Positions 1 to 64,000 are shown, counted from the first letter of the stretch. The stretch: 64,000 nt of DNA from Patescibacteria group bacterium (GCA_040902515.1 JBBDXB010000006.1:335814-399813); one strand, 5' to 3'. The notes: generated from the letters alone by a model not told the origin. A program made the numbers and translations.

Positions 1-1
1 C

Positions 2-97
2 CTCTCCGAGCTGGAGAAGGGCATCCTGGCCGCCGCCTACTTCCTCTACACCGCGATGCACCCGCTCGAGTACCACCCGGCCAAGCGGTACGGATAG
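2..97 (+). CDS. 3' end of an upstream gene (C-terminal fragment; product unknown)
   Basis: Open frame from window edge (…[31 protein letters not shown]) ending at TAG 95-97 just before the pyk RBS. Only 31 codons visible. Confidence 0.3.
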
Positions 98-101
98 GAG
101 T

Positions 102-1148
102 GTGATGCGGCGGACCCAGATCGTGGCGACCATCGGCCCGGCGTCGGAGACGCCGGCGGTCTTGCCGAAGCTGCTCGACGCCGGCACGGACGTGGCGCGG
201 CTGAACTTCTCCCACGGTGACTACGCGGAGTTCGAGCGGATCGTCCGGGACGTCCGGCGCTGGTCGAGCAAGCACACGCGCAAGGTGACGATCCTCCAGG
301 ACCTGCAGGGGCCGAAGCTCCGGGTGGGTGACATGGGGGGCGGCGTGGAGTACCGCGCCGGCACGGTCGTGATGGTCACGCCCGATCCGGTCGCCGGCAC
401 GGAGAAGACGATTCCGGTCACCTACAAGCACCTCGCCGCCGACCTCAAGAAAGGCGACACGATCCTGCTCGCGGACGGCGCGGTGGAGCTGACCGTCATG
501 GGCGCCAAGGGCCGCGACGTGAAGACGAAGGTCGCGAGTGGCGGGGTGGTGACGTCGCATCAGGGGTTCAACGTGCCGGGACGCTCGCTCTCCGTGCCGG
601 CCCTCACCGACAAGGACAAGGAAGACCTTGCCTGGGGACTCGCGCACGAGGTGGACTGGGTGGCGCTCTCGTTCGTCACCGGTCCGGCCGACGTGACCCG
701 CGTCCGCAAGATGATCGAGCGTGCGGAGCCAACCAAAGTACCCAAGCTGATCGCCAAGATTGAGAAGCACGAGGCGGTGGAACACCTGCCGGAGATCATC
801 GCGGCAGCGGACGGCGTAATGGTCGCTCGCGGCGACCTTGGCGTGGAGATCGACCCGGCCGAGGTGCCGTTCGTACAGAAGGAGATCATCCACTACGCGA
901 ACGCCGCGGCCAAACCGGTGATTACCGCCACGCAGATGCTCGAATCGATGGTGCAGCGCCCGCAGCCCACCCGCGCGGAGGTCTCGGACATCGCCAACGC
1001 CGTGCTCGACGGCACCGACGCGGTGATGCTCTCCGAGGAGGCCGCCGTGGGCAAGCACCCGGTCGAGACGGTCCGCACCATGGCGCACGTGATCGACGAT
1101 ACCGAGCGCCTCTTCCACCGCCATCGCGAACGGCTCCGGATCCAGTAA
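102..1148 (+). CDS. pyk: pyruvate kinase (short form, barrel and lid domains only; lacks the usual C-terminal regulatory domain)
   Basis: 348-aa ORF with PK hallmarks ([31 protein letters not shown]). AGGAG at 96-100. GTG at 102, ATG at 105. A hairpin terminator follows. Confidence 0.85.
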
Positions 1149-1191
1149 TCCGTCAGGCACCAACCGTCCACATAAGAACCACAGGAGAGCC

Positions 1192-1223
1192 GGAATCCCC
1201 TTTACTGTCAGGGATTCCTTTGG
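1192..1223 (+). terminator. hairpin terminator downstream of pyk (GGAATCCC-11nt-GGGATTCC then TTTGG)
   Basis: Perfect 8-bp inverted repeat 1192-1199/1211-1218 followed by a T-rich run, 44 nt after the pyk stop. Confidence 0.5.
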
Positions 1224-1302
1224 TAGGCTTTGTGACATCGTCGTACCTGAACATCCAGTAGCACGATAAATTCCACCAGCTGTTCCCGAGGGAAGGAGAG
1301 CA

Positions 1303-1578
1303 GTGGATCTTGCTGTGATGCAGGACTTTTGGGCGCTTCCCGACCGGGCGCTGTTCGCACTCGGCTTGTTGGGTGCCGTGAACCTTTTGGGGTTCTACCT
1401 GATTCGTTTCGGGACCCGCCCGCGTGAGTCACGTGCGCGGGCCTCACGCAGGTCGCCGTCGTCGGACCCGTCCTCGGGCCGGCCCGGTCGACCGCGCGGA
1501 CCTCCGTGCGTGGCTTACCGAAGTGAAATCTCGTTCACCGCGGCAGCTCCGGCATACCGACAACCCCCATGGGAGTGA
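1303..1578 (+). CDS. possible small membrane protein (N-terminal ~45 aa look genuine, remainder R/S/P-rich and possibly spurious)
   Basis: AAGGAGAG RBS then GTG 1303. The start MDLAVMQDFWALPDRALFALGLLGAVNLLGFYLIRFG is TM-like. No homology recognised. Confidence 0.25.
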   Translation: MDLAVMQDFWALPDRALFALGLLGAVNLLGFYLIRFGTRPRESRARASRRSPSSDPSSGRPGRPRGPPCVAYRSEISFTAAAPAYRQPPWE

Positions 1579-1606
1579 GGGAGTCACGGCCGGGGCTGCC
1601 GCTCTC

Positions 1607-1724
1607 GGCGGCGTAGCTCAGACGGTAGAGCGCTCGCGAGGAGAAGCCACAAGAGAAGGCGGAACGACATCCACCGGCATCGGGTCGGTAGCGAGGAGCG
1701 CGGGTTCAAGTCCCGTCGTCGCCA
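1607..1724 (+). tRNA. atypical tRNA-like gene, 118 nt, with a ~46-nt insertion in the anticodon arm; isotype undetermined
   Basis: Canonical 7-bp acceptor (GGCGGCG/CGTCGCC), U8-A9, D-arm GCTC-AGACGGTA-GAGC, T-arm GCGGG-TTCAAGT-CCCGT, discriminator A. Between the CTCGC and GCGAG stem halves there are 53 nt instead of a 7-nt loop. Confidence 0.45.
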
Positions 1725-1839
1725 TGCAACTGCGAACATAAGGAGGTACGCCTATAAGCCATAACTGAATCGCGCACTGCACGAGGGTTATCATCGCAGT
1801 ACGGCACGCCCGTAATCCGAAGGGAGGAAGGATGTTGCC

Positions 1840-1913
1840 GGGGAGGTAGCTCAGTCCGGTAGAGCGCCGGTTAGACACGCCGGAGGCCGCTGGTTCGAAT
1901 CCAGCCCTCCCGA
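1840..1913 (+). tRNA. tRNA, probably Val (anticodon GAC)
   Basis: Cloverleaf: D-arm GCTC-AGTCCGGTA-GAGC, anticodon stem CCGGT/GCCGG with loop TAGACAC, T-arm GCTGG-TTCGAAT-CCAGC. A33 and a G1·G72 acceptor pair are unusual, so the isotype call is tentative. Confidence 0.55.
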
Positions 1914-1952
1914 TGTCCAGTCCCGCAACGAAAGGGGGAAACATCGCAGTAC

Positions 1953-1968
1953 CCGTGCTTCGGCACGG
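1953..1968 (+). other. stable RNA hairpin with UUCG tetraloop (CCGTGC-UUCG-GCACGG) 3' of the tRNA; possible processing or terminator element
   Basis: Perfect 6-bp stem with a canonical UUCG tetraloop. It is preceded by the motif CATCGCAGTAC, which also occurs at 1791-1801 upstream of the same tRNA. Confidence 0.4.
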
Positions 1969-2027
1969 CCTGGTCCATTGAAGGAAACTGAGGTGATGCA
2001 AGTGACGCAACGCAGAGTGGTAATCGC

Positions 2028-2408
2028 ATGACTACCACCGACACCGTACTGCCCTCTTCACGGGAGGTGAGGGAGCAGGAGGAGAAAGACGTCCACCGCG
2101 ACGTTGTCAGCATCATTGGGAGAGGGGAGTTCACCCGGAAGTTCTGGAGGTTCTACTCTCTCGAGATACCGACCGCCGTCGAGACCGACGGCGAGGAGTG
2201 CAAGGAGTGGTTGGAGCGGAAACTGGAAACGCTTGTCGAGCTCAGTGATGAGCTCAGCGAGTTGATCCCCGGTGCCCGTTCCGACGTTCAGCGAAGCGCC
2301 CTCTACTGCTTGTACGTAGTGGTGGAGGTAATGATCGAGAAGACGCTCGAGACAGTTGTCGAGTTCTTCTTCCCGGACATGCCCTTCGCGTTTGTGGAGC
2401 AAACATGA
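2028..2408 (+). CDS. hypothetical acidic protein (126 aa)
   Basis: ATG ORF in a lower-GC islet between tRNA genes. 4-nt ATGA overlap with the next ORF suggests translational coupling. No homology recognised. Confidence 0.45.
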   Translation: MTTTDTVLPSSREVREQEEKDVHRDVVSIIGRGEFTRKFWRFYSLEIPTAVETDGEECKEWLERKLETLVELSDELSELIPGARSDVQRSALYCLYVVVEVMIEKTLETVVEFFFPDMPFAFVEQT

Positions 2409-2623
2409 GCAAGAAGGGACGAAACACCATCGAGCCCGCATCCAAGCGGGTCAAGGAGTTGCTCCAATCCAAGGCTAGTTTACCGGACCACGAGCGGATG
2501 CGGCTTGTCGCACTCAAGCAGCAAGGCTTGGAGACGAGCCCCGGCCTACGTTCGATCCGCCGCAAGCGGAAGTACGTGACCGAGCAGCTCAGCAAACTGG
2601 GGGTGCAGACCCAAGAGGTCTGA
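2405..2623 (+). CDS. hypothetical basic protein (72 aa, K/R-rich)
   Basis: Start overlaps the stop of the upstream ORF (ATGA). Basic composition suggests a nucleic-acid binder. No homology recognised. Confidence 0.4.
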   Translation: MSKKGRNTIEPASKRVKELLQSKASLPDHERMRLVALKQQGLETSPGLRSIRRKRKYVTEQLSKLGVQTQEV

Positions 2624-2846
2624 CCACACTTCCGGGGGTACCGAACGAGTCGACCGTTCAAAACCCGGCGTTCAGTCGACCACTCTCTGAGTGTGAACGT
2701 CCGACCTGAAACGCCCTTGTGAGAAATACGACATCGATTGATACCACATCATTCGACATCCACCATTTCTTGCAAGGGCTTTTTCTTTTGGCCGGAATTC
2801 CCGCCGCCGGCTACACTGGGAATGTCCGGCGTGCCGGACGACATAC

Positions 2847-2933
2847 GGAGAGGTGGCCGAGTGGTTTAAGGCGCACGCCTGGAACGCGTGTTGGCCCGCA
2901 AGGGTCTCGAGGGTTCGAATCCCTCCCTCTCCG
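2847..2933 (+). tRNA. tRNA-Ser (anticodon GGA), long variable arm
   Basis: GGAGAGG acceptor, D-arm GCC-GAGTGGTTTAA-GGC, anticodon loop CUGGAAC, 18-nt variable arm, T-arm GAGGG-TTCGAAT-CCCTC, discriminator G. Confidence 0.85.
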
Positions 2934-3159
2934 CAGGATAAACGTCCCGTGCGACCCATCCCAATATCGGATATAAGGCAGTGAAGGGTCAAAAGTGGGT
3001 GTAGCAAGAGGGTTCATGACGAGGACAACAGTACCGCCACGGCAGAGGATGTCTAACGGTTACCGAAAAGAGCAGTGAGTGCTATCTTGTAAGCAAGGGG
3101 AAAAGAACTCCTTAATAGTCTGTTTTCTACCGGCAACCGCGAAAACTAGAGGAGCAGGA

Positions 3160-3699
3160 ATGCTTAATCTGCCCAATTGTATTACCTTGTTGCGGTTGCC
3201 AATGATTGCCGGTGTTGTTCTCTTCTTGAGTATGGAGAGCACCACCAGTGACCGCGCAGCCGTACTTTTGGCAGTAGCCATCGTTGGATCGGACGTACTC
3301 GATGGATATATTGCCAAGAAGTACAGCCAGATAACCGAATTCGGACAGTTTATCGACCCCCTTGTCGATAAGCTCTTCATCGCTTCGGCCCTGTTGGCGC
3401 TTTTCGTTCGAGGCGAGGTAGCAGTTTGGGTGATAGTGGTAATCCTCGGTCGCGATCTGGCCGTGACGGCGTTGCGGGCCTATCTTGGTAGAAAGGGCGC
3501 GTCTATGCCTGCTGTTCGGGCGGCTCAACATAAGACAACCCTTCAGTCCTTGATGGTCATCCTTCTAATCGCAGTCAGCGGGAACCCGTTGTGGCTGCAG
3601 GGACTCATCTGGATCACTGTTGGAGTTACGCTCTATACAGGATTCAGGTATTTCCTCACAGCATCAGCACTTCTACAAGAAAGGAAAACTGCGAAGTAA
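3160..3699 (+). CDS. pgsA: CDP-alcohol phosphatidyltransferase (PgsA-like phosphatidylglycerophosphate synthase)
   Basis: D-G-x2-A-K…G-x3-D-x3-D motif (SDVLDGYIAKKYSQITEFGQFIDPLVDKL). Multi-TM. GGAG 5 nt upstream of ATG 3160. Lower GC than neighbours. Confidence 0.75.
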   Translation: MLNLPNCITLLRLPMIAGVVLFLSMESTTSDRAAVLLAVAIVGSDVLDGYIAKKYSQITEFGQFIDPLVDKLFIASALLALFVRGEVAVWVIVVILGRDLAVTALRAYLGRKGASMPAVRAAQHKTTLQSLMVILLIAVSGNPLWLQGLIWITVGVTLYTGFRYFLTASALLQERKTAK

Positions 3700-3726
3700 C
3701 CGGGGCAATCATCAGAAAGTAAATCA

Positions 3727-3768
3727 GTTGGTGGGTGCTGCAGAAAGCACTTTCGGCATCCACCAACC
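3727..3768 (+). terminator. compound GC hairpin after pgsA (GTTGGTGG…CCACCAAC with nested GTGCT/AGCAC stem), no U-tract
   Basis: 8-bp outer stem and 5-bp inner stem starting 28 nt after the pgsA stop. Confidence 0.35.
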
Positions 3769-3782
3769 CTCGGCTTCCACAA

Positions 3783-4460
3783 CTAGGACTCCAGTACCTC
3801 TGCTAGCAAGGATGCCTGTGTCTGTTTGGAGAAATTGTTTATGGGGATATGTTTGTGAAACCTGAGCCCCGGAACCATTGCCGCTGCAAAAAGTGCGAAT
3901 CGTCGGTCGCCATGACGAGCTCGTTCCATAGAGGCGAGATATTGTAGCAGACAAGCTTTACTTTCATTTTCACGTTCTAATCCTTTAGCGCCGAGAATCA
4001 AGTGACCTGTAGCGTGATCGACACCGGCTTGCATGAATACTTCGGCCATGCGGCGAGGGAAGCTGGTCGCAGGAGAATCACTGTAGAGAATCGCTAGCGG
4101 TGTATCCATACCATCGAACTTTACTTCTACGGCCTGGACTTCTTCAGGTGCTGGTCGATCTGCCAGAATCCATCGGGCACTTTCTCTTACGCTTGTAAGC
4201 GTTTCTCGATCTACTCCAATCGATTCAAAGGTATCGAAAGAATCCTCGCGTAACTCGATGAATTGTTCCCAAGTCACGTCTATTTCGGGCAACCGGTCCA
4301 CCATGTGTCGGATCGCCCGATGCAGTCGGGTGTTCGGCCGCGGGGGAGCCGCGTAGCCTACATCGTCTAATAATCGGTCAGGATCCTCAGGCAATAAATG
4401 TGGATTTCTAGATGATTCCTTTACTAGGATTTCTGATAAATCTGGTGAGGGCTCTGGCAC
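3783..4460 (-). CDS. hypothetical protein (225 aa)
   Basis: Minus-strand ORF with GTG start and no obvious SD, in a lower-GC islet. Contains GVDHATGHLILGAKG. No confident family assignment. Confidence 0.45.
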   Translation of the reverse strand: MPEPSPDLSEILVKESSRNPHLLPEDPDRLLDDVGYAAPPRPNTRLHRAIRHMVDRLPEIDVTWEQFIELREDSFDTFESIGVDRETLTSVRESARWILADRPAPEEVQAVEVKFDGMDTPLAILYSDSPATSFPRRMAEVFMQAGVDHATGHLILGAKGLERENESKACLLQYLASMERARHGDRRFALFAAAMVPGLRFHKHIPINNFSKQTQASLLAEVLES

Positions 4461-4487
4461 TGTAGTTGGTTGTTACTTTTCCTTTAG

Positions 4488-4523
4488 TGAGACATCTCTT
4501 TTTATAGTGTCTCATTTGTCTCA
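4488..4523. promoter_or_regulatory. candidate operator: TGAGACA-N13-TGTCTCA-N2-TGTCTCA in a divergent intergenic region
   Basis: Inverted repeat plus a direct repeat of the half-site in an AT-rich spacer between divergent genes (3783..4460 minus, 4703..5314 plus). An orphan AGGAGG at 4534 has no start codon after it. Confidence 0.35.
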
Positions 4524-4702
4524 TTTTGTGCCTAGGAGGATCGTAGACCCACCTGTTCCGCAGGATCGGCCGTATCTGAACCCAGCCCGAGAAGCCGGCT
4601 TCTTTTCGTGATGCCCGGTTGGTACAATGAAGCGCCGACTGACATCAGTTGGTTACCGTCCAGGCACGACCTGGAGCAACGCACATTACAAGGAGGAGAC
4701 AG

Positions 4703-5314
4703 ATGACGGCAACGGCACCGCCGGATGTCATCGTGGTATCGGCCCAAGAGCTCGAGAAGTGGGGCTGCCCGCACTGCGGATTCCAATCGGGGCAGAGCCT
4801 CGCGTCCACGGGTGGCGGAACTTGTTGGATCTGCGGCGAGTGCGGCAGATTCAGCATCGTCCTCGCCGAGGGCCTCACCGAGTCCCCCATCGAGATCGAC
4901 GAGGGGATCATCAAGGTCGGTGGCAATGCCCATGGCCCGACGCTCCAGGAGCACCCGCGCAAGGGAATCCCCAAGCATGGCACTCCCGACGAGCGGCCCG
5001 ATCAGGACGGCGGTGAGCACTTCCGTGTCCGCGGCATCGGTCGCGACCGGACTCCCGGTTGCTTCGTCTGCGGGGGAGAGGAGGAGCTCTACCACAACAT
5101 CGCCGCGTTCGTGCAGTGCAAGGCGTCCGGCGAGCGGGTCGTGGCGATGTTCGAGACAGGAGTTCGTCTCGACTACCGCGACTTCGAGCCCAACCGGGTG
5201 CAGGTGAAGGTGGGGGCGTGCGATACGCATCGCCCGAACTTGGACCGGCTCTACGAGCTGACCGGGGACGGCGTCATCAACGCGGAGCGAATCGAGACCG
5301 CCAGGTCCTGCTGA
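4703..5314 (+). CDS. hypothetical zinc-ribbon protein (multiple CxxC pairs)
   Basis: AGGAGG 6 nt upstream of ATG 4703. Motifs CPHCG…CWICGECG…CFVCGG. High GC typical of the host. The antisense ORF 4532..5230 is judged spurious. Confidence 0.5.
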   Translation: MTATAPPDVIVVSAQELEKWGCPHCGFQSGQSLASTGGGTCWICGECGRFSIVLAEGLTESPIEIDEGIIKVGGNAHGPTLQEHPRKGIPKHGTPDERPDQDGGEHFRVRGIGRDRTPGCFVCGGEEELYHNIAAFVQCKASGERVVAMFETGVRLDYRDFEPNRVQVKVGACDTHRPNLDRLYELTGDGVINAERIETARSC

Positions 5315-5394
5315 AGCACCCTGACTCCTCCATCGGCGTCCGCCGGCCTACCCTTTCATTGGCCGGCGGACGCTTCATCTTGCGCCTCACCTGT

Positions 5395-6183
5395 TTATGT
5401 CTCGATTTTCTTGACCGGCAGGGCGAGGTTGAGCCTTTCGGGGCTATCAAGGCGGTATTTTTTCCAGAGCTCCCGATACCGTGCTTGAACGTTCGGATTG
5501 GAGTGCTCCGCCCCTGAAAGCAAGAAATAGCTGGTCTGTCCCAGAAAACCTTCTGCCCTACGAGGGCCCCCTTTGGTGACTATCTGATTTACCAGGCCCT
5601 CGTAGAGATCCGCAGCGGCCAGGGAAACCTCAGGCAGCGGATGACCGAAAGGAATGTAGCGAACCTGTAATTCTATGTGATTATCCTCGTCAATCCAGCA
5701 GGCGAGGCGGTCACCCGCGGCTTTTAGTGCGCGCTTTGCGATTTCGGCATCTCTCATTTGTCCGGCTATGTTCAAGAGCTCGCCGGTGTCACCAGCGCTC
5801 TTTTCCCGCGAGACTGCAATCATGTGTTCAAGTGCGGCTACGCGCTCTTCCTTACTGAAGGCGGGGTTATATAGAACCATCCTTGAAGAGCGGTATATCT
5901 GCTCATCATCGACCACCTCTCCATCGGTCGCATCCTCCAGCAGCCGTTCATATGCGCGAGACGCGAGGTCTCGATCATGCTGGTCCAAAACTCGCAGAAG
6001 TTTCATTCTGCCCGCGTAATTGAGGTCATGATCATCGTCTTCGATGAGGACTAGGGCTTTTTTAAGCAACTGCTTTACACTTGCTTGGGACTCTGTGGAC
6101 GTCTCACAGAAGCCTGGTTCGAACAGTTCATCAGCGGGTGGATGCTGGTCGGGCGTATGCCCCTCGGTGTGTTCTGCACTCAT
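5395..6183 (-). CDS. hypothetical protein (263 aa), divergent from the TrmB-family regulator gene
   Basis: ATG at 6183 preceded by GGGGAG. Lower GC. No homology recognised. Confidence 0.5.
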   Translation of the reverse strand: MSAEHTEGHTPDQHPPADELFEPGFCETSTESQASVKQLLKKALVLIEDDDHDLNYAGRMKLLRVLDQHDRDLASRAYERLLEDATDGEVVDDEQIYRSSRMVLYNPAFSKEERVAALEHMIAVSREKSAGDTGELLNIAGQMRDAEIAKRALKAAGDRLACWIDEDNHIELQVRYIPFGHPLPEVSLAAADLYEGLVNQIVTKGGPRRAEGFLGQTSYFLLSGAEHSNPNVQARYRELWKKYRLDSPERLNLALPVKKIET

Positions 6184-6238
6184 TAGCTCCCCTTGGTTAA
6201 TTATTCGAGCTATCGAGTATCGCACGGATTCAAAAAAG

Positions 6239-6302
6239 TGTCAATGACAAGCATTTAATTTACTTAATATAGCTTTAGAAAGTGTCAAAATAGAGATTGA
6301 CA
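6239..6302. promoter_or_regulatory. two TGTCA/TGACA palindromes (TGTCA-A-TGACA at 6239-6249; TGTCA-N10-TGACA at 6283-6302), candidate operators
   Basis: Perfect inverted repeats in an AT-rich divergent intergenic region. The second overlaps the -35 of the regulator promoter. Confidence 0.45.
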
Positions 6303-6325
6303 AAAGTAAGAAGGCAAACTATACT
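6297..6325 (+). promoter_or_regulatory. sigma70-type promoter TTGACA-17-TATACT driving a leaderless transcript of the TrmB-like gene
   Basis: Consensus -35 at 6297-6302, 17-nt spacer, -10 at 6320-6325. ATG at 6332 lies about 7 nt downstream of the -10, with no SD. Confidence 0.6.
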
Positions 6326-6331
6326 CGCCGA

Positions 6332-7099
6332 ATGAACACTGCGTTGCTCACGAAGCTTGGCCTTACCGACTCCCAGGCGAAGACCTATCTCGCGTTGATC
6401 AAGGCCGGTCGGCTCACGCCGCCGGAGCTGGCGGCGAAGACCGGCGAGAGTCGCACCGCTGCCTACATGGCGCTCGCCAAGCTGGAGGAGGTCGGCCTGG
6501 CCCGGCCGGTGGAGGGTGCACGCAAGCAGACGTATGAGCCGGTCAATCCCGCCGAGTTGGAGCGATACCTTGACCGCCGGCGCAAGGAGTTGACGGAGAT
6601 CGAGGAAAACTATCGAGACTCGCTTTCCGGCATGCTGAGCTACTACTACGCGCACCGCAACGAACCAGGCGTACGGTTTTTCCAGGGCGAAAAGGGGTTG
6701 ACCAAGATTTACGAGGATCACCTGCGGACTGGCGAGGACGTCTACTTCGTCCGCACCCCGGCGGACGAGCAGTACTTCGGCAAGATCCTTTACCAGTACA
6801 TGACCAAACGGGCGCAGGCGGGGATTACCGCACACGGCCTGGCGCCATACAGTGAACGCGCCGCAACATGGGCCAAGCAGCACGACAAGCAGCTCAAGCG
6901 TGATATGACCTGGTACCCGCGCAAGGCCTACACGGCGCCGGTCGAGATCGCGGTGTACGGAAACAAGGTGTCGCTGGTTTCATTCGGCGATGAGGCGATT
7001 GGTACGATCATTGAAAGTCCCCAGATCGCACAGGCGCTGCGGGAGCTGCTCGGGATGGCGAGGGCCGGCGCCGGCGAGTTGATGCGGAAAATCCGCTGA
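6332..7099 (+). CDS. TrmB-family transcriptional regulator
   Basis: N-terminal winged HTH typical of TrmB (LTDSQAKTYLALIKAGRLTPPELAAKTGESRTAAYMALAKLEEVGLA) plus a C-terminal effector-like domain. Confidence 0.7.
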   Translation: MNTALLTKLGLTDSQAKTYLALIKAGRLTPPELAAKTGESRTAAYMALAKLEEVGLARPVEGARKQTYEPVNPAELERYLDRRRKELTEIEENYRDSLSGMLSYYYAHRNEPGVRFFQGEKGLTKIYEDHLRTGEDVYFVRTPADEQYFGKILYQYMTKRAQAGITAHGLAPYSERAATWAKQHDKQLKRDMTWYPRKAYTAPVEIAVYGNKVSLVSFGDEAIGTIIESPQIAQALRELLGMARAGAGELMRKIR

Positions 7100-7103
7100 T
7101 CGT

Positions 7104-8042
7104 CTAGTTGTTCTCGCCGGACCGCTTCTTGGCCGCGCCCATTTGTATCCGGGCTTCCTTGCGGCCGCGCTTGATGCCATGCCAGACGAGGCGCCCCAGT
7201 TCCGCAGCTAGGCGGAACGGCATGGCGACGACCCATTTGGCGGGATTGCTTTTCTTATACGTCTTGATGATGCGCTGAATTGATCCCTCTACGGCCCGCA
7301 TGGTCTCGGATGCCGGCTGCCCCTGCGCTTCGAATTCATGGATCTGGTCCTGCCGATGCTTCCGGGCGCGCGCCAGCCAGTCTTCCGTGATCTCCTTTTC
7401 CTTCAGTTCGTTCAGCGCTTTCCGGCGCTCCAGGTACTTTTCCCATGGCCACCAGCGCGCCCCCTGTTCGGATGTCCGATCGATGTGGTTTTGCACGTTG
7501 TTCAGGGTCTCTTCGCGGCGAAGCTGTTCCGCCAGGTCCTTGACCTCGATTTCATCACGCACATCCGCGCGATCGATGCGCCGCTTGGTCCGGCCCGAGG
7601 CGTTCTCGTAGGCAGCGGTCGCGTCCTGGGTGGCCGCCACAGTATCCAGTCCGGATTTAGTCGCGAAGTCGTACTCCTCTTGCTTCATGAAACGGCCCCT
7701 GGAGTCCCGCTTGGGAGTCTTGCGGCGCAATGTACTTTCCGCGTGTTTCAGTTCTCGTTCCTCGATATCCTCCGTAATCTCGACGCCCTTTTCGCTGAGC
7801 CGATGCAACCGGGCCCGCGTTTCCGCGAGCGCTTCCTCGCGTGAAGCCTCGTGGGCCTCCGAGTAGAGGCCCCAGGCTTCTTCCTCGGCTCTACTGACGA
7901 TCTCGTCCTGCATCTCCGGCGAAGAAGTCTCGAAGAAGTCCTTCTGTCGCTGTTCGAGGTGCTCAGGACCACGTTTTGCTTCGTCCGGCGCCGGTTGTTC
8001 GCGTTCACTCATGGTATTTTCAAAATTGCTTAATGGTAGCAC
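7104..8042 (-). CDS. hypothetical highly charged (E/R/K-rich) coiled-coil protein; start at GTG 8042 or ATG 8012
   Basis: Long ORF with no SD at either start. Composition suggests an extended alpha-helical protein. Confidence 0.45.
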   Translation of the reverse strand: MLPLSNFENTMSEREQPAPDEAKRGPEHLEQRQKDFFETSSPEMQDEIVSRAEEEAWGLYSEAHEASREEALAETRARLHRLSEKGVEITEDIEERELKHAESTLRRKTPKRDSRGRFMKQEEYDFATKSGLDTVAATQDATAAYENASGRTKRRIDRADVRDEIEVKDLAEQLRREETLNNVQNHIDRTSEQGARWWPWEKYLERRKALNELKEKEITEDWLARARKHRQDQIHEFEAQGQPASETMRAVEGSIQRIIKTYKKSNPAKWVVAMPFRLAAELGRLVWHGIKRGRKEARIQMGAAKKRSGENN

Positions 8043-8126
8043 TAAATCGCTAAGCAGTCAAGGGGTTGCGGTCAGCACATGGCTTGAGCCCGGTCAGCCG
8101 CGGCCATGCTCTGCTACCGTTAAGGC

Positions 8127-9665
8127 ATGATCGCCGTCCATAGTTTCGGCTCGCAGTTCACGCATCTGATCGCTCGGCGACTCCGGGCGCTGAACGTCCA
8201 CGCCGAGGTATTCGCACCGGACGTGCCGGCCAAGGAGCTCGCCGCCCGGAAACCGTCCGGCATCATCCTGTCCGGCGGCCCCGCCTCCGTGTCCGATCCT
8301 GGCGCACCGGGCGTGGATCCGGCGTTGTTCGAACTCGGCGTCCCGGTGCTCGGCATCTGTTACGGCGAGCAGCTGATGGTGAAGCTCCTCGGCGGCACGG
8401 TCGGGAAAGGCGAATCAGGACAGTACGGCAAGGAGACGGTGAAGAACGCCGCGGACGCCGGGACGCTCCTTGGGGGACTGCCGGACAAACATGTCGTCTG
8501 GTTTTCCCACGGCGACCAGGTCTCGAAGCTCCCCGACGGATTCCGGGCGATCGGCCGCACCGCCACCTGCGAGTTCGCGGCGATCGCCGATCCGGACCGC
8601 CGACTCTTCGGGCTCCAGTTCCATCCCGAAGTGGTGCATACCGAGTACGGCACCGACATCCTCCAGAACTTCGCGCTCAAGATCTGCGGCGACCCTGCCG
8701 ACTGGACCATCGGGCATGCGCGGGAAACGATTACCGCCGAACTCGTGAAGCAGCTCGGTACGGAGGGCGACGTGATCGTCGGCGTGTCCGGTGGCGTGGA
8801 CTCGATGGTCGCGGCGACGCTCCTGAACGAACTCATTCCGGACCGGCTCCATGCCGTGTTCGTGGATACCGGCCTGCTCCGCCAGGACGAGGCCGGGGAG
8901 GTCAGCACGGTCTTCGCCGAGCGGGGCTTCCGCGACTTCCGCCGCATCGACGCGGTGGACACGTTTCTCGGGAAGCTCGCCGGGGTCACCGACCCGGAAA
9001 AGAAACGGAAGATCATCGGGCACACGTTCATCGAACTATTCGAGGCGGAGGCCGAACAGATCGAAAAGGACGCGCCGGTCCGGTTCCTTGCGCAAGGCAC
9101 GATTTATCCCGACCGGATCGAATCGGCGCAGCCGTCCAAGCACGCCGCGAAGATCAAGAGTCACCACAACCTGACGCTGCCGGAGAAGCTGAGGCTCGAG
9201 ATCGTCGAGCCGCTGGGTGAGCTTTACAAGGACGAGGTCCGGGAGCTTGGTTTCCAGCTGGGTCTGCCGGCGCACCTCGTGGGACGACACCCGTTCCCCG
9301 GGCCGGGCCTCGCGATCCGGATCCTCGGTGACGTCACGCCGGAACGCGTCCGGACCCTCCAGGCCGCGGACGCGATCTACCAGCAGGAGCTGCGGACCAG
9401 CGGTGAGTACGACAAGATCTGGCAGGCGTTCGCGGCGCTGCTGCCGGTCAAGAGCGTCGGGGTGATGGGCGACGCTCGCACGTACGAAGACATCATCAGC
9501 CTGCGCGCGGTGAACTCGGTGGATGGCATGACCGCCGACTGGTACCGGTTCCCGCCGGAGGTGCTGGAGCGGGCCTCGTCGCGGATCGTCAACGAGGTGA
9601 CCGGCGTGAACCGCGTCCTCTATGACGTGACCCAGAAACCGCCGGGCACGATCGAGTACGAATAG
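8127..9665 (+). CDS. guaA: GMP synthase (glutamine-hydrolysing)
   Basis: N-terminal class-I glutamine amidotransferase domain, ATP-PPase SGGVDS motif and C-terminal dimerisation domain ending …GTIEYE. Confidence 0.95.
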   Translation: MIAVHSFGSQFTHLIARRLRALNVHAEVFAPDVPAKELAARKPSGIILSGGPASVSDPGAPGVDPALFELGVPVLGICYGEQLMVKLLGGTVGKGESGQYGKETVKNAADAGTLLGGLPDKHVVWFSHGDQVSKLPDGFRAIGRTATCEFAAIADPDRRLFGLQFHPEVVHTEYGTDILQNFALKICGDPADWTIGHARETITAELVKQLGTEGDVIVGVSGGVDSMVAATLLNELIPDRLHAVFVDTGLLRQDEAGEVSTVFAERGFRDFRRIDAVDTFLGKLAGVTDPEKKRKIIGHTFIELFEAEAEQIEKDAPVRFLAQGTIYPDRIESAQPSKHAAKIKSHHNLTLPEKLRLEIVEPLGELYKDEVRELGFQLGLPAHLVGRHPFPGPGLAIRILGDVTPERVRTLQAADAIYQQELRTSGEYDKIWQAFAALLPVKSVGVMGDARTYEDIISLRAVNSVDGMTADWYRFPPEVLERASSRIVNEVTGVNRVLYDVTQKPPGTIEYE

Positions 9666-9739
9666 ACCCCGCCGACGCTCCCCAGCACTTGACTGGTTGC
9701 TTTAAAAGTGCTAGGATTAGGCAATTTTAAACAAACCCA

Positions 9740-11014
9740 GTGATTGAACGAACAGACATGGACAGTGCCGCGGAAGCCGCCCAAGAGGAGGCGTATCATG
9801 CCGCGGCCGCCAATCACGAGACGGTAGGCGCGGCGGCGTCCCCGCAAGCTACGGCCCGCGGATTCCGAATCCGCAAGCCGTTCGTCATCGGTGGCACGGC
9901 ACTGGCCGTCCTGGTGGCCGGAGGCGTCGCGGCGTACATGTACCTCTACCAGACGCCCGAGCGGATCATGGGAGCGATGTTCGAGCGGCTCGAGGACGTC
10001 GAAGCGTTCGAGTACGCCGGCGAAGTGAAAGGTGAGTACCGTACGGAACCGACGGAACCGGCGGAGGGAGCCGTCAATCCGATTCCCGCGTCTCCCGTCC
10101 AGGAAGGTGACTTCTCGTTCCGGTCCGAAGGAACGATTGACGTAGGAGATGAAGACGAACCTAAGTTCCAAGGACTGCTCGCGATCGCGTTCGGCACGGA
10201 GGGATTGGATATTACCGGCGAAGCGGAGGCCCGCAGTATCGGCGATACCAGCTACTTCAAGTTGAACGAAGTGCCGACGTTCGGCATCATCCCCTTGGAG
10301 GAATTCAAGAACCAGTGGTTCGAAGTCGACCCGGAATCCGTGAAGAGAGAGACCGGCGTGGACATTACCGAAGAAAGCCAGGAATGGCTGGACCGGGACA
10401 CACAACAGCAGATCAGCGAAGCCTTCCGCGAATCCGACCCGCTCATTCTGGAAAAGAAAGGCAGCGAGGAAGTGGAAGGCACCGCGACTCATCGGATCGG
10501 CTATCGGGTGGACGAAGGGAAGTTCAGGACATTCGTGGCAGAGCTGTACCGGATCGTCGAAGACGGGGAGATGAACGATGACCAGCGCCAGGAACTGGAC
10601 GACGCGCTGGAGGAGGTTGAATTCAAGCCCGGCGACCTTTGGGTCGGGAAAAGCGATTACCTGCCTCGGAAAATCACCGGCGGTTTCTCGGGGAAGGATG
10701 GAACCGGAAGCACCACGCTGACCATCGAGCTTTCATTCAAGAACTACAACCGGGACGCACCGGATATCACCGCACCGGAAGGCGCCAAGCCAGCTTCCGA
10801 ATTGTCTTCCCTGCTCGGAGGCGGTACGGGTGCCGGTGAAGGGGAGGATGCCGACCGGGACGGTCTCACGGACGCCGAGGAATCACTTTACAAGACCGAT
10901 CCTGGGCGTGCCGACACCGACGGTGACGGGCATACGGACGGTGACGAGGTAGAGAACGGATACGACCCCCTCGGTCCCGGCCGCCTCAGGCCCGGCACCC
11001 AGCCTGCCATCTGA
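9740..11014 (+). CDS. hypothetical membrane-anchored acidic protein with C-terminal thrombospondin-type-3-like Ca-binding repeats (DxDxDG)
   Basis: N-terminal TM segment. C-terminus DADRDGLTDAEE…DTDGDGHTDGDEVENGYDP. Lies just upstream of pilB. Confidence 0.5.
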   Translation: MIERTDMDSAAEAAQEEAYHAAAANHETVGAAASPQATARGFRIRKPFVIGGTALAVLVAGGVAAYMYLYQTPERIMGAMFERLEDVEAFEYAGEVKGEYRTEPTEPAEGAVNPIPASPVQEGDFSFRSEGTIDVGDEDEPKFQGLLAIAFGTEGLDITGEAEARSIGDTSYFKLNEVPTFGIIPLEEFKNQWFEVDPESVKRETGVDITEESQEWLDRDTQQQISEAFRESDPLILEKKGSEEVEGTATHRIGYRVDEGKFRTFVAELYRIVEDGEMNDDQRQELDDALEEVEFKPGDLWVGKSDYLPRKITGGFSGKDGTGSTTLTIELSFKNYNRDAPDITAPEGAKPASELSSLLGGGTGAGEGEDADRDGLTDAEESLYKTDPGRADTDGDGHTDGDEVENGYDPLGPGRLRPGTQPAI

Positions 11015-11076
11015 CCCGCGTTCGCGACGAAGATTGAAAACCCCTGCCCGCTCTGCCATGATGGGCTTTTTCAGCA

Positions 11077-11105
11077 TTGACAAAAACGTCTAAAAATGTT
11101 ATGGT
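11077..11105 (+). promoter_or_regulatory. sigma70-type promoter TTGACA-17-TATGGT upstream of pilB (very short leader)
   Basis: -35 at 11077-11082, -10 at 11100-11105. pilB ATG at 11118 leaves a leader of only about 5 nt. Confidence 0.5.
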
Positions 11106-11117
11106 TACGTAATTTCC

Positions 11118-13031
11118 ATGTCACATGAACTCACACCGCGGGAGCAGGCAAAGCTTGAGGACTTCGTCCGCAAGGGCTTGGGCGGTACCGCGGATACGCC
11201 GCCGTCTCCGAAGGACGAGACCGGTTCATCGCTTCGGGAACAGGACGAGGAACAGCGCGAGAAGCTGTCGCCCGTAAGCCCGTCGGTCAAGAGCAGCAAA
11301 CGGGTCGTGCAGGAGTCGGGCTCGGCACCCTCGAAGCAGAAGAAGGATGACGATGACGATATCGACCTGTTCGCCCGCGGCAACGTGAGTCGGGTGGTCG
11401 ATGAGTTCAGGGCCGAGAAAGTCGAGAAAGAGCAGCGGGCCGTCGCCAAGAAGGCCGGCCTGCCTTTCGTGCGGCTGATGGGATACCCGATCAGTCCGGA
11501 GGTGCTCGCCCTGATCCCACGGGAGATCGCCGAAAAGTACGGCGTGATCTCCTACATCAAGGTCGGCAACAAGGTGCGGGTCGGTGTCCGGCATCCCGGC
11601 ACGAAACAGACCGCGCAGGTACTGGAATCGCTCAACCGGGCGACGGACCATGACTACCTCGTGTCGGCGATCGGTGAGGATTCCTATCGTTACGCACTCA
11701 AGCTGTATGACGAACTGCCTGCGGCACGCGCAGCCACGTCGGATGTCTCCGTGGACGAGAAGGAAAAGAAATCGTTCGAGACGGACATCCAATCGTTCCT
11801 CGATCTCCGGTCCCGGATCAAGGACGTGCCGACCACCAAGGTCGTCGACACGCTCCTGACCGGCGCGGTAAAGGTGGGCGCCTCCGACGTCCACATCGAA
11901 CCGATGGAGGAGGGGGTACGGATCCGCTACCGGATCGACGGCGTGCTGCACACCGTTGCCGACTTCAAGACCGACATCCTGCAGAGCCTCCTATCCCGGC
12001 TGAAGTTCCTGGCCAAGCTCAAGCTGGACGTGAACCGCCTGCCGCAGGACGGCCGGTTCACGATCACGGACAAGCAGCAGGACCGGAGCGTCGAGCTCGA
12101 CGTCCGGGTGGCGACGATCCCTTCCCAATACGGCGAAGCGATCACCATGCGGCTCCTGAACCGCGATGCGACGGGTATCACGCTCGACGCGCTCGGCCTC
12201 ACCGGGGAAGCCCGCCGGAAGGTGCTGGCGGCGATCGATCGGCCGCAGGGCATGGTGCTGGAATGCGGTCCGACCGGTTCCGGTAAGACCACCACGCTCT
12301 ACTCGCTGCTCACGCGGCTCAACGATCCCGGCAAGAAACTCGTGACGCTGGAGGATCCGGTGGAGTACCGGCTGCCCGGCGTGATGCAGTCGCAGGTGGA
12401 TCCCGCCCACGGGTACGATTTCGCGGAAGGATTCCGCTCGGTCCTCCGGCTCGACCCCGACGTGCTGATGATCGGTGAGATCCGTGACAGCAAGACCGCC
12501 GACCAGGCGGTGCAGGCTTCCCTGACCGGCCACATCGTGCTCTCGACGCTGCATACCAACGATGCCCCGACCGCGATCCCGCGGCTTACGGACATCGGCG
12601 TCCGGCCGTTCCTGCTCGCCAACGCGATCAACGCGATCATCGCGCAGCGGCTGGTGCGGAAGATCTGCATCCATTGCGCGGCCGAGACCAAGCCGGACAC
12701 GGCCACACTCGAGGCGGTGCAGGAGGTGCTCAAGGCGTTGCCGGAACATGCCAAGGACAGCCTGCCGCCGAAGAAAGAATGGCTGTTCATGAAGGGCAAG
12801 GGCTGCGCGCAGTGCAACGGCACCGGCTTCTCCGGCCGCATCGGCATCTTCGAGGTGCTGGTGATCAGCGACGAGATCGAGCGGTTGGCGATGAACCGCG
12901 CGCCGATCAGCCAACTCCGGCAAGCGGCCCACCGGACGGGTATGATGACGATGGAACAGGACGGCTTGCTGAAGGCCTTGGCGGGCGTTACGACGATCAG
13001 CGAGGTCTGGCGGGTCGCACGTAACGTCTGA
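11118..13031 (+). CDS. pilB: type IV pilus / type II secretion assembly ATPase (GspE/PilB family) with ~120-aa disordered N-terminal extension
   Basis: Walker A GPTGSGKTT, Asp and His boxes, tetracysteine motif (CIHCAAE…CAQCNGTG), T2SSE N-terminal domain. Confidence 0.9.
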   Translation: MSHELTPREQAKLEDFVRKGLGGTADTPPSPKDETGSSLREQDEEQREKLSPVSPSVKSSKRVVQESGSAPSKQKKDDDDDIDLFARGNVSRVVDEFRAEKVEKEQRAVAKKAGLPFVRLMGYPISPEVLALIPREIAEKYGVISYIKVGNKVRVGVRHPGTKQTAQVLESLNRATDHDYLVSAIGEDSYRYALKLYDELPAARAATSDVSVDEKEKKSFETDIQSFLDLRSRIKDVPTTKVVDTLLTGAVKVGASDVHIEPMEEGVRIRYRIDGVLHTVADFKTDILQSLLSRLKFLAKLKLDVNRLPQDGRFTITDKQQDRSVELDVRVATIPSQYGEAITMRLLNRDATGITLDALGLTGEARRKVLAAIDRPQGMVLECGPTGSGKTTTLYSLLTRLNDPGKKLVTLEDPVEYRLPGVMQSQVDPAHGYDFAEGFRSVLRLDPDVLMIGEIRDSKTADQAVQASLTGHIVLSTLHTNDAPTAIPRLTDIGVRPFLLANAINAIIAQRLVRKICIHCAAETKPDTATLEAVQEVLKALPEHAKDSLPPKKEWLFMKGKGCAQCNGTGFSGRIGIFEVLVISDEIERLAMNRAPISQLRQAAHRTGMMTMEQDGLLKALAGVTTISEVWRVARNV

Positions 13032-13041
13032 GCGCGGCACC

Positions 13042-14511
13042 GTGATACGAATACCCAACCGAACCAGAACGCTGATGATGATCGGGCTGCTCTGCCTGGT
13101 GATGACGTTCGGCGTGGTGTACGGAGGGCAGGCCGCTGCCCAGGACGGAGCGCAGGACGAACTCAGCCAGGCGCGTCAGGAAAAGGCGTTCTACTCGTCG
13201 CAGCAACGGCAGCTCGACGGAGCGCAGGCGGCGTCCGAAACGGACCTTGCGCTGGCACGGGCCGAGCTGGCGAAGCAACGCAAGGTCGTGGAGCTGAGCC
13301 TGGCGAAGGTCGAGCGCATCAATCGGGACCTCACCATCTTGAAGGCCCAACGCGGCCAGGCGATGGAAGAATCGTATATCTCCTCCGGCGGTGATAACAC
13401 GCTGCTTTATGCGCTGGTCGATTCCGGCTCTCTGAGCGAATTCCTGCGACGGGGGCAGTACACAATCTTCCTGGTCGACCATGCGGAAGGGCTGGTGGAC
13501 CGGATCGATGGCGAGATCCGGGCGCTGGATGACGAACGCCGCGACCTGATCACCAAGAAGAACGCGCTGGAGGCGGACATCGGCGCACTCAGCGAACGGG
13601 TCGCACTGCTCAAGCTGCAGCTGGAGGCTGCGGGAGAAAACCTGGAGCGGGCCGCCGCGCGGGAAGCGTACCTGCTCTCGGTCGCCAGCTTCCTGGAGGA
13701 AAACGATCGTGACTTCGTGAAGCGGAACGAGCCAGTCGGCGGACGGTTCGCGTTCGGCGGCGGCGGCACCGAGCACGGGCTCGGCATGTCGCAGTACGGC
13801 GCCAAGGGTGCGGCGGAACGCGGCCGGAACTACAAGGAGATCCTCTCGCACTACTACCGCGGGACGTCGATCAAGAAGGTCGGCAGCTTCGAGGTAGCTG
13901 GGCAGGGAGAGTCCGAGGCGTACGTCGCCCGGGTGGTAGCGGGAGAGGTGAGTGCCAGTTGGCCGATGGAGACACTCAAAGCCCAGGCGCTGGCGGCCCG
14001 GAGCTATGCATATCGGAACCGCGGGAATCAGGACTGTACGCCGCAGACGCAGGCCTGCGGTCAGCCGCGCGACCGGATCCGAGAGGCGGTCGAAGCTACG
14101 CGCGGTCAGGTGCTGACCTACGACGGCCAGGTCGTCCCCGCGTACTATCATTCCACGTCGGGTGGCTGGACGGAACACAACGAAAACGTCTGGGGCGGTA
14201 CGCCGCTGCCGTGGCTTCGGGGCGTGTCGAGTCCGTGGGAAACGGACTCACCCCACTGGTACTGGGAATCGAAGCACTATTCCCGGGCGCAGATGGAGGG
14301 AATCTTGAAGCAGGATCCGCGGACGTCGGTCGGGCGGCTCGAGACCGTCAAGATCATCGGGCGGGGCGTTTCGGGCCGGGTGACCGCGGTGGAGATCCGC
14401 GGATCGGCTGGAACCAAGACCGTGTCCGGCCCGCGCTTCAAGGCGATCTTCAATGCGTACTCGCCGGCAGACGAGCCGGGCCTCCGGTCAACGTTGTTCG
14501 GGTTCAGGTAA
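13042..14511 (+). CDS. SpoIID/LytB-domain protein with signal/TM and a long N-terminal coiled coil
   Basis: SpoIID-domain motifs (GGGTEHGLGMSQYGAKG; LKAQALAARSYAYRN; YHSTSGGWTE). Confidence 0.8.
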   Translation: MIRIPNRTRTLMMIGLLCLVMTFGVVYGGQAAAQDGAQDELSQARQEKAFYSSQQRQLDGAQAASETDLALARAELAKQRKVVELSLAKVERINRDLTILKAQRGQAMEESYISSGGDNTLLYALVDSGSLSEFLRRGQYTIFLVDHAEGLVDRIDGEIRALDDERRDLITKKNALEADIGALSERVALLKLQLEAAGENLERAAAREAYLLSVASFLEENDRDFVKRNEPVGGRFAFGGGGTEHGLGMSQYGAKGAAERGRNYKEILSHYYRGTSIKKVGSFEVAGQGESEAYVARVVAGEVSASWPMETLKAQALAARSYAYRNRGNQDCTPQTQACGQPRDRIREAVEATRGQVLTYDGQVVPAYYHSTSGGWTEHNENVWGGTPLPWLRGVSSPWETDSPHWYWESKHYSRAQMEGILKQDPRTSVGRLETVKIIGRGVSGRVTAVEIRGSAGTKTVSGPRFKAIFNAYSPADEPGLRSTLFGFR

Positions 14512-14608
14512 GCCAAAAGTAAAAGCCCCCGCGGAATCTGAAATGATTCGTTGGGGCGAAACCCGCCAGATCGTCGGTGCCTGGCGGGGGCGGATGCCTA
14601 TGCTGGGG

Positions 14609-15199
14609 TTATCGGGGGTGCATCACCCGGTCGACGCCATGTGCCTCGTCCCACCAGTCTATCCACACCTCGAGGTGCAGAAAGTTCTGATGGATCAGCG
14701 GTCCGTAGACAATGAGGGCGATCGTCGTGATGACGACGCTCGCAACCGTCTCGTGTGCCTGGTATGCCAGCAGGCCGCCGAGCACCAGCCAGACGATTCC
14801 CGAGCCGTAGAGTACCAGCGGGACATACCCGGTGTTCTTCCGCGGCTGGATGTAGCCGAACTCGACGACGAATACCACGGCGAGATAGGCGCTGATGACC
14901 CACCACGGGAGCACGCCGGCGTTAGCCAGCCAGAACGCAGCGGCAATCTGGAGTCCCAGGCTGAGGAACACGGCGTCGAGGGCGTGCCAGATTCCCCGAT
15001 CCTTCGGAGAACCCCACGACTCGCGTATCGTGAGGATCCGCTCCGCCAGCGCCCCGTCGAGCCCGTGGCTCAGGAGACCGGCGATGTACAGCCAGAACGC
15101 CTGCTCCGCGCTGACCGACACCGACGAGATTACCGGCAGGACCAGCAGGATGATGACGGGAACACGCACCAGCGTGATGATGTTCGGCAGCCAGTGCAT
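14609..15199 (-). CDS. CDP-alcohol phosphatidyltransferase family membrane protein (second copy)
   Basis: Multi-TM protein with a degenerate DG-x2-A-x…G…D-x3-D motif (LDGALAERILTIRESWGSPKDRGIWHALDAV). Confidence 0.5.
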   Translation of the reverse strand: MHWLPNIITLVRVPVIILLVLPVISSVSVSAEQAFWLYIAGLLSHGLDGALAERILTIRESWGSPKDRGIWHALDAVFLSLGLQIAAAFWLANAGVLPWWVISAYLAVVFVVEFGYIQPRKNTGYVPLVLYGSGIVWLVLGGLLAYQAHETVASVVITTIALIVYGPLIHQNFLHLEVWIDWWDEAHGVDRVMHPR

Positions 15200-15283
15200 G
15201 GCCGCACCTCCTTGTTCTGTGGGTGGATGAACGGCGGTCAGTTGGTAAGGTCCGACCGGGCAGTATATCGCCGGAGCGACGGC

Positions 15284-16252
15284 TTAATCAAGTGACGGTC
15301 GATACCCGAGCAGTTCCGAGCGCTTAAGGTACTCGGCCGTCTTGTCCGCATCGCCATCCAACCGTGCCAGCTCGGACTTGAGGTACCAGGAGTAGCCCCA
15401 GCCGGGATCCAGTTCGGTGGAGATATCGATGGCCCGGGCGGCTTCATCCCGCTCACCGAGTGCCAGCGCCGCCGCCGCCCACAGGTTCCAGGCATCGCGG
15501 TACTCCGGTTCGGTCTCGCTGGTGCGCTGCCCGATGATCCAGGCAGCCCGATGCTTGTCGAACTCGTACAGCAAGACGCCCCGTGCGACCCGGCGGCTGG
15601 TCTCGCCGGACATCCCGGCCATCCGGTCGAATGCCGCGAGCGACTCTCGCACGGCACCGTCCGGCACCTCGGTGAGCCGGTCCAGGAACGCGGCGACCAC
15701 CGGGTCGGGGTGGGAAGCGGCAGCCGGCGTATCGGCGACGTCCCGGAGAATCCGGACGCTTCGCTTCGGATCCTCGACCGAGTACGCTACCGCCAGCGGA
15801 TATGCCGCGATGACATTCCCGGCCGGTTCGTCTGCAAGCAAACGGATGACCGTGCCTGGGTCGGCGGCCTGGAGCGCGGCGTATGCCAGGCCGATCCGGA
15901 TCGTCTGATCGGAGGGAACGCCGATCCGGTCGCGGGCGTCTTCATACTCCTCGCCGGTCGTGGACGCTGCTTCGCCGAGCCGTGCCAGTTCGCCGTCCGC
16001 CCGCGCGAAGTGGCCGGTGGCCTGATCGAACTCACCGCGGAGATACGCGAGCACTCCGAGCGAGAGCGCCCGGTCGGACGCCGGAGCGATCGCGTGGGCG
16101 AATCGTGCCTGCTGGTAGGCGGTGTCGAGGTCACCATGGTCGAATGCAGCCCGGGCCTCGGTATCGAATGACTGCGCCTGTTCCGTCCGCCAGCCGGCCG
16201 AGGCGAACCAGATCGTGACAGCAAGTACGGTCATGGCCAACACCGCGGCCAT
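15284..16252 (-). CDS. TPR-repeat protein with N-terminal TM anchor
   Basis: The ORF extends to 16447 but would then overlap valS by 130 nt. ATG 16252 (MAAVLAMTVL…) is the first start clear of valS. Confidence 0.55.
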   Translation of the reverse strand: MAAVLAMTVLAVTIWFASAGWRTEQAQSFDTEARAAFDHGDLDTAYQQARFAHAIAPASDRALSLGVLAYLRGEFDQATGHFARADGELARLGEAASTTGEEYEDARDRIGVPSDQTIRIGLAYAALQAADPGTVIRLLADEPAGNVIAAYPLAVAYSVEDPKRSVRILRDVADTPAAASHPDPVVAAFLDRLTEVPDGAVRESLAAFDRMAGMSGETSRRVARGVLLYEFDKHRAAWIIGQRTSETEPEYRDAWNLWAAAALALGERDEAARAIDISTELDPGWGYSWYLKSELARLDGDADKTAEYLKRSELLGYRPSLD

Positions 16253-16313
16253 CAATACGACCAACCAGCGTCGTCCGTGCCGGCGCGTCCGGGCCGCGGG
16301 CCGCAGGCCGGCT

Positions 16314-19004
16314 TCAGCCCTGCCGGGATTCGAGTTTCGCGAGCGCGGCTTCGGCTTCACGGAGCTTCGCTTCGGTCTCGGTGACGATGTGCTTCGGTGC
16401 GTTCTCGACATAATCCTTGTTGGCGAGCCGCCCCTTGAGCCGCTCAATGTCCATCTTCGCCCGCTCCATCTCGGCCTGCAATCGCTGGGCCGCCGTTTCG
16501 GAGGTGAGTCCGGCTAGTGGCACGACCACCGTCACGTCGCCGACCACGGCCGTCGCCGCCTCTTCTTTCGGCGGATGCTGTCCCACGCGGAGCATGCTGA
16601 GCCGGGCCAGCTTGTTGATCGCGTCCCCGGCCTCGGCCAGCCAGGCCGACCCGTCCGCTACCAGGTACGCCTGCACGAAGGACTTGGCGGGGGTGCGGTG
16701 CTCCGCCCGGATCCGGCGGATCGTCTCGATCACCTCACGGATCCTGTCGAACCGGTCGGCGTCCTCCGGCTGGTCGAGGTCCTCGTGCACGACGGGCCAG
16801 GGACTGGTGATCAGCGGTTCCCGCTTCCTCAGCCCGTCCTGCCAGACCGCCTCGGTGACGAACGGCACGAACGGGTGGAGCAGTCCGAGGACGGTCTCCA
16901 GCGCGTATTTGAGGATGATCGCGGTATTCTGCGCGGTCTCGGGATTACGCAGTTGCACCTTGGCTATCTCCAGGTACCAGTCCGCGAAGTCGGACCAGAC
17001 GAATTCATACAGTGCGTTGCCGGCGAAGCCGAGGTCGTAGGGCTTCGCGAGCTGCCGCGGCCGCGATTCCGTCGGGACGTCCCCCGGTTTGTCATACGCG
17101 GCCGGGTCGTGGAACGCTGCCTCCACCGTTTGTGCCGTCCGGTAGAGCTTATGCAGGATCCCCCGGTCGAAGGTGGTCAGCGTCTCGGCCCGGAGCAACT
17201 TCAAGTCCGCCTCACCCTCGACGGTACCGGTGATGAACCGGCTGATGTTCCAGAGCTTGTTCGCGAAGTTCCGCGACTTCACCAGACGGTCTTCGTCGAA
17301 CTTAAGGTCGCCGCCCGGCGAGGTCGAGGTAGCGAGCATCCAACGGAGCGCGTCAGTGCCATACTTGCCGATCATCTCCAGCGGGTCCACGCCGTTCCCG
17401 AGCGACTTCGAGAACTTCCGACCGCGGGCATCGCGGACCAGGCCGTGCAGATAGGCGGTGTGGAACGGCGGCTTCAGCTGGCCGGTCTTCTCGTCCTTCA
17501 CGTCGAGCGCCGCGGTCATCAGCACCATCCGCGTGATCCAGAAGAAGATGATGTCATAGCCGGTCTCCAGCACGTCGTTGGGGAAGAAGCGCTTGAAGTC
17601 GGCGATCTGCTTCGGCCACCCCATCGTCGAGAAGGGCCAGAGCGCGGAGCTGAACCAGGTATCGAGCGTATCCTCGCTCGGCTTGTAGCCGGCTTTCTTG
17701 GTGAGCGATACGTCGCCTTTGTCATTGACGAACGCCGGCACCGGATGCCCGAACCAGATCTGCCGCGAGATGCACCAGTCGTGCAGGTTCTCCAGCCACT
17801 GGCGGTACGTCTTCCCGAACCGCTCCGGCACGAACTTCAGGTCGCCGTCCTCGGCGAACCGGATCGCTTGTTCCTTGATGTCGGACACCTTCACGAACCA
17901 CTGGTCCGAGATGCGGGGCTCGATCACGTCGTCCGATCGGTAGCAGCGGCCGACCGAATGCTTCATCAGCTCTTCCTTCTTGAGTAACTTCTTGCGCTTG
18001 AGCCATGCCACGAGCTTCTTGCGGGCCTCGAACCGGTCCAGTCCGGCCAGCGCCTTCCCGGCGGCGGCCGTCATCGTGCCGTCCTCGCCGATCACTTCGG
18101 GTGCATCGAGTTTGTGACGCCCTCCGATCGCGTAGTCGGTCCGGTCGTGGAAGGGCGTGACCTTCACCGCGCCGGTCCCGTACTCGGGGTCCACCGCGTC
18201 GTCCGCGACCACCTTGATCTTCCGGACACCGCTGATCATCGGTACCTCGACAGTCTTTCCGACGAATTCCTTGTACCGCTTGTCCTTCGGGTGCACCGCC
18301 ACCGCCGTGTCACCGACCATCGTCTCCGGCCGGGTGGTGGCCACGGTGAAGGGGCCGTACGCGAGGTGGTAAAGCACGCCTTCCTGCTCCTGATGCTCGA
18401 CCTCGTCGTCGGCAAGCACCGTCCGGCAGACCGGGCACCAGTTCACCATGTAGCTGCCGCGGTAGATCAGCCCTTTCTTGTAGAGCCGCCTGAACGCTTC
18501 CTGCACCGCACCGCGCCGCGGCTCGTCCATCGTGAAGGCGTTCCGGCTCCAATCGCAGGACGTCCCCATCGCCCGGACCTGCTCTTCGATCGTCCGCTTG
18601 TTCTCGAGAGCATACCGCATGGTCCGTTCCTCGAACTTCTTACGGCCGAGGTCGTGGCGGCCCTTTCCCTCCTTGGCGAGCTGCTTGTCCACCATGCTGG
18701 CGGTTGCGATCGCGGCGTGGTCGGTACCCGGGAGATACAGTGTGTCGAAGCCCCGCTTCCGGTGGTAGCGGATCAGCGCGTCTTCCAGCGCCAGCATCAC
18801 GGCGTGGCCGCAGTGCAGCCGATCGGTGACGTTCGGCGGCGGCATGATGATCGTGTACGGTCGCCGGTCCTTGTCAGCCCGCTTCCGGCCGTCCGATGCC
18901 GGCTTGAACGCACCCGACTTTTCCCACGCCGCATAGATCCGGTCTTCATACGCGGTCGGATCATAGGCTTTGGGGAGCTCCTTCGGCTGTTGCGGTTTCG
19001 GCAT
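16314..19004 (-). CDS. valS: valyl-tRNA synthetase
   Basis: Class-I HIGH-like (HCGHA) and KMSKS (KFSKSLGN) motifs, editing domain, characteristic C-terminal coiled coil. Confidence 0.95.
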   Translation of the reverse strand: MPKPQQPKELPKAYDPTAYEDRIYAAWEKSGAFKPASDGRKRADKDRRPYTIIMPPPNVTDRLHCGHAVMLALEDALIRYHRKRGFDTLYLPGTDHAAIATASMVDKQLAKEGKGRHDLGRKKFEERTMRYALENKRTIEEQVRAMGTSCDWSRNAFTMDEPRRGAVQEAFRRLYKKGLIYRGSYMVNWCPVCRTVLADDEVEHQEQEGVLYHLAYGPFTVATTRPETMVGDTAVAVHPKDKRYKEFVGKTVEVPMISGVRKIKVVADDAVDPEYGTGAVKVTPFHDRTDYAIGGRHKLDAPEVIGEDGTMTAAAGKALAGLDRFEARKKLVAWLKRKKLLKKEELMKHSVGRCYRSDDVIEPRISDQWFVKVSDIKEQAIRFAEDGDLKFVPERFGKTYRQWLENLHDWCISRQIWFGHPVPAFVNDKGDVSLTKKAGYKPSEDTLDTWFSSALWPFSTMGWPKQIADFKRFFPNDVLETGYDIIFFWITRMVLMTAALDVKDEKTGQLKPPFHTAYLHGLVRDARGRKFSKSLGNGVDPLEMIGKYGTDALRWMLATSTSPGGDLKFDEDRLVKSRNFANKLWNISRFITGTVEGEADLKLLRAETLTTFDRGILHKLYRTAQTVEAAFHDPAAYDKPGDVPTESRPRQLAKPYDLGFAGNALYEFVWSDFADWYLEIAKVQLRNPETAQNTAIILKYALETVLGLLHPFVPFVTEAVWQDGLRKREPLITSPWPVVHEDLDQPEDADRFDRIREVIETIRRIRAEHRTPAKSFVQAYLVADGSAWLAEAGDAINKLARLSMLRVGQHPPKEEAATAVVGDVTVVVPLAGLTSETAAQRLQAEMERAKMDIERLKGRLANKDYVENAPKHIVTETEAKLREAEAALAKLESRQG

Positions 19005-19052
19005 ACGCCCTCATCTTAGCGGCGCGGGTGCCGCCCCGGCTATGATGGACGG

Positions 19053-21074
19053 GTGATGAGGCGAATCAAGCAATTCGGTTATGAGCGGCTCGCCGCGTAC
19101 GCGGTGTTGGCGGCGGTCGGACTGATGATGCTCTGGGCGGTGTGGCCGTCATTGGGGGGCAGCGGCTACCTGGCTGCCTGGGACGCCGGCGGGCATTTGC
19201 TCAAGGCGGAGTACTTCGCCACGGAGCTGCTCCCGAGCCTGCGGCTCGACGGCTGGTTCCCGACCTGGCATGGCGGTTTCGACCTGTTCCAGTACTACCC
19301 GCCGCTGCTCTACTACCTCCTCGGTCCGCTGACGTACGTGTTCGCGCCGGAACTCGCGCTCCGGGTCTTCACCGCGGTGCTCTGGGTCGGCCTGTTGCCG
19401 GTGACGTACTACCTGCTCCGGAGTTTCGACCTCGGCCGGCTGCCGGCCGCCCTCGGGTCTGGCCTGCTGCTTTCGCTGAACGCGTCGTTCGGCGTGGGGC
19501 TCGGCGCGTTGTATGGCGTGGGGCTGCTTCCGAACGGCCTCGGCTTCATCCTCGCGATCTGGGCGCTCGGCCGGCTCAAGCGCGATCTCTTCGACCTGCG
19601 GCCGGCGTCGAAGGTCATCGTCACCGGCGTGGTGGTGGGACTGCTGCTGCTGGCGCACACGTTCTCCGCCTACTGGTTCGGTGCCGCGTCGATACTGCTC
19701 GGTGTCGCCGCGGCCTGGGGTCGCCCGCCCGGTCCGGTGGTCCGTCGTCTCGCCGTAGTGTTCGGGATCGGCCTGGCACTCTCCGCCTACTGGTGGCTGC
19801 CGCTGGCTGGCAGCTTCTCTGCCATGGGGGAAACGGGGGCGATCCAGGGACAGTCTCCCGGGGCGGCCCTGAAGGGGCTGCTATTGGCGGAGGATTCCGG
19901 TGGCTGGGTAATCAGCCTGCTGGCGGTCATCGGACTCGTCTACCTTTGGTTCCGCGGCCACTATCGCGAGTTGGGATTCTTCCTGGCGATCGGCGCGCTG
20001 ACCCTGCTGCTTTCGATCAACGCGATCAACGCGATCCTACCGTTCGGTGACGTGATCGGTTCCAGCCAGTTCATCCGGTTCCATGCGTTCTTCGCCCTGC
20101 TGCTCACGGTATGGGCGGCGCTTGGGCTGGCCGGGCTCTGGCATGTCGTCGGGCGATTGCCCCGGCATCGCCAAGCGCCGGGTACGGCCGCGTTCGCCCT
20201 GGCGCTGGGATTGATCATGGCCTTCGTGGTCCTGCCCACGCTCTCCCAGAAACGACTGTTCATCCGGGTGGTCGAGAATGGACCGACCGCCGAGCTGCAG
20301 ACGCTTGCCGCTGAACTGGAACCCCGGCTCCGCCCCGGCGACTTCGTCCTGTCCGAATTCAATTGGGAATCCCGTTTCCTGCTCGGCTCGCCGCACTTCG
20401 TGAACCAGCGGCTTCCGTGGGAAGTGCCAGGGCTCTGGGATCTCGACGGCAATTTCCCGGAAGGCACGCGCGGTTCCGCGCGGCCGGTCCTGATCGCGTC
20501 GGCGATGGGAAGCGAGGGATTCCTGGCGTCGCAGCGGGATTATCTCGAGGGGCGCGGGGTGCGCTTCATCATCAGCACGCATCCGTCCACCCGGGTCGTG
20601 CTCGACGCCCAATCCTGGCTCCGGGAAACGTGGAGCGGCACGGTCCTGTCGCTCTATGAAGTAACGGGATTCGACCGACCGTTCGGACTTCCCCGGGGTG
20701 TCGGTGCCCGGCTCCAGGATGTCTCTTTTGAAGACGGCCGATACCGGCTGGCGTTCGACCGGCCGGTGACGCTGCCGGCCGGGACCGCCTTCGCCGTAAG
20801 CCACCACCCGTGGCTGCGGGCGGAGGTGGACGGGGAGCGGGTCCGCACGGCGAGCCGTAACGGCCAACTTGTCCTGGCGGAATCCGCCAGGACCGGCTCG
20901 CTCACGATCCGCTACGCGCCGCCGGTAAGGGCCTGGGTCGCCCGGGCGGTCTCGCTGGCCGGCGTGGCCGCGGTGGCGCTCCTCGCCGCACGGCACCGGG
21001 GTGTCACGGCGTGGCTGGGGTCGCGAGCGCGAGGCCGGGGTCGGCGGAAACGCGCAGCCGCGCCGCGTCGGTAA
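19053..21074 (+). CDS. large polytopic membrane protein, putative GT-C-type glycosyltransferase (YfhO/PMT-like)
   Basis: About 12 predicted TM helices then a periplasmic-like C-terminal domain. N-terminal motifs (WDAGGHLLKAEYF…YYPPLLYY) resemble YfhO-like proteins. Function inferred only. Confidence 0.45.
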   Translation: MMRRIKQFGYERLAAYAVLAAVGLMMLWAVWPSLGGSGYLAAWDAGGHLLKAEYFATELLPSLRLDGWFPTWHGGFDLFQYYPPLLYYLLGPLTYVFAPELALRVFTAVLWVGLLPVTYYLLRSFDLGRLPAALGSGLLLSLNASFGVGLGALYGVGLLPNGLGFILAIWALGRLKRDLFDLRPASKVIVTGVVVGLLLLAHTFSAYWFGAASILLGVAAAWGRPPGPVVRRLAVVFGIGLALSAYWWLPLAGSFSAMGETGAIQGQSPGAALKGLLLAEDSGGWVISLLAVIGLVYLWFRGHYRELGFFLAIGALTLLLSINAINAILPFGDVIGSSQFIRFHAFFALLLTVWAALGLAGLWHVVGRLPRHRQAPGTAAFALALGLIMAFVVLPTLSQKRLFIRVVENGPTAELQTLAAELEPRLRPGDFVLSEFNWESRFLLGSPHFVNQRLPWEVPGLWDLDGNFPEGTRGSARPVLIASAMGSEGFLASQRDYLEGRGVRFIISTHPSTRVVLDAQSWLRETWSGTVLSLYEVTGFDRPFGLPRGVGARLQDVSFEDGRYRLAFDRPVTLPAGTAFAVSHHPWLRAEVDGERVRTASRNGQLVLAESARTGSLTIRYAPPVRAWVARAVSLAGVAAVALLAARHRGVTAWLGSRARGRGRRKRAAAPRR

Positions 21075-22014
21075 GGGCCTCGTCCCGTTGCCAGTAGGCG
21101 GCCAGGCCGATCATCGCGGCATTGTCGGTGGCGAGCTCCGGTGGTGTCAGGAGGAGCGGGACGGGAAGCCGCCTTTCCAGCGTTTCGCGCAGCAGGCGGT
21201 TGGCGGCCACCCCGCCGCCGAGCAGCACCACATTCGGCTGGTGGCGCCGGACGGCCCGAACCGCCTTTTCGACGAGCGTGTCGACGACCGCCGCTTCGAA
21301 CGAGGCGGCGACGTCATTGACCAGCGCCGTGGTAATCTGCCGATCTCCCACGGCCTGGCGCACGGCAGTCTTGAGGCCGGAGAACGAAACGTCGAGATTG
21401 TCCTGGTTCAGCATGGGCCGGGGGAAGTCGAACGCCGAAGGGTCGCCCTGGACGGCCCGTTTGGAAATTTCCGGGCCGCCCGGATACGGCAGCCCGAGCA
21501 GCCGGGCCACCTTGTCGAACGCCTCGCCGCTGGCGTCGTCACGGGTGGAACCGACCAGCGCGAAGTCACCGTACCCGTACATCAGTACGAATTCGGTATG
21601 ACCACCGGAGGCGACGAGCCCGAGATACGGGAACCGGAATACCGACTCGTCGGCAAGGCAGGCATACAGGTGACCCGCCAGGTGGTTCACTGGTATGAGC
21701 GGTTTGTCTTTGGCCAGTGCCAGTGCCTTTGCCGTTTCCACGCCGACTATCAGGGGGCCGATCAATCCGGGACCGCGCGTAACCGCGATTGCATCGATGT
21801 CCGGCCACTCCATCTTCGCGTCGTCCATTGCCTTTTCGAGTACCGGAATGATCGTTTCCGTCTGGGCTCGTGCGGCGACCTCCGGAACGATGCCGCCGGT
21901 CACGCGGTGCTTCGCGATCTGCGAACTCAAGACGCCCGACCGTACTTCACGGCCGTCAGTGACCACCGCGGCGGCGGTCTCGTCACAAGATGATTCGATG
22001 GCGAGGATGTTCAC
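21004..22014 (-). CDS. tsaD: tRNA N6-adenosine threonylcarbamoyltransferase (Kae1/TsaD)
   Basis: MNILAIESSCDETAAAV… with conserved His/Asp metal-binding segments. GTG start. Confidence 0.9.
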   Translation of the reverse strand: MNILAIESSCDETAAAVVTDGREVRSGVLSSQIAKHRVTGGIVPEVAARAQTETIIPVLEKAMDDAKMEWPDIDAIAVTRGPGLIGPLIVGVETAKALALAKDKPLIPVNHLAGHLYACLADESVFRFPYLGLVASGGHTEFVLMYGYGDFALVGSTRDDASGEAFDKVARLLGLPYPGGPEISKRAVQGDPSAFDFPRPMLNQDNLDVSFSGLKTAVRQAVGDRQITTALVNDVAASFEAAVVDTLVEKAVRAVRRHQPNVVLLGGGVAANRLLRETLERRLPVPLLLTPPELATDNAAMIGLAAYWQRDEALTDAARLRVSADPGLALATPATP

Positions 22015-22064
22015 GTTCCCAGTCTACTGTAGGCCGGGGCGCGTACACGGTAAGCTGTAGCGGT

Positions 22065-23114
22065 ATGCAGGTGGAAGACCTCAGTAATGCCAGGGGGGCA
22101 TGGAACAAGTTCGCACGCGCGAACCGCGGTGGCGTGCTCCAGAGTTACGAGTGGGGCGCGTTCCGAGGGGAGCTGGAGTGGGAGGCGCGATATCTAGGCG
22201 TCCGTGACGGCGACACGCTCCGGGTTCAGGCACTGGTCCTGAAGAAGGGACTCCCGGGTGGGTACGCCTTCTACTATTGCCCGGAAGGACCGGTCGTGCG
22301 GGGCGGCGACTGGCACGACGCCAGGAACCGGGAGGCGGTCGAGGTGCTGGTCCGGTATCTCGACGATCTGGCAAGCGAAGAGCGCGTCGTGTTCCTGAAG
22401 ATCGACCCCCACTTCGCTGCGGAACAGTTCCCGGTGGATTGGCTCGGTGAGGCCGGCTTCCGTGACAGTCCGGAGGATATCCAGGCCGCGATCGTCAGCG
22501 AAGTGGACCTTACCCCGAAGCCCGAGGACATCTTCGCGGGCTTCAAGCAGAAAGGTCGCTACAACGTCCGCAAGGCCGTGAAGCACGGCGTGAAGGTCCG
22601 GAAGAGCACCGCGGCGAAGGATCTCGACGTCTTTTACGCCTTGCTCGAGGATACGGCGAAGCGCCAGGGCATCACCTACCGGAAGAAGTGGTACTACGAA
22701 CAGTTCCGGAAGCACCTGATGCAGGAACACGACGACGCCTGTTTCTTCATCGCATCGCACGGCGGAGAGCCGGTAGCGGCAACGCTCTGTACGTTCTTCG
22801 GCGAGGAGGCTATTTACCTTTACGGCGGCTCGACCCAGTCGGACCGTAACCTCTATGCGAGCTACCTCTGCCAGTGGGCGGGCATGGAGGAAGCGAAGCG
22901 CCGCGGCTGCAGCTTCTACAACCTCACGGGAATCGCGGCGACCGACGATCCGAACGACGCCTGGGCCGGTCTGCGCCAGTTCAAGCTGAAGTTCGGCGGC
23001 GGCCAGACCGACCTGGTCGGGGCCCGCGACTGTGTCTACCGGCCGATCGAGTACTTCCTGTTCACGAACGCCGACCGAGTACGGCGGAAACTCGCCAAGC
23101 GGTCGGGGCGGTAG
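22065..23114 (+). CDS. FemAB-family peptidoglycan interpeptide-bridge aminoacyltransferase
   Basis: FemABX-like GNAT-duplication fold throughout. Sits next to a Mur ligase gene. Confidence 0.75.
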   Translation: MQVEDLSNARGAWNKFARANRGGVLQSYEWGAFRGELEWEARYLGVRDGDTLRVQALVLKKGLPGGYAFYYCPEGPVVRGGDWHDARNREAVEVLVRYLDDLASEERVVFLKIDPHFAAEQFPVDWLGEAGFRDSPEDIQAAIVSEVDLTPKPEDIFAGFKQKGRYNVRKAVKHGVKVRKSTAAKDLDVFYALLEDTAKRQGITYRKKWYYEQFRKHLMQEHDDACFFIASHGGEPVAATLCTFFGEEAIYLYGGSTQSDRNLYASYLCQWAGMEEAKRRGCSFYNLTGIAATDDPNDAWAGLRQFKLKFGGGQTDLVGARDCVYRPIEYFLFTNADRVRRKLAKRSGR

Positions 23115-23130
23115 GCGTTAGACTGGAAGC

Positions 23131-24456
23131 ATGGAACGTCTCCTCGCACCGGTCCGGCGGCTGATTCCTGACCCGCTCCTGAACGCGATCCGGGTGCCGT
23201 ACCACTTCGGTTGGGCGCTGCTGGGAAACCTGATTTACGGGTTTCCGGCCCGGAGGCTCACGGTGATCGGCGTCACGGGTACCAAGGGGAAGTCGACGAC
23301 CTCCTACCTGACCGCCAAGATCCTGGAAGCGGGCGGCCATCGGGTCGGCCTGATTTCCGGCGTGATGCTGAAGGTCGGCCCCGAAGAGTGGCAGAATCCC
23401 ACCAGTCTGACGACGCTTGGCCGGCTCTCCAATCCGCGTCTGCTCCGGCGGATAGTGAAAGCGGGTTGCACGCACGTGGTGATCGAGGTGACCTCGCATG
23501 CCCTGAACCAGTTCCGGGTGTGGGGCATCCCGTTCAAGACGGCGGTGCTCACGAACTTCAGCAAGGATCACATGGACCTGCACGGATCGATGGAAAACTA
23601 CCGCGCCGCGAAGGGAAAGCTGTTCAAGAAGCTGCGTCACGTCGAGCAGAGTACGGCGGTGGTCAACGGCGACGATCCGGCGGCAGCCTACTTCCTCGAG
23701 TTTTTCGCGGATACCAAGTATGTCTACGGCACCACGCAGCAGGCTCGGAACATCCTGCCCTTGGCCCGAAGGGTGATTGCCAAGGACATCAAGCTCACGT
23801 CGGACGGCAGCACCTTCACCGCCAGGAATGACGAGACGGTGCCGGTCACGCTAGGCCTACCGGGGGCGTTCAACGTGTCCAACGCCCTCGCGGCGATCTC
23901 GGTCGGCCTGGCCCATGGCGTGAAACCGAGGCAGATTGCCGACGGAATCGGAGCCATGCGGACCGTACCTGGCCGGATGGAGCGGGTCGAGGCCGGCCAG
24001 CCCTTCACGGTGATCATCGACTTCGCCCATACGCCGAAGTCCTATGAGACGGTCCTCAAGACCTTGCGCGAGATCACCAAGGGGCGGCTGATCTCGGTGC
24101 TCGGCGCATACGGCGACCGCGACTCGAGCATGTTTCCGAAGATCGGGAAGCTGGCCGCGGAGTACTCCGACCGGCTCGTCGTGACAGAGGACGATCCCGG
24201 TACCGAGGACCCTGAAAAGCTCACGGAACTGCTGTTGAAGGGGGTCGCGCGGGGCGGCATGACTACGGATGACTACGAGATCGAGATGGACCGTCGTAAG
24301 GCAATCAGCCGGGCCCTGCGCCAGGCCAAGCGAGGTGATACCGTCGCATTGCTTGGCAAGGGCGCGCAGCTGGTGATGCGGTACGGCAGCGGCAACCGGC
24401 CGTGGGACGAGCGGAACGTCGCGGCCGAGGAGTGGCAGAAGCTCGCCAAACGGTAA
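23131..24456 (+). CDS. Mur ligase family protein (MurE-like UDP-N-acetylmuramoyl-tripeptide synthetase)
   Basis: P-loop VIGVTGTKGKSTT. Mur ligase central and C-terminal domains (DxAHNP-like region). Confidence 0.75.
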   Translation: MERLLAPVRRLIPDPLLNAIRVPYHFGWALLGNLIYGFPARRLTVIGVTGTKGKSTTSYLTAKILEAGGHRVGLISGVMLKVGPEEWQNPTSLTTLGRLSNPRLLRRIVKAGCTHVVIEVTSHALNQFRVWGIPFKTAVLTNFSKDHMDLHGSMENYRAAKGKLFKKLRHVEQSTAVVNGDDPAAAYFLEFFADTKYVYGTTQQARNILPLARRVIAKDIKLTSDGSTFTARNDETVPVTLGLPGAFNVSNALAAISVGLAHGVKPRQIADGIGAMRTVPGRMERVEAGQPFTVIIDFAHTPKSYETVLKTLREITKGRLISVLGAYGDRDSSMFPKIGKLAAEYSDRLVVTEDDPGTEDPEKLTELLLKGVARGGMTTDDYEIEMDRRKAISRALRQAKRGDTVALLGKGAQLVMRYGSGNRPWDERNVAAEEWQKLAKR

Positions 24457-24591
24457 GCTTGGCAGCCCCGGTACCGGAGAGTAAACTCGAATCAAATGAA
24501 TATACACGGGCCTGATTCAGCCCCCGAACACGACGGCAACCGACCCGCTCCTGGCGGGTCTTTTTTAAAGCCGAAAGGAGATACCGGATTC

Positions 24592-25026
24592 ATGACCCCG
24601 GCGGAAGCGGCGACGTACGACACCTGGCGGGGAATCGTGCAGGGAGGCGAAGGAGCTCCTGCGCGCTGCTACAGCGGTTTCGGACAGCGCCGGGGCCGGT
24701 TCGAACGGTACGCCCTGGTGCCTCGCGCCGCTCGTTGCCAATCGGGTCAGGAAATCATCACGGCAATGGCAGACCGGCTGACGCCGGGCGGCCGGGTCGT
24801 CGTCATCGACGGGCACGACTCCGTCGAAGTCGAGGCTGAGGCATTCGCTACCGCCCTGCCGCCGGAGCGGCTGCACTCGATCCTTGAGTCCGCCGACTCG
24901 GCGCATCGCGAGGAAGATCAGACCGGCAGGCTAATCACCGAAGTCCTGCGGGCGGTCGAGGAAACACGCACCGATCAGGAACTCGCCGCGGTGCGGCGGG
25001 AACTCGAGACTTCGCTCGTCGCGTAA
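24592..25026 (+). CDS. hypothetical protein (144 aa)
   Basis: AAGGAG about 11 nt upstream of ATG 24592. No homology recognised. Confidence 0.4.
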   Translation: MTPAEAATYDTWRGIVQGGEGAPARCYSGFGQRRGRFERYALVPRAARCQSGQEIITAMADRLTPGGRVVVIDGHDSVEVEAEAFATALPPERLHSILESADSAHREEDQTGRLITEVLRAVEETRTDQELAAVRRELETSLVA

Positions 25027-25061
25027 TCGACAGGGGTGGTCGGGCGTAGAACAATGGGAGC

Positions 25062-27851
25062 ATGGCCGCTTCGTCCGCTCATCGCAAGAAACTCGTTCTG
25101 ATCGACGCCCACGCCCTGATCCACCGGGCGTTCCACGCGATCCCGTTCCTGGCCAAGAAGGACGGCGAGCTGATCAACGCCGTCTTCGGCTTCACGGCCA
25201 CCGTGCTCTCGGTGCTTAAGAATCTCAGGCCGGAATACGTGGCGGTGAGCTTCGACCTTCCGGAACCGACGTTCCGGCATGAACAGTACGCGGACTACAA
25301 GGCGACCCGTCAGAAAGCACCGGACGAACTCCGCTCCCAGTTCGGCCGGGTCCGCGAGGTCGTGGAAGCGCTCGGCTTCCCGGTGTTCGAGCAGGCAGGC
25401 TACGAGGCCGACGACGTGCTCGGGTCCCTCGCCAAGCAGTTCAGCCAAAAGCATGACCTCGACGCGTACATCGTCACCGGCGACAAGGACGCGCTCCAGC
25501 TGGTGGATGATCGCGTGCGGATCTTCACGCTCCGGAAAGGCATCAAGGACACGGTGATCTACGACCCGGCCTTGCTCAAGGAGGAGACCGGCCTGACCGC
25601 GGACGAGTTCGTCGAGTACAAGGCGCTCAAGGGAGATCCGTCCGACAACATCCCCGGCGTTCCGGGCATCGGCGACAAGACCGCGACGATCTTGATTCAG
25701 AAGCACGGTACGCTCGAAAGGCTGTACGCGGCACTCGACGAGGACCCGTCGAAGCATCCGGACATCAAACCAAAAGTCCGCGAAAACCTCGCCACGTTCA
25801 GGGATCAGGCGTTTCTTTCCCGCGACCTTTCCCGGATCAAGACCGACATGGAACTGTCGTTCCACCTGCCGGACTGCGTGATCCATGACTTCGACCAGGA
25901 GCGCGCCCTCGCCCTCTTCAAGGAACTGGAGTTCAGTTCGCTCGTTCCGCGGCTCAAGGAGGCAATGACCGTGGAATTGCCGATCGTTAAAGCCGCGGCT
26001 CACGCCGCCGAAGCGGTCGAGCGCGACTTTTCGAAGAAGGACTATCGGATCGTGGCGACCATTGCCGACTTTAAGGCTTTCCTTGCCGAACTGAAGCGGC
26101 AGGAGGTCTTCGCGTTCGATACCGAGACCGACACGCTGGACTCCGTGAAGCCGGTCCTCGTCGGCCTGTCGTTTTCGTGGCAGGCGGATATGGCCTGGTA
26201 TCTCCCGGTCGGCCATGCCGAGGGCCCGAACCTGCCGCTCGTAAAGACGCTGAAGACCCTGACGCCGGTGCTTACCGACGACAAAGTGGGCAAGGTCGGC
26301 CACCACCTCAAGTACGACTACGCGGTGATGCGTGCAGCGGGGATCGAGCTCAAGGGACTGCACTTCGACACGCTGCTCGGCTCCTACCTGCTCAACCCCG
26401 GCGCGCGGACCCTGAACCTCGACAAGCTCGCCTACCAGGAACTGGGATACGAGATGCAGCCGCTCACGGACCTGATCGGCGCTAGTCCGGCCAAGAACCA
26501 GAAACCAGTGTCCGCGGTGCCGGTAGCCGATCTCGCGAACTACGCCGCCGAGGACGCCGACGTCACCTGGCAGCTTTACGAGAAGTTCCGCCCGGAACTG
26601 GAACGGCTGGGACTCACCAGGGTCCACGACGAATTCGAGCTGCCGCTGGTGCCCGTGCTGGCGAAGATGGAGCAGCGCGGCATTCGGATCGACACGGCGT
26701 TCCTGGCCGAGATGGGAGGGCGGTTGGGAAAGCAGTTGGCGACCATCGAGCGGAAGGTCGAGAAGCACTGCGGCCATCCGCTCAATCTCAATTCGCCGCG
26801 GCAGCTGGCGCAGGTCCTCTTCGACGAACTCAAGGTCGGTAAGGGGACGCGTACCCTCGGCGGCGGGCATGCCTCGACGGCGGCCGACAAGCTGGAGAAG
26901 CTCCGCGACGCGCACCCGGTCGTGCCGCTGGTCCTCGAGTACCGTGAGCTCTCGAAGCTGAAGGGCACGTACCTCGATGCCCTGCCGAACCTGGTCCGGA
27001 AGGAGACCGGCCGGCTTCACACCTCGTTCAACCAGACCGTCGCGGCGACCGGCCGGCTCAGCTCCTCGGATCCCAACCTCCAGAACATCCCGATCCGGAC
27101 CGAGGTCGGTCGGCAGATCCGGAAGGCGTTCGTGACCGACCGCGGGATGCGCCTGCTCGCCGCTGACTATTCCCAGTTCGAGCTCCGGATCGCCGCGCAC
27201 ATCTCCGGCGACGAAAGGCTCAAGGAGCACTTCCGGGAGGGGCGGGACATCCATACCGCCACGGCCGCGGAAGTGGCCGGCGTTTCCCAGTCGAAGGTCA
27301 CCCCCGAGCAGCGCTACGCCGCCAAGGCCGTGAACTTCTCGATCCTCTACGGAGCCACCCCGCACGGCGTCGCGCGCAGCACCGGCATGAGCGTCCCCGA
27401 CGCACGGACATACATCGAGCGGTACTTCGAGACCTACCCGAAGCTTCGCGAATACATGGACGCGATGGTCGCGAAGGTCCGGACGGATGGATACGTCGAG
27501 ACGCTATTCGGCCGGCGACGCTACATCCCGGAGATCAACTCCAGTTCGCACCCGATTCGGGAAGCGGCCAAACGGATGGCAATCAACATGCCGATCCAAG
27601 GCACCCAAGCGGACATCCTCAAGTTGGCGATGATCGCGCTTGACCGGAAACTGGCCGGGACGTTTCCCGACACGCATCTGCTGCTGACGGTGCACGACGA
27701 GCTGGTACTGGAGGTCCCGACCGCACGGCTTGTCGCCGCCGCCGCGCTCGTCGAGGAAACCATGCGCGATGCGTACGAGCTGTCCGTGCCGGTGGCGGTA
27801 TCGGTCACGGCAGGCAGGAGCTGGGGCGACCTGAAACCGGTACGGGCCTGA
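25062..27851 (+). CDS. polA: DNA polymerase I
   Basis: 5'-3' exonuclease domain, 3'-5' exonuclease domain, and polymerase motifs A (DYSQIELR), B (RRxAKxxNFGxxYG) and C (HDE). Confidence 0.95.
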   Translation: MAASSAHRKKLVLIDAHALIHRAFHAIPFLAKKDGELINAVFGFTATVLSVLKNLRPEYVAVSFDLPEPTFRHEQYADYKATRQKAPDELRSQFGRVREVVEALGFPVFEQAGYEADDVLGSLAKQFSQKHDLDAYIVTGDKDALQLVDDRVRIFTLRKGIKDTVIYDPALLKEETGLTADEFVEYKALKGDPSDNIPGVPGIGDKTATILIQKHGTLERLYAALDEDPSKHPDIKPKVRENLATFRDQAFLSRDLSRIKTDMELSFHLPDCVIHDFDQERALALFKELEFSSLVPRLKEAMTVELPIVKAAAHAAEAVERDFSKKDYRIVATIADFKAFLAELKRQEVFAFDTETDTLDSVKPVLVGLSFSWQADMAWYLPVGHAEGPNLPLVKTLKTLTPVLTDDKVGKVGHHLKYDYAVMRAAGIELKGLHFDTLLGSYLLNPGARTLNLDKLAYQELGYEMQPLTDLIGASPAKNQKPVSAVPVADLANYAAEDADVTWQLYEKFRPELERLGLTRVHDEFELPLVPVLAKMEQRGIRIDTAFLAEMGGRLGKQLATIERKVEKHCGHPLNLNSPRQLAQVLFDELKVGKGTRTLGGGHASTAADKLEKLRDAHPVVPLVLEYRELSKLKGTYLDALPNLVRKETGRLHTSFNQTVAATGRLSSSDPNLQNIPIRTEVGRQIRKAFVTDRGMRLLAADYSQFELRIAAHISGDERLKEHFREGRDIHTATAAEVAGVSQSKVTPEQRYAAKAVNFSILYGATPHGVARSTGMSVPDARTYIERYFETYPKLREYMDAMVAKVRTDGYVETLFGRRRYIPEINSSSHPIREAAKRMAINMPIQGTQADILKLAMIALDRKLAGTFPDTHLLLTVHDELVLEVPTARLVAAAALVEETMRDAYELSVPVAVSVTAGRSWGDLKPVRA

Positions 27852-27875
27852 GGCTTACGCCGGTATACTGACGGA

Positions 27876-28700
27876 GTGAACGTACGCCGCGAACGCCACC
27901 ACTATGACCCCCTGATGCCATCCGCCGGAAAGGCGGACGTGCATATGCATACCACCGCTTCGGACGGCGCCATGACGCCGCAGCAGCTCCTGGAGCATGT
28001 GGAGCACCGGACCGACCTCGACGTGATCGCGATTACCGACCATGACACGATCGAAGGGGCCCTCGAGGCGAAGCGCCTCCACGAAGAAGGAGATTACAGT
28101 TTCGACCTGATCGTCGGACAGGAGGTCACGTCGTCGGACGGGCACATCCTGGCGCTGTTCATTGAAAAACCGGTTCCCAAGGAACGCTCGGCGGAGGAGA
28201 CGGTCCGCCGCATCCATCAGCAGAACGGCCTGGCGGTGGCGGCCCATCCCTTGCTGGTGATGCGTTACATCGACCCCGACATGCTCACGGCCAACGGGGT
28301 GGGGGCCGACGTCCTGATGGATACGCCGTTCGACGGCGTGGAGATCGTCAACGGCGGGCCGACGATGAAGGACGAGAACGCCCGTGCCCGGCTGCTCAAC
28401 CGGACGGTATTGCTCCGCGCGGAGACCGGTGGATCGGACGCCCATATCCTCGATGCCGTCGGGAAGGGGTATACGTTGTTTCCCGGCCGTCGCGCCACGG
28501 ACTTCCGGCGGGCGATCCGCCAGCGGACGGCGGAAGCGGTCAGTTCGCGGTACCGGGTCCGGGAGCTTCTCCGGTACCTTCGTTTCTTCCTGAAGATGAA
28601 GATCCGGGAAACCGGAAGACGCCTGTTCTCGACGGTGCGCCGGAAGGAGCGCGGGTCGCGCGGCGCACGGCACGCCGCCAAGCGGAGGGAGGCCCGATGA
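27876..28700 (+). CDS. PHP-domain metal-dependent phosphoesterase
   Basis: HMHTTASDG and ITDHDT PHP motifs. Confidence 0.75.
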   Translation: MNVRRERHHYDPLMPSAGKADVHMHTTASDGAMTPQQLLEHVEHRTDLDVIAITDHDTIEGALEAKRLHEEGDYSFDLIVGQEVTSSDGHILALFIEKPVPKERSAEETVRRIHQQNGLAVAAHPLLVMRYIDPDMLTANGVGADVLMDTPFDGVEIVNGGPTMKDENARARLLNRTVLLRAETGGSDAHILDAVGKGYTLFPGRRATDFRRAIRQRTAEAVSSRYRVRELLRYLRFFLKMKIRETGRRLFSTVRRKERGSRGARHAAKRREAR

Positions 28701-29116
28701 CCGCCGGCGGTGCCAAGACGCTTTGGCTGGTGACCGTCGGTCTGGCGGTGCTCTACCTCGGCGTGTGGGCGGTGGGCACGGAAGGCGATTCGGTGGTTCC
28801 CCGTCAGACGGCCCTGCCCGCGGCTGCCGAAGACGCGCCGGGTCGTTCCGCCGAACAGCGGACGGTGTTGGAGGAATCGGCATCCGCCGATGCCGCCGAT
28901 CGCGTGGATTCGCGGGCGACGCTGGAAGTGACCGGCGTGAAGCCGAAGTTCTTCAGCGGTCCCGACCTGCAGCCGGTCGCGTTCGCCGCGCAGGACGCGA
29001 AGGCGGGCTTCGAGATCACGATCCTGGCTCGTGTGGACGGTGAGCCTGTCTCGAAACTGACCTACCATGCCGTACCGCCGGACCGGGTGGTGTTCGTCCG
29101 CCAAGAGGAGCCCTAG
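28697..29116 (+). CDS. hypothetical membrane-anchored protein (139 aa)
   Basis: ATGA overlap with the upstream gene. N-terminal TM helix. Confidence 0.4.
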   Translation: MTAGGAKTLWLVTVGLAVLYLGVWAVGTEGDSVVPRQTALPAAAEDAPGRSAEQRTVLEESASADAADRVDSRATLEVTGVKPKFFSGPDLQPVAFAAQDAKAGFEITILARVDGEPVSKLTYHAVPPDRVVFVRQEEP

Positions 29117-29123
29117 GCCTACC

Positions 29124-30038
29124 GTGCCTGAACTGCCGGAAGTCGAGACGATCCGCCGCGGCCTGGCCGGGGTGTTGCCCGGGAAACGCATCAAGCGGTT
29201 CAGCGTGACGCTGCCGAAGCTCTTCTCGGCCGAGGCGCCAGCGAAACGGATCCATCTCACGGGGGCGACGGTCCTCGACGTCGAGCGACGGGGCAAGGCG
29301 CTGTTGATCCGCTTCTCCGGAGACCGGACCCTGGTGATCCATCTGAAGATGACCGGGCAGCTGATCTACCGGGAACCGTCCCGGAGGCGCGCGCCCGGGA
29401 AGATCCTCCTGGCTGGTGGTCACCCGATCCCCGCCATCGGTGGGGACGGGATGCGGCTGCCCGGCAAGGTGACTCATGCGACCATTACGTTCGACGACGA
29501 CAGTCGCCTGTTCTATAACGACCTCCGGCAGTTCGGCTATCTCAAGCTGGTTTCTACGGAACAAGCCGGCTCGTTGCCGTTCATCGCGGCGTTGGGGCTG
29601 GAACCGCTGGAGCGTTCGTTCACGCTCGGGAAGTTCGAGGAAGTATTGCGCCGCTGTCCGTCCGCGAAACTGAAACCGCTGCTCCTGGACCAGACGGCGG
29701 TCGCCGGATTGGGAAACATCTACGTGGACGAGGCGCTGAATCTGGCCCGGCTGCATCCGCTCCGGACCGCCGGATCGCTTACGAAACCCCAGCGTGTCGT
29801 GCTGCACGCAGCGATCAAGCGGATTCTCCGGGACGCGCTCAGGGCCGGCGGCACCTCCGACAACACGTACGTGACCATTCGCGGCGAGCGCGGCGATTAC
29901 CTCCGGCGAGCGCGGGTGTATCATCGAACCGGAGAACCCTGCCGCCGCTGCGGGACGCCGATCGAGCGGATCGTAGTGGTAGGACGGGGCACCCATATCT
30001 GCCCGCGTTGCCAGCGCTTCCCGCGTGCGGCGAAGTGA
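29124..30038 (+). CDS. mutM: formamidopyrimidine-DNA glycosylase (Fpg/MutM)
   Basis: GTG start followed by PELPEVE (catalytic Pro2), H2TH domain, C-terminal CxxC-x16-CxxC zinc finger. Confidence 0.9.
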   Translation: MPELPEVETIRRGLAGVLPGKRIKRFSVTLPKLFSAEAPAKRIHLTGATVLDVERRGKALLIRFSGDRTLVIHLKMTGQLIYREPSRRRAPGKILLAGGHPIPAIGGDGMRLPGKVTHATITFDDDSRLFYNDLRQFGYLKLVSTEQAGSLPFIAALGLEPLERSFTLGKFEEVLRRCPSAKLKPLLLDQTAVAGLGNIYVDEALNLARLHPLRTAGSLTKPQRVVLHAAIKRILRDALRAGGTSDNTYVTIRGERGDYLRRARVYHRTGEPCRRCGTPIERIVVVGRGTHICPRCQRFPRAAK

Positions 30039-30061
30039 CCGGACAGCCGTCATCATCCGAC

Positions 30062-31021
30062 ATGCTACTCATCATCCACGGTTCCGAACCCTACCTCGTC
30101 CATCGCAAACTTGCGCAGGCGATGGAGAAGGCGCGTACGCAGGATGCCTCCGGCATCAGCCGGCTGCCGGCGGATACGTCGGACATCGGGGCTGCCCGGG
30201 AGGCGCTCCGCGGCGGTTCGCTGTTCAGTGAGCGTTCCGTCGTGGTCCTCCAGGACTGGTTCCGGGAGAAGCCGGCGGAAGAGGCGAACGAGCTGGCCGA
30301 ACTGCTCGGGACCGTTTCGGACGACACCGTGGTGATCGTGGCCGAAGCCGGGGCGGTGGACCGCCGCCGCAAGGCGTTCGCCGAGCTGGTGAAGCGCGCC
30401 GACAAGGCCTGGCGGTTCGACACGATGGATGAGGCGACGGCCGCCCGCTGGCTCGTGAAACGGGCGGCGGCACACGGGGCCGAGCTACCTCCGGGGACCG
30501 CCCGACGGATCGTCGCGACGCTCGGCACCGACGGCTGGACCTTGGCTACCGAGCTCGACAAGCTCACGGCGGCGGCCGGCAAGGCCGGCACGATCACCGA
30601 TGCCTTGGTGAACGACCTGGTCAGCCGCACCGGCACAGCGACGATCTGGGAACTGGTGGACGGGGTGGCGGCCCGGGACTTCCCGAAGGCGCAGTCCGCC
30701 CTGAAGAGCCTGCTCGACTCCGGCGAACCGGCGATCCGCGTCTTCGCGATGGTCGTCCGGCAGTACCGGATCCTGCTTGGGGTCCACGCCGCCGCGGCCG
30801 AGGGCGGCAGTGACGCCGCGATCGGCAAACAGCTCGGGGTGCATCCGTACAGCGTGAAGCAGGCGCGACGCCAGGCGGACCGCTTCAGTGAGGCGGAGCT
30901 CAAGAAGATCTTCGCCGAACTGGTCGAGCAGGACGTGGCCACGAAACGCGGCAAGCGCGATGCGGCCGAGGCGCTCGAACTGTTCGTGGCGGAACGCACG
31001 CAACCCGCTGCCGCGGCGTAA
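30062..31021 (+). CDS. holA: DNA polymerase III delta subunit
   Basis: Length and N-terminal clamp-loader delta-like fold (MLLIIHGSEPYLV…). Followed by a hairpin terminator. Confidence 0.65.
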   Translation: MLLIIHGSEPYLVHRKLAQAMEKARTQDASGISRLPADTSDIGAAREALRGGSLFSERSVVVLQDWFREKPAEEANELAELLGTVSDDTVVIVAEAGAVDRRRKAFAELVKRADKAWRFDTMDEATAARWLVKRAAAHGAELPPGTARRIVATLGTDGWTLATELDKLTAAAGKAGTITDALVNDLVSRTGTATIWELVDGVAARDFPKAQSALKSLLDSGEPAIRVFAMVVRQYRILLGVHAAAAEGGSDAAIGKQLGVHPYSVKQARRQADRFSEAELKKIFAELVEQDVATKRGKRDAAEALELFVAERTQPAAAA

Positions 31022-31025
31022 GGCC

Positions 31026-31047
31026 GCACGGCATCGCGCCGTGCTTT
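31026..31047 (+). terminator. hairpin GCACGGC-ATCGC-GCCGTGC followed by TTT (holA terminator)
   Basis: 7-bp perfect stem immediately after the holA stop. Confidence 0.5.
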
Positions 31048-31272
31048 GCATCGCGACGTCGGTCGGTTATGCTCGGGGCGAAGATGAAACACAAACGAAT
31101 CTGGAAATCCTGACGAGTATCGCGGTCCCGTGCCGCGGCCATGATTCCGTTTGCCATCTCATCGCGAAGCTTCCCAGCCTCCGCCGAACTTGAACGCCAA
31201 CCGTCACCGTCAGGATGACAGCCCAGCGTTCACCGAACCGCACCTCGCGAGCGCGAGGATGTGGGGCCACCC

Positions 31273-31342
31273 GGGACGGACGCGCGACAGGTTCTCAGAA
31301 CCTCTCCCATTCCGAAAACCGCGAACACCGCGCGTCCGTCCC
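31273..31342. other. 14-bp perfect inverted repeat (GGGACGGACGCGCG / CGCGCGTCCGTCCC) enclosing a nested hairpin, in the holA-rpsT convergent spacer
   Basis: Direct pairing check. The loop contains AGGTTC-TCA-GAACCT and, on the minus strand, a CGCG-GUGUU-CGCG hairpin followed by a UUUU run. Confidence 0.5.
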
Positions 31343-31353
31343 TGCCTCTTCCG

Positions 31354-31373
31354 CCTCCTCAGGAGGTCTTTTT
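31354..31373 (+). terminator. plus-strand hairpin CCTCC-TCA-GGAGG followed by a T-run, overlapping the 3' end of rpsT
   Basis: 5-bp stem followed by a U-tract (TCTTTTT). Confidence 0.4.
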
Positions 31374-31736
31374 CGTGGTTTTCGCCGCTGGCTTGGTAGC
31401 GGCCTGCTTCGCCGGCTTCTTGGCGGCCGTCTTCTTCGGCGCGCTCTTCGCGGTACCCTTCGTCACCGGCTTCACGCCAGCTTCTTTCAGGGCTTCCGCC
31501 AGCCGGGCCTTGTGCCGCGCCACCGCCCGCGGATGGATCGCGCGGGTCTTGCCGGCCTTGTCGAGGTACTTCTGCGTAGTCGGGAGCTCCCCGGCGGCCT
31601 CCGATCCCTTCCCGGCCGCGATCAGGGTACGGATCCGCTTCACGGCCGTGCGGGCCCGCGTACGGTGCAGGTTGTTTTCCCGGCTTTGCCGGGCCGCGAC
31701 CTGGACGCGCTTCTTGGCTGACTTGATTTGCGGCAT
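31359..31736 (-). CDS. rpsT: 30S ribosomal protein S20 with C-terminal Ala/Lys-rich histone-H1-like extension
   Basis: MPQIKSAKKRV… S20 core, then about 45 aa of AKK/PAK repeats. Confidence 0.85.
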   Translation of the reverse strand: MPQIKSAKKRVQVAARQSRENNLHRTRARTAVKRIRTLIAAGKGSEAAGELPTTQKYLDKAGKTRAIHPRAVARHKARLAEALKEAGVKPVTKGTAKSAPKKTAAKKPAKQAATKPAAKTTKKTS

Positions 31737-31796
31737 AACGAAATCCAGCTTACCCTGCGCGCGCTTCCGCGTGAAGCCTTGGCTCTCCCTCGGTAC

Positions 31797-31825
31797 TTGA
31801 CTATAGGGCTAAAAAACACTATAAT
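31797..31825 (+). promoter_or_regulatory. consensus sigma70 promoter TTGACT-17-TATAAT upstream of the DHH phosphoesterase gene
   Basis: -35 at 31797-31802, 17-nt A-rich spacer, -10 at 31820-31825. A second, weaker TTGACA-17-TACGCT lies at 31849-31877. Confidence 0.55.
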
Positions 31826-31898
31826 TAAGCAATTTTGCGGGCTGCCGTCATTGACAGTGAGCGACGTGCCCGATACGCTATACAGTCAATTTTCACCC

Positions 31899-33479
31899 AT
31901 GGAACTCAGCCCCAAGCAGCAAGTCACCGAACTGATCCGGAAGTTTTCGAACATCCTGATCGTCACGCACGCCCGGCCCGACGGCGACGCCGTCGGTTCG
32001 GCGCTGGCGATGCAGCATGTGCTCGAGGCGCTCGGCAAGCACCCGACGACGATCATCCTCGACGAAATCCCCGAGATGTACCGGTTCCTGCCCGGCCTGG
32101 ACAAGGTGACCACGCAGCTTTCCGGCAGCCGCGACCTGGTGCTCAGCGTGAACACGACGCACACCAAGGTCGACAAGCTCAAGTACAACACGACCGAGGA
32201 CCGACTCAACGTGGTGGTTTCCCCGAAGGAGGGCCAGTTCGCCGAGAAGGACGTGGAAATCCGGCAAGGCGCGTACAATTTCGACCTCGTGATCGTCCTC
32301 GACGCGCCCGACCTTGACCGGCTCGGCAAGCTCTACGATGAGAATCCGGACCTGTTCTACGAGGCGCCGGTCGTGAACATCGACCATCATCCTTCGAACG
32401 ACTACTTCGGCGCGGTGAACCTGGTCGACCTGACCGCCACCTCCACCGCGGAGGTGCTGGTCGGCGTGATCGAAGCACTCGGCGAATCATTGATGACCGA
32501 GGACGTGGCGACGCTGCTGCTCACCGGCCTGATCACCGACACCGGCAGCTTCCAGAACGCGAACACCACGCCGAAGTCGCTGACCGTGTCCGCGCAGCTC
32601 GTGGCGCAGGGCGGCCGGCAGCAGGAGATCATCCAGCATGTCTACAAGACCAAGCCGCTCTCGACGCTCCGGCTCTGGGGGCGGGCGCTCACGCGGCTGC
32701 AGTATGATCCGGAAACGCGGCTCGTCTGGGCCAGTCTCTCGCACCAGGACTTCCAGGAGACCGGCGGTACCGCGACCGAAGCCAAGGGCGTGATCGATGC
32801 GCTGATGAGTTCGGCACCGGACGCCGAGGTGATCCTGCTGCTCCGCGAGAACGCGGACGGCCGGGTGGACGGCTCGGTCCGGACCACCAAGGGCGTGGAC
32901 GCCACCAAGGTGGTCGGCTTCTGGAACGGCGGCGGTCACAAGGGCGCGGCCGGGTTCGACGTGGACGGTCCGCTGGAAGAGGCGGAGCGCTCGGTGGTGA
33001 CCCAGATCAAGAAGTGGCAGGCGGAGCGGCTGGGCGTGCAAGGCCCGACCGCCACGACGACCTCGCGCCGGTCGCAGACGGCTAACGCGCCCAAGGGGCC
33101 TTCGGAGCCACCGAACGGTGCGCCGGGAGCGTCGATCCGACAAGGGGCGAGCGTGTCTTCCGATGCCCCGCCTCCCCCGGGTCAGGATCGACAAGCGGGA
33201 TCACCGCCACAGCCGGACCGGCAGCAGAACGTACGGCCGCAGTCGCAGCCGCGGCCTGACCAGCCCCGGCGACCTGAATCCGGACAGCAGCGACCGCAGT
33301 CTCCAAGGCCGCAGCCGCCACAGCGACCACAGCAGCCCCCGGCGAATCAGCAACCCGCCCCCCAACGGCCGCTCTCCGACGAGGAATTGGATGCCTACTT
33401 CAAGAAGACTCCGGGTGCCAAAGGACAGGTAATCGACCAGCGCCCGGATAAGAGCCGGGGGAATGATGGCACCGCCTGA
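31899..33479 (+). CDS. DHH-family phosphoesterase (NrnA-like nanoRNase/pAp phosphatase) with ~140-aa Pro/Gln/Arg-rich C-terminal tail
   Basis: DHH motifs (HARPDGDAVGS, NIDHHPSN, GGGH). Start at ATG 31899, in frame with the longer ORF from 31728. Confidence 0.8.
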   Translation: MELSPKQQVTELIRKFSNILIVTHARPDGDAVGSALAMQHVLEALGKHPTTIILDEIPEMYRFLPGLDKVTTQLSGSRDLVLSVNTTHTKVDKLKYNTTEDRLNVVVSPKEGQFAEKDVEIRQGAYNFDLVIVLDAPDLDRLGKLYDENPDLFYEAPVVNIDHHPSNDYFGAVNLVDLTATSTAEVLVGVIEALGESLMTEDVATLLLTGLITDTGSFQNANTTPKSLTVSAQLVAQGGRQQEIIQHVYKTKPLSTLRLWGRALTRLQYDPETRLVWASLSHQDFQETGGTATEAKGVIDALMSSAPDAEVILLLRENADGRVDGSVRTTKGVDATKVVGFWNGGGHKGAAGFDVDGPLEEAERSVVTQIKKWQAERLGVQGPTATTTSRRSQTANAPKGPSEPPNGAPGASIRQGASVSSDAPPPPGQDRQAGSPPQPDRQQNVRPQSQPRPDQPRRPESGQQRPQSPRPQPPQRPQQPPANQQPAPQRPLSDEELDAYFKKTPGAKGQVIDQRPDKSRGNDGTA

Positions 33480-33996
33480 CGGTACGCCTGAGGGAAATCA
33501 CCGGGAGCGCATGGAAGCACTTCCTGATGCTGAAGCGTCCGGACTTTCAAAACGGCTCGAACGCTGCCTGGAGGGACACCCGCACGTCGTACTGAAGCTG
33601 GACGACATGGAACACGGGATCCAGGCTCTCCGGGATGACGAAGGTGACGATGAGATCACCATGGACATCATGCGCGGCCAAGGGGGGTTTGAAGGTATCG
33701 AATTGCGGATCCGTCAGGAGCTGGGCAGCCTGGGTGGTGCTCCTGAAGATACGAAGTACGAAAAAGAACACATCGTATTCCTGGGATACGGCGGACATAC
33801 CATAGACTCGGATATCCATCCCATCAGGGACTCCGGTGACGGTGACGATAGGGATGTGCGCGAGGACCTGGACGCCGAAGTCGCGGCCCTCAAGTTCAAG
33901 ATAGAGCAAGGCCTGTCCGGCCGGCCGTTGCTTCGCGCGGAAGCCGACGATATAGATTTCCTCCTCCGCCACGGTCGGAAGGTATCGCCGAAGTGA
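33463..33996 (+). CDS. hypothetical acidic protein (177 aa)
   Basis: Overlaps the upstream gene by 17 nt. The antisense ORF 33547..34293 is S/T/P-rich and judged spurious. Confidence 0.4.
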   Translation: MMAPPDGTPEGNHRERMEALPDAEASGLSKRLERCLEGHPHVVLKLDDMEHGIQALRDDEGDDEITMDIMRGQGGFEGIELRIRQELGSLGGAPEDTKYEKEHIVFLGYGGHTIDSDIHPIRDSGDGDDRDVREDLDAEVAALKFKIEQGLSGRPLLRAEADDIDFLLRHGRKVSPK

Positions 33997-34021
33997 CCGT
34001 CGGTTCACCGAAACCCTTACA

Positions 34022-34735
34022 ATGATCCTGATGGATGTTCCGGGATTCTTATTGGTGGACAAACCGGCCGGCTGGACCAGCCACGACGTGGTGGCGAAAG
34101 TCCGGGGGATCACGGGGGTCAAGAAGGTGGGGCACGGAGGCACGCTGGATCCGATGGCGACCGGACTGTTGGTGCTGGGGTTCGGCAAAGCCACCAAACA
34201 GCTCGAGCGGTTCATGCAAGGGGACAAGACATATGTGGCCGAGGTAACGCTCGGTGCCACGAGCGACACGGACGACGCGGAAGGTACGGTCACGCCGGCG
34301 AAGCGGCCGGCACGTCCGACCGGAACGGAGGTGGAGGTGACCCTGGGATCGTTCCGCGGGGATTTCCAACAGCTCCCGCCCGTCTATTCTGCGATCAAGA
34401 CGAACGGACGGAAAGCCTACGCGGAAGCGCGGAAAAATAGGACGGTGGAACGGAAACCACGACCTGTCACCGTCCACGAGATGGTCTTGCTGGACTATCG
34501 CTGGCCGTCCATCCGGTTCCGTTGCCGGGTTTCCAAGGGGACGTACGTCCGATCGATCGCACGCGATGTGGGGGAAAAACTGGGCACCGGCGGTTACCTC
34601 AGTGCCTTGCGACGTGAGGCGATCGGGAGCCTGGAGGTCGAGGCAGCGGTCGGTATCGATGCGGTTACGGAACAGTCCTGGCATGGTCTGGTCATTCCGT
34701 CGGAGGATGCTATGATTAACCCGAATCCCGCATAA
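34022..34735 (+). CDS. truB: tRNA pseudouridine(55) synthase
   Basis: GHGGTLDPMATGLLVLGFGKATK catalytic Asp motif. Confidence 0.9.
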   Translation: MILMDVPGFLLVDKPAGWTSHDVVAKVRGITGVKKVGHGGTLDPMATGLLVLGFGKATKQLERFMQGDKTYVAEVTLGATSDTDDAEGTVTPAKRPARPTGTEVEVTLGSFRGDFQQLPPVYSAIKTNGRKAYAEARKNRTVERKPRPVTVHEMVLLDYRWPSIRFRCRVSKGTYVRSIARDVGEKLGTGGYLSALRREAIGSLEVEAAVGIDAVTEQSWHGLVIPSEDAMINPNPA

Positions 34736-34737
34736 CC

Positions 34738-35025
34738 ATGGCCCTTGCAGAAGCCAGTCCCGAGTATTCCCAGGAAGAGATATTCCTGCCGGTGCGAGCC
34801 ACCGTACTACATCTGGTCAGGGGTGATGATTACGATCCTGAGCACTCCCCGGCGGCTATCGCCGAAGGATTTGGCGTTGGCGCAGATAATGTTAGGGAAA
34901 TTTTCAGCGGTTGCTTCGCACGAGGAGAGATCGACCGGGCCCCCACCGAAGACGGTTCCATGTTGGTCATCACGGCCGACGGTGAACGGAAACTGGCCGA
35001 GATAGAGGAGCGCCTCGCCGCGTAG
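34738..35025 (+). CDS. hypothetical small protein (95 aa) inserted between truB and rpsO
   Basis: ORF only. No homology recognised. Confidence 0.35.
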   Translation: MALAEASPEYSQEEIFLPVRATVLHLVRGDDYDPEHSPAAIAEGFGVGADNVREIFSGCFARGEIDRAPTEDGSMLVITADGERKLAEIEERLAA

Positions 35026-35061
35026 ACAGCAGTCCGTCCACCTGCTAGACTGCACCTCGCT

Positions 35062-35328
35062 ATGCTGACAGCTGAGCAGAAAAGTACGGTCATCAAGAAG
35101 CACGCCACGTCGAAGAACGACGTCGGCTCTGCGCCGGTGCAAATCGCCCTCCTGACGGAGCGGATCAACGACCTCACCGGCCACATGAAGACCCATAAGA
35201 AAGACCTGCACAGCGAGCGGGGGCTGGAACTCCTGGTCGGCAAACGCAAGCGGCTCCTGGCGTACCTGCAGCGGGAAGACCCGAAGCAGTACCAGGAACT
35301 GGTAAAGACCCTTAAGCTACGTAAGTAA
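35062..35328 (+). CDS. rpsO: 30S ribosomal protein S15
   Basis: MLTAEQKSTVIKKHATSKNDVGSAPVQIALLTERINDLTGH… S15 signature. Confidence 0.95.
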   Translation: MLTAEQKSTVIKKHATSKNDVGSAPVQIALLTERINDLTGHMKTHKKDLHSERGLELLVGKRKRLLAYLQREDPKQYQELVKTLKLRK

Positions 35329-35429
35329 GTAATTAACGGCACGGAGCGTGTCGAGATCCAAGCGCCGAGCTGGCAGGCTCGCCTCGGCATTCGGACTTCT
35401 ACATGCTCCTCGCCACAGAAGGAGGAAGC

Positions 35430-37625
35430 ATGTTCAACGTGCACACCGCAGAAGGCGTTTTCGGGCGCGAAACACTCAAGTACGAGACCGGCAAGCTTGC
35501 CGGCTTGGCCCATGGCGCCGTCACGGCGCGGTACGGGGATACCGTCGTCCTGGTGACGGCAGTGGTCGGGGACCAGAAACCCGGCTTCGACTACTTCCCG
35601 CTGATGGTCAGCTATGAAGAGAAGATGTACGCGGCCGGCAAGATCTCCGGCGGTTTCTTCAAGCGGGAAGGCCGTCCCAGCGAAGAAGCGACCCTGACGT
35701 CCCGGCTGATCGATCGCCCGATCCGCCCGCTCTTCCCCAAGGGCTGCCGCAACGACATCCAGGTAATCGCCACGGTGCTGTCCGTGGACGGCGTGCACCA
35801 TCCCGACATCGTCGCGATGAACGCCGCTTCGGCAGCGCTGCATGCGGCGGGTTCGCCGATGGTCGAGATGATCGGTGGCGTCCGGATTGGCATGGTCGAC
35901 GGCGCGTTCGTCGTGAACCCGACCGAATCGGAACGTGAGCAATCCACGCTGGACCTGATCGTCGCGGGCACCAAGGACAAGGTCATGATGGTCGAGGCGG
36001 GCGCCAACGAGGTTCCCGAGGAGAAGATGCTCGAAGCGTTCGAGCTGGCATTGTCCGAGATCAAGAAGGCGATCACCATCCAGGAGGACTTGGTCGCCAA
36101 GGTCGCGCCGGCGAAGCGGCAGACGGCGCTGGCCGAAGTCGATCCCGACCTTGAGCGCGAAGTCGCGGAGAAGACCCGGGCGAAGCTCCTGGAGGTCACC
36201 CTGAACTCCAGCCAGGAGGAACGCGAAAAGAAGATAGCCGAACTGACCGGCTGGCTGGCCGAGGAGCTGATGCCGGAAGAAGGCGCTGAGGATCCGAAAT
36301 GGACTCAGGGCCAGGTGAAGGATGCCTTCACCAAGGTCGAGCAAGAAGTGATCCGGGAATCCATCCTCAAGCATGAGGTACGTCCTGACGGACGGAAGCT
36401 CGAAGAGATCCGTCCGATTTCCTGCGAGACCGGCGTCCTGCCGCGGACCCACGGCTCCGCCCTGTTCACGCGCGGCCAGACCCAAGCGCTCACGCTGACC
36501 ACGCTCGGTACCCCGGGCGACCAGCAGATCATCGACACGATGCTCGAAGACACCAAACGGCGCTACATGCACCACTACAACTTCCCTCCGTTCTCGGTGG
36601 GTGAAGCGCGTCCCGTCCGCGGCCCCGGCCGCCGGGAGATCGGGCACGGTTCGCTGGCGGAGCGGGCGCTGCTCCCGATGATCCCGGAGCAAGAGGACTT
36701 CCCGTACACGATGCGGTTGGTCAGCGAGATCCTCGCGTCAAACGGTTCCACCTCAATGGCGTCGGTCTGCGGTTCCACGCTTTCCTTGATGGACGCGGGC
36801 GTGCCGATCAAGAAGCCGGTCTCCGGCATCGCGATGGGCCTCGTCACCGACGGCGACACCACCAAGGTGCTCACCGACATCCAGGGTGCCGAGGACTTCG
36901 CCGGCGACATGGACTTCAAGGTCGCGGGTACCAAGGACGGCATCACCGCACTGCAGATGGACATGAAGGTCTGGGGCATCCCGCTGGATGTGATGGACCA
37001 GGCGCTGGCGCAGGCCAAGACTGCACGGCTGGAGATCATGGAGAAAATGCTGGAGACGATCCCCGAGCCGCGGCAGGAGATGGCGCCGCACGCGCCGCGG
37101 ATCACCACGATGAAGATCGACCCGGAGAAGATACGGATCGTGATCGGTCCGGGCGGCAAGACGATCAACGAGATCACCCAGGCGACCGGCGTGACCATCG
37201 ACCTCGAGGACGACGGCACCGTGATGATCGGTTCGATCGACGGCGACGGCGCCACGAAGGCGAAGGAGTGGATCGAGGCGCTTACCGCCGAGCCGGAAGT
37301 CGGCAAGGTCTACGACGGTAAGGTCACCAAGCTGATGCCATTCGGCGCGTTCGTGGAATTCATGCCGGGCAAGGAAGGCATGGTCCACATCTCCCAGATC
37401 GCGGACGAGCGGATCGGGGCCGTGGAAGACGTGCTCTCGGTCGGCGACGAAACGAAGGTGATGGTGATCGAAGTCGACTCACAAGGTCGTAACAACCTTT
37501 CGATCAAGGCCGCGAAGAACGGCAGCGACGCCGCCGCCGCCGCGGACGAAGTCCGGCAGGCCCGCGGCAGCGGCCCGGCCGGCGGCCGGGGCGACCGCCG
37601 TGGACCGCGCGGACCCCGCCGGTGA
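35430..37625 (+). CDS. pnp: polynucleotide phosphorylase
   Basis: Two RNase PH domains, KH and S1 domains. AAGGAGG 4 nt upstream of ATG 35430. R/G-rich C-terminal tail. Confidence 0.95.
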   Translation: MFNVHTAEGVFGRETLKYETGKLAGLAHGAVTARYGDTVVLVTAVVGDQKPGFDYFPLMVSYEEKMYAAGKISGGFFKREGRPSEEATLTSRLIDRPIRPLFPKGCRNDIQVIATVLSVDGVHHPDIVAMNAASAALHAAGSPMVEMIGGVRIGMVDGAFVVNPTESEREQSTLDLIVAGTKDKVMMVEAGANEVPEEKMLEAFELALSEIKKAITIQEDLVAKVAPAKRQTALAEVDPDLEREVAEKTRAKLLEVTLNSSQEEREKKIAELTGWLAEELMPEEGAEDPKWTQGQVKDAFTKVEQEVIRESILKHEVRPDGRKLEEIRPISCETGVLPRTHGSALFTRGQTQALTLTTLGTPGDQQIIDTMLEDTKRRYMHHYNFPPFSVGEARPVRGPGRREIGHGSLAERALLPMIPEQEDFPYTMRLVSEILASNGSTSMASVCGSTLSLMDAGVPIKKPVSGIAMGLVTDGDTTKVLTDIQGAEDFAGDMDFKVAGTKDGITALQMDMKVWGIPLDVMDQALAQAKTARLEIMEKMLETIPEPRQEMAPHAPRITTMKIDPEKIRIVIGPGGKTINEITQATGVTIDLEDDGTVMIGSIDGDGATKAKEWIEALTAEPEVGKVYDGKVTKLMPFGAFVEFMPGKEGMVHISQIADERIGAVEDVLSVGDETKVMVIEVDSQGRNNLSIKAAKNGSDAAAAADEVRQARGSGPAGGRGDRRGPRGPRR

Positions 37626-37696
37626 CCGTCAGTAATCCAGGTCCCTGCCGTTCGTCCATTGACTACGGCGGGGATTTTGGCATAGTTTGGAGCATC

Positions 37697-38323
37697 ATGG
37701 AAGCCGCGCAAGCACCAGGTCGCGGGCCGGAACGCGAACACGCCGCCGCCCGGCGCCTCCGGCTCGTCTTGTCCGGAGAGGTTGATGTACCCGAACTGCC
37801 TGATACGGATCCACCGGATGAGAGCCGGCTTGGTGATGCCGTGTTGCACGAGGCTGCGTTGGAAGAAGAAGCGCTTCGGATCCGTGCCCGCTACGATATC
37901 CACGGCATGCTGGCGGAGGAAGCAAAGAGACTGATCCGGATTCCGGAGAAACATGGCGGGTACCGTGACGTCGAGACGAACCGCCGGTTCGCCGTGATCA
38001 CTGACTCCGATGGTCGTTTGGAATCGATCATGTTCGAGGATCCGGAAATTGACGAGAAAGGCGAGCGCTCCCGGACGATCCGGTATGAACGGTATATTCG
38101 TGAAGAAGTGACGATCGATCCTTCGCAGGTAGAACCGGAAGGACCGCGCAAGTATTCCGTTTGGAAACGGGAAGACCTCTTCGCGGAAGTCGATAATGAG
38201 ACCCATGAGACAGTGGATCACTGGTACGGTCCAGCAGCAGAAGTCGATACCGACGAGGTTACCAAACTCCATGCCATGGTCTCAGAGATTACCGGCACGA
38301 TCAGCCGGCCGCGGGCAAACTAG
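37697..38323 (+). CDS. hypothetical acidic protein (208 aa)
   Basis: GGAG 5 nt upstream of ATG 37697. The antisense 320-aa ORF overlaps pnp and is judged spurious. Confidence 0.45.
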   Translation: MEAAQAPGRGPEREHAAARRLRLVLSGEVDVPELPDTDPPDESRLGDAVLHEAALEEEALRIRARYDIHGMLAEEAKRLIRIPEKHGGYRDVETNRRFAVITDSDGRLESIMFEDPEIDEKGERSRTIRYERYIREEVTIDPSQVEPEGPRKYSVWKREDLFAEVDNETHETVDHWYGPAAEVDTDEVTKLHAMVSEITGTISRPRAN

Positions 38324-38347
38324 CATAATCTTGCTACAATACCCCGG

Positions 38348-39913
38348 ATGGCACGAACCGCCCGGAAAATGCGACGGTTGCCCGGCTCCTTGCATAAGGT
38401 GCGGTTTTGGCCGGCCTTGGTAGCGGGTGTCGCACTGATTCTGCTCGGCATGTGGTTCTGGCTCGCGGTGATGCGCGCGTCGGTGAGCCAAGCGCTGCTG
38501 GCGGAACTTCCCCAGGACAGCCGGATTGCCGGGGTGGTCAAGCTTTCCGCGATCGACCTGGACACCATCGAACAGGTGAGCCAGTCGGCGAGCATCTATC
38601 CCGCGGGTGTCGAATCACTGGTCGCGACGCTCCGGGATGCGGCGCCGGCTGAACTGTTCGCCAAGGCGCTCGGACCGGAGGTCGCGTTCGCGGACGTACA
38701 CGGGCATTCTCTGGCCGTGGTGACGATCCGAGACCAGGCGTCGTTCGAGGAGCTCTCCGGAAAGGTCGGGGCACGGCTGGGGGAGCCGGGCATTTCCCAT
38801 GCGGAGTCAGCCGAGCGGGGCCGTGTGCCGTTCTTCAGCGCGAAGCTGGCGGAATCAGACCGGACCGTCTTCGCTTACCGCGAGGACGACCTGCTTTTCG
38901 TCGCGACGGATCCCGAGCCGATACTGGATGCGCTCGCCCAGCGGCAGGGGTTTGACGCGACCACGGCGTTCGAGGACGTTTCCGGAAGGTTGCCGGGCGG
39001 AGCGGACGCGTACGTCTTCCTGGACGGCCGCCTGGCGGACCGCTATCCCCGACTGGGATTCTCGCTGATCGGCGTGGCCATCCGTGACGAGGATGAACAC
39101 CTGCGCCTACAGGCGGTCAGCGCGGACCCGCCCGAGGTCAACGTATCATTACCCGCCGCTTCCGGCGGCCTGCTGCCCGCGCCCGAACAGGCGACGCTCG
39201 GCATATCCGGCACGAGCGTGCTCCGGTATCTCCAGCTGCTCGAAGCACAGCGCAGCGAACGGGCGCTTCCGGAGGTGATCAAGCTGCAGAACGGGATCGC
39301 GTCACTGAACCGTCGGCTCGGAGTTGACCTGGAGACGGACTATCTGGCCGCCGCTGACGGGCGGTTCACGTACGCGCGGTTTGCGGACGGGAAATCGCAA
39401 CGGTGGATGACGTTATTGGAGTTCGAGGGTCCGGAGGTGGCCCGTACCAAGGTCGAAAGCTTCGAGCAGCTGGCGCGCGAGAAACTGACCGTGCCAGTCC
39501 GTCGAGAAGTGGTCAAAGTGCTGCCGGATGGTTCCCGCTCACGCGAGATCGAATCGGAGAAGCAGGAGCGGCTGAAGTTCGGCGCGGTGGAGGTGGAAGA
39601 CCAGCCGGCCAAGGCGGTCAAGCTGCCGGAACTCGGCCGGATCGTCTGGCAGGTCCGTGACCGGTTCCTGCTGGTCGGTGACAGCGAACGGAGCGTTGCC
39701 CGCTTGGTCCGGACGATCCGGAAACCGACGGATACCGTCGATGGCGAAGGACAGCTTGCCGTCCGTCTGGATCTCTCGAAGGCCGGGACGTTGACTGGTG
39801 GCGAGGACGTGATTTTCAGTTGGATCCTGGCGACCCGTCCGGCAGAGGGCGAGCTCACCCTGGGCAAGGAGAGCGGCGTGCTTTCCGGATTCGTGACGTT
39901 CGCGGAGCGCTGA
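38348..39913 (+). CDS. hypothetical membrane-anchored protein (521 aa)
   Basis: N-terminal TM helix and a large extracytoplasmic domain. Stop overlaps the nfo start by 1 nt. Confidence 0.5.
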   Translation: MARTARKMRRLPGSLHKVRFWPALVAGVALILLGMWFWLAVMRASVSQALLAELPQDSRIAGVVKLSAIDLDTIEQVSQSASIYPAGVESLVATLRDAAPAELFAKALGPEVAFADVHGHSLAVVTIRDQASFEELSGKVGARLGEPGISHAESAERGRVPFFSAKLAESDRTVFAYREDDLLFVATDPEPILDALAQRQGFDATTAFEDVSGRLPGGADAYVFLDGRLADRYPRLGFSLIGVAIRDEDEHLRLQAVSADPPEVNVSLPAASGGLLPAPEQATLGISGTSVLRYLQLLEAQRSERALPEVIKLQNGIASLNRRLGVDLETDYLAAADGRFTYARFADGKSQRWMTLLEFEGPEVARTKVESFEQLAREKLTVPVRREVVKVLPDGSRSREIESEKQERLKFGAVEVEDQPAKAVKLPELGRIVWQVRDRFLLVGDSERSVARLVRTIRKPTDTVDGEGQLAVRLDLSKAGTLTGGEDVIFSWILATRPAEGELTLGKESGVLSGFVTFAER

Positions 39914-40806
39914 TGCGGCTCGGTGCGCACCTTTCGGTGGCCAAGGGGCTGCCCCACCTGTTGCAACAGGCCGACGATCTCGGCGCGACGGCGATCCAGA
40001 TCTTCGCCCGCAACCCCCGCGGTCGTGGGGAGACGAAGATATCGCCCGAGGATGCCGCCGCATTCCGTGCCGGCCTCAAGCGACGCAAGGCGAAGCTGTT
40101 CATCCATGCCCCGTATTACGTGCAGGTCGGTGCGAGCGATGCCCGGAACCGGCGGATCGCCGCGGAAGTCGCGGCCGCCGACCTGGTGAAAGGCGACCTA
40201 CTGGGAGCCGACGGTGTCGTCGTGCACTTCGGCGGCTCCGTCGACGCGGATGGTCCCGACGTAAGCACGGCGCATACGGTCAAGACCATCAAGGCGGCGT
40301 TCAAGAAGTCCGGCCCGACGAACTGCCGGCTGCTCCTCGAGATTTCGGCCAGCGACAAGCGGGTCGGCGGGACCTTCGAGCAGATCAGGAACATCCTGGA
40401 CGGCGTCGGTGAGCCGTCACGGGTCGGCGTCTGCCTCGACACGTGCCACCTGTATACCGCGGGATTCGATATCCGCGGGAGCGGCGCTACCAGGGTCCTC
40501 AACCGGTTCGCGAAAACGGTGGGGCTCCGGAAGCTGAAGGTGGTCCACCTGAACGATACCCAATCCGATCTCGGCCAGGGACTGGACCGGCACTTCCACA
40601 TCGGCCAAGGGCAGATCGGCGAGGCCGCGTTCCGGAACCTGCTCCGTGATTCCCGGCTGAGGAACATGGACTTCGTGTTGGAAACGCCGAAGGAGGGCTG
40701 GGGTGAAGCCACGCGCCTACCGAAAACCAAGGGCGCGCCATCGATCGACGCGGATGCCCGAAACCTGGCCACGCTCCGCCGGCTCGCCGGTACGGCCGCC
40801 CGCTGA
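39913..40806 (+). CDS. nfo: endonuclease IV (AP endonuclease)
   Basis: TIM-barrel xylose-isomerase-like fold with metal-binding His/Asp/Glu (IFARNPRG; HAPY; CLDTCH; VHLND). Confidence 0.9.
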   Translation: MRLGAHLSVAKGLPHLLQQADDLGATAIQIFARNPRGRGETKISPEDAAAFRAGLKRRKAKLFIHAPYYVQVGASDARNRRIAAEVAAADLVKGDLLGADGVVVHFGGSVDADGPDVSTAHTVKTIKAAFKKSGPTNCRLLLEISASDKRVGGTFEQIRNILDGVGEPSRVGVCLDTCHLYTAGFDIRGSGATRVLNRFAKTVGLRKLKVVHLNDTQSDLGQGLDRHFHIGQGQIGEAAFRNLLRDSRLRNMDFVLETPKEGWGEATRLPKTKGAPSIDADARNLATLRRLAGTAAR

Positions 40807-40818
40807 TACGCTAAGACC

Positions 40819-41265
40819 ATGGCGAGACAAAACACCAATCCGGTCCGGTCGAACCCGACCCATCCGGCGGCGTACGTGGCCTGGGCACAAGCGCTGGCCG
40901 CGACATCCGGCAGCCTCTACTTCAGCGAAGCCGCGGGATACCTGCCGTGCCTGCTCTGCTGGTACCAGCGGATCGCGATGTATCCGCTGGTCGTGATCCT
41001 GGCAGTCGGTATCCTGCGCCGGGACGCGAAGATGTACCAGTACGCCCTGCCGCTGGCGATCATCGGCGCTCTAGTCGCGCTATACCACGTACTGCTCTAC
41101 TACGGCGTGTTCCCCGAATCGGAACAGACCTGCCGGGCCGGGGTATCCTGTACGACCGAATACATCGAGTACCTGGGATTCATCACGATCCCGTTGCTCT
41201 CGCTGGTATCGTTCCTGGTAATTATCGGGTGCATGATGCTACTTTGGAAAGCGGCTAGGAGATGA
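40819..41265 (+). CDS. disulfide bond formation protein B (DsbB/BdbC-like)
   Basis: Four TM helices. Cys pairs CLLC and CRAGVSC in loops. Confidence 0.75.
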   Translation: MARQNTNPVRSNPTHPAAYVAWAQALAATSGSLYFSEAAGYLPCLLCWYQRIAMYPLVVILAVGILRRDAKMYQYALPLAIIGALVALYHVLLYYGVFPESEQTCRAGVSCTTEYIEYLGFITIPLLSLVSFLVIIGCMMLLWKAARR

Positions 41266-41891
41266 ACACCGAATCGAAAGTCATGATCGCCATCGCCGCC
41301 GTGATCACCGTCGCGGTGAGCGTGCTCTTGGTGATGAACGGTTCGTCACAAGGTGAATCCGAGGTGGCCGATCCCGGCAAGCTGGTCCGCGAGGATTCGA
41401 TCCAGTCCAACCCCGACGCCGCGGTGACGGTCGTGGAATTCGGTGACCTGCAGTGTCCGGCCTGTGCCGACGCCAACGCCACGGTCCAGCAGATCAAGGA
41501 TGAGTTCAAGGATCGGGTGAACGTGGTCTGGCGGCACTTCCCGCTGGACAGCCATGCCAACGCCGAGGCGGCCGCGAATGCCGCCGAGGCGGCCCATGCC
41601 CAAGGGAAATTCTTCGAATATGCCGATACCCTCTTCGCCCAGCAGGGTTCCTGGAGTGATACCACGGGCGGCAGCTTGGTCCAGCTTTTCGTGCAGTACG
41701 GTGAGGCACTCCAGCTCGACGGCGATACCATCACGCAGGCCGTGGAGAACGAGCAGTACCAGGATAAGATCGATCGCGACCGTCAGGATGGTCTGGCGCT
41801 CGGCGTCAATTCCACGCCGAGCTTCTTCGTGAACGGACAGCCGGTGCCGACCACGGGGCTCCGCCAGGCCGTCCAGGACGCCCTGAAGTAG
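41262..41891 (+). CDS. DsbA-family thiol-disulfide oxidoreductase
   Basis: N-terminal TM/signal helix. Thioredoxin fold with CPAC active site (GDLQCPACAD). ATGA overlap with dsbB. Confidence 0.8.
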   Translation: MNTESKVMIAIAAVITVAVSVLLVMNGSSQGESEVADPGKLVREDSIQSNPDAAVTVVEFGDLQCPACADANATVQQIKDEFKDRVNVVWRHFPLDSHANAEAAANAAEAAHAQGKFFEYADTLFAQQGSWSDTTGGSLVQLFVQYGEALQLDGDTITQAVENEQYQDKIDRDRQDGLALGVNSTPSFFVNGQPVPTTGLRQAVQDALK

Positions 41892-41902
41892 CCAGTACCG
41901 CG

Positions 41903-42400
41903 ATGCGCATCGGTATCCTCGGCGATATCCACGACAACCGGGCCAATCTCGCGAAAGTGCTTTCGGGAATGCAGGCGGTCCGTCCGGATCTGATCCTCTG
42001 CCTGGGCGACCTGACCGAACCGTCGGTGCTGCTTCCTATCACTCAGGCCTTTCCGGAAACGCCGCTCCACCTCGTCTCCGGCAATTGCGATTCTGACGAA
42101 TCGATAAAGTGCTTCATTGACAAGGAATCACTCGATGGGGTACACTATCATCACTTAACAGGAAGGCTGACGCTTGATGACAAGCGGATCGCCTTCACTC
42201 ACAAGCCCCGCCACGCCGAGGTCCTTCTCCAGGAAGACTTCGACGTCATCTGCTTCGGGCACACGCATGAACCGCGCCTCCTTTCCAAGGAGGATACGTT
42301 GCTGGTCAATCCAGGCGATGTACAAGGACGTTTCGGCGAGCGCCCCGGATATGCCGTGTATGACACGGCCAGCGGCCGGGCGGAACTGAAGAACGTTTGA
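41903..42400 (+). CDS. metallophosphoesterase (YfcE-like)
   Basis: GDIHDN, LGDLTE and GHTH calcineurin-like motifs. Confidence 0.8.
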   Translation: MRIGILGDIHDNRANLAKVLSGMQAVRPDLILCLGDLTEPSVLLPITQAFPETPLHLVSGNCDSDESIKCFIDKESLDGVHYHHLTGRLTLDDKRIAFTHKPRHAEVLLQEDFDVICFGHTHEPRLLSKEDTLLVNPGDVQGRFGERPGYAVYDTASGRAELKNV

Positions 42401-43107
42401 AACCGAATAAGTCACTGGACCAGATCGCCGAGGAAATCCGCGCCCACCGCGGGTGTGGATTCGAGCCGTGCGAAACCTGCACGAACCCGGTACCGGGCGA
42501 AGGAAATCCCCATGCCGAGATCATGTTCATCGGCGAAGGGCCGGGGAAGAACGAAGACCTCCAAGGGCGTCCGTTCGTCGGCGCGGCCGGAAAGCTGCTC
42601 GACGAATTGATCGCTTCCATCGGCCTGCAGCGCGGGGACGTGTTCATCACCAACGTGTTGAAGGCGCGTCCGCCGGGAAACCGCGACCCGAAGCCGGATG
42701 AGATCGACCATTCCTGGCCTTGGCTGCGTGACCAGATCGCGAACATCCGTCCGAAGCTGCTGGTGCTGCTGGGCCGGCACGCGATGGACTGGTTCCTCCC
42801 GGACCTCCGGATCTCGGCCGATCACGGACGGGCCAAGCGCTTCCGCGGGCAGGTATATCTGCCGGTGTACCATCCCGCGGCGGCGCTATACACGGGCTCG
42901 CTCCGCCAGACGCTTTTCGACGACTTCAAGCAGATTCCCAAACTGCTGGAGAAGATCAAGCAGCAGCCGGCGCAGGAACCGGTGATCGAGCCGGCGTTCA
43001 AGCTGAAGCTGGAACCGAAGGCAGGCACACCTGCCGACCTGGGAAGCGACGCCAAGGCGCCTGCGACCCGGCAGACTACCAACAATAACCAAGGAAATTT
43101 ACTCTGA
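42397..43107 (+). CDS. uracil-DNA glycosylase, family 4
   Basis: GEGPG…RPFVG-AG motif A and Fe-S Cys residues. TTG start overlapping the upstream stop. Confidence 0.85.
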   Translation: MKPNKSLDQIAEEIRAHRGCGFEPCETCTNPVPGEGNPHAEIMFIGEGPGKNEDLQGRPFVGAAGKLLDELIASIGLQRGDVFITNVLKARPPGNRDPKPDEIDHSWPWLRDQIANIRPKLLVLLGRHAMDWFLPDLRISADHGRAKRFRGQVYLPVYHPAAALYTGSLRQTLFDDFKQIPKLLEKIKQQPAQEPVIEPAFKLKLEPKAGTPADLGSDAKAPATRQTTNNNQGNLL

Positions 43108-43108
43108 T

Positions 43109-44995
43109 ATGAATCAACAACCACGACAATCAAACAACAACGACCGCTCGAAGCGGCCCCGCCGCTCCGGCGGCCAAAGAGGTGGCCAGGGTGGCCAAGG
43201 CGGCCAGGGTGGCCAGCGGCGCAACCGCCCGTCACGCGGCGGCGGACGCCGCCGCGGAGGACCGCCCCGCCGCTCCAACGGACCGCTGATCGGACCGGTG
43301 GCCCCGCCGACCGGAAAGCCGGCACCGCCGGGACCGAACCATTTGCGGATCATCCCGATGGGTGGCCTCGGTGAGATCGGCCTGAACTGCATGGCTCTGG
43401 AATACGGCAATGACATCATCATCATCGATGTCGGCCTGATGTTCCCCGACCAGACGATGCCGGGCGTGGACCTCGTCATCCCGGACGTCTCGTACCTCGA
43501 GGCCCGGAAGGACCGGATCCGCGGCATCTTCATCACCCATGCCCACCTCGACCACATCGGCGGCGCGCCGTACCTGGTGCCGAAGCTCGGCTTCCCGCCG
43601 GTCTACGCGACCCGGCTGGCCGACGGCTTCATCAAGGCGCAGCTGGAGGAGCACAAGCTCGACCGGCGGGTGCAGGTCAATACGTTCAAGTTCGACGACA
43701 AGATCAAGGCGGGCGTCTTCACGGTCGAGGCCTTCCACATCAATCACAACATTCCCGAAGGAGTCGGGTTCGCGATCACCACGCCGCTCGGCGTCGTGAC
43801 GCACTCCGGCGACTTCAAGTTCGACAAGACGCCGATCGCGGACACGCCGGCGGAATTCGACAAGATCAAGCGGATCGGCGAGCACGGCGTGCTGCTCGCG
43901 ATGAACGACTCCACCAACGTGGAGAAGCCCGGCCGGACCGTTTCCGAGATCGAGATCGAGAAGAACCTGATCGAACAGATCTCCAAGGCCAAGGGCCGGG
44001 TGATCATGTCGACGTTCGCTTCGCTCGTGTCACGGCTCCAGGAAGCGATCGATGCGGCCGAGAAGAACGGCCGGAAGGTCTGTATCGTCGGCCGCTCCAT
44101 GCTCAAGAACGTCGAGATCTGCCAACGGCTCGGCTACATCAAGATCCCGAAGGGGATCCTGGTGGACGTGCGGAAGCTCAAGGGCATCCCCGACCGGGAG
44201 CTCCTGGTGATCTGCACCGGCTCGCAGGCGACCGAGTTCTCGGCGCTGCTCCGGATGTCCACCGGCGAGCACGCACAGATCCAGATCAAGCAGGGCGATA
44301 CGGTGATCCTTTCCAGTTCGCCGGTACCCGGCAACGAGCGCGCGGTCGAATCCATGATGGACGACCTGTTCCGGCTCGGCGCGGACGTAATCTATAACAA
44401 GATGTATGACATCCACACCTCGGGACATGCCCAACAGGACGAGCTGCGCGAGATGATCCAGATGCTTCGGCCGAAGCACTTCATGCCGATCCACGGCGAG
44501 TACCGCAAGCGCGTACTCCATGGGCGGATCGCGAACGAGGAAGGCATTCCGCCGGCCAACGTACACATCCTCGACAACGGCCGGGTGCTTGAGGTCAAAG
44601 GCCCGGACCGGGTGGAGCTCACCAAGGAGCGCGCCGGCGGCGGCCTGGTACTCGTGGACGGCCTTGGTGTAGGCGACATCGGCCAGGTGGTCCTGCGGGA
44701 CCGCCAGCACATGGCCGAGGACGGCATGCTTGTGGCGATCATCACGGTGGACCGTCGCAGCGGCCAGTTGATCGGTAGCCCGGATATCATCTCCCGCGGC
44801 TTCGTCTATCTGAAGGAGTCCGGGAAGCTCATGGGCCAGGTCCGGGGCGAGATCAAACGGATGTTCAAGGGTGCGGAGAAACGGCCGAGCGAATGGTCGG
44901 CGACCAAGAACAAGGTCCGCGACGACCTCGGCGATTTTCTCTACGCCGAGACTGAACGCCGTCCGATGGTGATTCCGGTAATCATCGAAGTTTAG
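43109..44995 (+). CDS. rnj: ribonuclease J with ~90-aa Arg/Gly/Gln-rich N-terminal extension
   Basis: Metallo-beta-lactamase HxHxDH (THAHLDHIGG), beta-CASP domain, RNase J C-terminal domain. Confidence 0.9.
   Translation: MNQQPRQSNNNDRSKRPRRSGGQRGGQGGQGGQGGQRRNRPSRGGGRRRGGPPRRSNGPLIGPVAPPTGKPAPPGPNHLRIIPMGGLGEIGLNCMALEYGNDIIIIDVGLMFPDQTMPGVDLVIPDVSYLEARKDRIRGIFITHAHLDHIGGAPYLVPKLGFPPVYATRLADGFIKAQLEEHKLDRRVQVNTFKFDDKIKAGVFTVEAFHINHNIPEGVGFAITTPLGVVTHSGDFKFDKTPIADTPAEFDKIKRIGEHGVLLAMNDSTNVEKPGRTVSEIEIEKNLIEQISKAKGRVIMSTFASLVSRLQEAIDAAEKNGRKVCIVGRSMLKNVEICQRLGYIKIPKGILVDVRKLKGIPDRELLVICTGSQATEFSALLRMSTGEHAQIQIKQGDTVILSSSPVPGNERAVESMMDDLFRLGADVIYNKMYDIHTSGHAQQDELREMIQMLRPKHFMPIHGEYRKRVLHGRIANEEGIPPANVHILDNGRVLEVKGPDRVELTKERAGGGLVLVDGLGVGDIGQVVLRDRQHMAEDGMLVAIITVDRRSGQLIGSPDIISRGFVYLKESGKLMGQVRGEIKRMFKGAEKRPSEWSATKNKVRDDLGDFLYAETERRPMVIPVIIEV
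43181..43216 (+). repeat. 4 x 9-nt tandem repeat (GGTGGCCAG-like) encoding (GGQ)4 inside the rnj N-terminal extension
   Basis: ggtggccag / ggtggccaa / ggcggccag / ggtggccag, contiguous. Confidence 0.8.
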
Positions 44996-45016
44996 CCCGA
45001 GGTTTGACTGCCGGGC

Positions 45017-46837
45017 TCACGTAGCCGGCTGGCAGGGACCGTCCGCGGTATCGCAGACGACTTCCTGCCAGCCACCGGCGGAGAAGCTTCCCCCGGGACC
45101 GGCCGAAAAATCGATGTCGGCGAGACCGGTCAGGTACGTGATCGTCGCGTTGTTGTTCAGTTGGAGCCGCTGGGCGGTCAACGCATTGGCCCCTCCATTG
45201 TTACTGATCTGAATGGTACCGAAGGGGGCGGCCAGGACGATGCTGTCCGAGTTGTTGGAGGAATGGATGGCATTTCCGGAAGCATCGCTGGTGGCGAGCA
45301 ACAGGAAGCTGTTCGGATCGCCGCTTCCCTCGAATTCGACATTATTGGAAATGGTTACCTGTTCGTCGGCGACGATCGCTCCGCTGGAGCTGCCATAGTC
45401 CGGGTGGAGCAGGATATTGACGTTGTTGGAGAAGAGGATGGTGCCGGTCACCCAGACGGTTCCGGTCATGATCAACGTCGCACCATTCTCGACGTTCAGG
45501 TTGCCTTCGATTTTCATCGGGCCGACAGTGCGGGTCTGGCCGAGTGGAATCGTGTAATCACCGGTATGTGTCGCGCCTGCCGACGCCTGGTTCTTGAAAT
45601 CGACCAGGTTGGCTTCGGTGATCGGCAGATCCTTTTGCGGAGGATCCTCGCTACCGGGGAAGCGGGTGCCGCCGACGCTTGAGCCGTCATCCACCTGGTA
45701 GTAGGCATCGCCCGTCACATCAAGGTCCTTGATCTCGTGGGCGTGGACGTCGCCGCCGACATCCAACCGTTCCGCCCGGGTTGGCGGGCTTCCCATGAAC
45801 GCCTTGAATCCGAAATCCAGGTCCGCATCCTCCCAGTCGTGGTTGCCGTTCGAGCGCCAGCGATCGGAAAACATCCCTTGTCCGTCGGGGTATCCGTCCT
45901 GAGCTCCCCAGGCCCAGTAGTTACTCGGGGAACCGGATGTGTCTATGACGATCCAGTAGTCCTGCCCCCCGTCCAACGTCGGAGGATTCGAAAGGCTGAC
46001 TTGGATGAACTGCAAGGTATTCCCGACGGAGGCGGTGCTCAGGGTGCCGCTGGCAACCTGGTTTCCCGAGGGTTCGCCTCCGGCATCCCTGACGATGCGG
46101 ACCGTCGCGTTCGCAGGATTACCGAATTTCCGCACCAACAGGCCGACCTTGATCAGCTTGTCGCTCGCGGAAGTATCCGGCTTGAAGCGCTGTGCGACGT
46201 CAATGACGTCAGGATTGGTGGAATGCCCGAAGACGAATTCCAGGGGATCGGACGGGACGTGTTCCGGCGTCGCTTCGAGCGCGGCACCCCCGGCCACCCA
46301 GACGTCGCCGGTCACCTGTGCGCCGTTGTTGCCGACATGGTCCCCATTGGAGTAGGACGAGCCATGGATGATGGCATTGTTATTCATGTGGATGCCACCC
46401 GCCCCGGCCTGCAGCGCGTAGGCGAAATCCGCTTCCACGGAAGGAATCGGACAGTTGCTTACCTGGATCCGCCGGACCAGATCATCCACGAATCCGGAGG
46501 CGGTGACCTGCTTCGCCGATCCGCAGCTTTCGGTGGAAACGGTCTCGACGACCGTTTCCACCCGATCGGTATCACTGAACGTCGTGGTAAGCGTCGTGCT
46601 GGTGCTTCCGTATGACGCATTGCGCTTCATCTGGAGCAGGGCGTCCTCAGTGCCGCTCTCCGCGTGATAGAGGCTTTGGACGGAGCCGACCCGCTGGTTC
46701 GAGATGCGGTAATTGATCACCGAGGTCGTTACCATCGCGGCGGCGATCACCACGACGATCGCCGAATACATGCCGACGCCGAGGATGCCGATTACGCCGC
46801 GCTGGTCCGTCAGCCGTCGGATGCCCGCGCGCCTCAC
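45017..46837 (-). CDS. large pilus-associated protein (606 aa; putative minor-pilin/tip or PilY/PilX-like), last gene of the prepilin operon
   Basis: N-terminal hydrophobic anchor. Gly/Asn/Thr-rich beta-type composition. ATGA overlap with the upstream prepilin gene. Confidence 0.55.
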   Translation of the reverse strand: MRRAGIRRLTDQRGVIGILGVGMYSAIVVVIAAAMVTTSVINYRISNQRVGSVQSLYHAESGTEDALLQMKRNASYGSTSTTLTTTFSDTDRVETVVETVSTESCGSAKQVTASGFVDDLVRRIQVSNCPIPSVEADFAYALQAGAGGIHMNNNAIIHGSSYSNGDHVGNNGAQVTGDVWVAGGAALEATPEHVPSDPLEFVFGHSTNPDVIDVAQRFKPDTSASDKLIKVGLLVRKFGNPANATVRIVRDAGGEPSGNQVASGTLSTASVGNTLQFIQVSLSNPPTLDGGQDYWIVIDTSGSPSNYWAWGAQDGYPDGQGMFSDRWRSNGNHDWEDADLDFGFKAFMGSPPTRAERLDVGGDVHAHEIKDLDVTGDAYYQVDDGSSVGGTRFPGSEDPPQKDLPITEANLVDFKNQASAGATHTGDYTIPLGQTRTVGPMKIEGNLNVENGATLIMTGTVWVTGTILFSNNVNILLHPDYGSSSGAIVADEQVTISNNVEFEGSGDPNSFLLLATSDASGNAIHSSNNSDSIVLAAPFGTIQISNNGGANALTAQRLQLNNNATITYLTGLADIDFSAGPGGSFSAGGWQEVVCDTADGPCQPAT

Positions 46838-47343
46838 TGCGACCTCGTGGTTATCGTGGTGTCGAGCATGAGGTCGGCCGATTCCCCACCGCTGCTGCGC
46901 CGGAGCGATCCGTCTACCCGTACCGCGGCCAGCGCTCCGTCCGTGCAGGTCGGGAAGAACGAGAGGTCCTGGACGGTCGTGCCGGGCGAGAGCAGGACTT
47001 CGCTCTGGCCCGACTCATCGGTGTAACGGATCCGGTTGTCGGAGATGTCATACCGGCGCGTCTGACCTCCGGAAAGGGAGACCGTCAGAGCATCGGCGTT
47101 TTGGACGTTGCAGACGGTCGGTGAAGCCACCCCGATGGCCGGCTTGAGATGGCCGGACAGGTGTCCCGACACGGCGTCCACGTCGCGTTGGAGTTCCTGC
47201 ACCAACCGGTCCTGGAGGCTCGTCTTGAGAATGATCGAATAGAGCGTGGCGGCAGCGAGGGCCAGGAGGATGAAGATACTGAATGCCACGATCAGCTCGA
47301 TCAGGGTGAGTCCGGACTGCCGGTTGGTGATGCGATGTGTCAT
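46834..47343 (-). CDS. type IV prepilin-like protein
   Basis: Class III signal peptide MTHRITNRQSG|LTLIELIVAFSIF (G-1, E+5). Confidence 0.75.
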   Translation of the reverse strand: MTHRITNRQSGLTLIELIVAFSIFILLALAAATLYSIILKTSLQDRLVQELQRDVDAVSGHLSGHLKPAIGVASPTVCNVQNADALTVSLSGGQTRRYDISDNRIRYTDESGQSEVLLSPGTTVQDLSFFPTCTDGALAAVRVDGSLRRSSGGESADLMLDTTITTRSQ

Positions 47344-47864
47344 TGCCAGTTGGTGAGATAGGCGTACAGCGAGCGGGTGACGGTCCGGTTTCCCTGTTCC
47401 CAGGTGACGGTCACGGTGGTGCGACGGGTGTCCGGATCGTCGAACTGGCCGCAGTTGCTGCCGGTACAGATCCGGTCCCCAGCGGTCAGGGTACCGGATC
47501 CGTCGCTATCCTCGCGATGGACGTCCTCGAACCGGACGGTGCGGGTGTACTCTCCGATGGCCTCGCTACCCTCGGTCAGGGTCCACGGCGGCGCCGTTCC
47601 GGGCTGGGCATGCAGCCGGTAGTCCGTGCCCGGAGCAGGCCCGGCGACCAGCTCCCAATCGTGGTCGCGGATGCTCCGGACCGCCTCGATGCCTTCCTGT
47701 AGGTAGTTCACTGCCTGGACGGTGTCGCGCCCCTCCTCCGAGGTAGACTTGGCCAGCAGGGTAATCTGCACGAGTGCTACCACGCCGATCACGAATACCG
47801 TCATCGCGACGACGGCCTCCACCAGCGTGAACCCGCGCTGCCCGGTGCCGATGCTACTCCGCAT
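47340..47864 (-). CDS. type IV prepilin-like protein
   Basis: MRSSIGTGQRG|FTLVEAVVAMTVFVIGVVAL prepilin signal. Confidence 0.75.
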   Translation of the reverse strand: MRSSIGTGQRGFTLVEAVVAMTVFVIGVVALVQITLLAKSTSEEGRDTVQAVNYLQEGIEAVRSIRDHDWELVAGPAPGTDYRLHAQPGTAPPWTLTEGSEAIGEYTRTVRFEDVHREDSDGSGTLTAGDRICTGSNCGQFDDPDTRRTTVTVTWEQGNRTVTRSLYAYLTNWQ

Positions 47865-48357
47865 TGATCACCCCCGAGGACTCGATCCGGACGGTACGGT
47901 TTCGCTGCGGGTCGGTACTACTGAACGTCAGGGTGCCCGACGTGCCGTCCGTGGGCTTACCGGTGACCCGTTCGAAGGTGACGTGATCCGCTGCCGGCGT
48001 CAGGTCCACCGCCAGGCTGGCCACGGAGAATTCCTCGCTCCGGACCGTCCCGGCGAATCCGCTCACGCACGGATCGGCGGTATCGTTCATGTCCTGTGCG
48101 TAGGACGTCCAGCCGTCCGCATCGAAGCAGACTCCGTACTCCTTGTTGTCCTTGGCGGCGCGAGCGTCTCCCTGCATCCGCTTAAGCTCGGCCACGGTCT
48201 CCTCGACCTCGCCGTTGAACCGCGGACCGCGGTCCTGTCCGACCAGCATGAACGTCGCGGTGGCGGCGATGCCGACGATGGTCAGGACCACGATCGCTTC
48301 CACCAACGTGAATCCGCGCTGGGTCGGGGGCAGGCAGTATCGCCTCAAGAAATGCAT
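47854..48357 (-). CDS. type IV prepilin-like protein
   Basis: MHFLRRYCLPPTQRG|FTLVEAIVVLTIVGIAA prepilin signal. Upstream in-frame starts at 48411 and 48417 would give an implausibly long leader. Confidence 0.7.
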   Translation of the reverse strand: MHFLRRYCLPPTQRGFTLVEAIVVLTIVGIAATATFMLVGQDRGPRFNGEVEETVAELKRMQGDARAAKDNKEYGVCFDADGWTSYAQDMNDTADPCVSGFAGTVRSEEFSVASLAVDLTPAADHVTFERVTGKPTDGTSGTLTFSSTDPQRNRTVRIESSGVINAE

Positions 48358-48437
48358 GTTCGTTTTTACGGTCGTTTCACGCGTCAGTATAGCCGAATGG
48401 ACAAGATTCATGAACACGGACGGCTATACTGGGGAGT

Positions 48438-50240
48438 ATGCAATCGCATATCCGGAATTTCTGCATCATCGCCCACATTGACCACGGGAAGTCCACGCTG
48501 GCCGACCGGCTGTTGGAACATACCGGTACGGTCGAGCGGCGGGACATGCGCGAACAGCTCCTCGATTCGATGGACCTGGAGCGCGAGCGCGGCATCACGA
48601 TCAAGCTCCAGCCGGTGACGATGCGCTGGAGACCGTCCGGCACGCCGGCTGCGGACACATTGGAGTTGAACCTGATCGATACGCCCGGCCACGTGGATTT
48701 CTCCTACGAGGTCTCACGGACGCTCTCGGCCTGCGAGGGCGCGCTGCTTTTGGTGGATGCCACCCAGGGCATCCAGGCCCAGACGATCGCCCACGCCCTG
48801 CGGGCCAAGGAGGAGGGGCTCCGGGTGATTCCCGCCATCAACAAGATCGACCTGCCTGCGGCCGAGCCGGAGGATACCGCCAAGGCGGTGGCGGAAACGC
48901 TGGAGTTGCCGGAGGACGACGTACTCTTCGTCTCGGCCAAGACCGGCGACGGCGTATCGGAGTTGCTCGAGGCGATCCGCGACCGCGTCCCGCCGCCGAG
49001 CGGCGATCCTGCCGCACCCCTCCGCGCCCTGGTATTCGACTCTTACTTCGATTCCTACCAAGGCGTGATTGCGTATGTCCGGGTGGTCGACGGCGAACTG
49101 CCCGCGCGTCTGCCGGTCCGCCTGATGGCCGCCGGGCGGAGCGGCGAGGCGCAGGAGGTCGGCGTGCTGACTCCGGAAAGGAAGAAGCTGCCACAGCTGG
49201 CAACCGGCAGCATCGGGTTCATGGTGACCGGGCTCAAGGACCTTTCGCAGGTCCGGGTGGGCGATACCGTCACCGCGGCCGGTACGCCCGCGCAGCAGCC
49301 GCTGCCCGGATACCAGGTGGTGGCTCCGATGGTGTTCGCCGGGCTATTCGTGCAGAGCGGCAGTGAGTTCGCCAAGCTCCGAGACGCGCTGGACCGGCTC
49401 TCGCTCCATGATGCGTCGTTCACTTTCGAGCCGGTGCAGTCGCAGGCGCTCGGGCAGGGGTTCCGCTGCGGGTTCCTGGGGCTGCTCCACCTCGACATCA
49501 TCCGCGAGCGGCTGACCCGTGAATTCGGACTCGACCTGGTGGTGACCGCCCCGACGGTGCCGTACGAGGTACGGCTCACCGACGGCAGCACGGAGACCGT
49601 CACCGATCCGGCGGAACTGCCCGATCCCACCAAGATCGCGGAGACCCGCGAGCCTTGGGCGAAACTGGAGGTCGTCTGCCGGAGCCAGGACCTTGGCGCG
49701 GTCCAGCAGTTGATCGCCGATCGCCGCGGAGCGTTCGTCGGCACGTCGTTCGCGAGCAGCGACCGCGTGCTAGTGGAGGCAGAGCTTCCGCTCGCGAACC
49801 TGGTTGCCGACTTCTACGATCAGCTCAAGGGCGTGACCGCGGGGTACGGTTCGCTGGCGTTCGAGCGCACCGGTTTCCGGGCGGCGCCGCTGGTACGGAT
49901 CGATTTCCTGATCGCCGGCGACGCGGTGTCCGGTCTCTCCGTGATCGTGCATCGCGATGAGGCCGAACGCCGGGCACGGGGCATGCTCAAGAAGCTACAG
50001 GAGGTGATCCCGCCGGCACTGTTTGAGATCGCGCTGCAGGCGGCGATCGGCGGCAAGGTGATCGCCCGTGAGAACATCAAGCCGCGGAAGAAAGACGTGA
50101 CGGCCGGTCTCTACGGCGGTGACGTCACCCGGAAGCGCAAGCTCCGCGAAAAGCAGAAGAAGGGAAAGGCCCGGATGAAAGCCAAGGGGAACATCCGGAT
50201 TCCGGCGGAAGCGTTCGTCGCGGTGCTCAAACAAGACTAG
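48438..50240 (+). CDS. lepA: elongation factor 4
   Basis: GTPase G1-G5 motifs (AHIDHGKST, DTPGHVDF, NKID) and LepA-specific C-terminal domain. Confidence 0.95.
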   Translation: MQSHIRNFCIIAHIDHGKSTLADRLLEHTGTVERRDMREQLLDSMDLERERGITIKLQPVTMRWRPSGTPAADTLELNLIDTPGHVDFSYEVSRTLSACEGALLLVDATQGIQAQTIAHALRAKEEGLRVIPAINKIDLPAAEPEDTAKAVAETLELPEDDVLFVSAKTGDGVSELLEAIRDRVPPPSGDPAAPLRALVFDSYFDSYQGVIAYVRVVDGELPARLPVRLMAAGRSGEAQEVGVLTPERKKLPQLATGSIGFMVTGLKDLSQVRVGDTVTAAGTPAQQPLPGYQVVAPMVFAGLFVQSGSEFAKLRDALDRLSLHDASFTFEPVQSQALGQGFRCGFLGLLHLDIIRERLTREFGLDLVVTAPTVPYEVRLTDGSTETVTDPAELPDPTKIAETREPWAKLEVVCRSQDLGAVQQLIADRRGAFVGTSFASSDRVLVEAELPLANLVADFYDQLKGVTAGYGSLAFERTGFRAAPLVRIDFLIAGDAVSGLSVIVHRDEAERRARGMLKKLQEVIPPALFEIALQAAIGGKVIARENIKPRKKDVTAGLYGGDVTRKRKLREKQKKGKARMKAKGNIRIPAEAFVAVLKQD

Positions 50241-50281
50241 CCCCGCAAGGGGCTAGTCGGAAGCACGCGGCTGACGCGTCG

Positions 50282-50509
50282 TCAGAACTGGACGGCCGGA
50301 CTGGCCGTGGCCTCGGCAGCTGCCGTTACTTCCGGCGAAGCCTGGATCTCGACCACGTTCTCGACCTCGACTTCGTCGACCTCGTCGACGATGAACCAGG
50401 CGTACGCGGCGGCACCGGTCACGAGCACGCCGACGACGAAGCCCCCGATAAACATCGTGAACGGATGGGCGTGGTCGTTACCCCATTGGAATACGGTGCG
50501 GTGTGGCAT
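50282..50509 (-). CDS. hypothetical small membrane protein (75 aa)
   Basis: One TM helix then an acidic tail. Convergent with lepA. Confidence 0.3.
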   Translation of the reverse strand: MPHRTVFQWGNDHAHPFTMFIGGFVVGVLVTGAAAYAWFIVDEVDEVEVENVVEIQASPEVTAAAEATASPAVQF

Positions 50510-50621
50510 GGTGAATCCTCCTTTTGCCTTGAAGCGTTACTACGGGCTTCATTGTGCGTGAACGCTCGGTTGGCCGTCAACCATGGCAGCGACCGAGCGA
50601 CCGTACCGACACCCGGGTTGC

Positions 50622-50650
50622 TTGACATGCATGCCGGTTTTTGTGAGTAT
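50622..50650 (+). promoter_or_regulatory. heat-shock operon promoter TTGACA-17-(TGt)GAGTAT
   Basis: -35 at 50622-50627. Extended -10-like element directly abutting CIRCE. Confidence 0.5.
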
Positions 50651-50676
50651 TAGCACTCACTAGTCATGAGTGCTAA
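50650..50676. promoter_or_regulatory. CIRCE operator (TTAGCACTC-N9-GAGTGCTAA), HrcA binding site
   Basis: Perfect match to the CIRCE consensus 13 nt upstream of the hrcA ATG. Confidence 0.9.
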
Positions 50677-50688
50677 AATGACAGCGAT

Positions 50689-51393
50689 ATGTTAAGTCCC
50701 CGTGAAACCCAGATCCTTCGTGCCATCGTGAACGAATACCTGCATTCGGCGCAGCCGGTCGGTTCACGCGTGCTCCGGGTGCGGTATGGTTTTGGCATTT
50801 CCCCGGCCACCATCCGTAACGCGATGGGTGTGCTCACGGAAGCCGGGTTCCTCGAGCAGCCGCACGTATCGGCTGGCCGGGTGCCGACCGACCGTGCGTT
50901 CCGGCTGGTCATGGAGAGCGCTTCCACGGCGGAACCGTCGCTCGCGGAGCAGCAGAAGCTGTCCGTGCGCCTGGAGAAGGCCGGGACGCCCGCACGGGCG
51001 ACCCGCAAGCTCGCCGAACAGCTGTCCGAGACCGCGGGAGCGGCCGGAATCCATCTCGACGAAGACGGCGTGCAGCTCTTCAACCTTGCCAACGTCTTCG
51101 GCCAGCCGGAGTTCGAGGATCCGCGCGTGGCATCGTACCTCGCGGAACTGTTGGACCGGGTGAAGGACTGGCTGCCGAAGCTGGCCTCCCGAGTGAACCA
51201 AGTGGGTGTGAAGATCGGCGCCGAGCATGAGGATTTCCGGGCCCGGGCCGTGGCGATGATGGGCCTCAAGGTGAAGCCGGCGGATACGTACGAAGCACGC
51301 ATCGGCGTGATCGGATCGACCCGCATGCCGTACCAGCGGCTGAGCCGGCTGTTCGATTACGGCAGGAAGGAGATGGCCCGTGTCTACGGATAA
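50689..51393 (+). CDS. hrcA: heat-inducible transcription repressor HrcA (short, 234 aa)
   Basis: N-terminal winged helix (LSPRETQILRAIVNEYLHSAQPVGSRVL…SPATIRNAMGVLTEAGFL). Sits in a CIRCE context. Confidence 0.85.
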   Translation: MLSPRETQILRAIVNEYLHSAQPVGSRVLRVRYGFGISPATIRNAMGVLTEAGFLEQPHVSAGRVPTDRAFRLVMESASTAEPSLAEQQKLSVRLEKAGTPARATRKLAEQLSETAGAAGIHLDEDGVQLFNLANVFGQPEFEDPRVASYLAELLDRVKDWLPKLASRVNQVGVKIGAEHEDFRARAVAMMGLKVKPADTYEARIGVIGSTRMPYQRLSRLFDYGRKEMARVYG

Positions 51394-52027
51394 GTCGAAG
51401 CGGGACGTACCGAAAGATCGGCAACCGGATGCCGGACGGGACCAGGACGGGAATCCGAAAGTGACGATCCGGAAGAAGGAGCGGCTGGAGCGGAAGCCCC
51501 CGAAGGGCTCCGACGAGCCGAAGGCGCGCCAGACCGGCGAAGCCGATACTCCGACGGACGGTTCCGCCGCCGACCGTTCCGGTGAGGCGGACGCGCTCAG
51601 GTCCCAGATGGCCCGGCTTCAGGCCGACTTCAGCAACTTTCGGCGGCGGACCGAGGAGGAGCGGTTGGAAGTGGCGGCATTGGCCCGCACCGACCTGGCG
51701 CTCAAGCTCCTGCCGGTGATCGATAACTTCGACCGCGCCGCGGAACATGTACCCGAGGCGGTCAAGGAAGACCCGTGGTACATGGGCATCGAAGGCATCC
51801 GGAAGCAGTTCGCGGACATGCTCGCGGAACTCGGGATCGAACGGATCGAGGCGGTCGGCCAGCCGTTCGACCCCGAGCTGCACGAGGCGTTATCGCACGA
51901 GCCGAGCGACGAGTTCGAGAAGGACGTCGCCTCGAAGGAGCTCGAAGCAGGTTACCGGATGGGCGACACGGTCGTCCGCCCGGCGAAAGTACAAGTATCA
52001 AGCGGAAAGGAGAAATCCCATGAGTAA
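51380..52027 (+). CDS. grpE: nucleotide exchange factor GrpE
   Basis: GrpE signature ([13 protein letters not shown]…; coiled-coil tail). Overlaps hrcA by 14 nt. Confidence 0.9.
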
Positions 52028-54032
52028 GATTATCGGTATCGATCTCGGTACCACCAACTCGGCCGCGGCCGTCCTGGAGGGCGGTGAGGCCAAGATCATC
52101 ACGAACAAGGAGGGCGGCCGGCTGACTCCGTCGGTCGTGGCGCTCGGTAAGAACAAGGAGCGCCTGGTCGGACAGGTGGCGCGACGGCAACAGGTCACCA
52201 ATCCCGAGCACACCATCTTCTCGGTGAAGCGACTGATGGGTCGCAAGTTCAAGGATCCGATCGTCCAGAAGGAAGCCAAGCTGCTTCCGTACGCGCTCGA
52301 AGAAGGCCCGCACGGCGAGGTGAAGGTGCGGATGGGCGAGAAGTCCTACACGCCGCCGGAGATCTCGGCGATGATCCTCCAGAAGATCAAGGCGGACGCG
52401 GAGACGTTCCTCGGTGAGAAAGTCACCGACGTGGTGATCACCGTGCCGGCCTACTTCAACGATTCACAGCGGAACGCGACCAAGGATGCCGGCAAGATCG
52501 CCGGCGTGAACGTGAAGCGGATCATCAACGAACCGACCGCGAGCTCGCTGGCGTACGGTCTCGACAAGAAGAAGGATGAGAAGATCGCCGTCTTCGACCT
52601 CGGCGGCGGCACGTTCGACATCACGATCCTGGAGCTCGGCGACGGTGTGTTCGAAGTGAAGTCCACCAACGGCGACACGCACCTTGGCGGCGACGACTTC
52701 GACCAGGCGGTCATCGACCATCTGGTGGCCGAGTTCAAGAAGGACCAAGGCGTGGACCTCTCCACGGATCGCCAGGCGCTCCAGCGGCTCAAGGAGGCGG
52801 CTGAGAAGGCGAAGATCGAGCTTTCCACCACCGGCGAATCGGAGATCAACATCCCGTTCATCAGCGCCGGCGACTCCGGTCCCAAGCACCTGAACCTGAC
52901 GATGACCCGGGCTAAGCTCGAACAGCTGACCAGCGACCTGATCGGACGGACCAAGCAGCCCTGCCAGAAGGCGTTGGAGGACGCGGGGCTCAAGACGTCG
53001 GATATCGACGAGGTGATCCTCGTCGGCGGTATGACCCGGATGCCGGCGGTACAGGCAGCGGTAAAGGACACGTTCGGCAAGGAGCCGAACCAGAACGTGA
53101 ATCCCGACGAAGCGGTCGCACTCGGCGCGGCGATCCAGGGCGGCGTCCTCTCCGGCGACGTGAAGGACCTGCTCCTCCTCGACGTCACGCCGCTCACGCT
53201 CGGCCTGGAGACGCTCGGTGGCGTGGCCACGCCGCTGATTCCGCGGAACACGACCGTCCCGACCAGCAAGAGCCAGGTATTCTCGACGGCGGCGGACAAC
53301 CAGGGTTCGGTGGACGTGCACGTGGTCCAGGGCGAACGGCCGATGGCGGGGCACAACAAGTCGCTCGGCCGGTTCGTGCTCGACGGCATCCCGCCGGCGC
53401 CGCGCGGCGTGCCGCAGATCGAGGTGACGTTCGACATCGATGCCAACGGCATCCTGAACGTCTCGGCCAAGGACAAGGGCACCGGCAAGGAACAGAAGAT
53501 CACGATCCAGGGTTCCAGCGGCCTCTCCGACGCGGAGGTCGAGAAGATGCGGAAGGAAGCGCAGGAGCACGAGACGGAAGACCAGAAGCGCGCTGGCCTG
53601 ATCGAGGCCCGTAACGCCGCGGACAACCTGATCTACACTAGCGAGAAAACGCTGAAGGATGCGGGCGACAAGGTCAGCGAGTCCGACAAGCAGGACGTCG
53701 ATGAGAAGATCAAGGCGCTTCGCGAAACGATGGGCGCCGATGACCTCGATGCGATCAAGCAGAAGACGGACGAGCTTTCGGAAGCGATCCAGAAGATCGG
53801 TGCGGCGATGTACCAACAGGGCGGCGGTACGGAGCAGGGCGGCCCCGACCAGTCCGGCGGCGAGGACGAGGGTGTCGACTACACCACGACCGCCGACCAG
53901 TCGGATTCGGACACGTCTGGCGGCGATGCCGCGGCCGGCGCGGAATCGGGGAGCGGCGAGACGGGCAGCGAAGCAGAGTCGAAGGACGGTTCGAAGCAGT
54001 CCGACGCTCCCGACGACGACGGGAAGAAGTAG
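52020..54032 (+). CDS. dnaK: molecular chaperone DnaK (Hsp70)
   Basis: [18 protein letters not shown] and Hsp70 signatures. AAGGAG 7 nt upstream of ATG 52020. The longer ORF from 51747 is an out-of-context 5' extension overlapping grpE. Confidence 0.95.
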
Positions 54033-54048
54033 CCGAAGACGGAGCAAG

Positions 54049-54078
54049 CAGCCCGGCACCTCGCGAGGTGCCGGGCTG
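54049..54078 (+). terminator. 30-nt perfect palindrome (CAGCCCGGCACCTCG/CGAGGTGCCGGGCTG) 17 nt after the dnaK stop; U-tract-less terminator candidate
   Basis: Direct base-pair check gives 15 consecutive pairs. No downstream T-run. Confidence 0.45.
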
Positions 54079-54095
54079 CACGGTACGATGGTCGC

Positions 54096-54725
54096 ATGCG
54101 AATAGTACGCAAACTCGGAAACACCGCGGCACTCCTGGTAATCACCGGTGCCGTGCTGGGCATCGCCGGCTGCGACAGCAAGCCGGAACCCGCGCCGACC
54201 CCGGCGGTTTCCGAGACTCCCAGCCCGATCGACGAAGCCAAGGGCCGGTACACCGAGGCCCTGGAGCGTGCCAAGCAGTGGCAGGAGAACGCGGAGCTGG
54301 CCCGGGTGTATCGGCGCTTCAGCGGAACGCTGGCCCCGGCCGCCCCCACGCCGGCCATCTACGCATTCTCGTCGCTGGCCGAACCCCGATCGACGTTCGA
54401 GGTCGAGTTCCAGGGTGACGACGTATCCGACCGGACGGTCGAGAAGCAGCCGTTCGAACTGCTCTTCAATCCGATTGACGTGGCCGTCTGGAAGGTACCG
54501 CCGGACGAAGCGCTCCGAATCGCCGAGCAAGCGGGCGGCGAATCGTTCCGTGAAGCGCACCTGGCCGGGTACACAGTACTCCAGCAGCTCTCGAAGATGG
54601 GAGCCTACCCGCTCCAGTGGTACTTTCGGTACGAGACCGGAGATGGCAGCGACCTCCGGCTCGAGATCTACGTGAACGCGGACTCCGGAGGTGTGGACTT
54701 CAAGCGGGAAGTCAAACAGCCGTGA
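54096..54725 (+). CDS. hypothetical lipoprotein
   Basis: Signal peptide with lipobox LGIAG-C. Confidence 0.55.
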   Translation: MRIVRKLGNTAALLVITGAVLGIAGCDSKPEPAPTPAVSETPSPIDEAKGRYTEALERAKQWQENAELARVYRRFSGTLAPAAPTPAIYAFSSLAEPRSTFEVEFQGDDVSDRTVEKQPFELLFNPIDVAVWKVPPDEALRIAEQAGGESFREAHLAGYTVLQQLSKMGAYPLQWYFRYETGDGSDLRLEIYVNADSGGVDFKREVKQP

Positions 54726-54863
54726 GAATGGTAGACTGAACGTACTTTCAATGGGTACGCATCTACCAGCCTCGTAGCGCATACCACCGAGGAACTCATC
54801 ACCGAGATCCTCCGACGTTCCGGCCTGCCCCATTCCGAACTGCTCTCCGCCACGCCGACCCGC

Positions 54864-55286
54864 GTGGCGAAATCATACCGTGAGCTCTTGTCGGGCTATG
54901 GAGCGGACGTGGCCGGCCTGTCCCGGACGTTTCCGTCGGACGGTTTCGGAGGCGTGCTCATGATCGGGCCGATTCCGTTCAGCAGCCTCTGTCGGCATCA
55001 CTTCCTGCCGTTCACGGGCGAAGTCACGGTGCGATACATGCCGTCAGGTCGTGTCCTCGGGCTATCCAAGTTCTCCCGGGTCGTATCGGCCTTCGCCAGA
55101 CGTGTGCAGACCCAGGAGCGTCTGACCCAGCAGGTTTCCGACACACTCAAGGGTATCCTCGCACCCCGGGAGCTATCCGTCACCGTCACGGCGGAGCATT
55201 TCTGCATGCGGATGCGCGGCGTGCAGCAGGCAGGAGTACGGACCATGACCGTTGGGACCAGCAAGGAGGAACATGAAACGGCCTGA
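54864..55286 (+). CDS. folE: GTP cyclohydrolase I (FolE); annotated from GTG 54864 but homology continues in frame upstream to the stop at 54732 with no canonical start
   Basis: SLCRHHFLPF (Cys-His-His zinc site), QERLTQQ, HFCMRMRGV motifs. The upstream in-frame sequence encodes …EELITEILRRSGLPHSELLSATPTRVAK…, i.e. the conserved TP-x-RVAK helix. Confidence 0.75.
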   Translation: MAKSYRELLSGYGADVAGLSRTFPSDGFGGVLMIGPIPFSSLCRHHFLPFTGEVTVRYMPSGRVLGLSKFSRVVSAFARRVQTQERLTQQVSDTLKGILAPRELSVTVTAEHFCMRMRGVQQAGVRTMTVGTSKEEHETA

Positions 55287-55959
55287 TAATCATCCCGAGA
55301 CCGGCATACCGGCGGAACGAGCGCCGGAAACGGAGGTCCGCCGCGCGTTGGCAGAAGTCCGGGAGCGCGGCGGAGCATTCATACCGGGCTTTCTGGATGT
55401 GGCGGCGGTCGACGCGTTACGGGCGGAAGTGTCCGGGTCGGAATTCGAGTGGCAGGAGCAGCGGTATCTGAAAGCGGAACAACGGATCGCCAGCTACGTG
55501 GTGACCCCTCCGTTTGGCGGATATCCCCTATTGGAATCGGTCGGACGGCGGCTGACAGACGTTTACCGGACCGCGGAGCCGCCGATTACGGGGAGCGAAC
55601 GGTACGTGCCCGACCATGTGTCGGTCCATCGTTATCCGCCGGGGGACGTTGGCATTACGCCGCACTACGACGAGAAGCGCTACGGCTTTTTGGTTGCCTC
55701 ACTGACCCTGGAGGGATCGGCCACGTTCTCGATCGTCGAAGATCCGGATCCGAAGCGTACGCTTCCGGACGATCAGGTGCTCGCAGCGCGACTGCAAGCA
55801 CCGTTACTGGAAAGCTGGCAGACTGGCCCCGGGGATCTTGTCCTGCTGCGCGCACCTGGTTTCGACGGGGCTCCCGACGGACGGCCGCTTCATCAGGTAA
55901 GCGGTGGCAAGGACGGATTCCGGACGGCGCTGGTGTACCGGATGTCCGCGGGACAGTAG
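55273..55959 (+). CDS. putative Fe(II)/2-oxoglutarate-dependent oxygenase-fold protein (PhyH/P4H-like)
   Basis: AAGGAGG 3 nt upstream of ATG 55273, which lies inside the folE 3' end. Candidate H-x-D (PHYD)…H…R facial triad spacing. Confidence 0.45.
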   Translation: MKRPDNHPETGIPAERAPETEVRRALAEVRERGGAFIPGFLDVAAVDALRAEVSGSEFEWQEQRYLKAEQRIASYVVTPPFGGYPLLESVGRRLTDVYRTAEPPITGSERYVPDHVSVHRYPPGDVGITPHYDEKRYGFLVASLTLEGSATFSIVEDPDPKRTLPDDQVLAARLQAPLLESWQTGPGDLVLLRAPGFDGAPDGRPLHQVSGGKDGFRTALVYRMSAGQ

Positions 55960-55968
55960 GCTAGAAGC

Positions 55969-57003
55969 ATGTCCAAAGAGACCTACTATGACGTCCTCGG
56001 CGTGTCCCGGACGGCGACCGCGGAGGAAATCAAACGCGCATACCGGACGTTGGCCCGGGAGTATCATCCGGACGTCAACAAGGGCGACCAGGCGGAAGAG
56101 CAGTTCAAGCGGATCAACGAGGCGTACGGTACGCTGTCCGATTCGTTGAAGCGCGCCGACTACGACCAGCAGATCGCGGATCCCGGCGTGCGGGGCGGGG
56201 GTGTGTCCGGCGCCGGCGCCGCGCGTCCGGGGGCATCCCAGGCCGAGGCTGCCGCGGCACAGGGGCCCTACCGGCAGGCGCTGATCCGTGCGGCACTCGT
56301 GCGGACGATAGCCTGGGGACTGATCGCGGCCCTGGTTGGCGGTCTGCTCGCCCTTTCGCTCGAGTACCTTACCGCCACCCGGATCGATCCGTCCGCCGGA
56401 GTCCTGGGTGCCATACCGGGGCTGGTCGTGGGGTTGCTCTGGGGAGCGGACTATAATTTCAAAGTGGAGACGTTCCTGGGTACCGGTTGGCTGAGCCGGA
56501 GCTACACGCTGGCTCGGACGATCCTGATGAGCCTCGGCCTCGCCTACTACGGCGGCTTGCTTGGAGGCACAATCGACGCCGCGGCGGGGACGGGTATCTT
56601 CACCGTGTCCCTGATCCTGCTCGGCGTCCTGTCCGGTGCCGTGGCCGGATCCGACGGCGATACCGTCGAGAAGCTCCGGAGCGGCCAGGGCCGGTTCAAC
56701 CTGTTCTACACGCTGCTGCGCGGCGCCGAAGTCGGCGCGCTCGGCGCGGCGGTCGGCGCGGGTCTTGGCGGCGTCCTGGCGATCGCGGGCAGAGGCGGTG
56801 CCTTCGGCTGGACGGTGCTCACCGGATTTGCGCTCGGCATGATTATCGGCTCGATCAAGCCGCCGAACCTGGCGGCGTATGCCAGCTATGCCTCAGCTTC
56901 CGTCAAAAGCCTGATCATAATCCTGATGGTCCTCGGTGCCCTCGTGGTAGGCGTGTTGTTCGGGGCGATCGCGGGACCGGAGCTGTTGCCGGACGCGCGA
57001 TGA
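55969..57003 (+). CDS. J-domain protein with polytopic membrane C-terminal region
   Basis: N-terminal J domain with HPD (YYDVLGV…[10 protein letters not shown]), then Gly/Ala-rich TM segments. Confidence 0.75.
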
Positions 57004-57045
57004 CCCCCTGACGGTACGACGATAATTCCCTAAACTAGACACGCT

Positions 57046-58197
57046 ATGCCTACGAGCAAGGATTATTATGACATTCTCGGTATTTCCCGACAGGCCTCGG
57101 TGAACGACATCAAGCGGGCCTATCGGAAGCTGGCGCATAAGTACCATCCGGACAAAGGCGGTACCAAGGAGGACGAACGGAAGTTCCGTGAGGTGCAGGA
57201 AGCGTACGAAGTGCTTTCAGACGACAAGAAGCGGGCGGCGTACGACCAGTTCGGCCACGCCGGCGCGGCCGGTGCGGGGGCTGGTCCGGGTGGTTTCGGT
57301 GGTCAGGGCTTCGGCGGATTCCAGGGCGGTGCCGAGGGGGTCGACTTCGGCGGGTTCGGTGACATCTTCGAGCAGTTCTTCGGCGGGTTCGGCGGCGCCG
57401 GCACGCGTCAGCGCGGTCCGGCGCGTGGATCCGACCTGCAGGTGAACGTGACCGTCGATTTCGAAGAGGCCGTCCGCGGTGCGGACAAGGAAGTGTCGCT
57501 GACACGGCGTGCGGCCTGCGGAACCTGCAGTGGCAATGGCGCCGCTAAGGGCGCGAAGATCGTCACGTGCCAGCGCTGCAACGGCCAGGGCCAAGTGCAG
57601 GTCACCCGGCGGACGATCCTTGGCACGATGGCCCAGGTAACTCCCTGTCCGGAATGTCACGGCGAGGGCAAGCGGCCGGAAAAGGCGTGCCCGACCTGCG
57701 GCGGCGAAGGACGCGTCCAGAAAAAGGAGACGCTCAAGGTGAAGATCCCGGCCGGTATCGATGACGGCCAGACGATCCGGGTGCAGGGAGCCGGTGAGGC
57801 CGGCGAACGGGGAGCCCCGTCCGGCCATGCGTACGTGGTCGTCCGGGTGAAGCCGTCCAAGGCGTTCGAGCGCGACGGTGCCGATCTCAGGATCGCCGTG
57901 CCGGTCAGCTTCGCCCAGGCCACGCTCGGCGCGACGATCGAAGTGCCGACGCCGACCGGTGATACCGCCACGTTCAAGATTCCCGCAGGGACCCAGAGCG
58001 GCACGTCGTTCACGCTGAAAGGCGAGGGCATGCCGAAACTCGGCTCCGCCGCCCGCGGCGACCTGGTCGCGACCGTCCAAGTGGTCGTGCCGAAGAAGCT
58101 CTCCGCGGAGGAAAAGAAGCTCGTGGAAGCGCTTGGCAGGCATGATGACATGGATGTCGGAGGCAAATCCGGCCTCTTCGGCAAGCTCGGATTGTAG
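57046..58197 (+). CDS. dnaJ: molecular chaperone DnaJ (type I)
   Basis: J domain with HPD, G/F region, four CxxCxGxG zinc-finger repeats, C-terminal domains. Confidence 0.95.
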
Positions 58198-58261
58198 TTT
58201 CCGGCTTGTCGCCTGCCTGCGGAAGTAGTACGCTTTTTTCAGAAACCAAAACGAACGAATC

Positions 58262-58780
58262 GTGGAATTTCTTACCGGACTAGATGTGAACAGCCCCAGT
58301 TGGGATTTGTTCATTTTCCTTTTCTTCATCGTCGCGACGTTCGTCTACGGCTTCACGCTGGGGCGTTCGCGGATCATGGTGCTCCTGGTCAGCACCTATA
58401 TGGCGTTGGCGCTTACGCAGACGGCGCCGTTCCTGGGCGGGACCGAGGAAGTGACCGTCGGCTCCAGCCCGTTCTTCGTGGTGCAGATCACGGCGTTCGT
58501 GGCTACGATGCTGTTGATCTTCTTCTTCCTCTCGAACTCGGCGCTGCGGCGGGCGTTCGCCGCCACCGAGATCCAGGGTAAGGCCTGGCAGATCATCATC
58601 TTCTCAATCCTTCACGCAGGACTGCTCGTTTCCGTGGTGCTCTCGTTCGTACCGCCGGACCGCCGCGCCGCGTTGCTGGATGCTACGCAGAACCTATTCG
58701 CGACCGAGACCGCGCTGTTCGTCTGGACGCTCCTGCCGATTATCGTGATGATGTTCGTGCGGGATCCGGAAGAAGAGTAG
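58262..58780 (+). CDS. hypothetical polytopic membrane protein (CvpA-like?)
   Basis: GTG start. Four predicted TM helices. Confidence 0.5.
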   Translation: MEFLTGLDVNSPSWDLFIFLFFIVATFVYGFTLGRSRIMVLLVSTYMALALTQTAPFLGGTEEVTVGSSPFFVVQITAFVATMLLIFFFLSNSALRRAFAATEIQGKAWQIIIFSILHAGLLVSVVLSFVPPDRRAALLDATQNLFATETALFVWTLLPIIVMMFVRDPEEE

Positions 58781-58925
58781 CCGCGCTCACTGCCATCGTG
58801 CCGGAAACGCCTTCTCGGGATTTCCCGACGGAGAGCAACGTTCTTATTTCCGGATCCTAAGCGTTTCCTGACACGAGGCAGTGAGCGCCCAACCTTCTTA
58901 GCCAGAATGGCCCGGCGGGGTACAA

Positions 58926-58998
58926 TATGTGGGCTGCCCCGGTAGCTCAGTTGGCAGAGCAGTGGGCTTTTAACCCATGTGTCGGGGGTTCGAGACCC
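58926..58998 (+). tRNA. tRNA-Lys (anticodon UUU)
   Basis: Acceptor GCCCCGG/CCGGGGC, D-arm GCTC-AGTTGGCA-GAGC, anticodon loop CUUUUAA, T-arm GGGGG-TTCGAGA-CCCTC, discriminator A. Confidence 0.85.
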
Positions 58999-59047
58999 TC
59001 CCGGGGCACACTTGACCAAAATTAAAGGCGTGCTAGGTTTAGAAGCT

Positions 59048-59224
59048 ATGCCAGATCCTGAAAACAGCGAAGTTGCTAACTTGATCTTCTCCGAGAACCG
59101 AGATTGGTTCGAAAGGCTTAGCCCGGAAAGACAGACTGAGGTCCTGGAAAAGGAAAGGCAAAGGAAAGAGGCAATGGAGAGACATGGAATTGAACCTCTC
59201 TTGCCCGACGGTTTCGACAGATAG
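59048..59224 (+). CDS. hypothetical small protein (58 aa) in a low-GC patch immediately 3' of tRNA-Lys
   Basis: ATG ORF. AT-rich codon usage unlike the host genes. Confidence 0.3.
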   Translation: MPDPENSEVANLIFSENRDWFERLSPERQTEVLEKERQRKEAMERHGIEPLLPDGFDR

Positions 59225-59345
59225 GTGGGTACTCATTATGCGACCGGTTTGGCCGTAAGTCTGGCCATCCCATCGGCTTTGAGAGAGGCGGGACACTCGG
59301 TGTCTCGCGTGTTTGAAAGCCGTGGATACAGCAGCCGGTCGGGGT

Positions 59346-59915
59346 TCAGCCGGGGAGCACACCGGGATACTCCCGGACATCGAACGGTCGCATCCCAAGT
59401 CCCTTGGCGGTTTCCAGGTGCGCGGGTCGTACGTCCACGAACGGCAGCCCTTCCCGTGGATGTTGGAGCCGCTCCGCGGAAAGCTTGAGGAGCCCCGGAT
59501 AGTCGCGGTTTTCGTCGAGTTCCGAGCCGATCACATGTACGTGCAGCAGCTCGTCGAGCTGATAGCGTTTCCGGAAGTGGCCCACGAAATCCGGCGTGGC
59601 ATCGGATACCAGTCCAAGCACATGCGTCGGTGATTGTACGCGGATCCGGCCGAGTACCGACTGCTCCATCTCTGCGCCGTTGATCGCGAACATAGACAGC
59701 GTATCGGTTTCCTCAAGCGCCAGCTTGAGCGCGATCCCTCCCCAGTGCTCGCTCTGGGTGATCTCGCCGCGGTCGTAGGCCGGCTTGGAGTCAGCGATCG
59801 CAGCGGCCACATCGTCTTCCGGACGTTCCAGCGCCTCGGCGATATCCTCCGCCTGCGACGTAAGGTCGTCGCGCACGATCACGGACAGGTCGTAGAGGAT
59901 GGTCGGTTTTTGCAT
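59346..59915 (-). CDS. putative HAD-like hydrolase (189 aa)
   Basis: C-terminal (F)VDVRPAHLETAKGLGM resembles HAD motif IV. Assignment is weak. Confidence 0.45.
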   Translation of the reverse strand: MQKPTILYDLSVIVRDDLTSQAEDIAEALERPEDDVAAAIADSKPAYDRGEITQSEHWGGIALKLALEETDTLSMFAINGAEMEQSVLGRIRVQSPTHVLGLVSDATPDFVGHFRKRYQLDELLHVHVIGSELDENRDYPGLLKLSAERLQHPREGLPFVDVRPAHLETAKGLGMRPFDVREYPGVLPG

Positions 59916-60013
59916 ACGAGCAGCATATCAGACCACCCAGGCGTGGATGCGGTGGGGAGGCTTGACAAACGGCTCTTTTTTAGCTATGCTTAGACAATTT
60001 TCTAGAAACCAAT

Positions 60014-63000
60014 ATGACACGGAGCACCAGAAGGATCCTCGCCCATTCGGCTATCGTCACGGCCTGCGTAGCAGTGACGGCGGTGGCCGGTGTCGTCCTT
60101 CTCTCCCAGCAGGCCGAGCCGGCAGCGCCGGCGGCACTCGACGCCGTCGAGCGGATCGAGCGCGTTACCGAAGTCGCCGGCCAGCCCGTCGAACGGGTGG
60201 AAGTGGGAGGCCGCGAAACCAAGGCGGCGGCAGGTCGGCTGGTCGTGACCCTCGAGAGCGACGAGGCAAAGGCGCGGTTCGGTGACCGGCTCACGCCGAC
60301 TACCCTGCCCGACACCTACCTGCTGGCAATCGACGGTCCGCTCGAGTCGGAGCGAAGGGCCGTGGCTGCGGTCCCGGGCGTAACGCAGGTGACCCCCGAC
60401 TACGTGGTCACCGCCACCCGGACGCCGGACGACCCGCAGTACTCGTCTCACCAGTGGAACCTGCCGAAGATCGACGCTCCGCAGGCGTGGGATCGGACCA
60501 TCGGGGACGCATCTCTCCTGTCCGCCAATATCGATACGGGAGTGAACCGGAGCCACCAGGACCTGACCGCGCGGATGTGGACGAATGCCGGCGAAACGCC
60601 CGACAACGGCGTCGACGATGACGGCAACGGCTACATCGACGACTACCACGGTATGGACTTCGTGAACGCGACCCAGCCGGAAAGCGGCGTCTTCCAGAAT
60701 GACGCCGACGGTCCGCTGGACGACCACGGCCACGGCACCCTGACCTCGTCGGTTACCGGTGCCGCGACCGACAACGCGACCGGCATCGCCGGCGTGGACT
60801 GGCAGGCGAAGATCGTCGCCGTGAAGGTCCTCGACAGCGATGGGTTCGGCTTCTTCTCAGACGTGGCCGAGGGTATCCGGTACGCTTCCGTCGTCGGCGC
60901 GAAGACCGCGAATCTCAGCCTGGGTGCGTTCGGTGTGGATAGCGACGCCATGACCGACGCCGCCATCGAGTACGCGACGGGGCGCGGGACCATCGTGGTC
61001 GCCGCCTCCGGCAACGACGGCTCCTCGACCGTGGTGGATTACCCGGCCAAGCACCCGGACGCGATCGCCGTCGGTGCCACCGGTTCGACCGACGTCCGGG
61101 CCAGTTATTCCAACGGAGGTCCTGAGCTGGACCTGGTCGCGCCAGGTTCCGGCATCCGCGGCGCGGGACTCGGTAGTACGAGCTACATCAACGCCAGTGG
61201 CACCTCGCTCTCCACGCCCCACGTGGCCGGCGTGGCGAGCCTGCTCAAGAGCATCAACCCGGGACTGACCACCGCCCAGGTAAGGAGCATCCTCCACAAG
61301 TCGGCGGACAAGGTGTCCGGCATGAACGGGGCCACCCGGACCGACCTCTACGGGTACGGCCGGCTTAACGCCAAGCGCGCGTTGGACCAACTCAAACCGT
61401 ATTCGGCACGTTGGGCCGGACAGTCGGCGCACCCTTCGATCAGCCCGGGGGAGGACGCGACGGTGCATGTGGACTTCAAGAACACCGGCTCGCTGGCCTG
61501 GTCGAATACCGGCTCCAACCCGGTCCGGCTTGGTACCAGCCACCCTCGTGATCGCTGGTCTCCGTTCTATAACGATACTTGGTTGACACCGACCCGGACG
61601 GGCAGCTTCACGGGCCGTGTCGAAGGCGACGGTTCGGTCACGACTACCGGCACCATTGAGCCCGGCGAGACCGCCCGGTTCAGCTTCACGATGACGGCGC
61701 CGCCGCGGACCACCGTAGCGAACCTGCGGGAATACTTCCAGCCGGTCGCCGAAGGCGTGACCTGGCTCGAGGATTGGGGAATGTATCTGGAACCGACGGT
61801 GTCGGGGGAAACCTATGCCTACGAGTATGTCAGCCAGACCAACACCAGCGGCGTGATGCAGCCGAACGAGCGGCAGGAGGTGACGATCGACCTGAAGAAC
61901 ACCGGGACCGCCGCCTGGCGCAACGACACGTTGTTTGACTTCAAGCTGGGCACCAGCCGTACCCGGGACCGTTCGAGTATCACCTACAACGACACCTGGC
62001 AGGTCCCGAACCGCATCGGTGCGTTCAAGGGGACGGTGTCCGGCGGTGTCCTTACCGAGACGAATGCGGTCGAGCCCGGCGAGACCGCCCGGTTCCGGTT
62101 CGATTTCAAGGCACCGTCCGGTGGCACCAATCACAAGGAATACTTCCAGCCGTTGATCGAGCGCTTCGCCTGGCTGAAGGACATCGGCATCTACTGGTCC
62201 ATCGTCGTGCCATCGCAATCGTACGATTACCAATGGGTGAGCCAGAGCGCCCATCCGGTGATGGAGGAAGGCGCGACCGCCACCGTAAGCATTCGCCTCA
62301 AGAACATCGGTTCCTCGAACTGGCAGTCGGACGGATCGAACCCGGTCCGGCTCGGCACCGACCGTCCGCAGGACCGGCTTTCCGGATTCACGGACGGCGG
62401 TTCGGCCGCGGGCTGGATCGGCATGAACCGGGTCAAGCTCACGCGCAACGTGACGGACACCGGGAAGAACGTGGACGGCGAGACGACCGTCGCTCCCGGC
62501 GAGGTCGGTGAGTTCGAATTCGATGTAGTAGGAGATCCGGCCCCCGGGACATACCGGGAGTATTTCCGGCCCGTTACCGAGGGAATCGCCTGGATGCGCG
62601 ACATCGGCATCTACTGGGACATGACCGTCAGCCACCCGATTGACGTGGGCCTGGCCCAGCAGGGGTCGATGACGTTCACCTCGGACGGCACCGTGACGAT
62701 CCGCGACGTCCTGGGGGCGGTCCGCGGTACGGCCAGCGCCGGCCAGACCGTCACGCTCCGGTATACCGGCTCCTCTTACCAAGCGGTCCTGCCGAGCGGG
62801 ACGATCACCTCGTGCTGCGCGTTGACCGCTGAGCAGGGTGCGAACAGCCTCTTCACGATCTCGGATCTGGCGAACGGCGGTTCCAACAACCGCTTCCGCG
62901 GATCGCTTGCAATCCGGAACGGGACCGTTGGTAGCTGGGCGGTGAACACGCTGAACCTTGAGGAATACCTGCGCGGTCTCGGTGAAGTGCCGGATTCCTG

Positions 63001-63709
63001 GCCGGCGGAAGCGATCAAGGCACAGGTGGTGGCAGCCCGGACCTACGCCGCCCGGCAGATCAGCGCTCCGAAGACCGACATCTTCGACCTCTACGACGAT
63101 ACGCGCGACCAGGTCTATTCCGGTTACAACCGTGAGGCGGTCCAGCCGAACCACGTGAGCGCGATCAGTGCGACCAAGGGGAAAGTGATCAAGCGCGATG
63201 GAGCGCTGATCCAGGCCTTCTATAGCTCGAACGCGGCGGGACATACCGCCTCGAACGAGGAGGTATGGGGCGGCAGTCCGATCAATTACCTGCGCGGCAA
63301 GTCCGACGGCTACTCGCTGGCGTCCGACACCGACCATCTCTGGCCGGACACCACCTCCCGCGACACGATCAAGACGAACTACGGCTACGGCTGCACGGTG
63401 ACCGGCGTCAGCGTTCCGGTCACCTACACCTCCGGCCGGATGAAGACGGTGCGGCTCTCCGGGAGCGGTTGCGCGACCAAGGATTACACGCTGGCGGCGG
63501 ACACCCACCGGAGCCGGCTGGGCCTGCCGAGTTCGCAGGTGACGGGTGTCAGCAAGAGCGGCACGGACTTTGTCTTCTCGGGGAAAGGGTTCGGTCACGG
63601 CATCGGCATGAGCCAGTGGGGTACCTACCGGCGGGCCGCGGCCGGCCAAGGTTACGCGACGATCCTCGGGTTCTACTACACCGGTGTGTCGATCACGAAC
63701 CTGTACTAG
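60014..63709 (+). CDS. giant secreted protein (1231 aa): N-terminal peptidase S8 (subtilisin) domain, four tandem ~120-aa beta-sandwich-like repeats, and a C-terminal SpoIID/LytB domain
   Basis: Signal peptide. S8 catalytic triad motifs (DTGVNRSHQDL; HGHGTLTSS; GTSLSTPHVAG). Four repeats (…FKNTG…W…NPVRLGT…PGETARF.F…EYFQP…W). C-terminal SpoIID motifs (AQVVAARTYAARQ; YSSNAAGHT; GHGIGMSQWG). Confidence 0.9.
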   Translation: MTRSTRRILAHSAIVTACVAVTAVAGVVLLSQQAEPAAPAALDAVERIERVTEVAGQPVERVEVGGRETKAAAGRLVVTLESDEAKARFGDRLTPTTLPDTYLLAIDGPLESERRAVAAVPGVTQVTPDYVVTATRTPDDPQYSSHQWNLPKIDAPQAWDRTIGDASLLSANIDTGVNRSHQDLTARMWTNAGETPDNGVDDDGNGYIDDYHGMDFVNATQPESGVFQNDADGPLDDHGHGTLTSSVTGAATDNATGIAGVDWQAKIVAVKVLDSDGFGFFSDVAEGIRYASVVGAKTANLSLGAFGVDSDAMTDAAIEYATGRGTIVVAASGNDGSSTVVDYPAKHPDAIAVGATGSTDVRASYSNGGPELDLVAPGSGIRGAGLGSTSYINASGTSLSTPHVAGVASLLKSINPGLTTAQVRSILHKSADKVSGMNGATRTDLYGYGRLNAKRALDQLKPYSARWAGQSAHPSISPGEDATVHVDFKNTGSLAWSNTGSNPVRLGTSHPRDRWSPFYNDTWLTPTRTGSFTGRVEGDGSVTTTGTIEPGETARFSFTMTAPPRTTVANLREYFQPVAEGVTWLEDWGMYLEPTVSGETYAYEYVSQTNTSGVMQPNERQEVTIDLKNTGTAAWRNDTLFDFKLGTSRTRDRSSITYNDTWQVPNRIGAFKGTVSGGVLTETNAVEPGETARFRFDFKAPSGGTNHKEYFQPLIERFAWLKDIGIYWSIVVPSQSYDYQWVSQSAHPVMEEGATATVSIRLKNIGSSNWQSDGSNPVRLGTDRPQDRLSGFTDGGSAAGWIGMNRVKLTRNVTDTGKNVDGETTVAPGEVGEFEFDVVGDPAPGTYREYFRPVTEGIAWMRDIGIYWDMTVSHPIDVGLAQQGSMTFTSDGTVTIRDVLGAVRGTASAGQTVTLRYTGSSYQAVLPSGTITSCCALTAEQGANSLFTISDLANGGSNNRFRGSLAIRNGTVGSWAVNTLNLEEYLRGLGEVPDSWPAEAIKAQVVAARTYAARQISAPKTDIFDLYDDTRDQVYSGYNREAVQPNHVSAISATKGKVIKRDGALIQAFYSSNAAGHTASNEEVWGGSPINYLRGKSDGYSLASDTDHLWPDTTSRDTIKTNYGYGCTVTGVSVPVTYTSGRMKTVRLSGSGCATKDYTLAADTHRSRLGLPSSQVTGVSKSGTDFVFSGKGFGHGIGMSQWGTYRRAAAGQGYATILGFYYTGVSITNLY

Positions 63710-63772
63710 TCCGGCGCGCCTGGACTGACGTCCTGCTGGCCTAAGCAGCCGAGTTTATGGTAGATTGCTTGT

Positions 63773-64000
63773 GTGAAGCAACCGACCTTTATACTGGCGG
63801 CGGGCTTCGTGCTGGGAATCGCCGTGGCGTCGTGGCTGCCGCTGCTGTTGCTCATACCGTTCGGGTTGATTTCGCTCGTGATGCGGGCACCTGCACTGGC
63901 GGTCGGTCTCGGCCTTGGAGCGGCCCGGCTGGTTTCCGTCCCGCTCGAACCTCCTGTCGACGACCTGTCGGTCCTTGCCGGAAACCGCATGGAAGTCAGA
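63773..64000 (+). CDS. 5' end of a polytopic membrane protein gene (possibly ComEC-like), truncated by the window edge
   Basis: GTG start. VKQPTFILAAGFVLGIAVASWLPLLLLIPFGLISL… resembles ComEC N-termini. Very partial. Confidence 0.3.
   Translation, partial: MKQPTFILAAGFVLGIAVASWLPLLLLIPFGLISLVMRAPALAVGLGLGAARLVSVPLEPPVDDLSVLAGNRMEVR

Follow-up and report, generated by a model that had tools for sequence, protein, structure and literature searches.

Positions 60014 to 63709 on the plus strand of the window, the 64,000-nucleotide stretch of DNA that we analyzed as a whole, hold a single uninterrupted reading frame for a 1231-residue protein. The features of this frame and its flanks are as follows.

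58936 to 59009, plus strand: single tRNA-Lys(UUU) upstream of the gene
59346 to 59915, minus strand: conserved 189-aa gene, divergently transcribed, HAD-like only through weak or faint matches in orthologues
59962 to 59990, plus strand: sigma-70-like promoter candidate (TTGACA-17-TATGCT, 10/12, 24 nt before the ATG), by consensus match only
60014 to 63709, plus strand: the whole 1231-aa frame, S8, three FW repeats, linker, and SpoIID/LytB, from the ORF call, Pfam, and NCBIfam, 100% identical to P0001
60014 to 60118, plus strand: basic and hydrophobic segment (aa 1-35), a Sec signal peptide or signal anchor as read from the sequence
60119 to 60433, plus strand: pro-region-like segment (aa 36-140) before the protease, by position, with the lowest conservation in the protein (37% identity on average)
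60434 to 61393, plus strand: subtilase (S8) catalytic domain (aa 141-460), from Pfam, the thermitase alignment, and the relatives' alignment
61397 to 61807, plus strand: FW-type repeat 1 (aa 462-598), from the repeat HMM, E 1e-73
61811 to 62218, plus strand: FW-type repeat 2 (aa 600-735), from Pfam, the repeat HMM, the AlphaFold model, and fold matches
62219 to 62635, plus strand: FW-type repeat 3 (aa 736-874), inserted-loop subtype (GW..NR.KLTRN.TD..K), from the repeat HMM and model
62636 to 62938, plus strand: beta-rich linker domain (aa 875-975) before the SpoIID catalytic domain, from its all-beta model and homologous coverage
62939 to 63706, plus strand: SpoIID/LytB domain (aa 976-1231), from NCBIfam, Pfam, a fold match, and alignments
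63773 to 64000, plus strand: start of comEC (membrane N terminus), cut by the window end, from its homology with the DUF4131+Competence genes found in orthologous loci

The original prediction was that one secreted polypeptide of 1231 residues is made here. The intact frame agrees with this, as does the N-terminal hydrophobic segment, which fits export and has a counterpart in all orthologues. The identical protein (100%) was already deposited in NCBI under a generic name from a Patescibacteria MAG, and we found about 20 colinear orthologue clusters from independent assemblies with 82 to 45% identity to the window protein. The chance that two or three genes were instead merged through a frameshift or misassembly near 61400 (the S8/repeat 1 boundary) or 62900 (the linker/SpoIID boundary) is negligible. 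Orthologues obtained from independent samples and assemblers are colinear across both junctions, the GC3 of the frame (0.84) is typical among genes of this window, and stand-alone FW-SpoIID proteins carry their own signal peptides, whereas no internal signal peptide is present in the window protein. Within the reach of sequence comparison, a merger of genes is refuted. Mean identity among orthologues was 62% for S8, 50 to 58% for the repeats, 60% for SpoIID, and 37% for the pro-region, with similar evolutionary rates in all modules. We conclude that this protein, with its predicted export, is real and conserved and not an assembly artifact, and that the source is an uncultured member of Candidatus Saccharibacteria/Saccharimonadia (TM7). 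The part comprising repeats and SpoIID was present in only 5 of ~185,000 species-representative genomes.

An S8 domain with an Asp/His/Ser triad had been proposed, and both parts of that proposal held. Peptidase_S8 (PF00082) matched residues 173 to 449 (E 4.6e-42; 144.7 bits versus a Pfam cutoff of 21.8), and D174 (DTG), H240 (HGT), and S398 (GTS), together with the oxyanion residue N334 (GND), were invariant across 24 relatives. The best solved match was thermitase (PDB 1THM; E 1.3e-46), to which the Asp-His-Ser order and oxyanion Asn align. Compared to thermitase, the window S8 has an insertion of ~40 aa, rich in Asp and Gly (DDDGNGYIDD), that separates its Asp motif from its His motif, the protein extends C-terminally by ~770 aa, and longer orthologues bear an additional insert of ~110 aa before the Ser motif. 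These alignments suggest an active-looking, thermitase-like protease. Residues 36 to 140 would be its propeptide, judging from their position; Pfam Inhibitor_I9 gave no match in that segment.

The middle of the protein had been described as four tandem repeats of about 120 aa. The Trp, PGE(T/V)..F, and EYF(Q/R)P motifs are indeed present, but there are three repeats of ~136 aa, with pairwise identities of 39 to 49%. Residues 875 to 975 are no fourth repeat; they form a beta-rich linker that is also found in stand-alone SpoIID/LytB proteins. Repeat 2 alone reached the threshold of Pfam N_BRCA1_IG (PF16158) in the window protein (44.8 bits versus 28), and repeats 1 and 3 were recognized only through the repeat HMM; relatives scored up to 93 bits against PF16158. 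The AlphaFold model of repeat 2 (pLDDT 96.6) gave as its top Foldseek matches 4OLE (NBR1 FW), 7VQO (Nbr1 FW bound to Ams1), and 6VHI (ILRUN FW), with a probability of 1.0 each. The TM score was 0.55 to 0.66 when normalized to the repeat model and 0.71 to 0.74 when normalized to the stand-alone 4OLE and 6VHI. Repeat 2 has four Trp residues; when 38 aligned repeats were compared among themselves, two of these positions were invariant and one was nearly invariant. From the model, the repeats appear to be FW beta-sandwiches of the NBR1/ILRUN type, sharing the PF16158 fold and conserving Trp positions within the window-type set. They differ from the eukaryotic domain in being extracytoplasmic, tandem, ~30 aa longer, and fused to hydrolases. 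Eukaryotic FW domains are protein binders (PMC9233695), and published discussion of bacterial FW proteins concerns cytoplasmic regulators of the XRE-FW type (PMC3357945, PMC9233695).

The linker (residues 875 to 975) had no Pfam match and is also spanned by stand-alone SpoIID/LytB and FW-SpoIID proteins. As predicted, a SpoIID/LytB domain follows: NCBIfam SpoIID_LytB (TIGR02669) matched residues 976 to 1228 with 194.7 bits (cutoff, 83.3), and Pfam PF08486 matched with 67.9 bits (cutoff, 23). The predicted catalytic glutamate, E991, sits in GLGEVPDSW, is invariant in 21 orthologues, and aligns with E101 of Clostridioides difficile SpoIID (reference residue, PMC6221140); the C-terminal motif of the domain reads GFGHGIGMSQWG. 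Foldseek matched the modeled region (mean pLDDT 81) to the SpoIID structures 4RWR (Bacillus anthracis) and 5I1T (C. difficile, also 5TXU) with E values of ~1e-16 and TM scores (target) of 0.67 to 0.71. Identity to these proteins, which share the fold, is 28 to 29% over the catalytic domain, and the SpoIID motifs AARTYA, DQVY.GY, and GFGHG.GMSQ.G also occur in the window domain. The Zn site of C. difficile SpoIID is missing, with no Cys or His in the stretch aligned to H134/C140/H145/C146, as in the B. anthracis type. With fold and glutamate kept, model and alignments point to an active-looking cutter of peptidoglycan strands. The fold alone is no proof of lysis, because Bacillus subtilis LytB by itself is reported not to hydrolyze peptidoglycan (PMC10653849).

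Despite its match to solved sporulation SpoIIDs, the domain is most improbably part of an engulfment machinery or a phage-derived endolysin. The sporulation equivalog TIGR02870 scored only 115.4 bits (cutoff, 234.75), a scan of viral contigs returned one match (SpoIID only, 36% identity, no fusion), and there is no GC anomaly and no phage gene nearby. Sporulation is not known in Saccharibacteria. Sporulation SpoIID has a single membrane anchor in front of it; in the window protein, this place is taken by a protease, three FW repeats, and the beta linker. The sporulation enzyme also has SpoIIP and SpoIIM as partners; none was identified for the window protein, and the scanned ORFs of the window (64 kb of genome) contained no such genes. 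A second SpoIID-domain protein is encoded at 13042 to 14511 of the window. It could be the housekeeping enzyme, which counts against a role of the fusion in the producer's own wall.

A ComEC-like gene start and a tRNA-Lys island had been expected after the gene. The former is present: after a gap of 63 nt with no terminator-like site, a GTG at 63773 opens a frame whose N terminus is homologous to the DUF4131+Competence genes at orthologous loci. The latter is not, as the single tRNA-Lys(UUU) lies upstream. comEC directly followed the gene in all Saccharimonadia loci fetched by protein look-up except L007, where one 372-aa gene lies between the orthologue and comEC. This adjacency was absent in L093 and at the S8-FW genes of other Patescibacteria; it may be inherited gene order. 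The surroundings consist of core genes (the dnaK operon, comEC, and ruvAB).

The repeat profile matched 8,488 cluster representatives, with architectures that include S8-FW, Amidase_2-FW, FW-SpoIID, and Amidase_2-FW-SpoIID, the last found in 7/7 proteins tested. The repeat is also joined to GSDH and glycosidase-like domains or stands without any enzyme, as in an FW-only paralogue of eight repeats that is adhesin-like in appearance. FW-only, S8-FW, and Amidase_2-FW are adjacent genes at one locus (L088). In another Patescibacterium (L091), divIC comes directly after an FW-SpoIID gene, and an Amidase_2-FW gene is located three genes upstream of that FW-SpoIID gene. The window fusion is a member of this large, undescribed modular set, [enzyme]-FW repeats-[SpoIID], in Patescibacteria. 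We found no description in the literature of an S8-SpoIID fusion or of secreted tandem FW arrays. The idea that the architecture is not a described family therefore stands as far as publications go, but the protein was already deposited, and it is one of a larger family.

The closest nonorthologous relatives of residues 875 to 1231 were stand-alone FW3-linker-SpoIID proteins of Patescibacteria. In a neighbor-joining tree of the S8 domain, all SpoIID-bearing forms fell in one clade with SpoIID-less forms nested within; S8-FW proteins that lack SpoIID are more common and older. An S8-FW gene and an FW-linker-SpoIID cassette would have been joined at the root of a single Saccharimonadia clade, with SpoIID later lost in one subclade. 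Having been lost there, the module appears dispensable in that subclade, an observation that counts against action on the producer's own wall.

The proposal of a protease and a glycan-strand-directed enzyme on one exported chain agrees with our alignments, in which both active sites look intact and the fusion is conserved. At a probability of about 0.5, we favor a Sec-exported, wall-tethered enzyme of two activities that would remodel the cell envelope, preferably the producer's own wall. The producer would belong to a Saccharibacteria lineage whose wall is of the Gram-positive type, and the pro-region would be removed once the protein is exported. The FW repeats may anchor the protein to a wall polymer and serve as a spacer. 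The SpoIID domain would act as a lytic transglycosylase on peptidoglycan glycan strands, probably best on strands denuded of stem peptides by a separate amidase, as SpoIID does with SpoIIP. The protease may trim wall-associated proteins or peptides or process its own polyprotein. In the own wall, the enzyme could serve growth, the splitting of septa, or the making of openings through which surface machines pass, and such action would parallel that of staphylococcal Atl and B. subtilis LytB/LytC/WprA. We lean mildly to the own wall because many unrelated exo-enzymes carry the FW repeat as a tether and because FW-SpoIID adjoins divIC in L091. This favored assignment draws on context in distant relatives, namely, a single divIC adjacency and the repeat as a general tether.

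A host-directed lytic effector, which the epibiont would display or release at the contact site, is possible, though less probable. Here, the protease would strip host surface proteins and SpoIID would open host peptidoglycan; lysis would free nutrients and DNA, and the DNA would be imported through the channel of a cotranscribed ComEC. Saccharibacteria that have been brought into culture live on Actinobacteria as obligate epibionts. A role in breaching host envelopes has been proposed for lytic transglycosylases (PMC11665869). The position of comEC after the gene is consistent with this reading, as are the second SpoIID gene, which could meet housekeeping needs, the protein binding of eukaryotic FW domains, and the adhesin-like paralogue. 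However, the comEC adjacency is missing in L093 and at other patescibacterial S8-FW genes, and the only Saccharibacterium studied by genetics does not need competence to grow (PMC11665869). The repeats show no hypervariability (50 to 58% mean identity), this type of repeat also serves as the tether of dehydrogenase and glycosidase domains and adjoins divIC in L091, and the neighborhood is one of core genes and not a variable island. We regard as doubtful the fuller version, a "lyse-and-import" module in which the FW repeats dock on an actinobacterial host, the subtilase and SpoIID breach its envelope, and comEC is cotranscribed. In a bolder variant, S8 itself would remove stem peptides from peptidoglycan on behalf of the fused SpoIID domain.

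That S8 strips or shortens stem peptides and the fused SpoIID cuts the denuded glycan, making one chain a substitute for SpoIIP/SpoIID, seems improbable to us even apart from a host. S8 and Amidase_2 do hold equivalent positions in [enzyme]-FW-SpoIID proteins, and SpoIID requires prior peptide removal as well as E101 (PMC6221140; for denuding, also PMC6635528). However, S8-FW and Amidase_2-FW co-occur as neighboring genes, which suggests complementary and not interchangeable activities, and S8-FW without SpoIID is the more common and older form. Subtilases are endopeptidases of L-polypeptides. No S8 protease is known to cut peptidoglycan stem peptides, and cleavage of the MurNAc-L-Ala bond or of D-amino-acid stems is not known for any subtilase. 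This counts against such a substitute, and the former point also weighs against the favored reading of two cooperating activities.

The family bears on how Patescibacteria with tiny genomes provide for wall building, division, and upkeep and on how epibiotic Saccharibacteria open host envelopes. It offers a concrete toolkit of protease, amidase, and SpoIID-type glycan cutter, each bearing the same tandem FW repeat, and its fusion forms show which activities cooperate. Until now, the FW domain has been a topic in work on autophagy receptors of eukaryotes and on a small number of cytoplasmic regulators in bacteria; here, it is a very common putative extracytoplasmic tether (thousands of cluster representatives), and its ligand is worth finding. 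If the host-attack reading were true, the protein would be a candidate lysis effector tied to DNA uptake.

Among known wall enzymes, competence-linked murein hydrolases (fratricins of the CbpD type) are like the window gene only in its comEC adjacency; Pfam found no CHAP, SH3b, or choline-binding domain in the window protein. The SpoIID homologue at the division septum of Waddlia chondrophila (PMC6635528) is, like our protein, a SpoIID-domain enzyme in a nonsporulating, reduced-genome bacterium and is a precedent for a division role. Unlike our protein, it is a single domain without protease and repeats, and its peptidoglycan is of the Gram-negative type. B. subtilis has a vegetative autolysin pair in which LytB (CwbA), the namesake in "SpoIID/LytB" and a member of the SpoIID family, partners the amidase LytC (PMC10653849 and references 53 and 54 therein). 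Unlike the window protein, LytB has no fused protease. In Patescibacteria, the FW-SpoIID gene, the Amidase_2-FW gene, and the fusion of the two mirror the arrangement of this pair. LytB combines wall-binding repeats with a SpoIID-family domain, LytC combines such repeats with an amidase, and the two genes are neighbors. Their repeats are of the CWB2 type and are unrelated to the FW repeats.

Staphylococcal Atl consists of a signal peptide, propeptide, amidase, three repeats, and glucosaminidase and is split proteolytically into two enzymes. By analogy, Atl and the window protein would share a module order of export signal, pro-region, first enzyme, three repeats (wall-targeting in Atl), and a glycan-cleaving second enzyme. 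No module is homologous: S8 replaces the amidase, FW the Atl repeats, and SpoIID the glucosaminidase. Pfam and NCBIfam found no amidase or glycoside-hydrolase family in the window protein, and the likeness is architectural only; the closest analogues of Atl are the Amidase_2-FW-SpoIID relatives. Taken together, the protein is no new kind of system but an undescribed variant of the familiar cell wall hydrolase design of enzyme, wall-binding repeats, and enzyme.

The fusion gene is a single unbroken ORF whose product combines a subtilisin-like protease, three tandem repeats, a linker, and a SpoIID/LytB domain. The modules were located as follows.

60014-63709 (+): fusion gene, 1231 aa
Residues 173-449: Peptidase_S8 (Pfam, E 4.6e-42)
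Residues 462-598, 600-735, and 736-874: repeats 1 to 3 (HMM made from the units)
Residues 614-712: N_BRCA1_IG (Pfam, E 2e-11)
Residues 875-975: linker
Residues 975-1059: SpoIID (Pfam, E 1.2e-18)
Residues 976-1228: SpoIID_LytB domain model (NCBIfam, 194.7 bits versus a cutoff of 83.3)

Domain parsing with Pfam and NCBIfam bore out the original prediction that one polypeptide carries both S8 and SpoIID/LytB domains. Against the sporulation-specific equivalog TIGR02870 (NCBIfam), the protein scored 115.4 bits, under the cutoff of 234.75, and Pfam gave no Inhibitor_I9 match for the pro-region. It had also been suggested that an artefact might have merged two genes near 61400 (the S8/repeat-1 junction) or 62900 (the linker/SpoIID junction). 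Full-length relatives from many independent samples (cluster representatives P0002-P0021, 82-45% identity) dispel this concern, since they have the same three Pfam families and are colinear across both junctions. GC content across the gene (0.61-0.68) is like that of its surroundings, and an identical protein is deposited in NCBI, under a generic name only, on a 638,718-bp contig. A possible unfused form, P0121 (617 aa, FW plus SpoIID, 53% identity), was rejected as a gene call broken at the contig end; it begins within repeat 2, at nucleotide 64 of its contig. A phage origin was rejected as well, the sole viral match being weak and confined to SpoIID.

The HMM recovered the predicted tandem repeats, with W, PGE(T/V)..F, and EYF(Q/R)P motifs common to all, and revised them from four of ~120 aa to three of ~136 aa, 39-49% identical pairwise. 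Self-BLASTP of the protein had returned the identity match alone, with no repeat count, and the HMM was used instead. By sequence, the repeat region had no match in the PDB, and with the repeat profile NBR1 was no more than a marginal match (E 0.39). The identity of the repeats was then settled by fold. A repeat-2 model made from 38 aligned repeats (pLDDT 96.6) had as its best matches the FW domains (PF16158, an NBR1/ILRUN-type beta-sandwich) of human NBR1 (4OLE), fungal Nbr1 bound to Ams1 (7VQO), and ILRUN (6VHI). All had a probability of 1.0, with TM scores of 0.55-0.66 normalized to the repeat and 0.71-0.74 normalized to the stand-alone FW structures. For bacteria, the literature speaks of FW domains only in cytoplasmic XRE-FW regulators (PMC3357945, PMC9233695). 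The linker, beta-rich in the predicted model, matched no Pfam family; the segment is also covered by stand-alone SpoIID/LytB and FW-SpoIID proteins.

The subtilase residues D174, H240, N334, and S398 are invariant across 24 relatives, and thermitase 1THM is the nearest solved structure to this domain by sequence (E 1.3e-46). The SpoIID part aligns to the solved SpoIIDs 4RWR and 5I1T/5TXU, and its predicted structure, modeled together with repeat 3 and the linker (AlphaFold, mean pLDDT 81.4), matches 4RWR and 5I1T with E about 1e-16. Within GLGEVPDSW, E991 aligns with E101, the "GEM" glutamate of C. difficile that was defined as catalytic by experiment (PMC6221140), and is invariant in the 21 orthologues bearing SpoIID. 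Unlike C. difficile SpoIID, with its Zn ligands H134, C140, H145, and C146, the window protein has no Cys or His in the aligned stretch. Orthologues of greater length (1464-1483 aa) carry a fourth repeat and an extra insert of ~110 aa in the protease domain. Such an insert, just ahead of the catalytic Ser motif, is found in P0010, P0012-P0014, P0016-P0018, and P0022-P0025; it has a conserved GATGY(K/R)(V/I/L)YR(T/S) stretch and is FN3-like by eye, and most forms that bear it also have a fourth FW repeat.

We scanned GTDB, one genome per species, with the repeat-3 plus SpoIID alignment, a search that depends on two peptide patterns. Five loci (L009-L013) had a full-length match, with titles naming Candidatus Saccharibacteria, Candidatus Saccharimonadia, or Patescibacteria (for L010, only "bacterium"). 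The next matches came from Fusobacteria, Firmicutes, and other groups; they were limited to the SpoIID domain and <=39% identical. When residues 875-1231 were the query, the best 120 matches were ordinary SpoIID/LytB proteins of 260-625 aa, with no other protease fusion among them. The closest non-orthologous relatives of this region are stand-alone FW3-linker-SpoIID proteins of Patescibacteria, which have their own signal peptide and are 33-38% identical over its whole length. GC content is 0.59-0.69 near the fusion gene, which is probably high for Saccharibacteria, 0.63-0.65 in L009-L013, the closest relatives, and 0.51-0.54 in more distant orthologue loci.

In the literature on SpoIID in Saccharibacteria or Patescibacteria or with subtilisin, and on bacterial PF16158/FW proteins, we found no description of this architecture or of secreted FW arrays. 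In this fusion the combination of domains is new and the design, that of a modular cell wall hydrolase, is familiar. The more interesting result is a wider family of putatively FW-tethered enzymes, together with the question of the target. In a word-indexed search, the repeat alignment brought up a single new protein, and an exhaustive profile search was used instead. At E<=1e-3, 8,488 cluster representatives (50%-identity clusters) matched the repeat profile, a number that fell to 1,065 at E<=1e-30. Local HMMs applied to the best 145 new representatives detected SpoIID in 13 of them and S8 in 3. Pfam identified an Amidase_2-FW repeats-SpoIID architecture in all 7 of the 7 proteins tested; other architectures were FW-SpoIID alone, GSDH-FW, a glycosidase-like domain with FW, and FW arrays with an unassigned N-terminal part. 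The Saccharibacteria genome with orthologue P0016 also encodes a 1135-aa paralogue (locus L017, 6186-9593) made up of only a signal peptide and eight tandem FW repeats.

At two loci, such genes lie together. In a Parcubacteria genome (L088, GCA_019347875.1, 3276-11354), three adjacent genes all have the FW-type repeat: FW-only (906 aa, 5 repeats), S8-FW (844 aa, 3 repeats), and Amidase_2-FW (939 aa, 4 repeats). This trio sits in a sugar-nucleotide and polysaccharide biosynthesis neighborhood. In another Patescibacterium (L091, 2479-10775), Amidase_2-FW is three genes upstream of FW-SpoIID and divIC is directly after the latter, the order being Amidase_2-FW, a 145-aa gene, a 675-aa protein, a 66-aa gene, FW-SpoIID, and divIC. 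The arrangement resembles the amidase-FW-SpoIID architecture in unfused form, set beside a division gene. The 675-aa protein has a weak anthrax-lethal-factor-like (ATLF) match.

Upstream of the fusion gene, the window encodes LepA, HrcA, GrpE, DnaK, the products of two unassigned ORFs, a membrane protein with a DnaJ domain, DnaJ itself, and another, small membrane protein; tRNA-Lys and a conserved 189-aa gene in divergent orientation are also there. Coordinates near the fusion gene are as follows.

55969-57003 (+): 344-aa protein, N-terminal J domain and then a long Gly/Ala-rich hydrophobic region
57046-58197: canonical DnaJ
58936-59009: tRNA-Lys(UUU)
63773: GTG start of the next gene

The 344-aa J-domain gene is directly upstream of canonical DnaJ, and the pair is kept in orthologous loci. 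ARAGORN puts a single tRNA-Lys upstream of the fusion gene, not after it as originally proposed. The proposed ComEC-like gene start 3' of the fusion held up, as the next gene has an N-terminus homologous to the DUF4131+Competence (comEC) genes located after the orthologues. A candidate sigma-70-like promoter is placed 24 nt ahead of the fusion ATG, and the interval from the fusion stop codon to the comEC-like start shows no terminator-like site.

Gene order farther downstream was taken from orthologous loci. The arrangement divergent small gene, S8-FW(-SpoIID), comEC, bPH_2, RuvB, RuvA is seen again in Saccharimonadia loci with as little as 46% identity, even in loci where the SpoIID domain is absent. 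L007 has an extra 372-aa gene between the fusion gene and comEC, and L008 is a short contig that ends just past comEC. The comEC-containing order was not found around S8-FW genes of other Patescibacteria, and L093 (contig ERR1883819_86700) lacks comEC, having two small ORFs between the fusion gene and bPH_2. Thus, comEC adjacency is not universal even within the Saccharimonadia clade, and we rejected it as proof of a functional link. In L001, L003, L007, and L008, comEC is split into a DUF4131+Competence gene and a separate, overlapping metallo-beta-lactamase (MBL) gene. The separate MBL gene is absent too from L005 and L006, which have S8-FW without SpoIID; this joint absence (n=2) may reflect shared ancestry.

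An S8-FW gene lies 3' of the dnaK operon even in a relative at 36% identity, a shared position that points to S8-FW as the ancient core of the fusion gene. In a neighbor-joining tree of the S8 domain, built without support values, all SpoIID-bearing proteins fall in one clade relative to S8-FW outgroups, and the SpoIID-less P0022-P0025 are nested in that clade, beside four-repeat forms. On the simplest reading, an S8-FW gene would have gained an FW-linker-SpoIID cassette once, and SpoIID would later have been lost or replaced in one subclade. Mean identities to the window protein are similar for S8 (62%), repeats (50-58%), linker (47%), and SpoIID (60%), so every module appears to be constrained, and the repeats are not hypervariable.

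The window also holds the following genes.

11118-13031 (+): PilB-like T2SSE ATPase
13042-14511 (+): second SpoIID/LytB-domain gene, 489 aa (TIGR02669, 189 bits)
19053-21074 (+): ORF with no Pfam family, 673 aa
38348-39913 (+): ORF with no Pfam family, 521 aa
45017-46837 (-): ORF with no Pfam family, 606 aa; NCBIfam "choice-of-anchor R" domain match (E 1.9e-11)

The ATPase gene is directly ahead of the second SpoIID gene, whose 489-aa product has an N-terminal hydrophobic segment and a ~200-aa region that is coiled coil-like by eye. Compared to that of the fusion, the SpoIID domain of this product is circularly permuted; the GxGHGxGMSQ motif (233-280), normally C-terminal, precedes the catalytic GEV segment (301-446).

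Module order, intact catalytic residues, folds, and conservation are established for the fusion protein, and a mechanism can be proposed. The N-terminal segment would export the protein, and the pro-region would be removed. The FW repeats would tether the enzyme; the same repeat carries many unrelated exo-enzymes, much as wall-binding repeats carry varied exo-enzymes in Gram-positive bacteria. The SpoIID domain would cleave glycan strands, and the S8 domain would either cut wall-associated proteins or process the fusion protein itself. For canonical SpoIID to act, an amidase must first denude the strands (PMC6221140); a chlamydial SpoIID homologue also cuts intact peptidoglycan and acts at the septum (PMC6635528).

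We favor action on the cell's own wall, with a probability of about 0.5, because the repeat seems to be a general tether, divIC is a neighbor at L091, and the setting is one of core genes. That the protein is directed at a host is a serious rival to which we give distinctly lower odds. The organism belongs to the Saccharibacteria, a group whose cultivated members are obligate epibionts, and a second SpoIID-domain gene is present in the window. The position of comEC directly 3' of the fusion gene is kept only as weak support for a host target, because the adjacency fails in L093 and for S8-FW genes elsewhere. Lytic transglycosylases have also been proposed to breach host envelopes (PMC11665869). 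For the favored role at the own wall, B. subtilis offers a comparison. There, the major amidase is partnered by LytB, a SpoIID-family protein that reportedly has no peptidoglycan hydrolysis of its own (PMC10653849). The layout of the fusion protein runs parallel to that of Atl and to LytB/LytC of B. subtilis.
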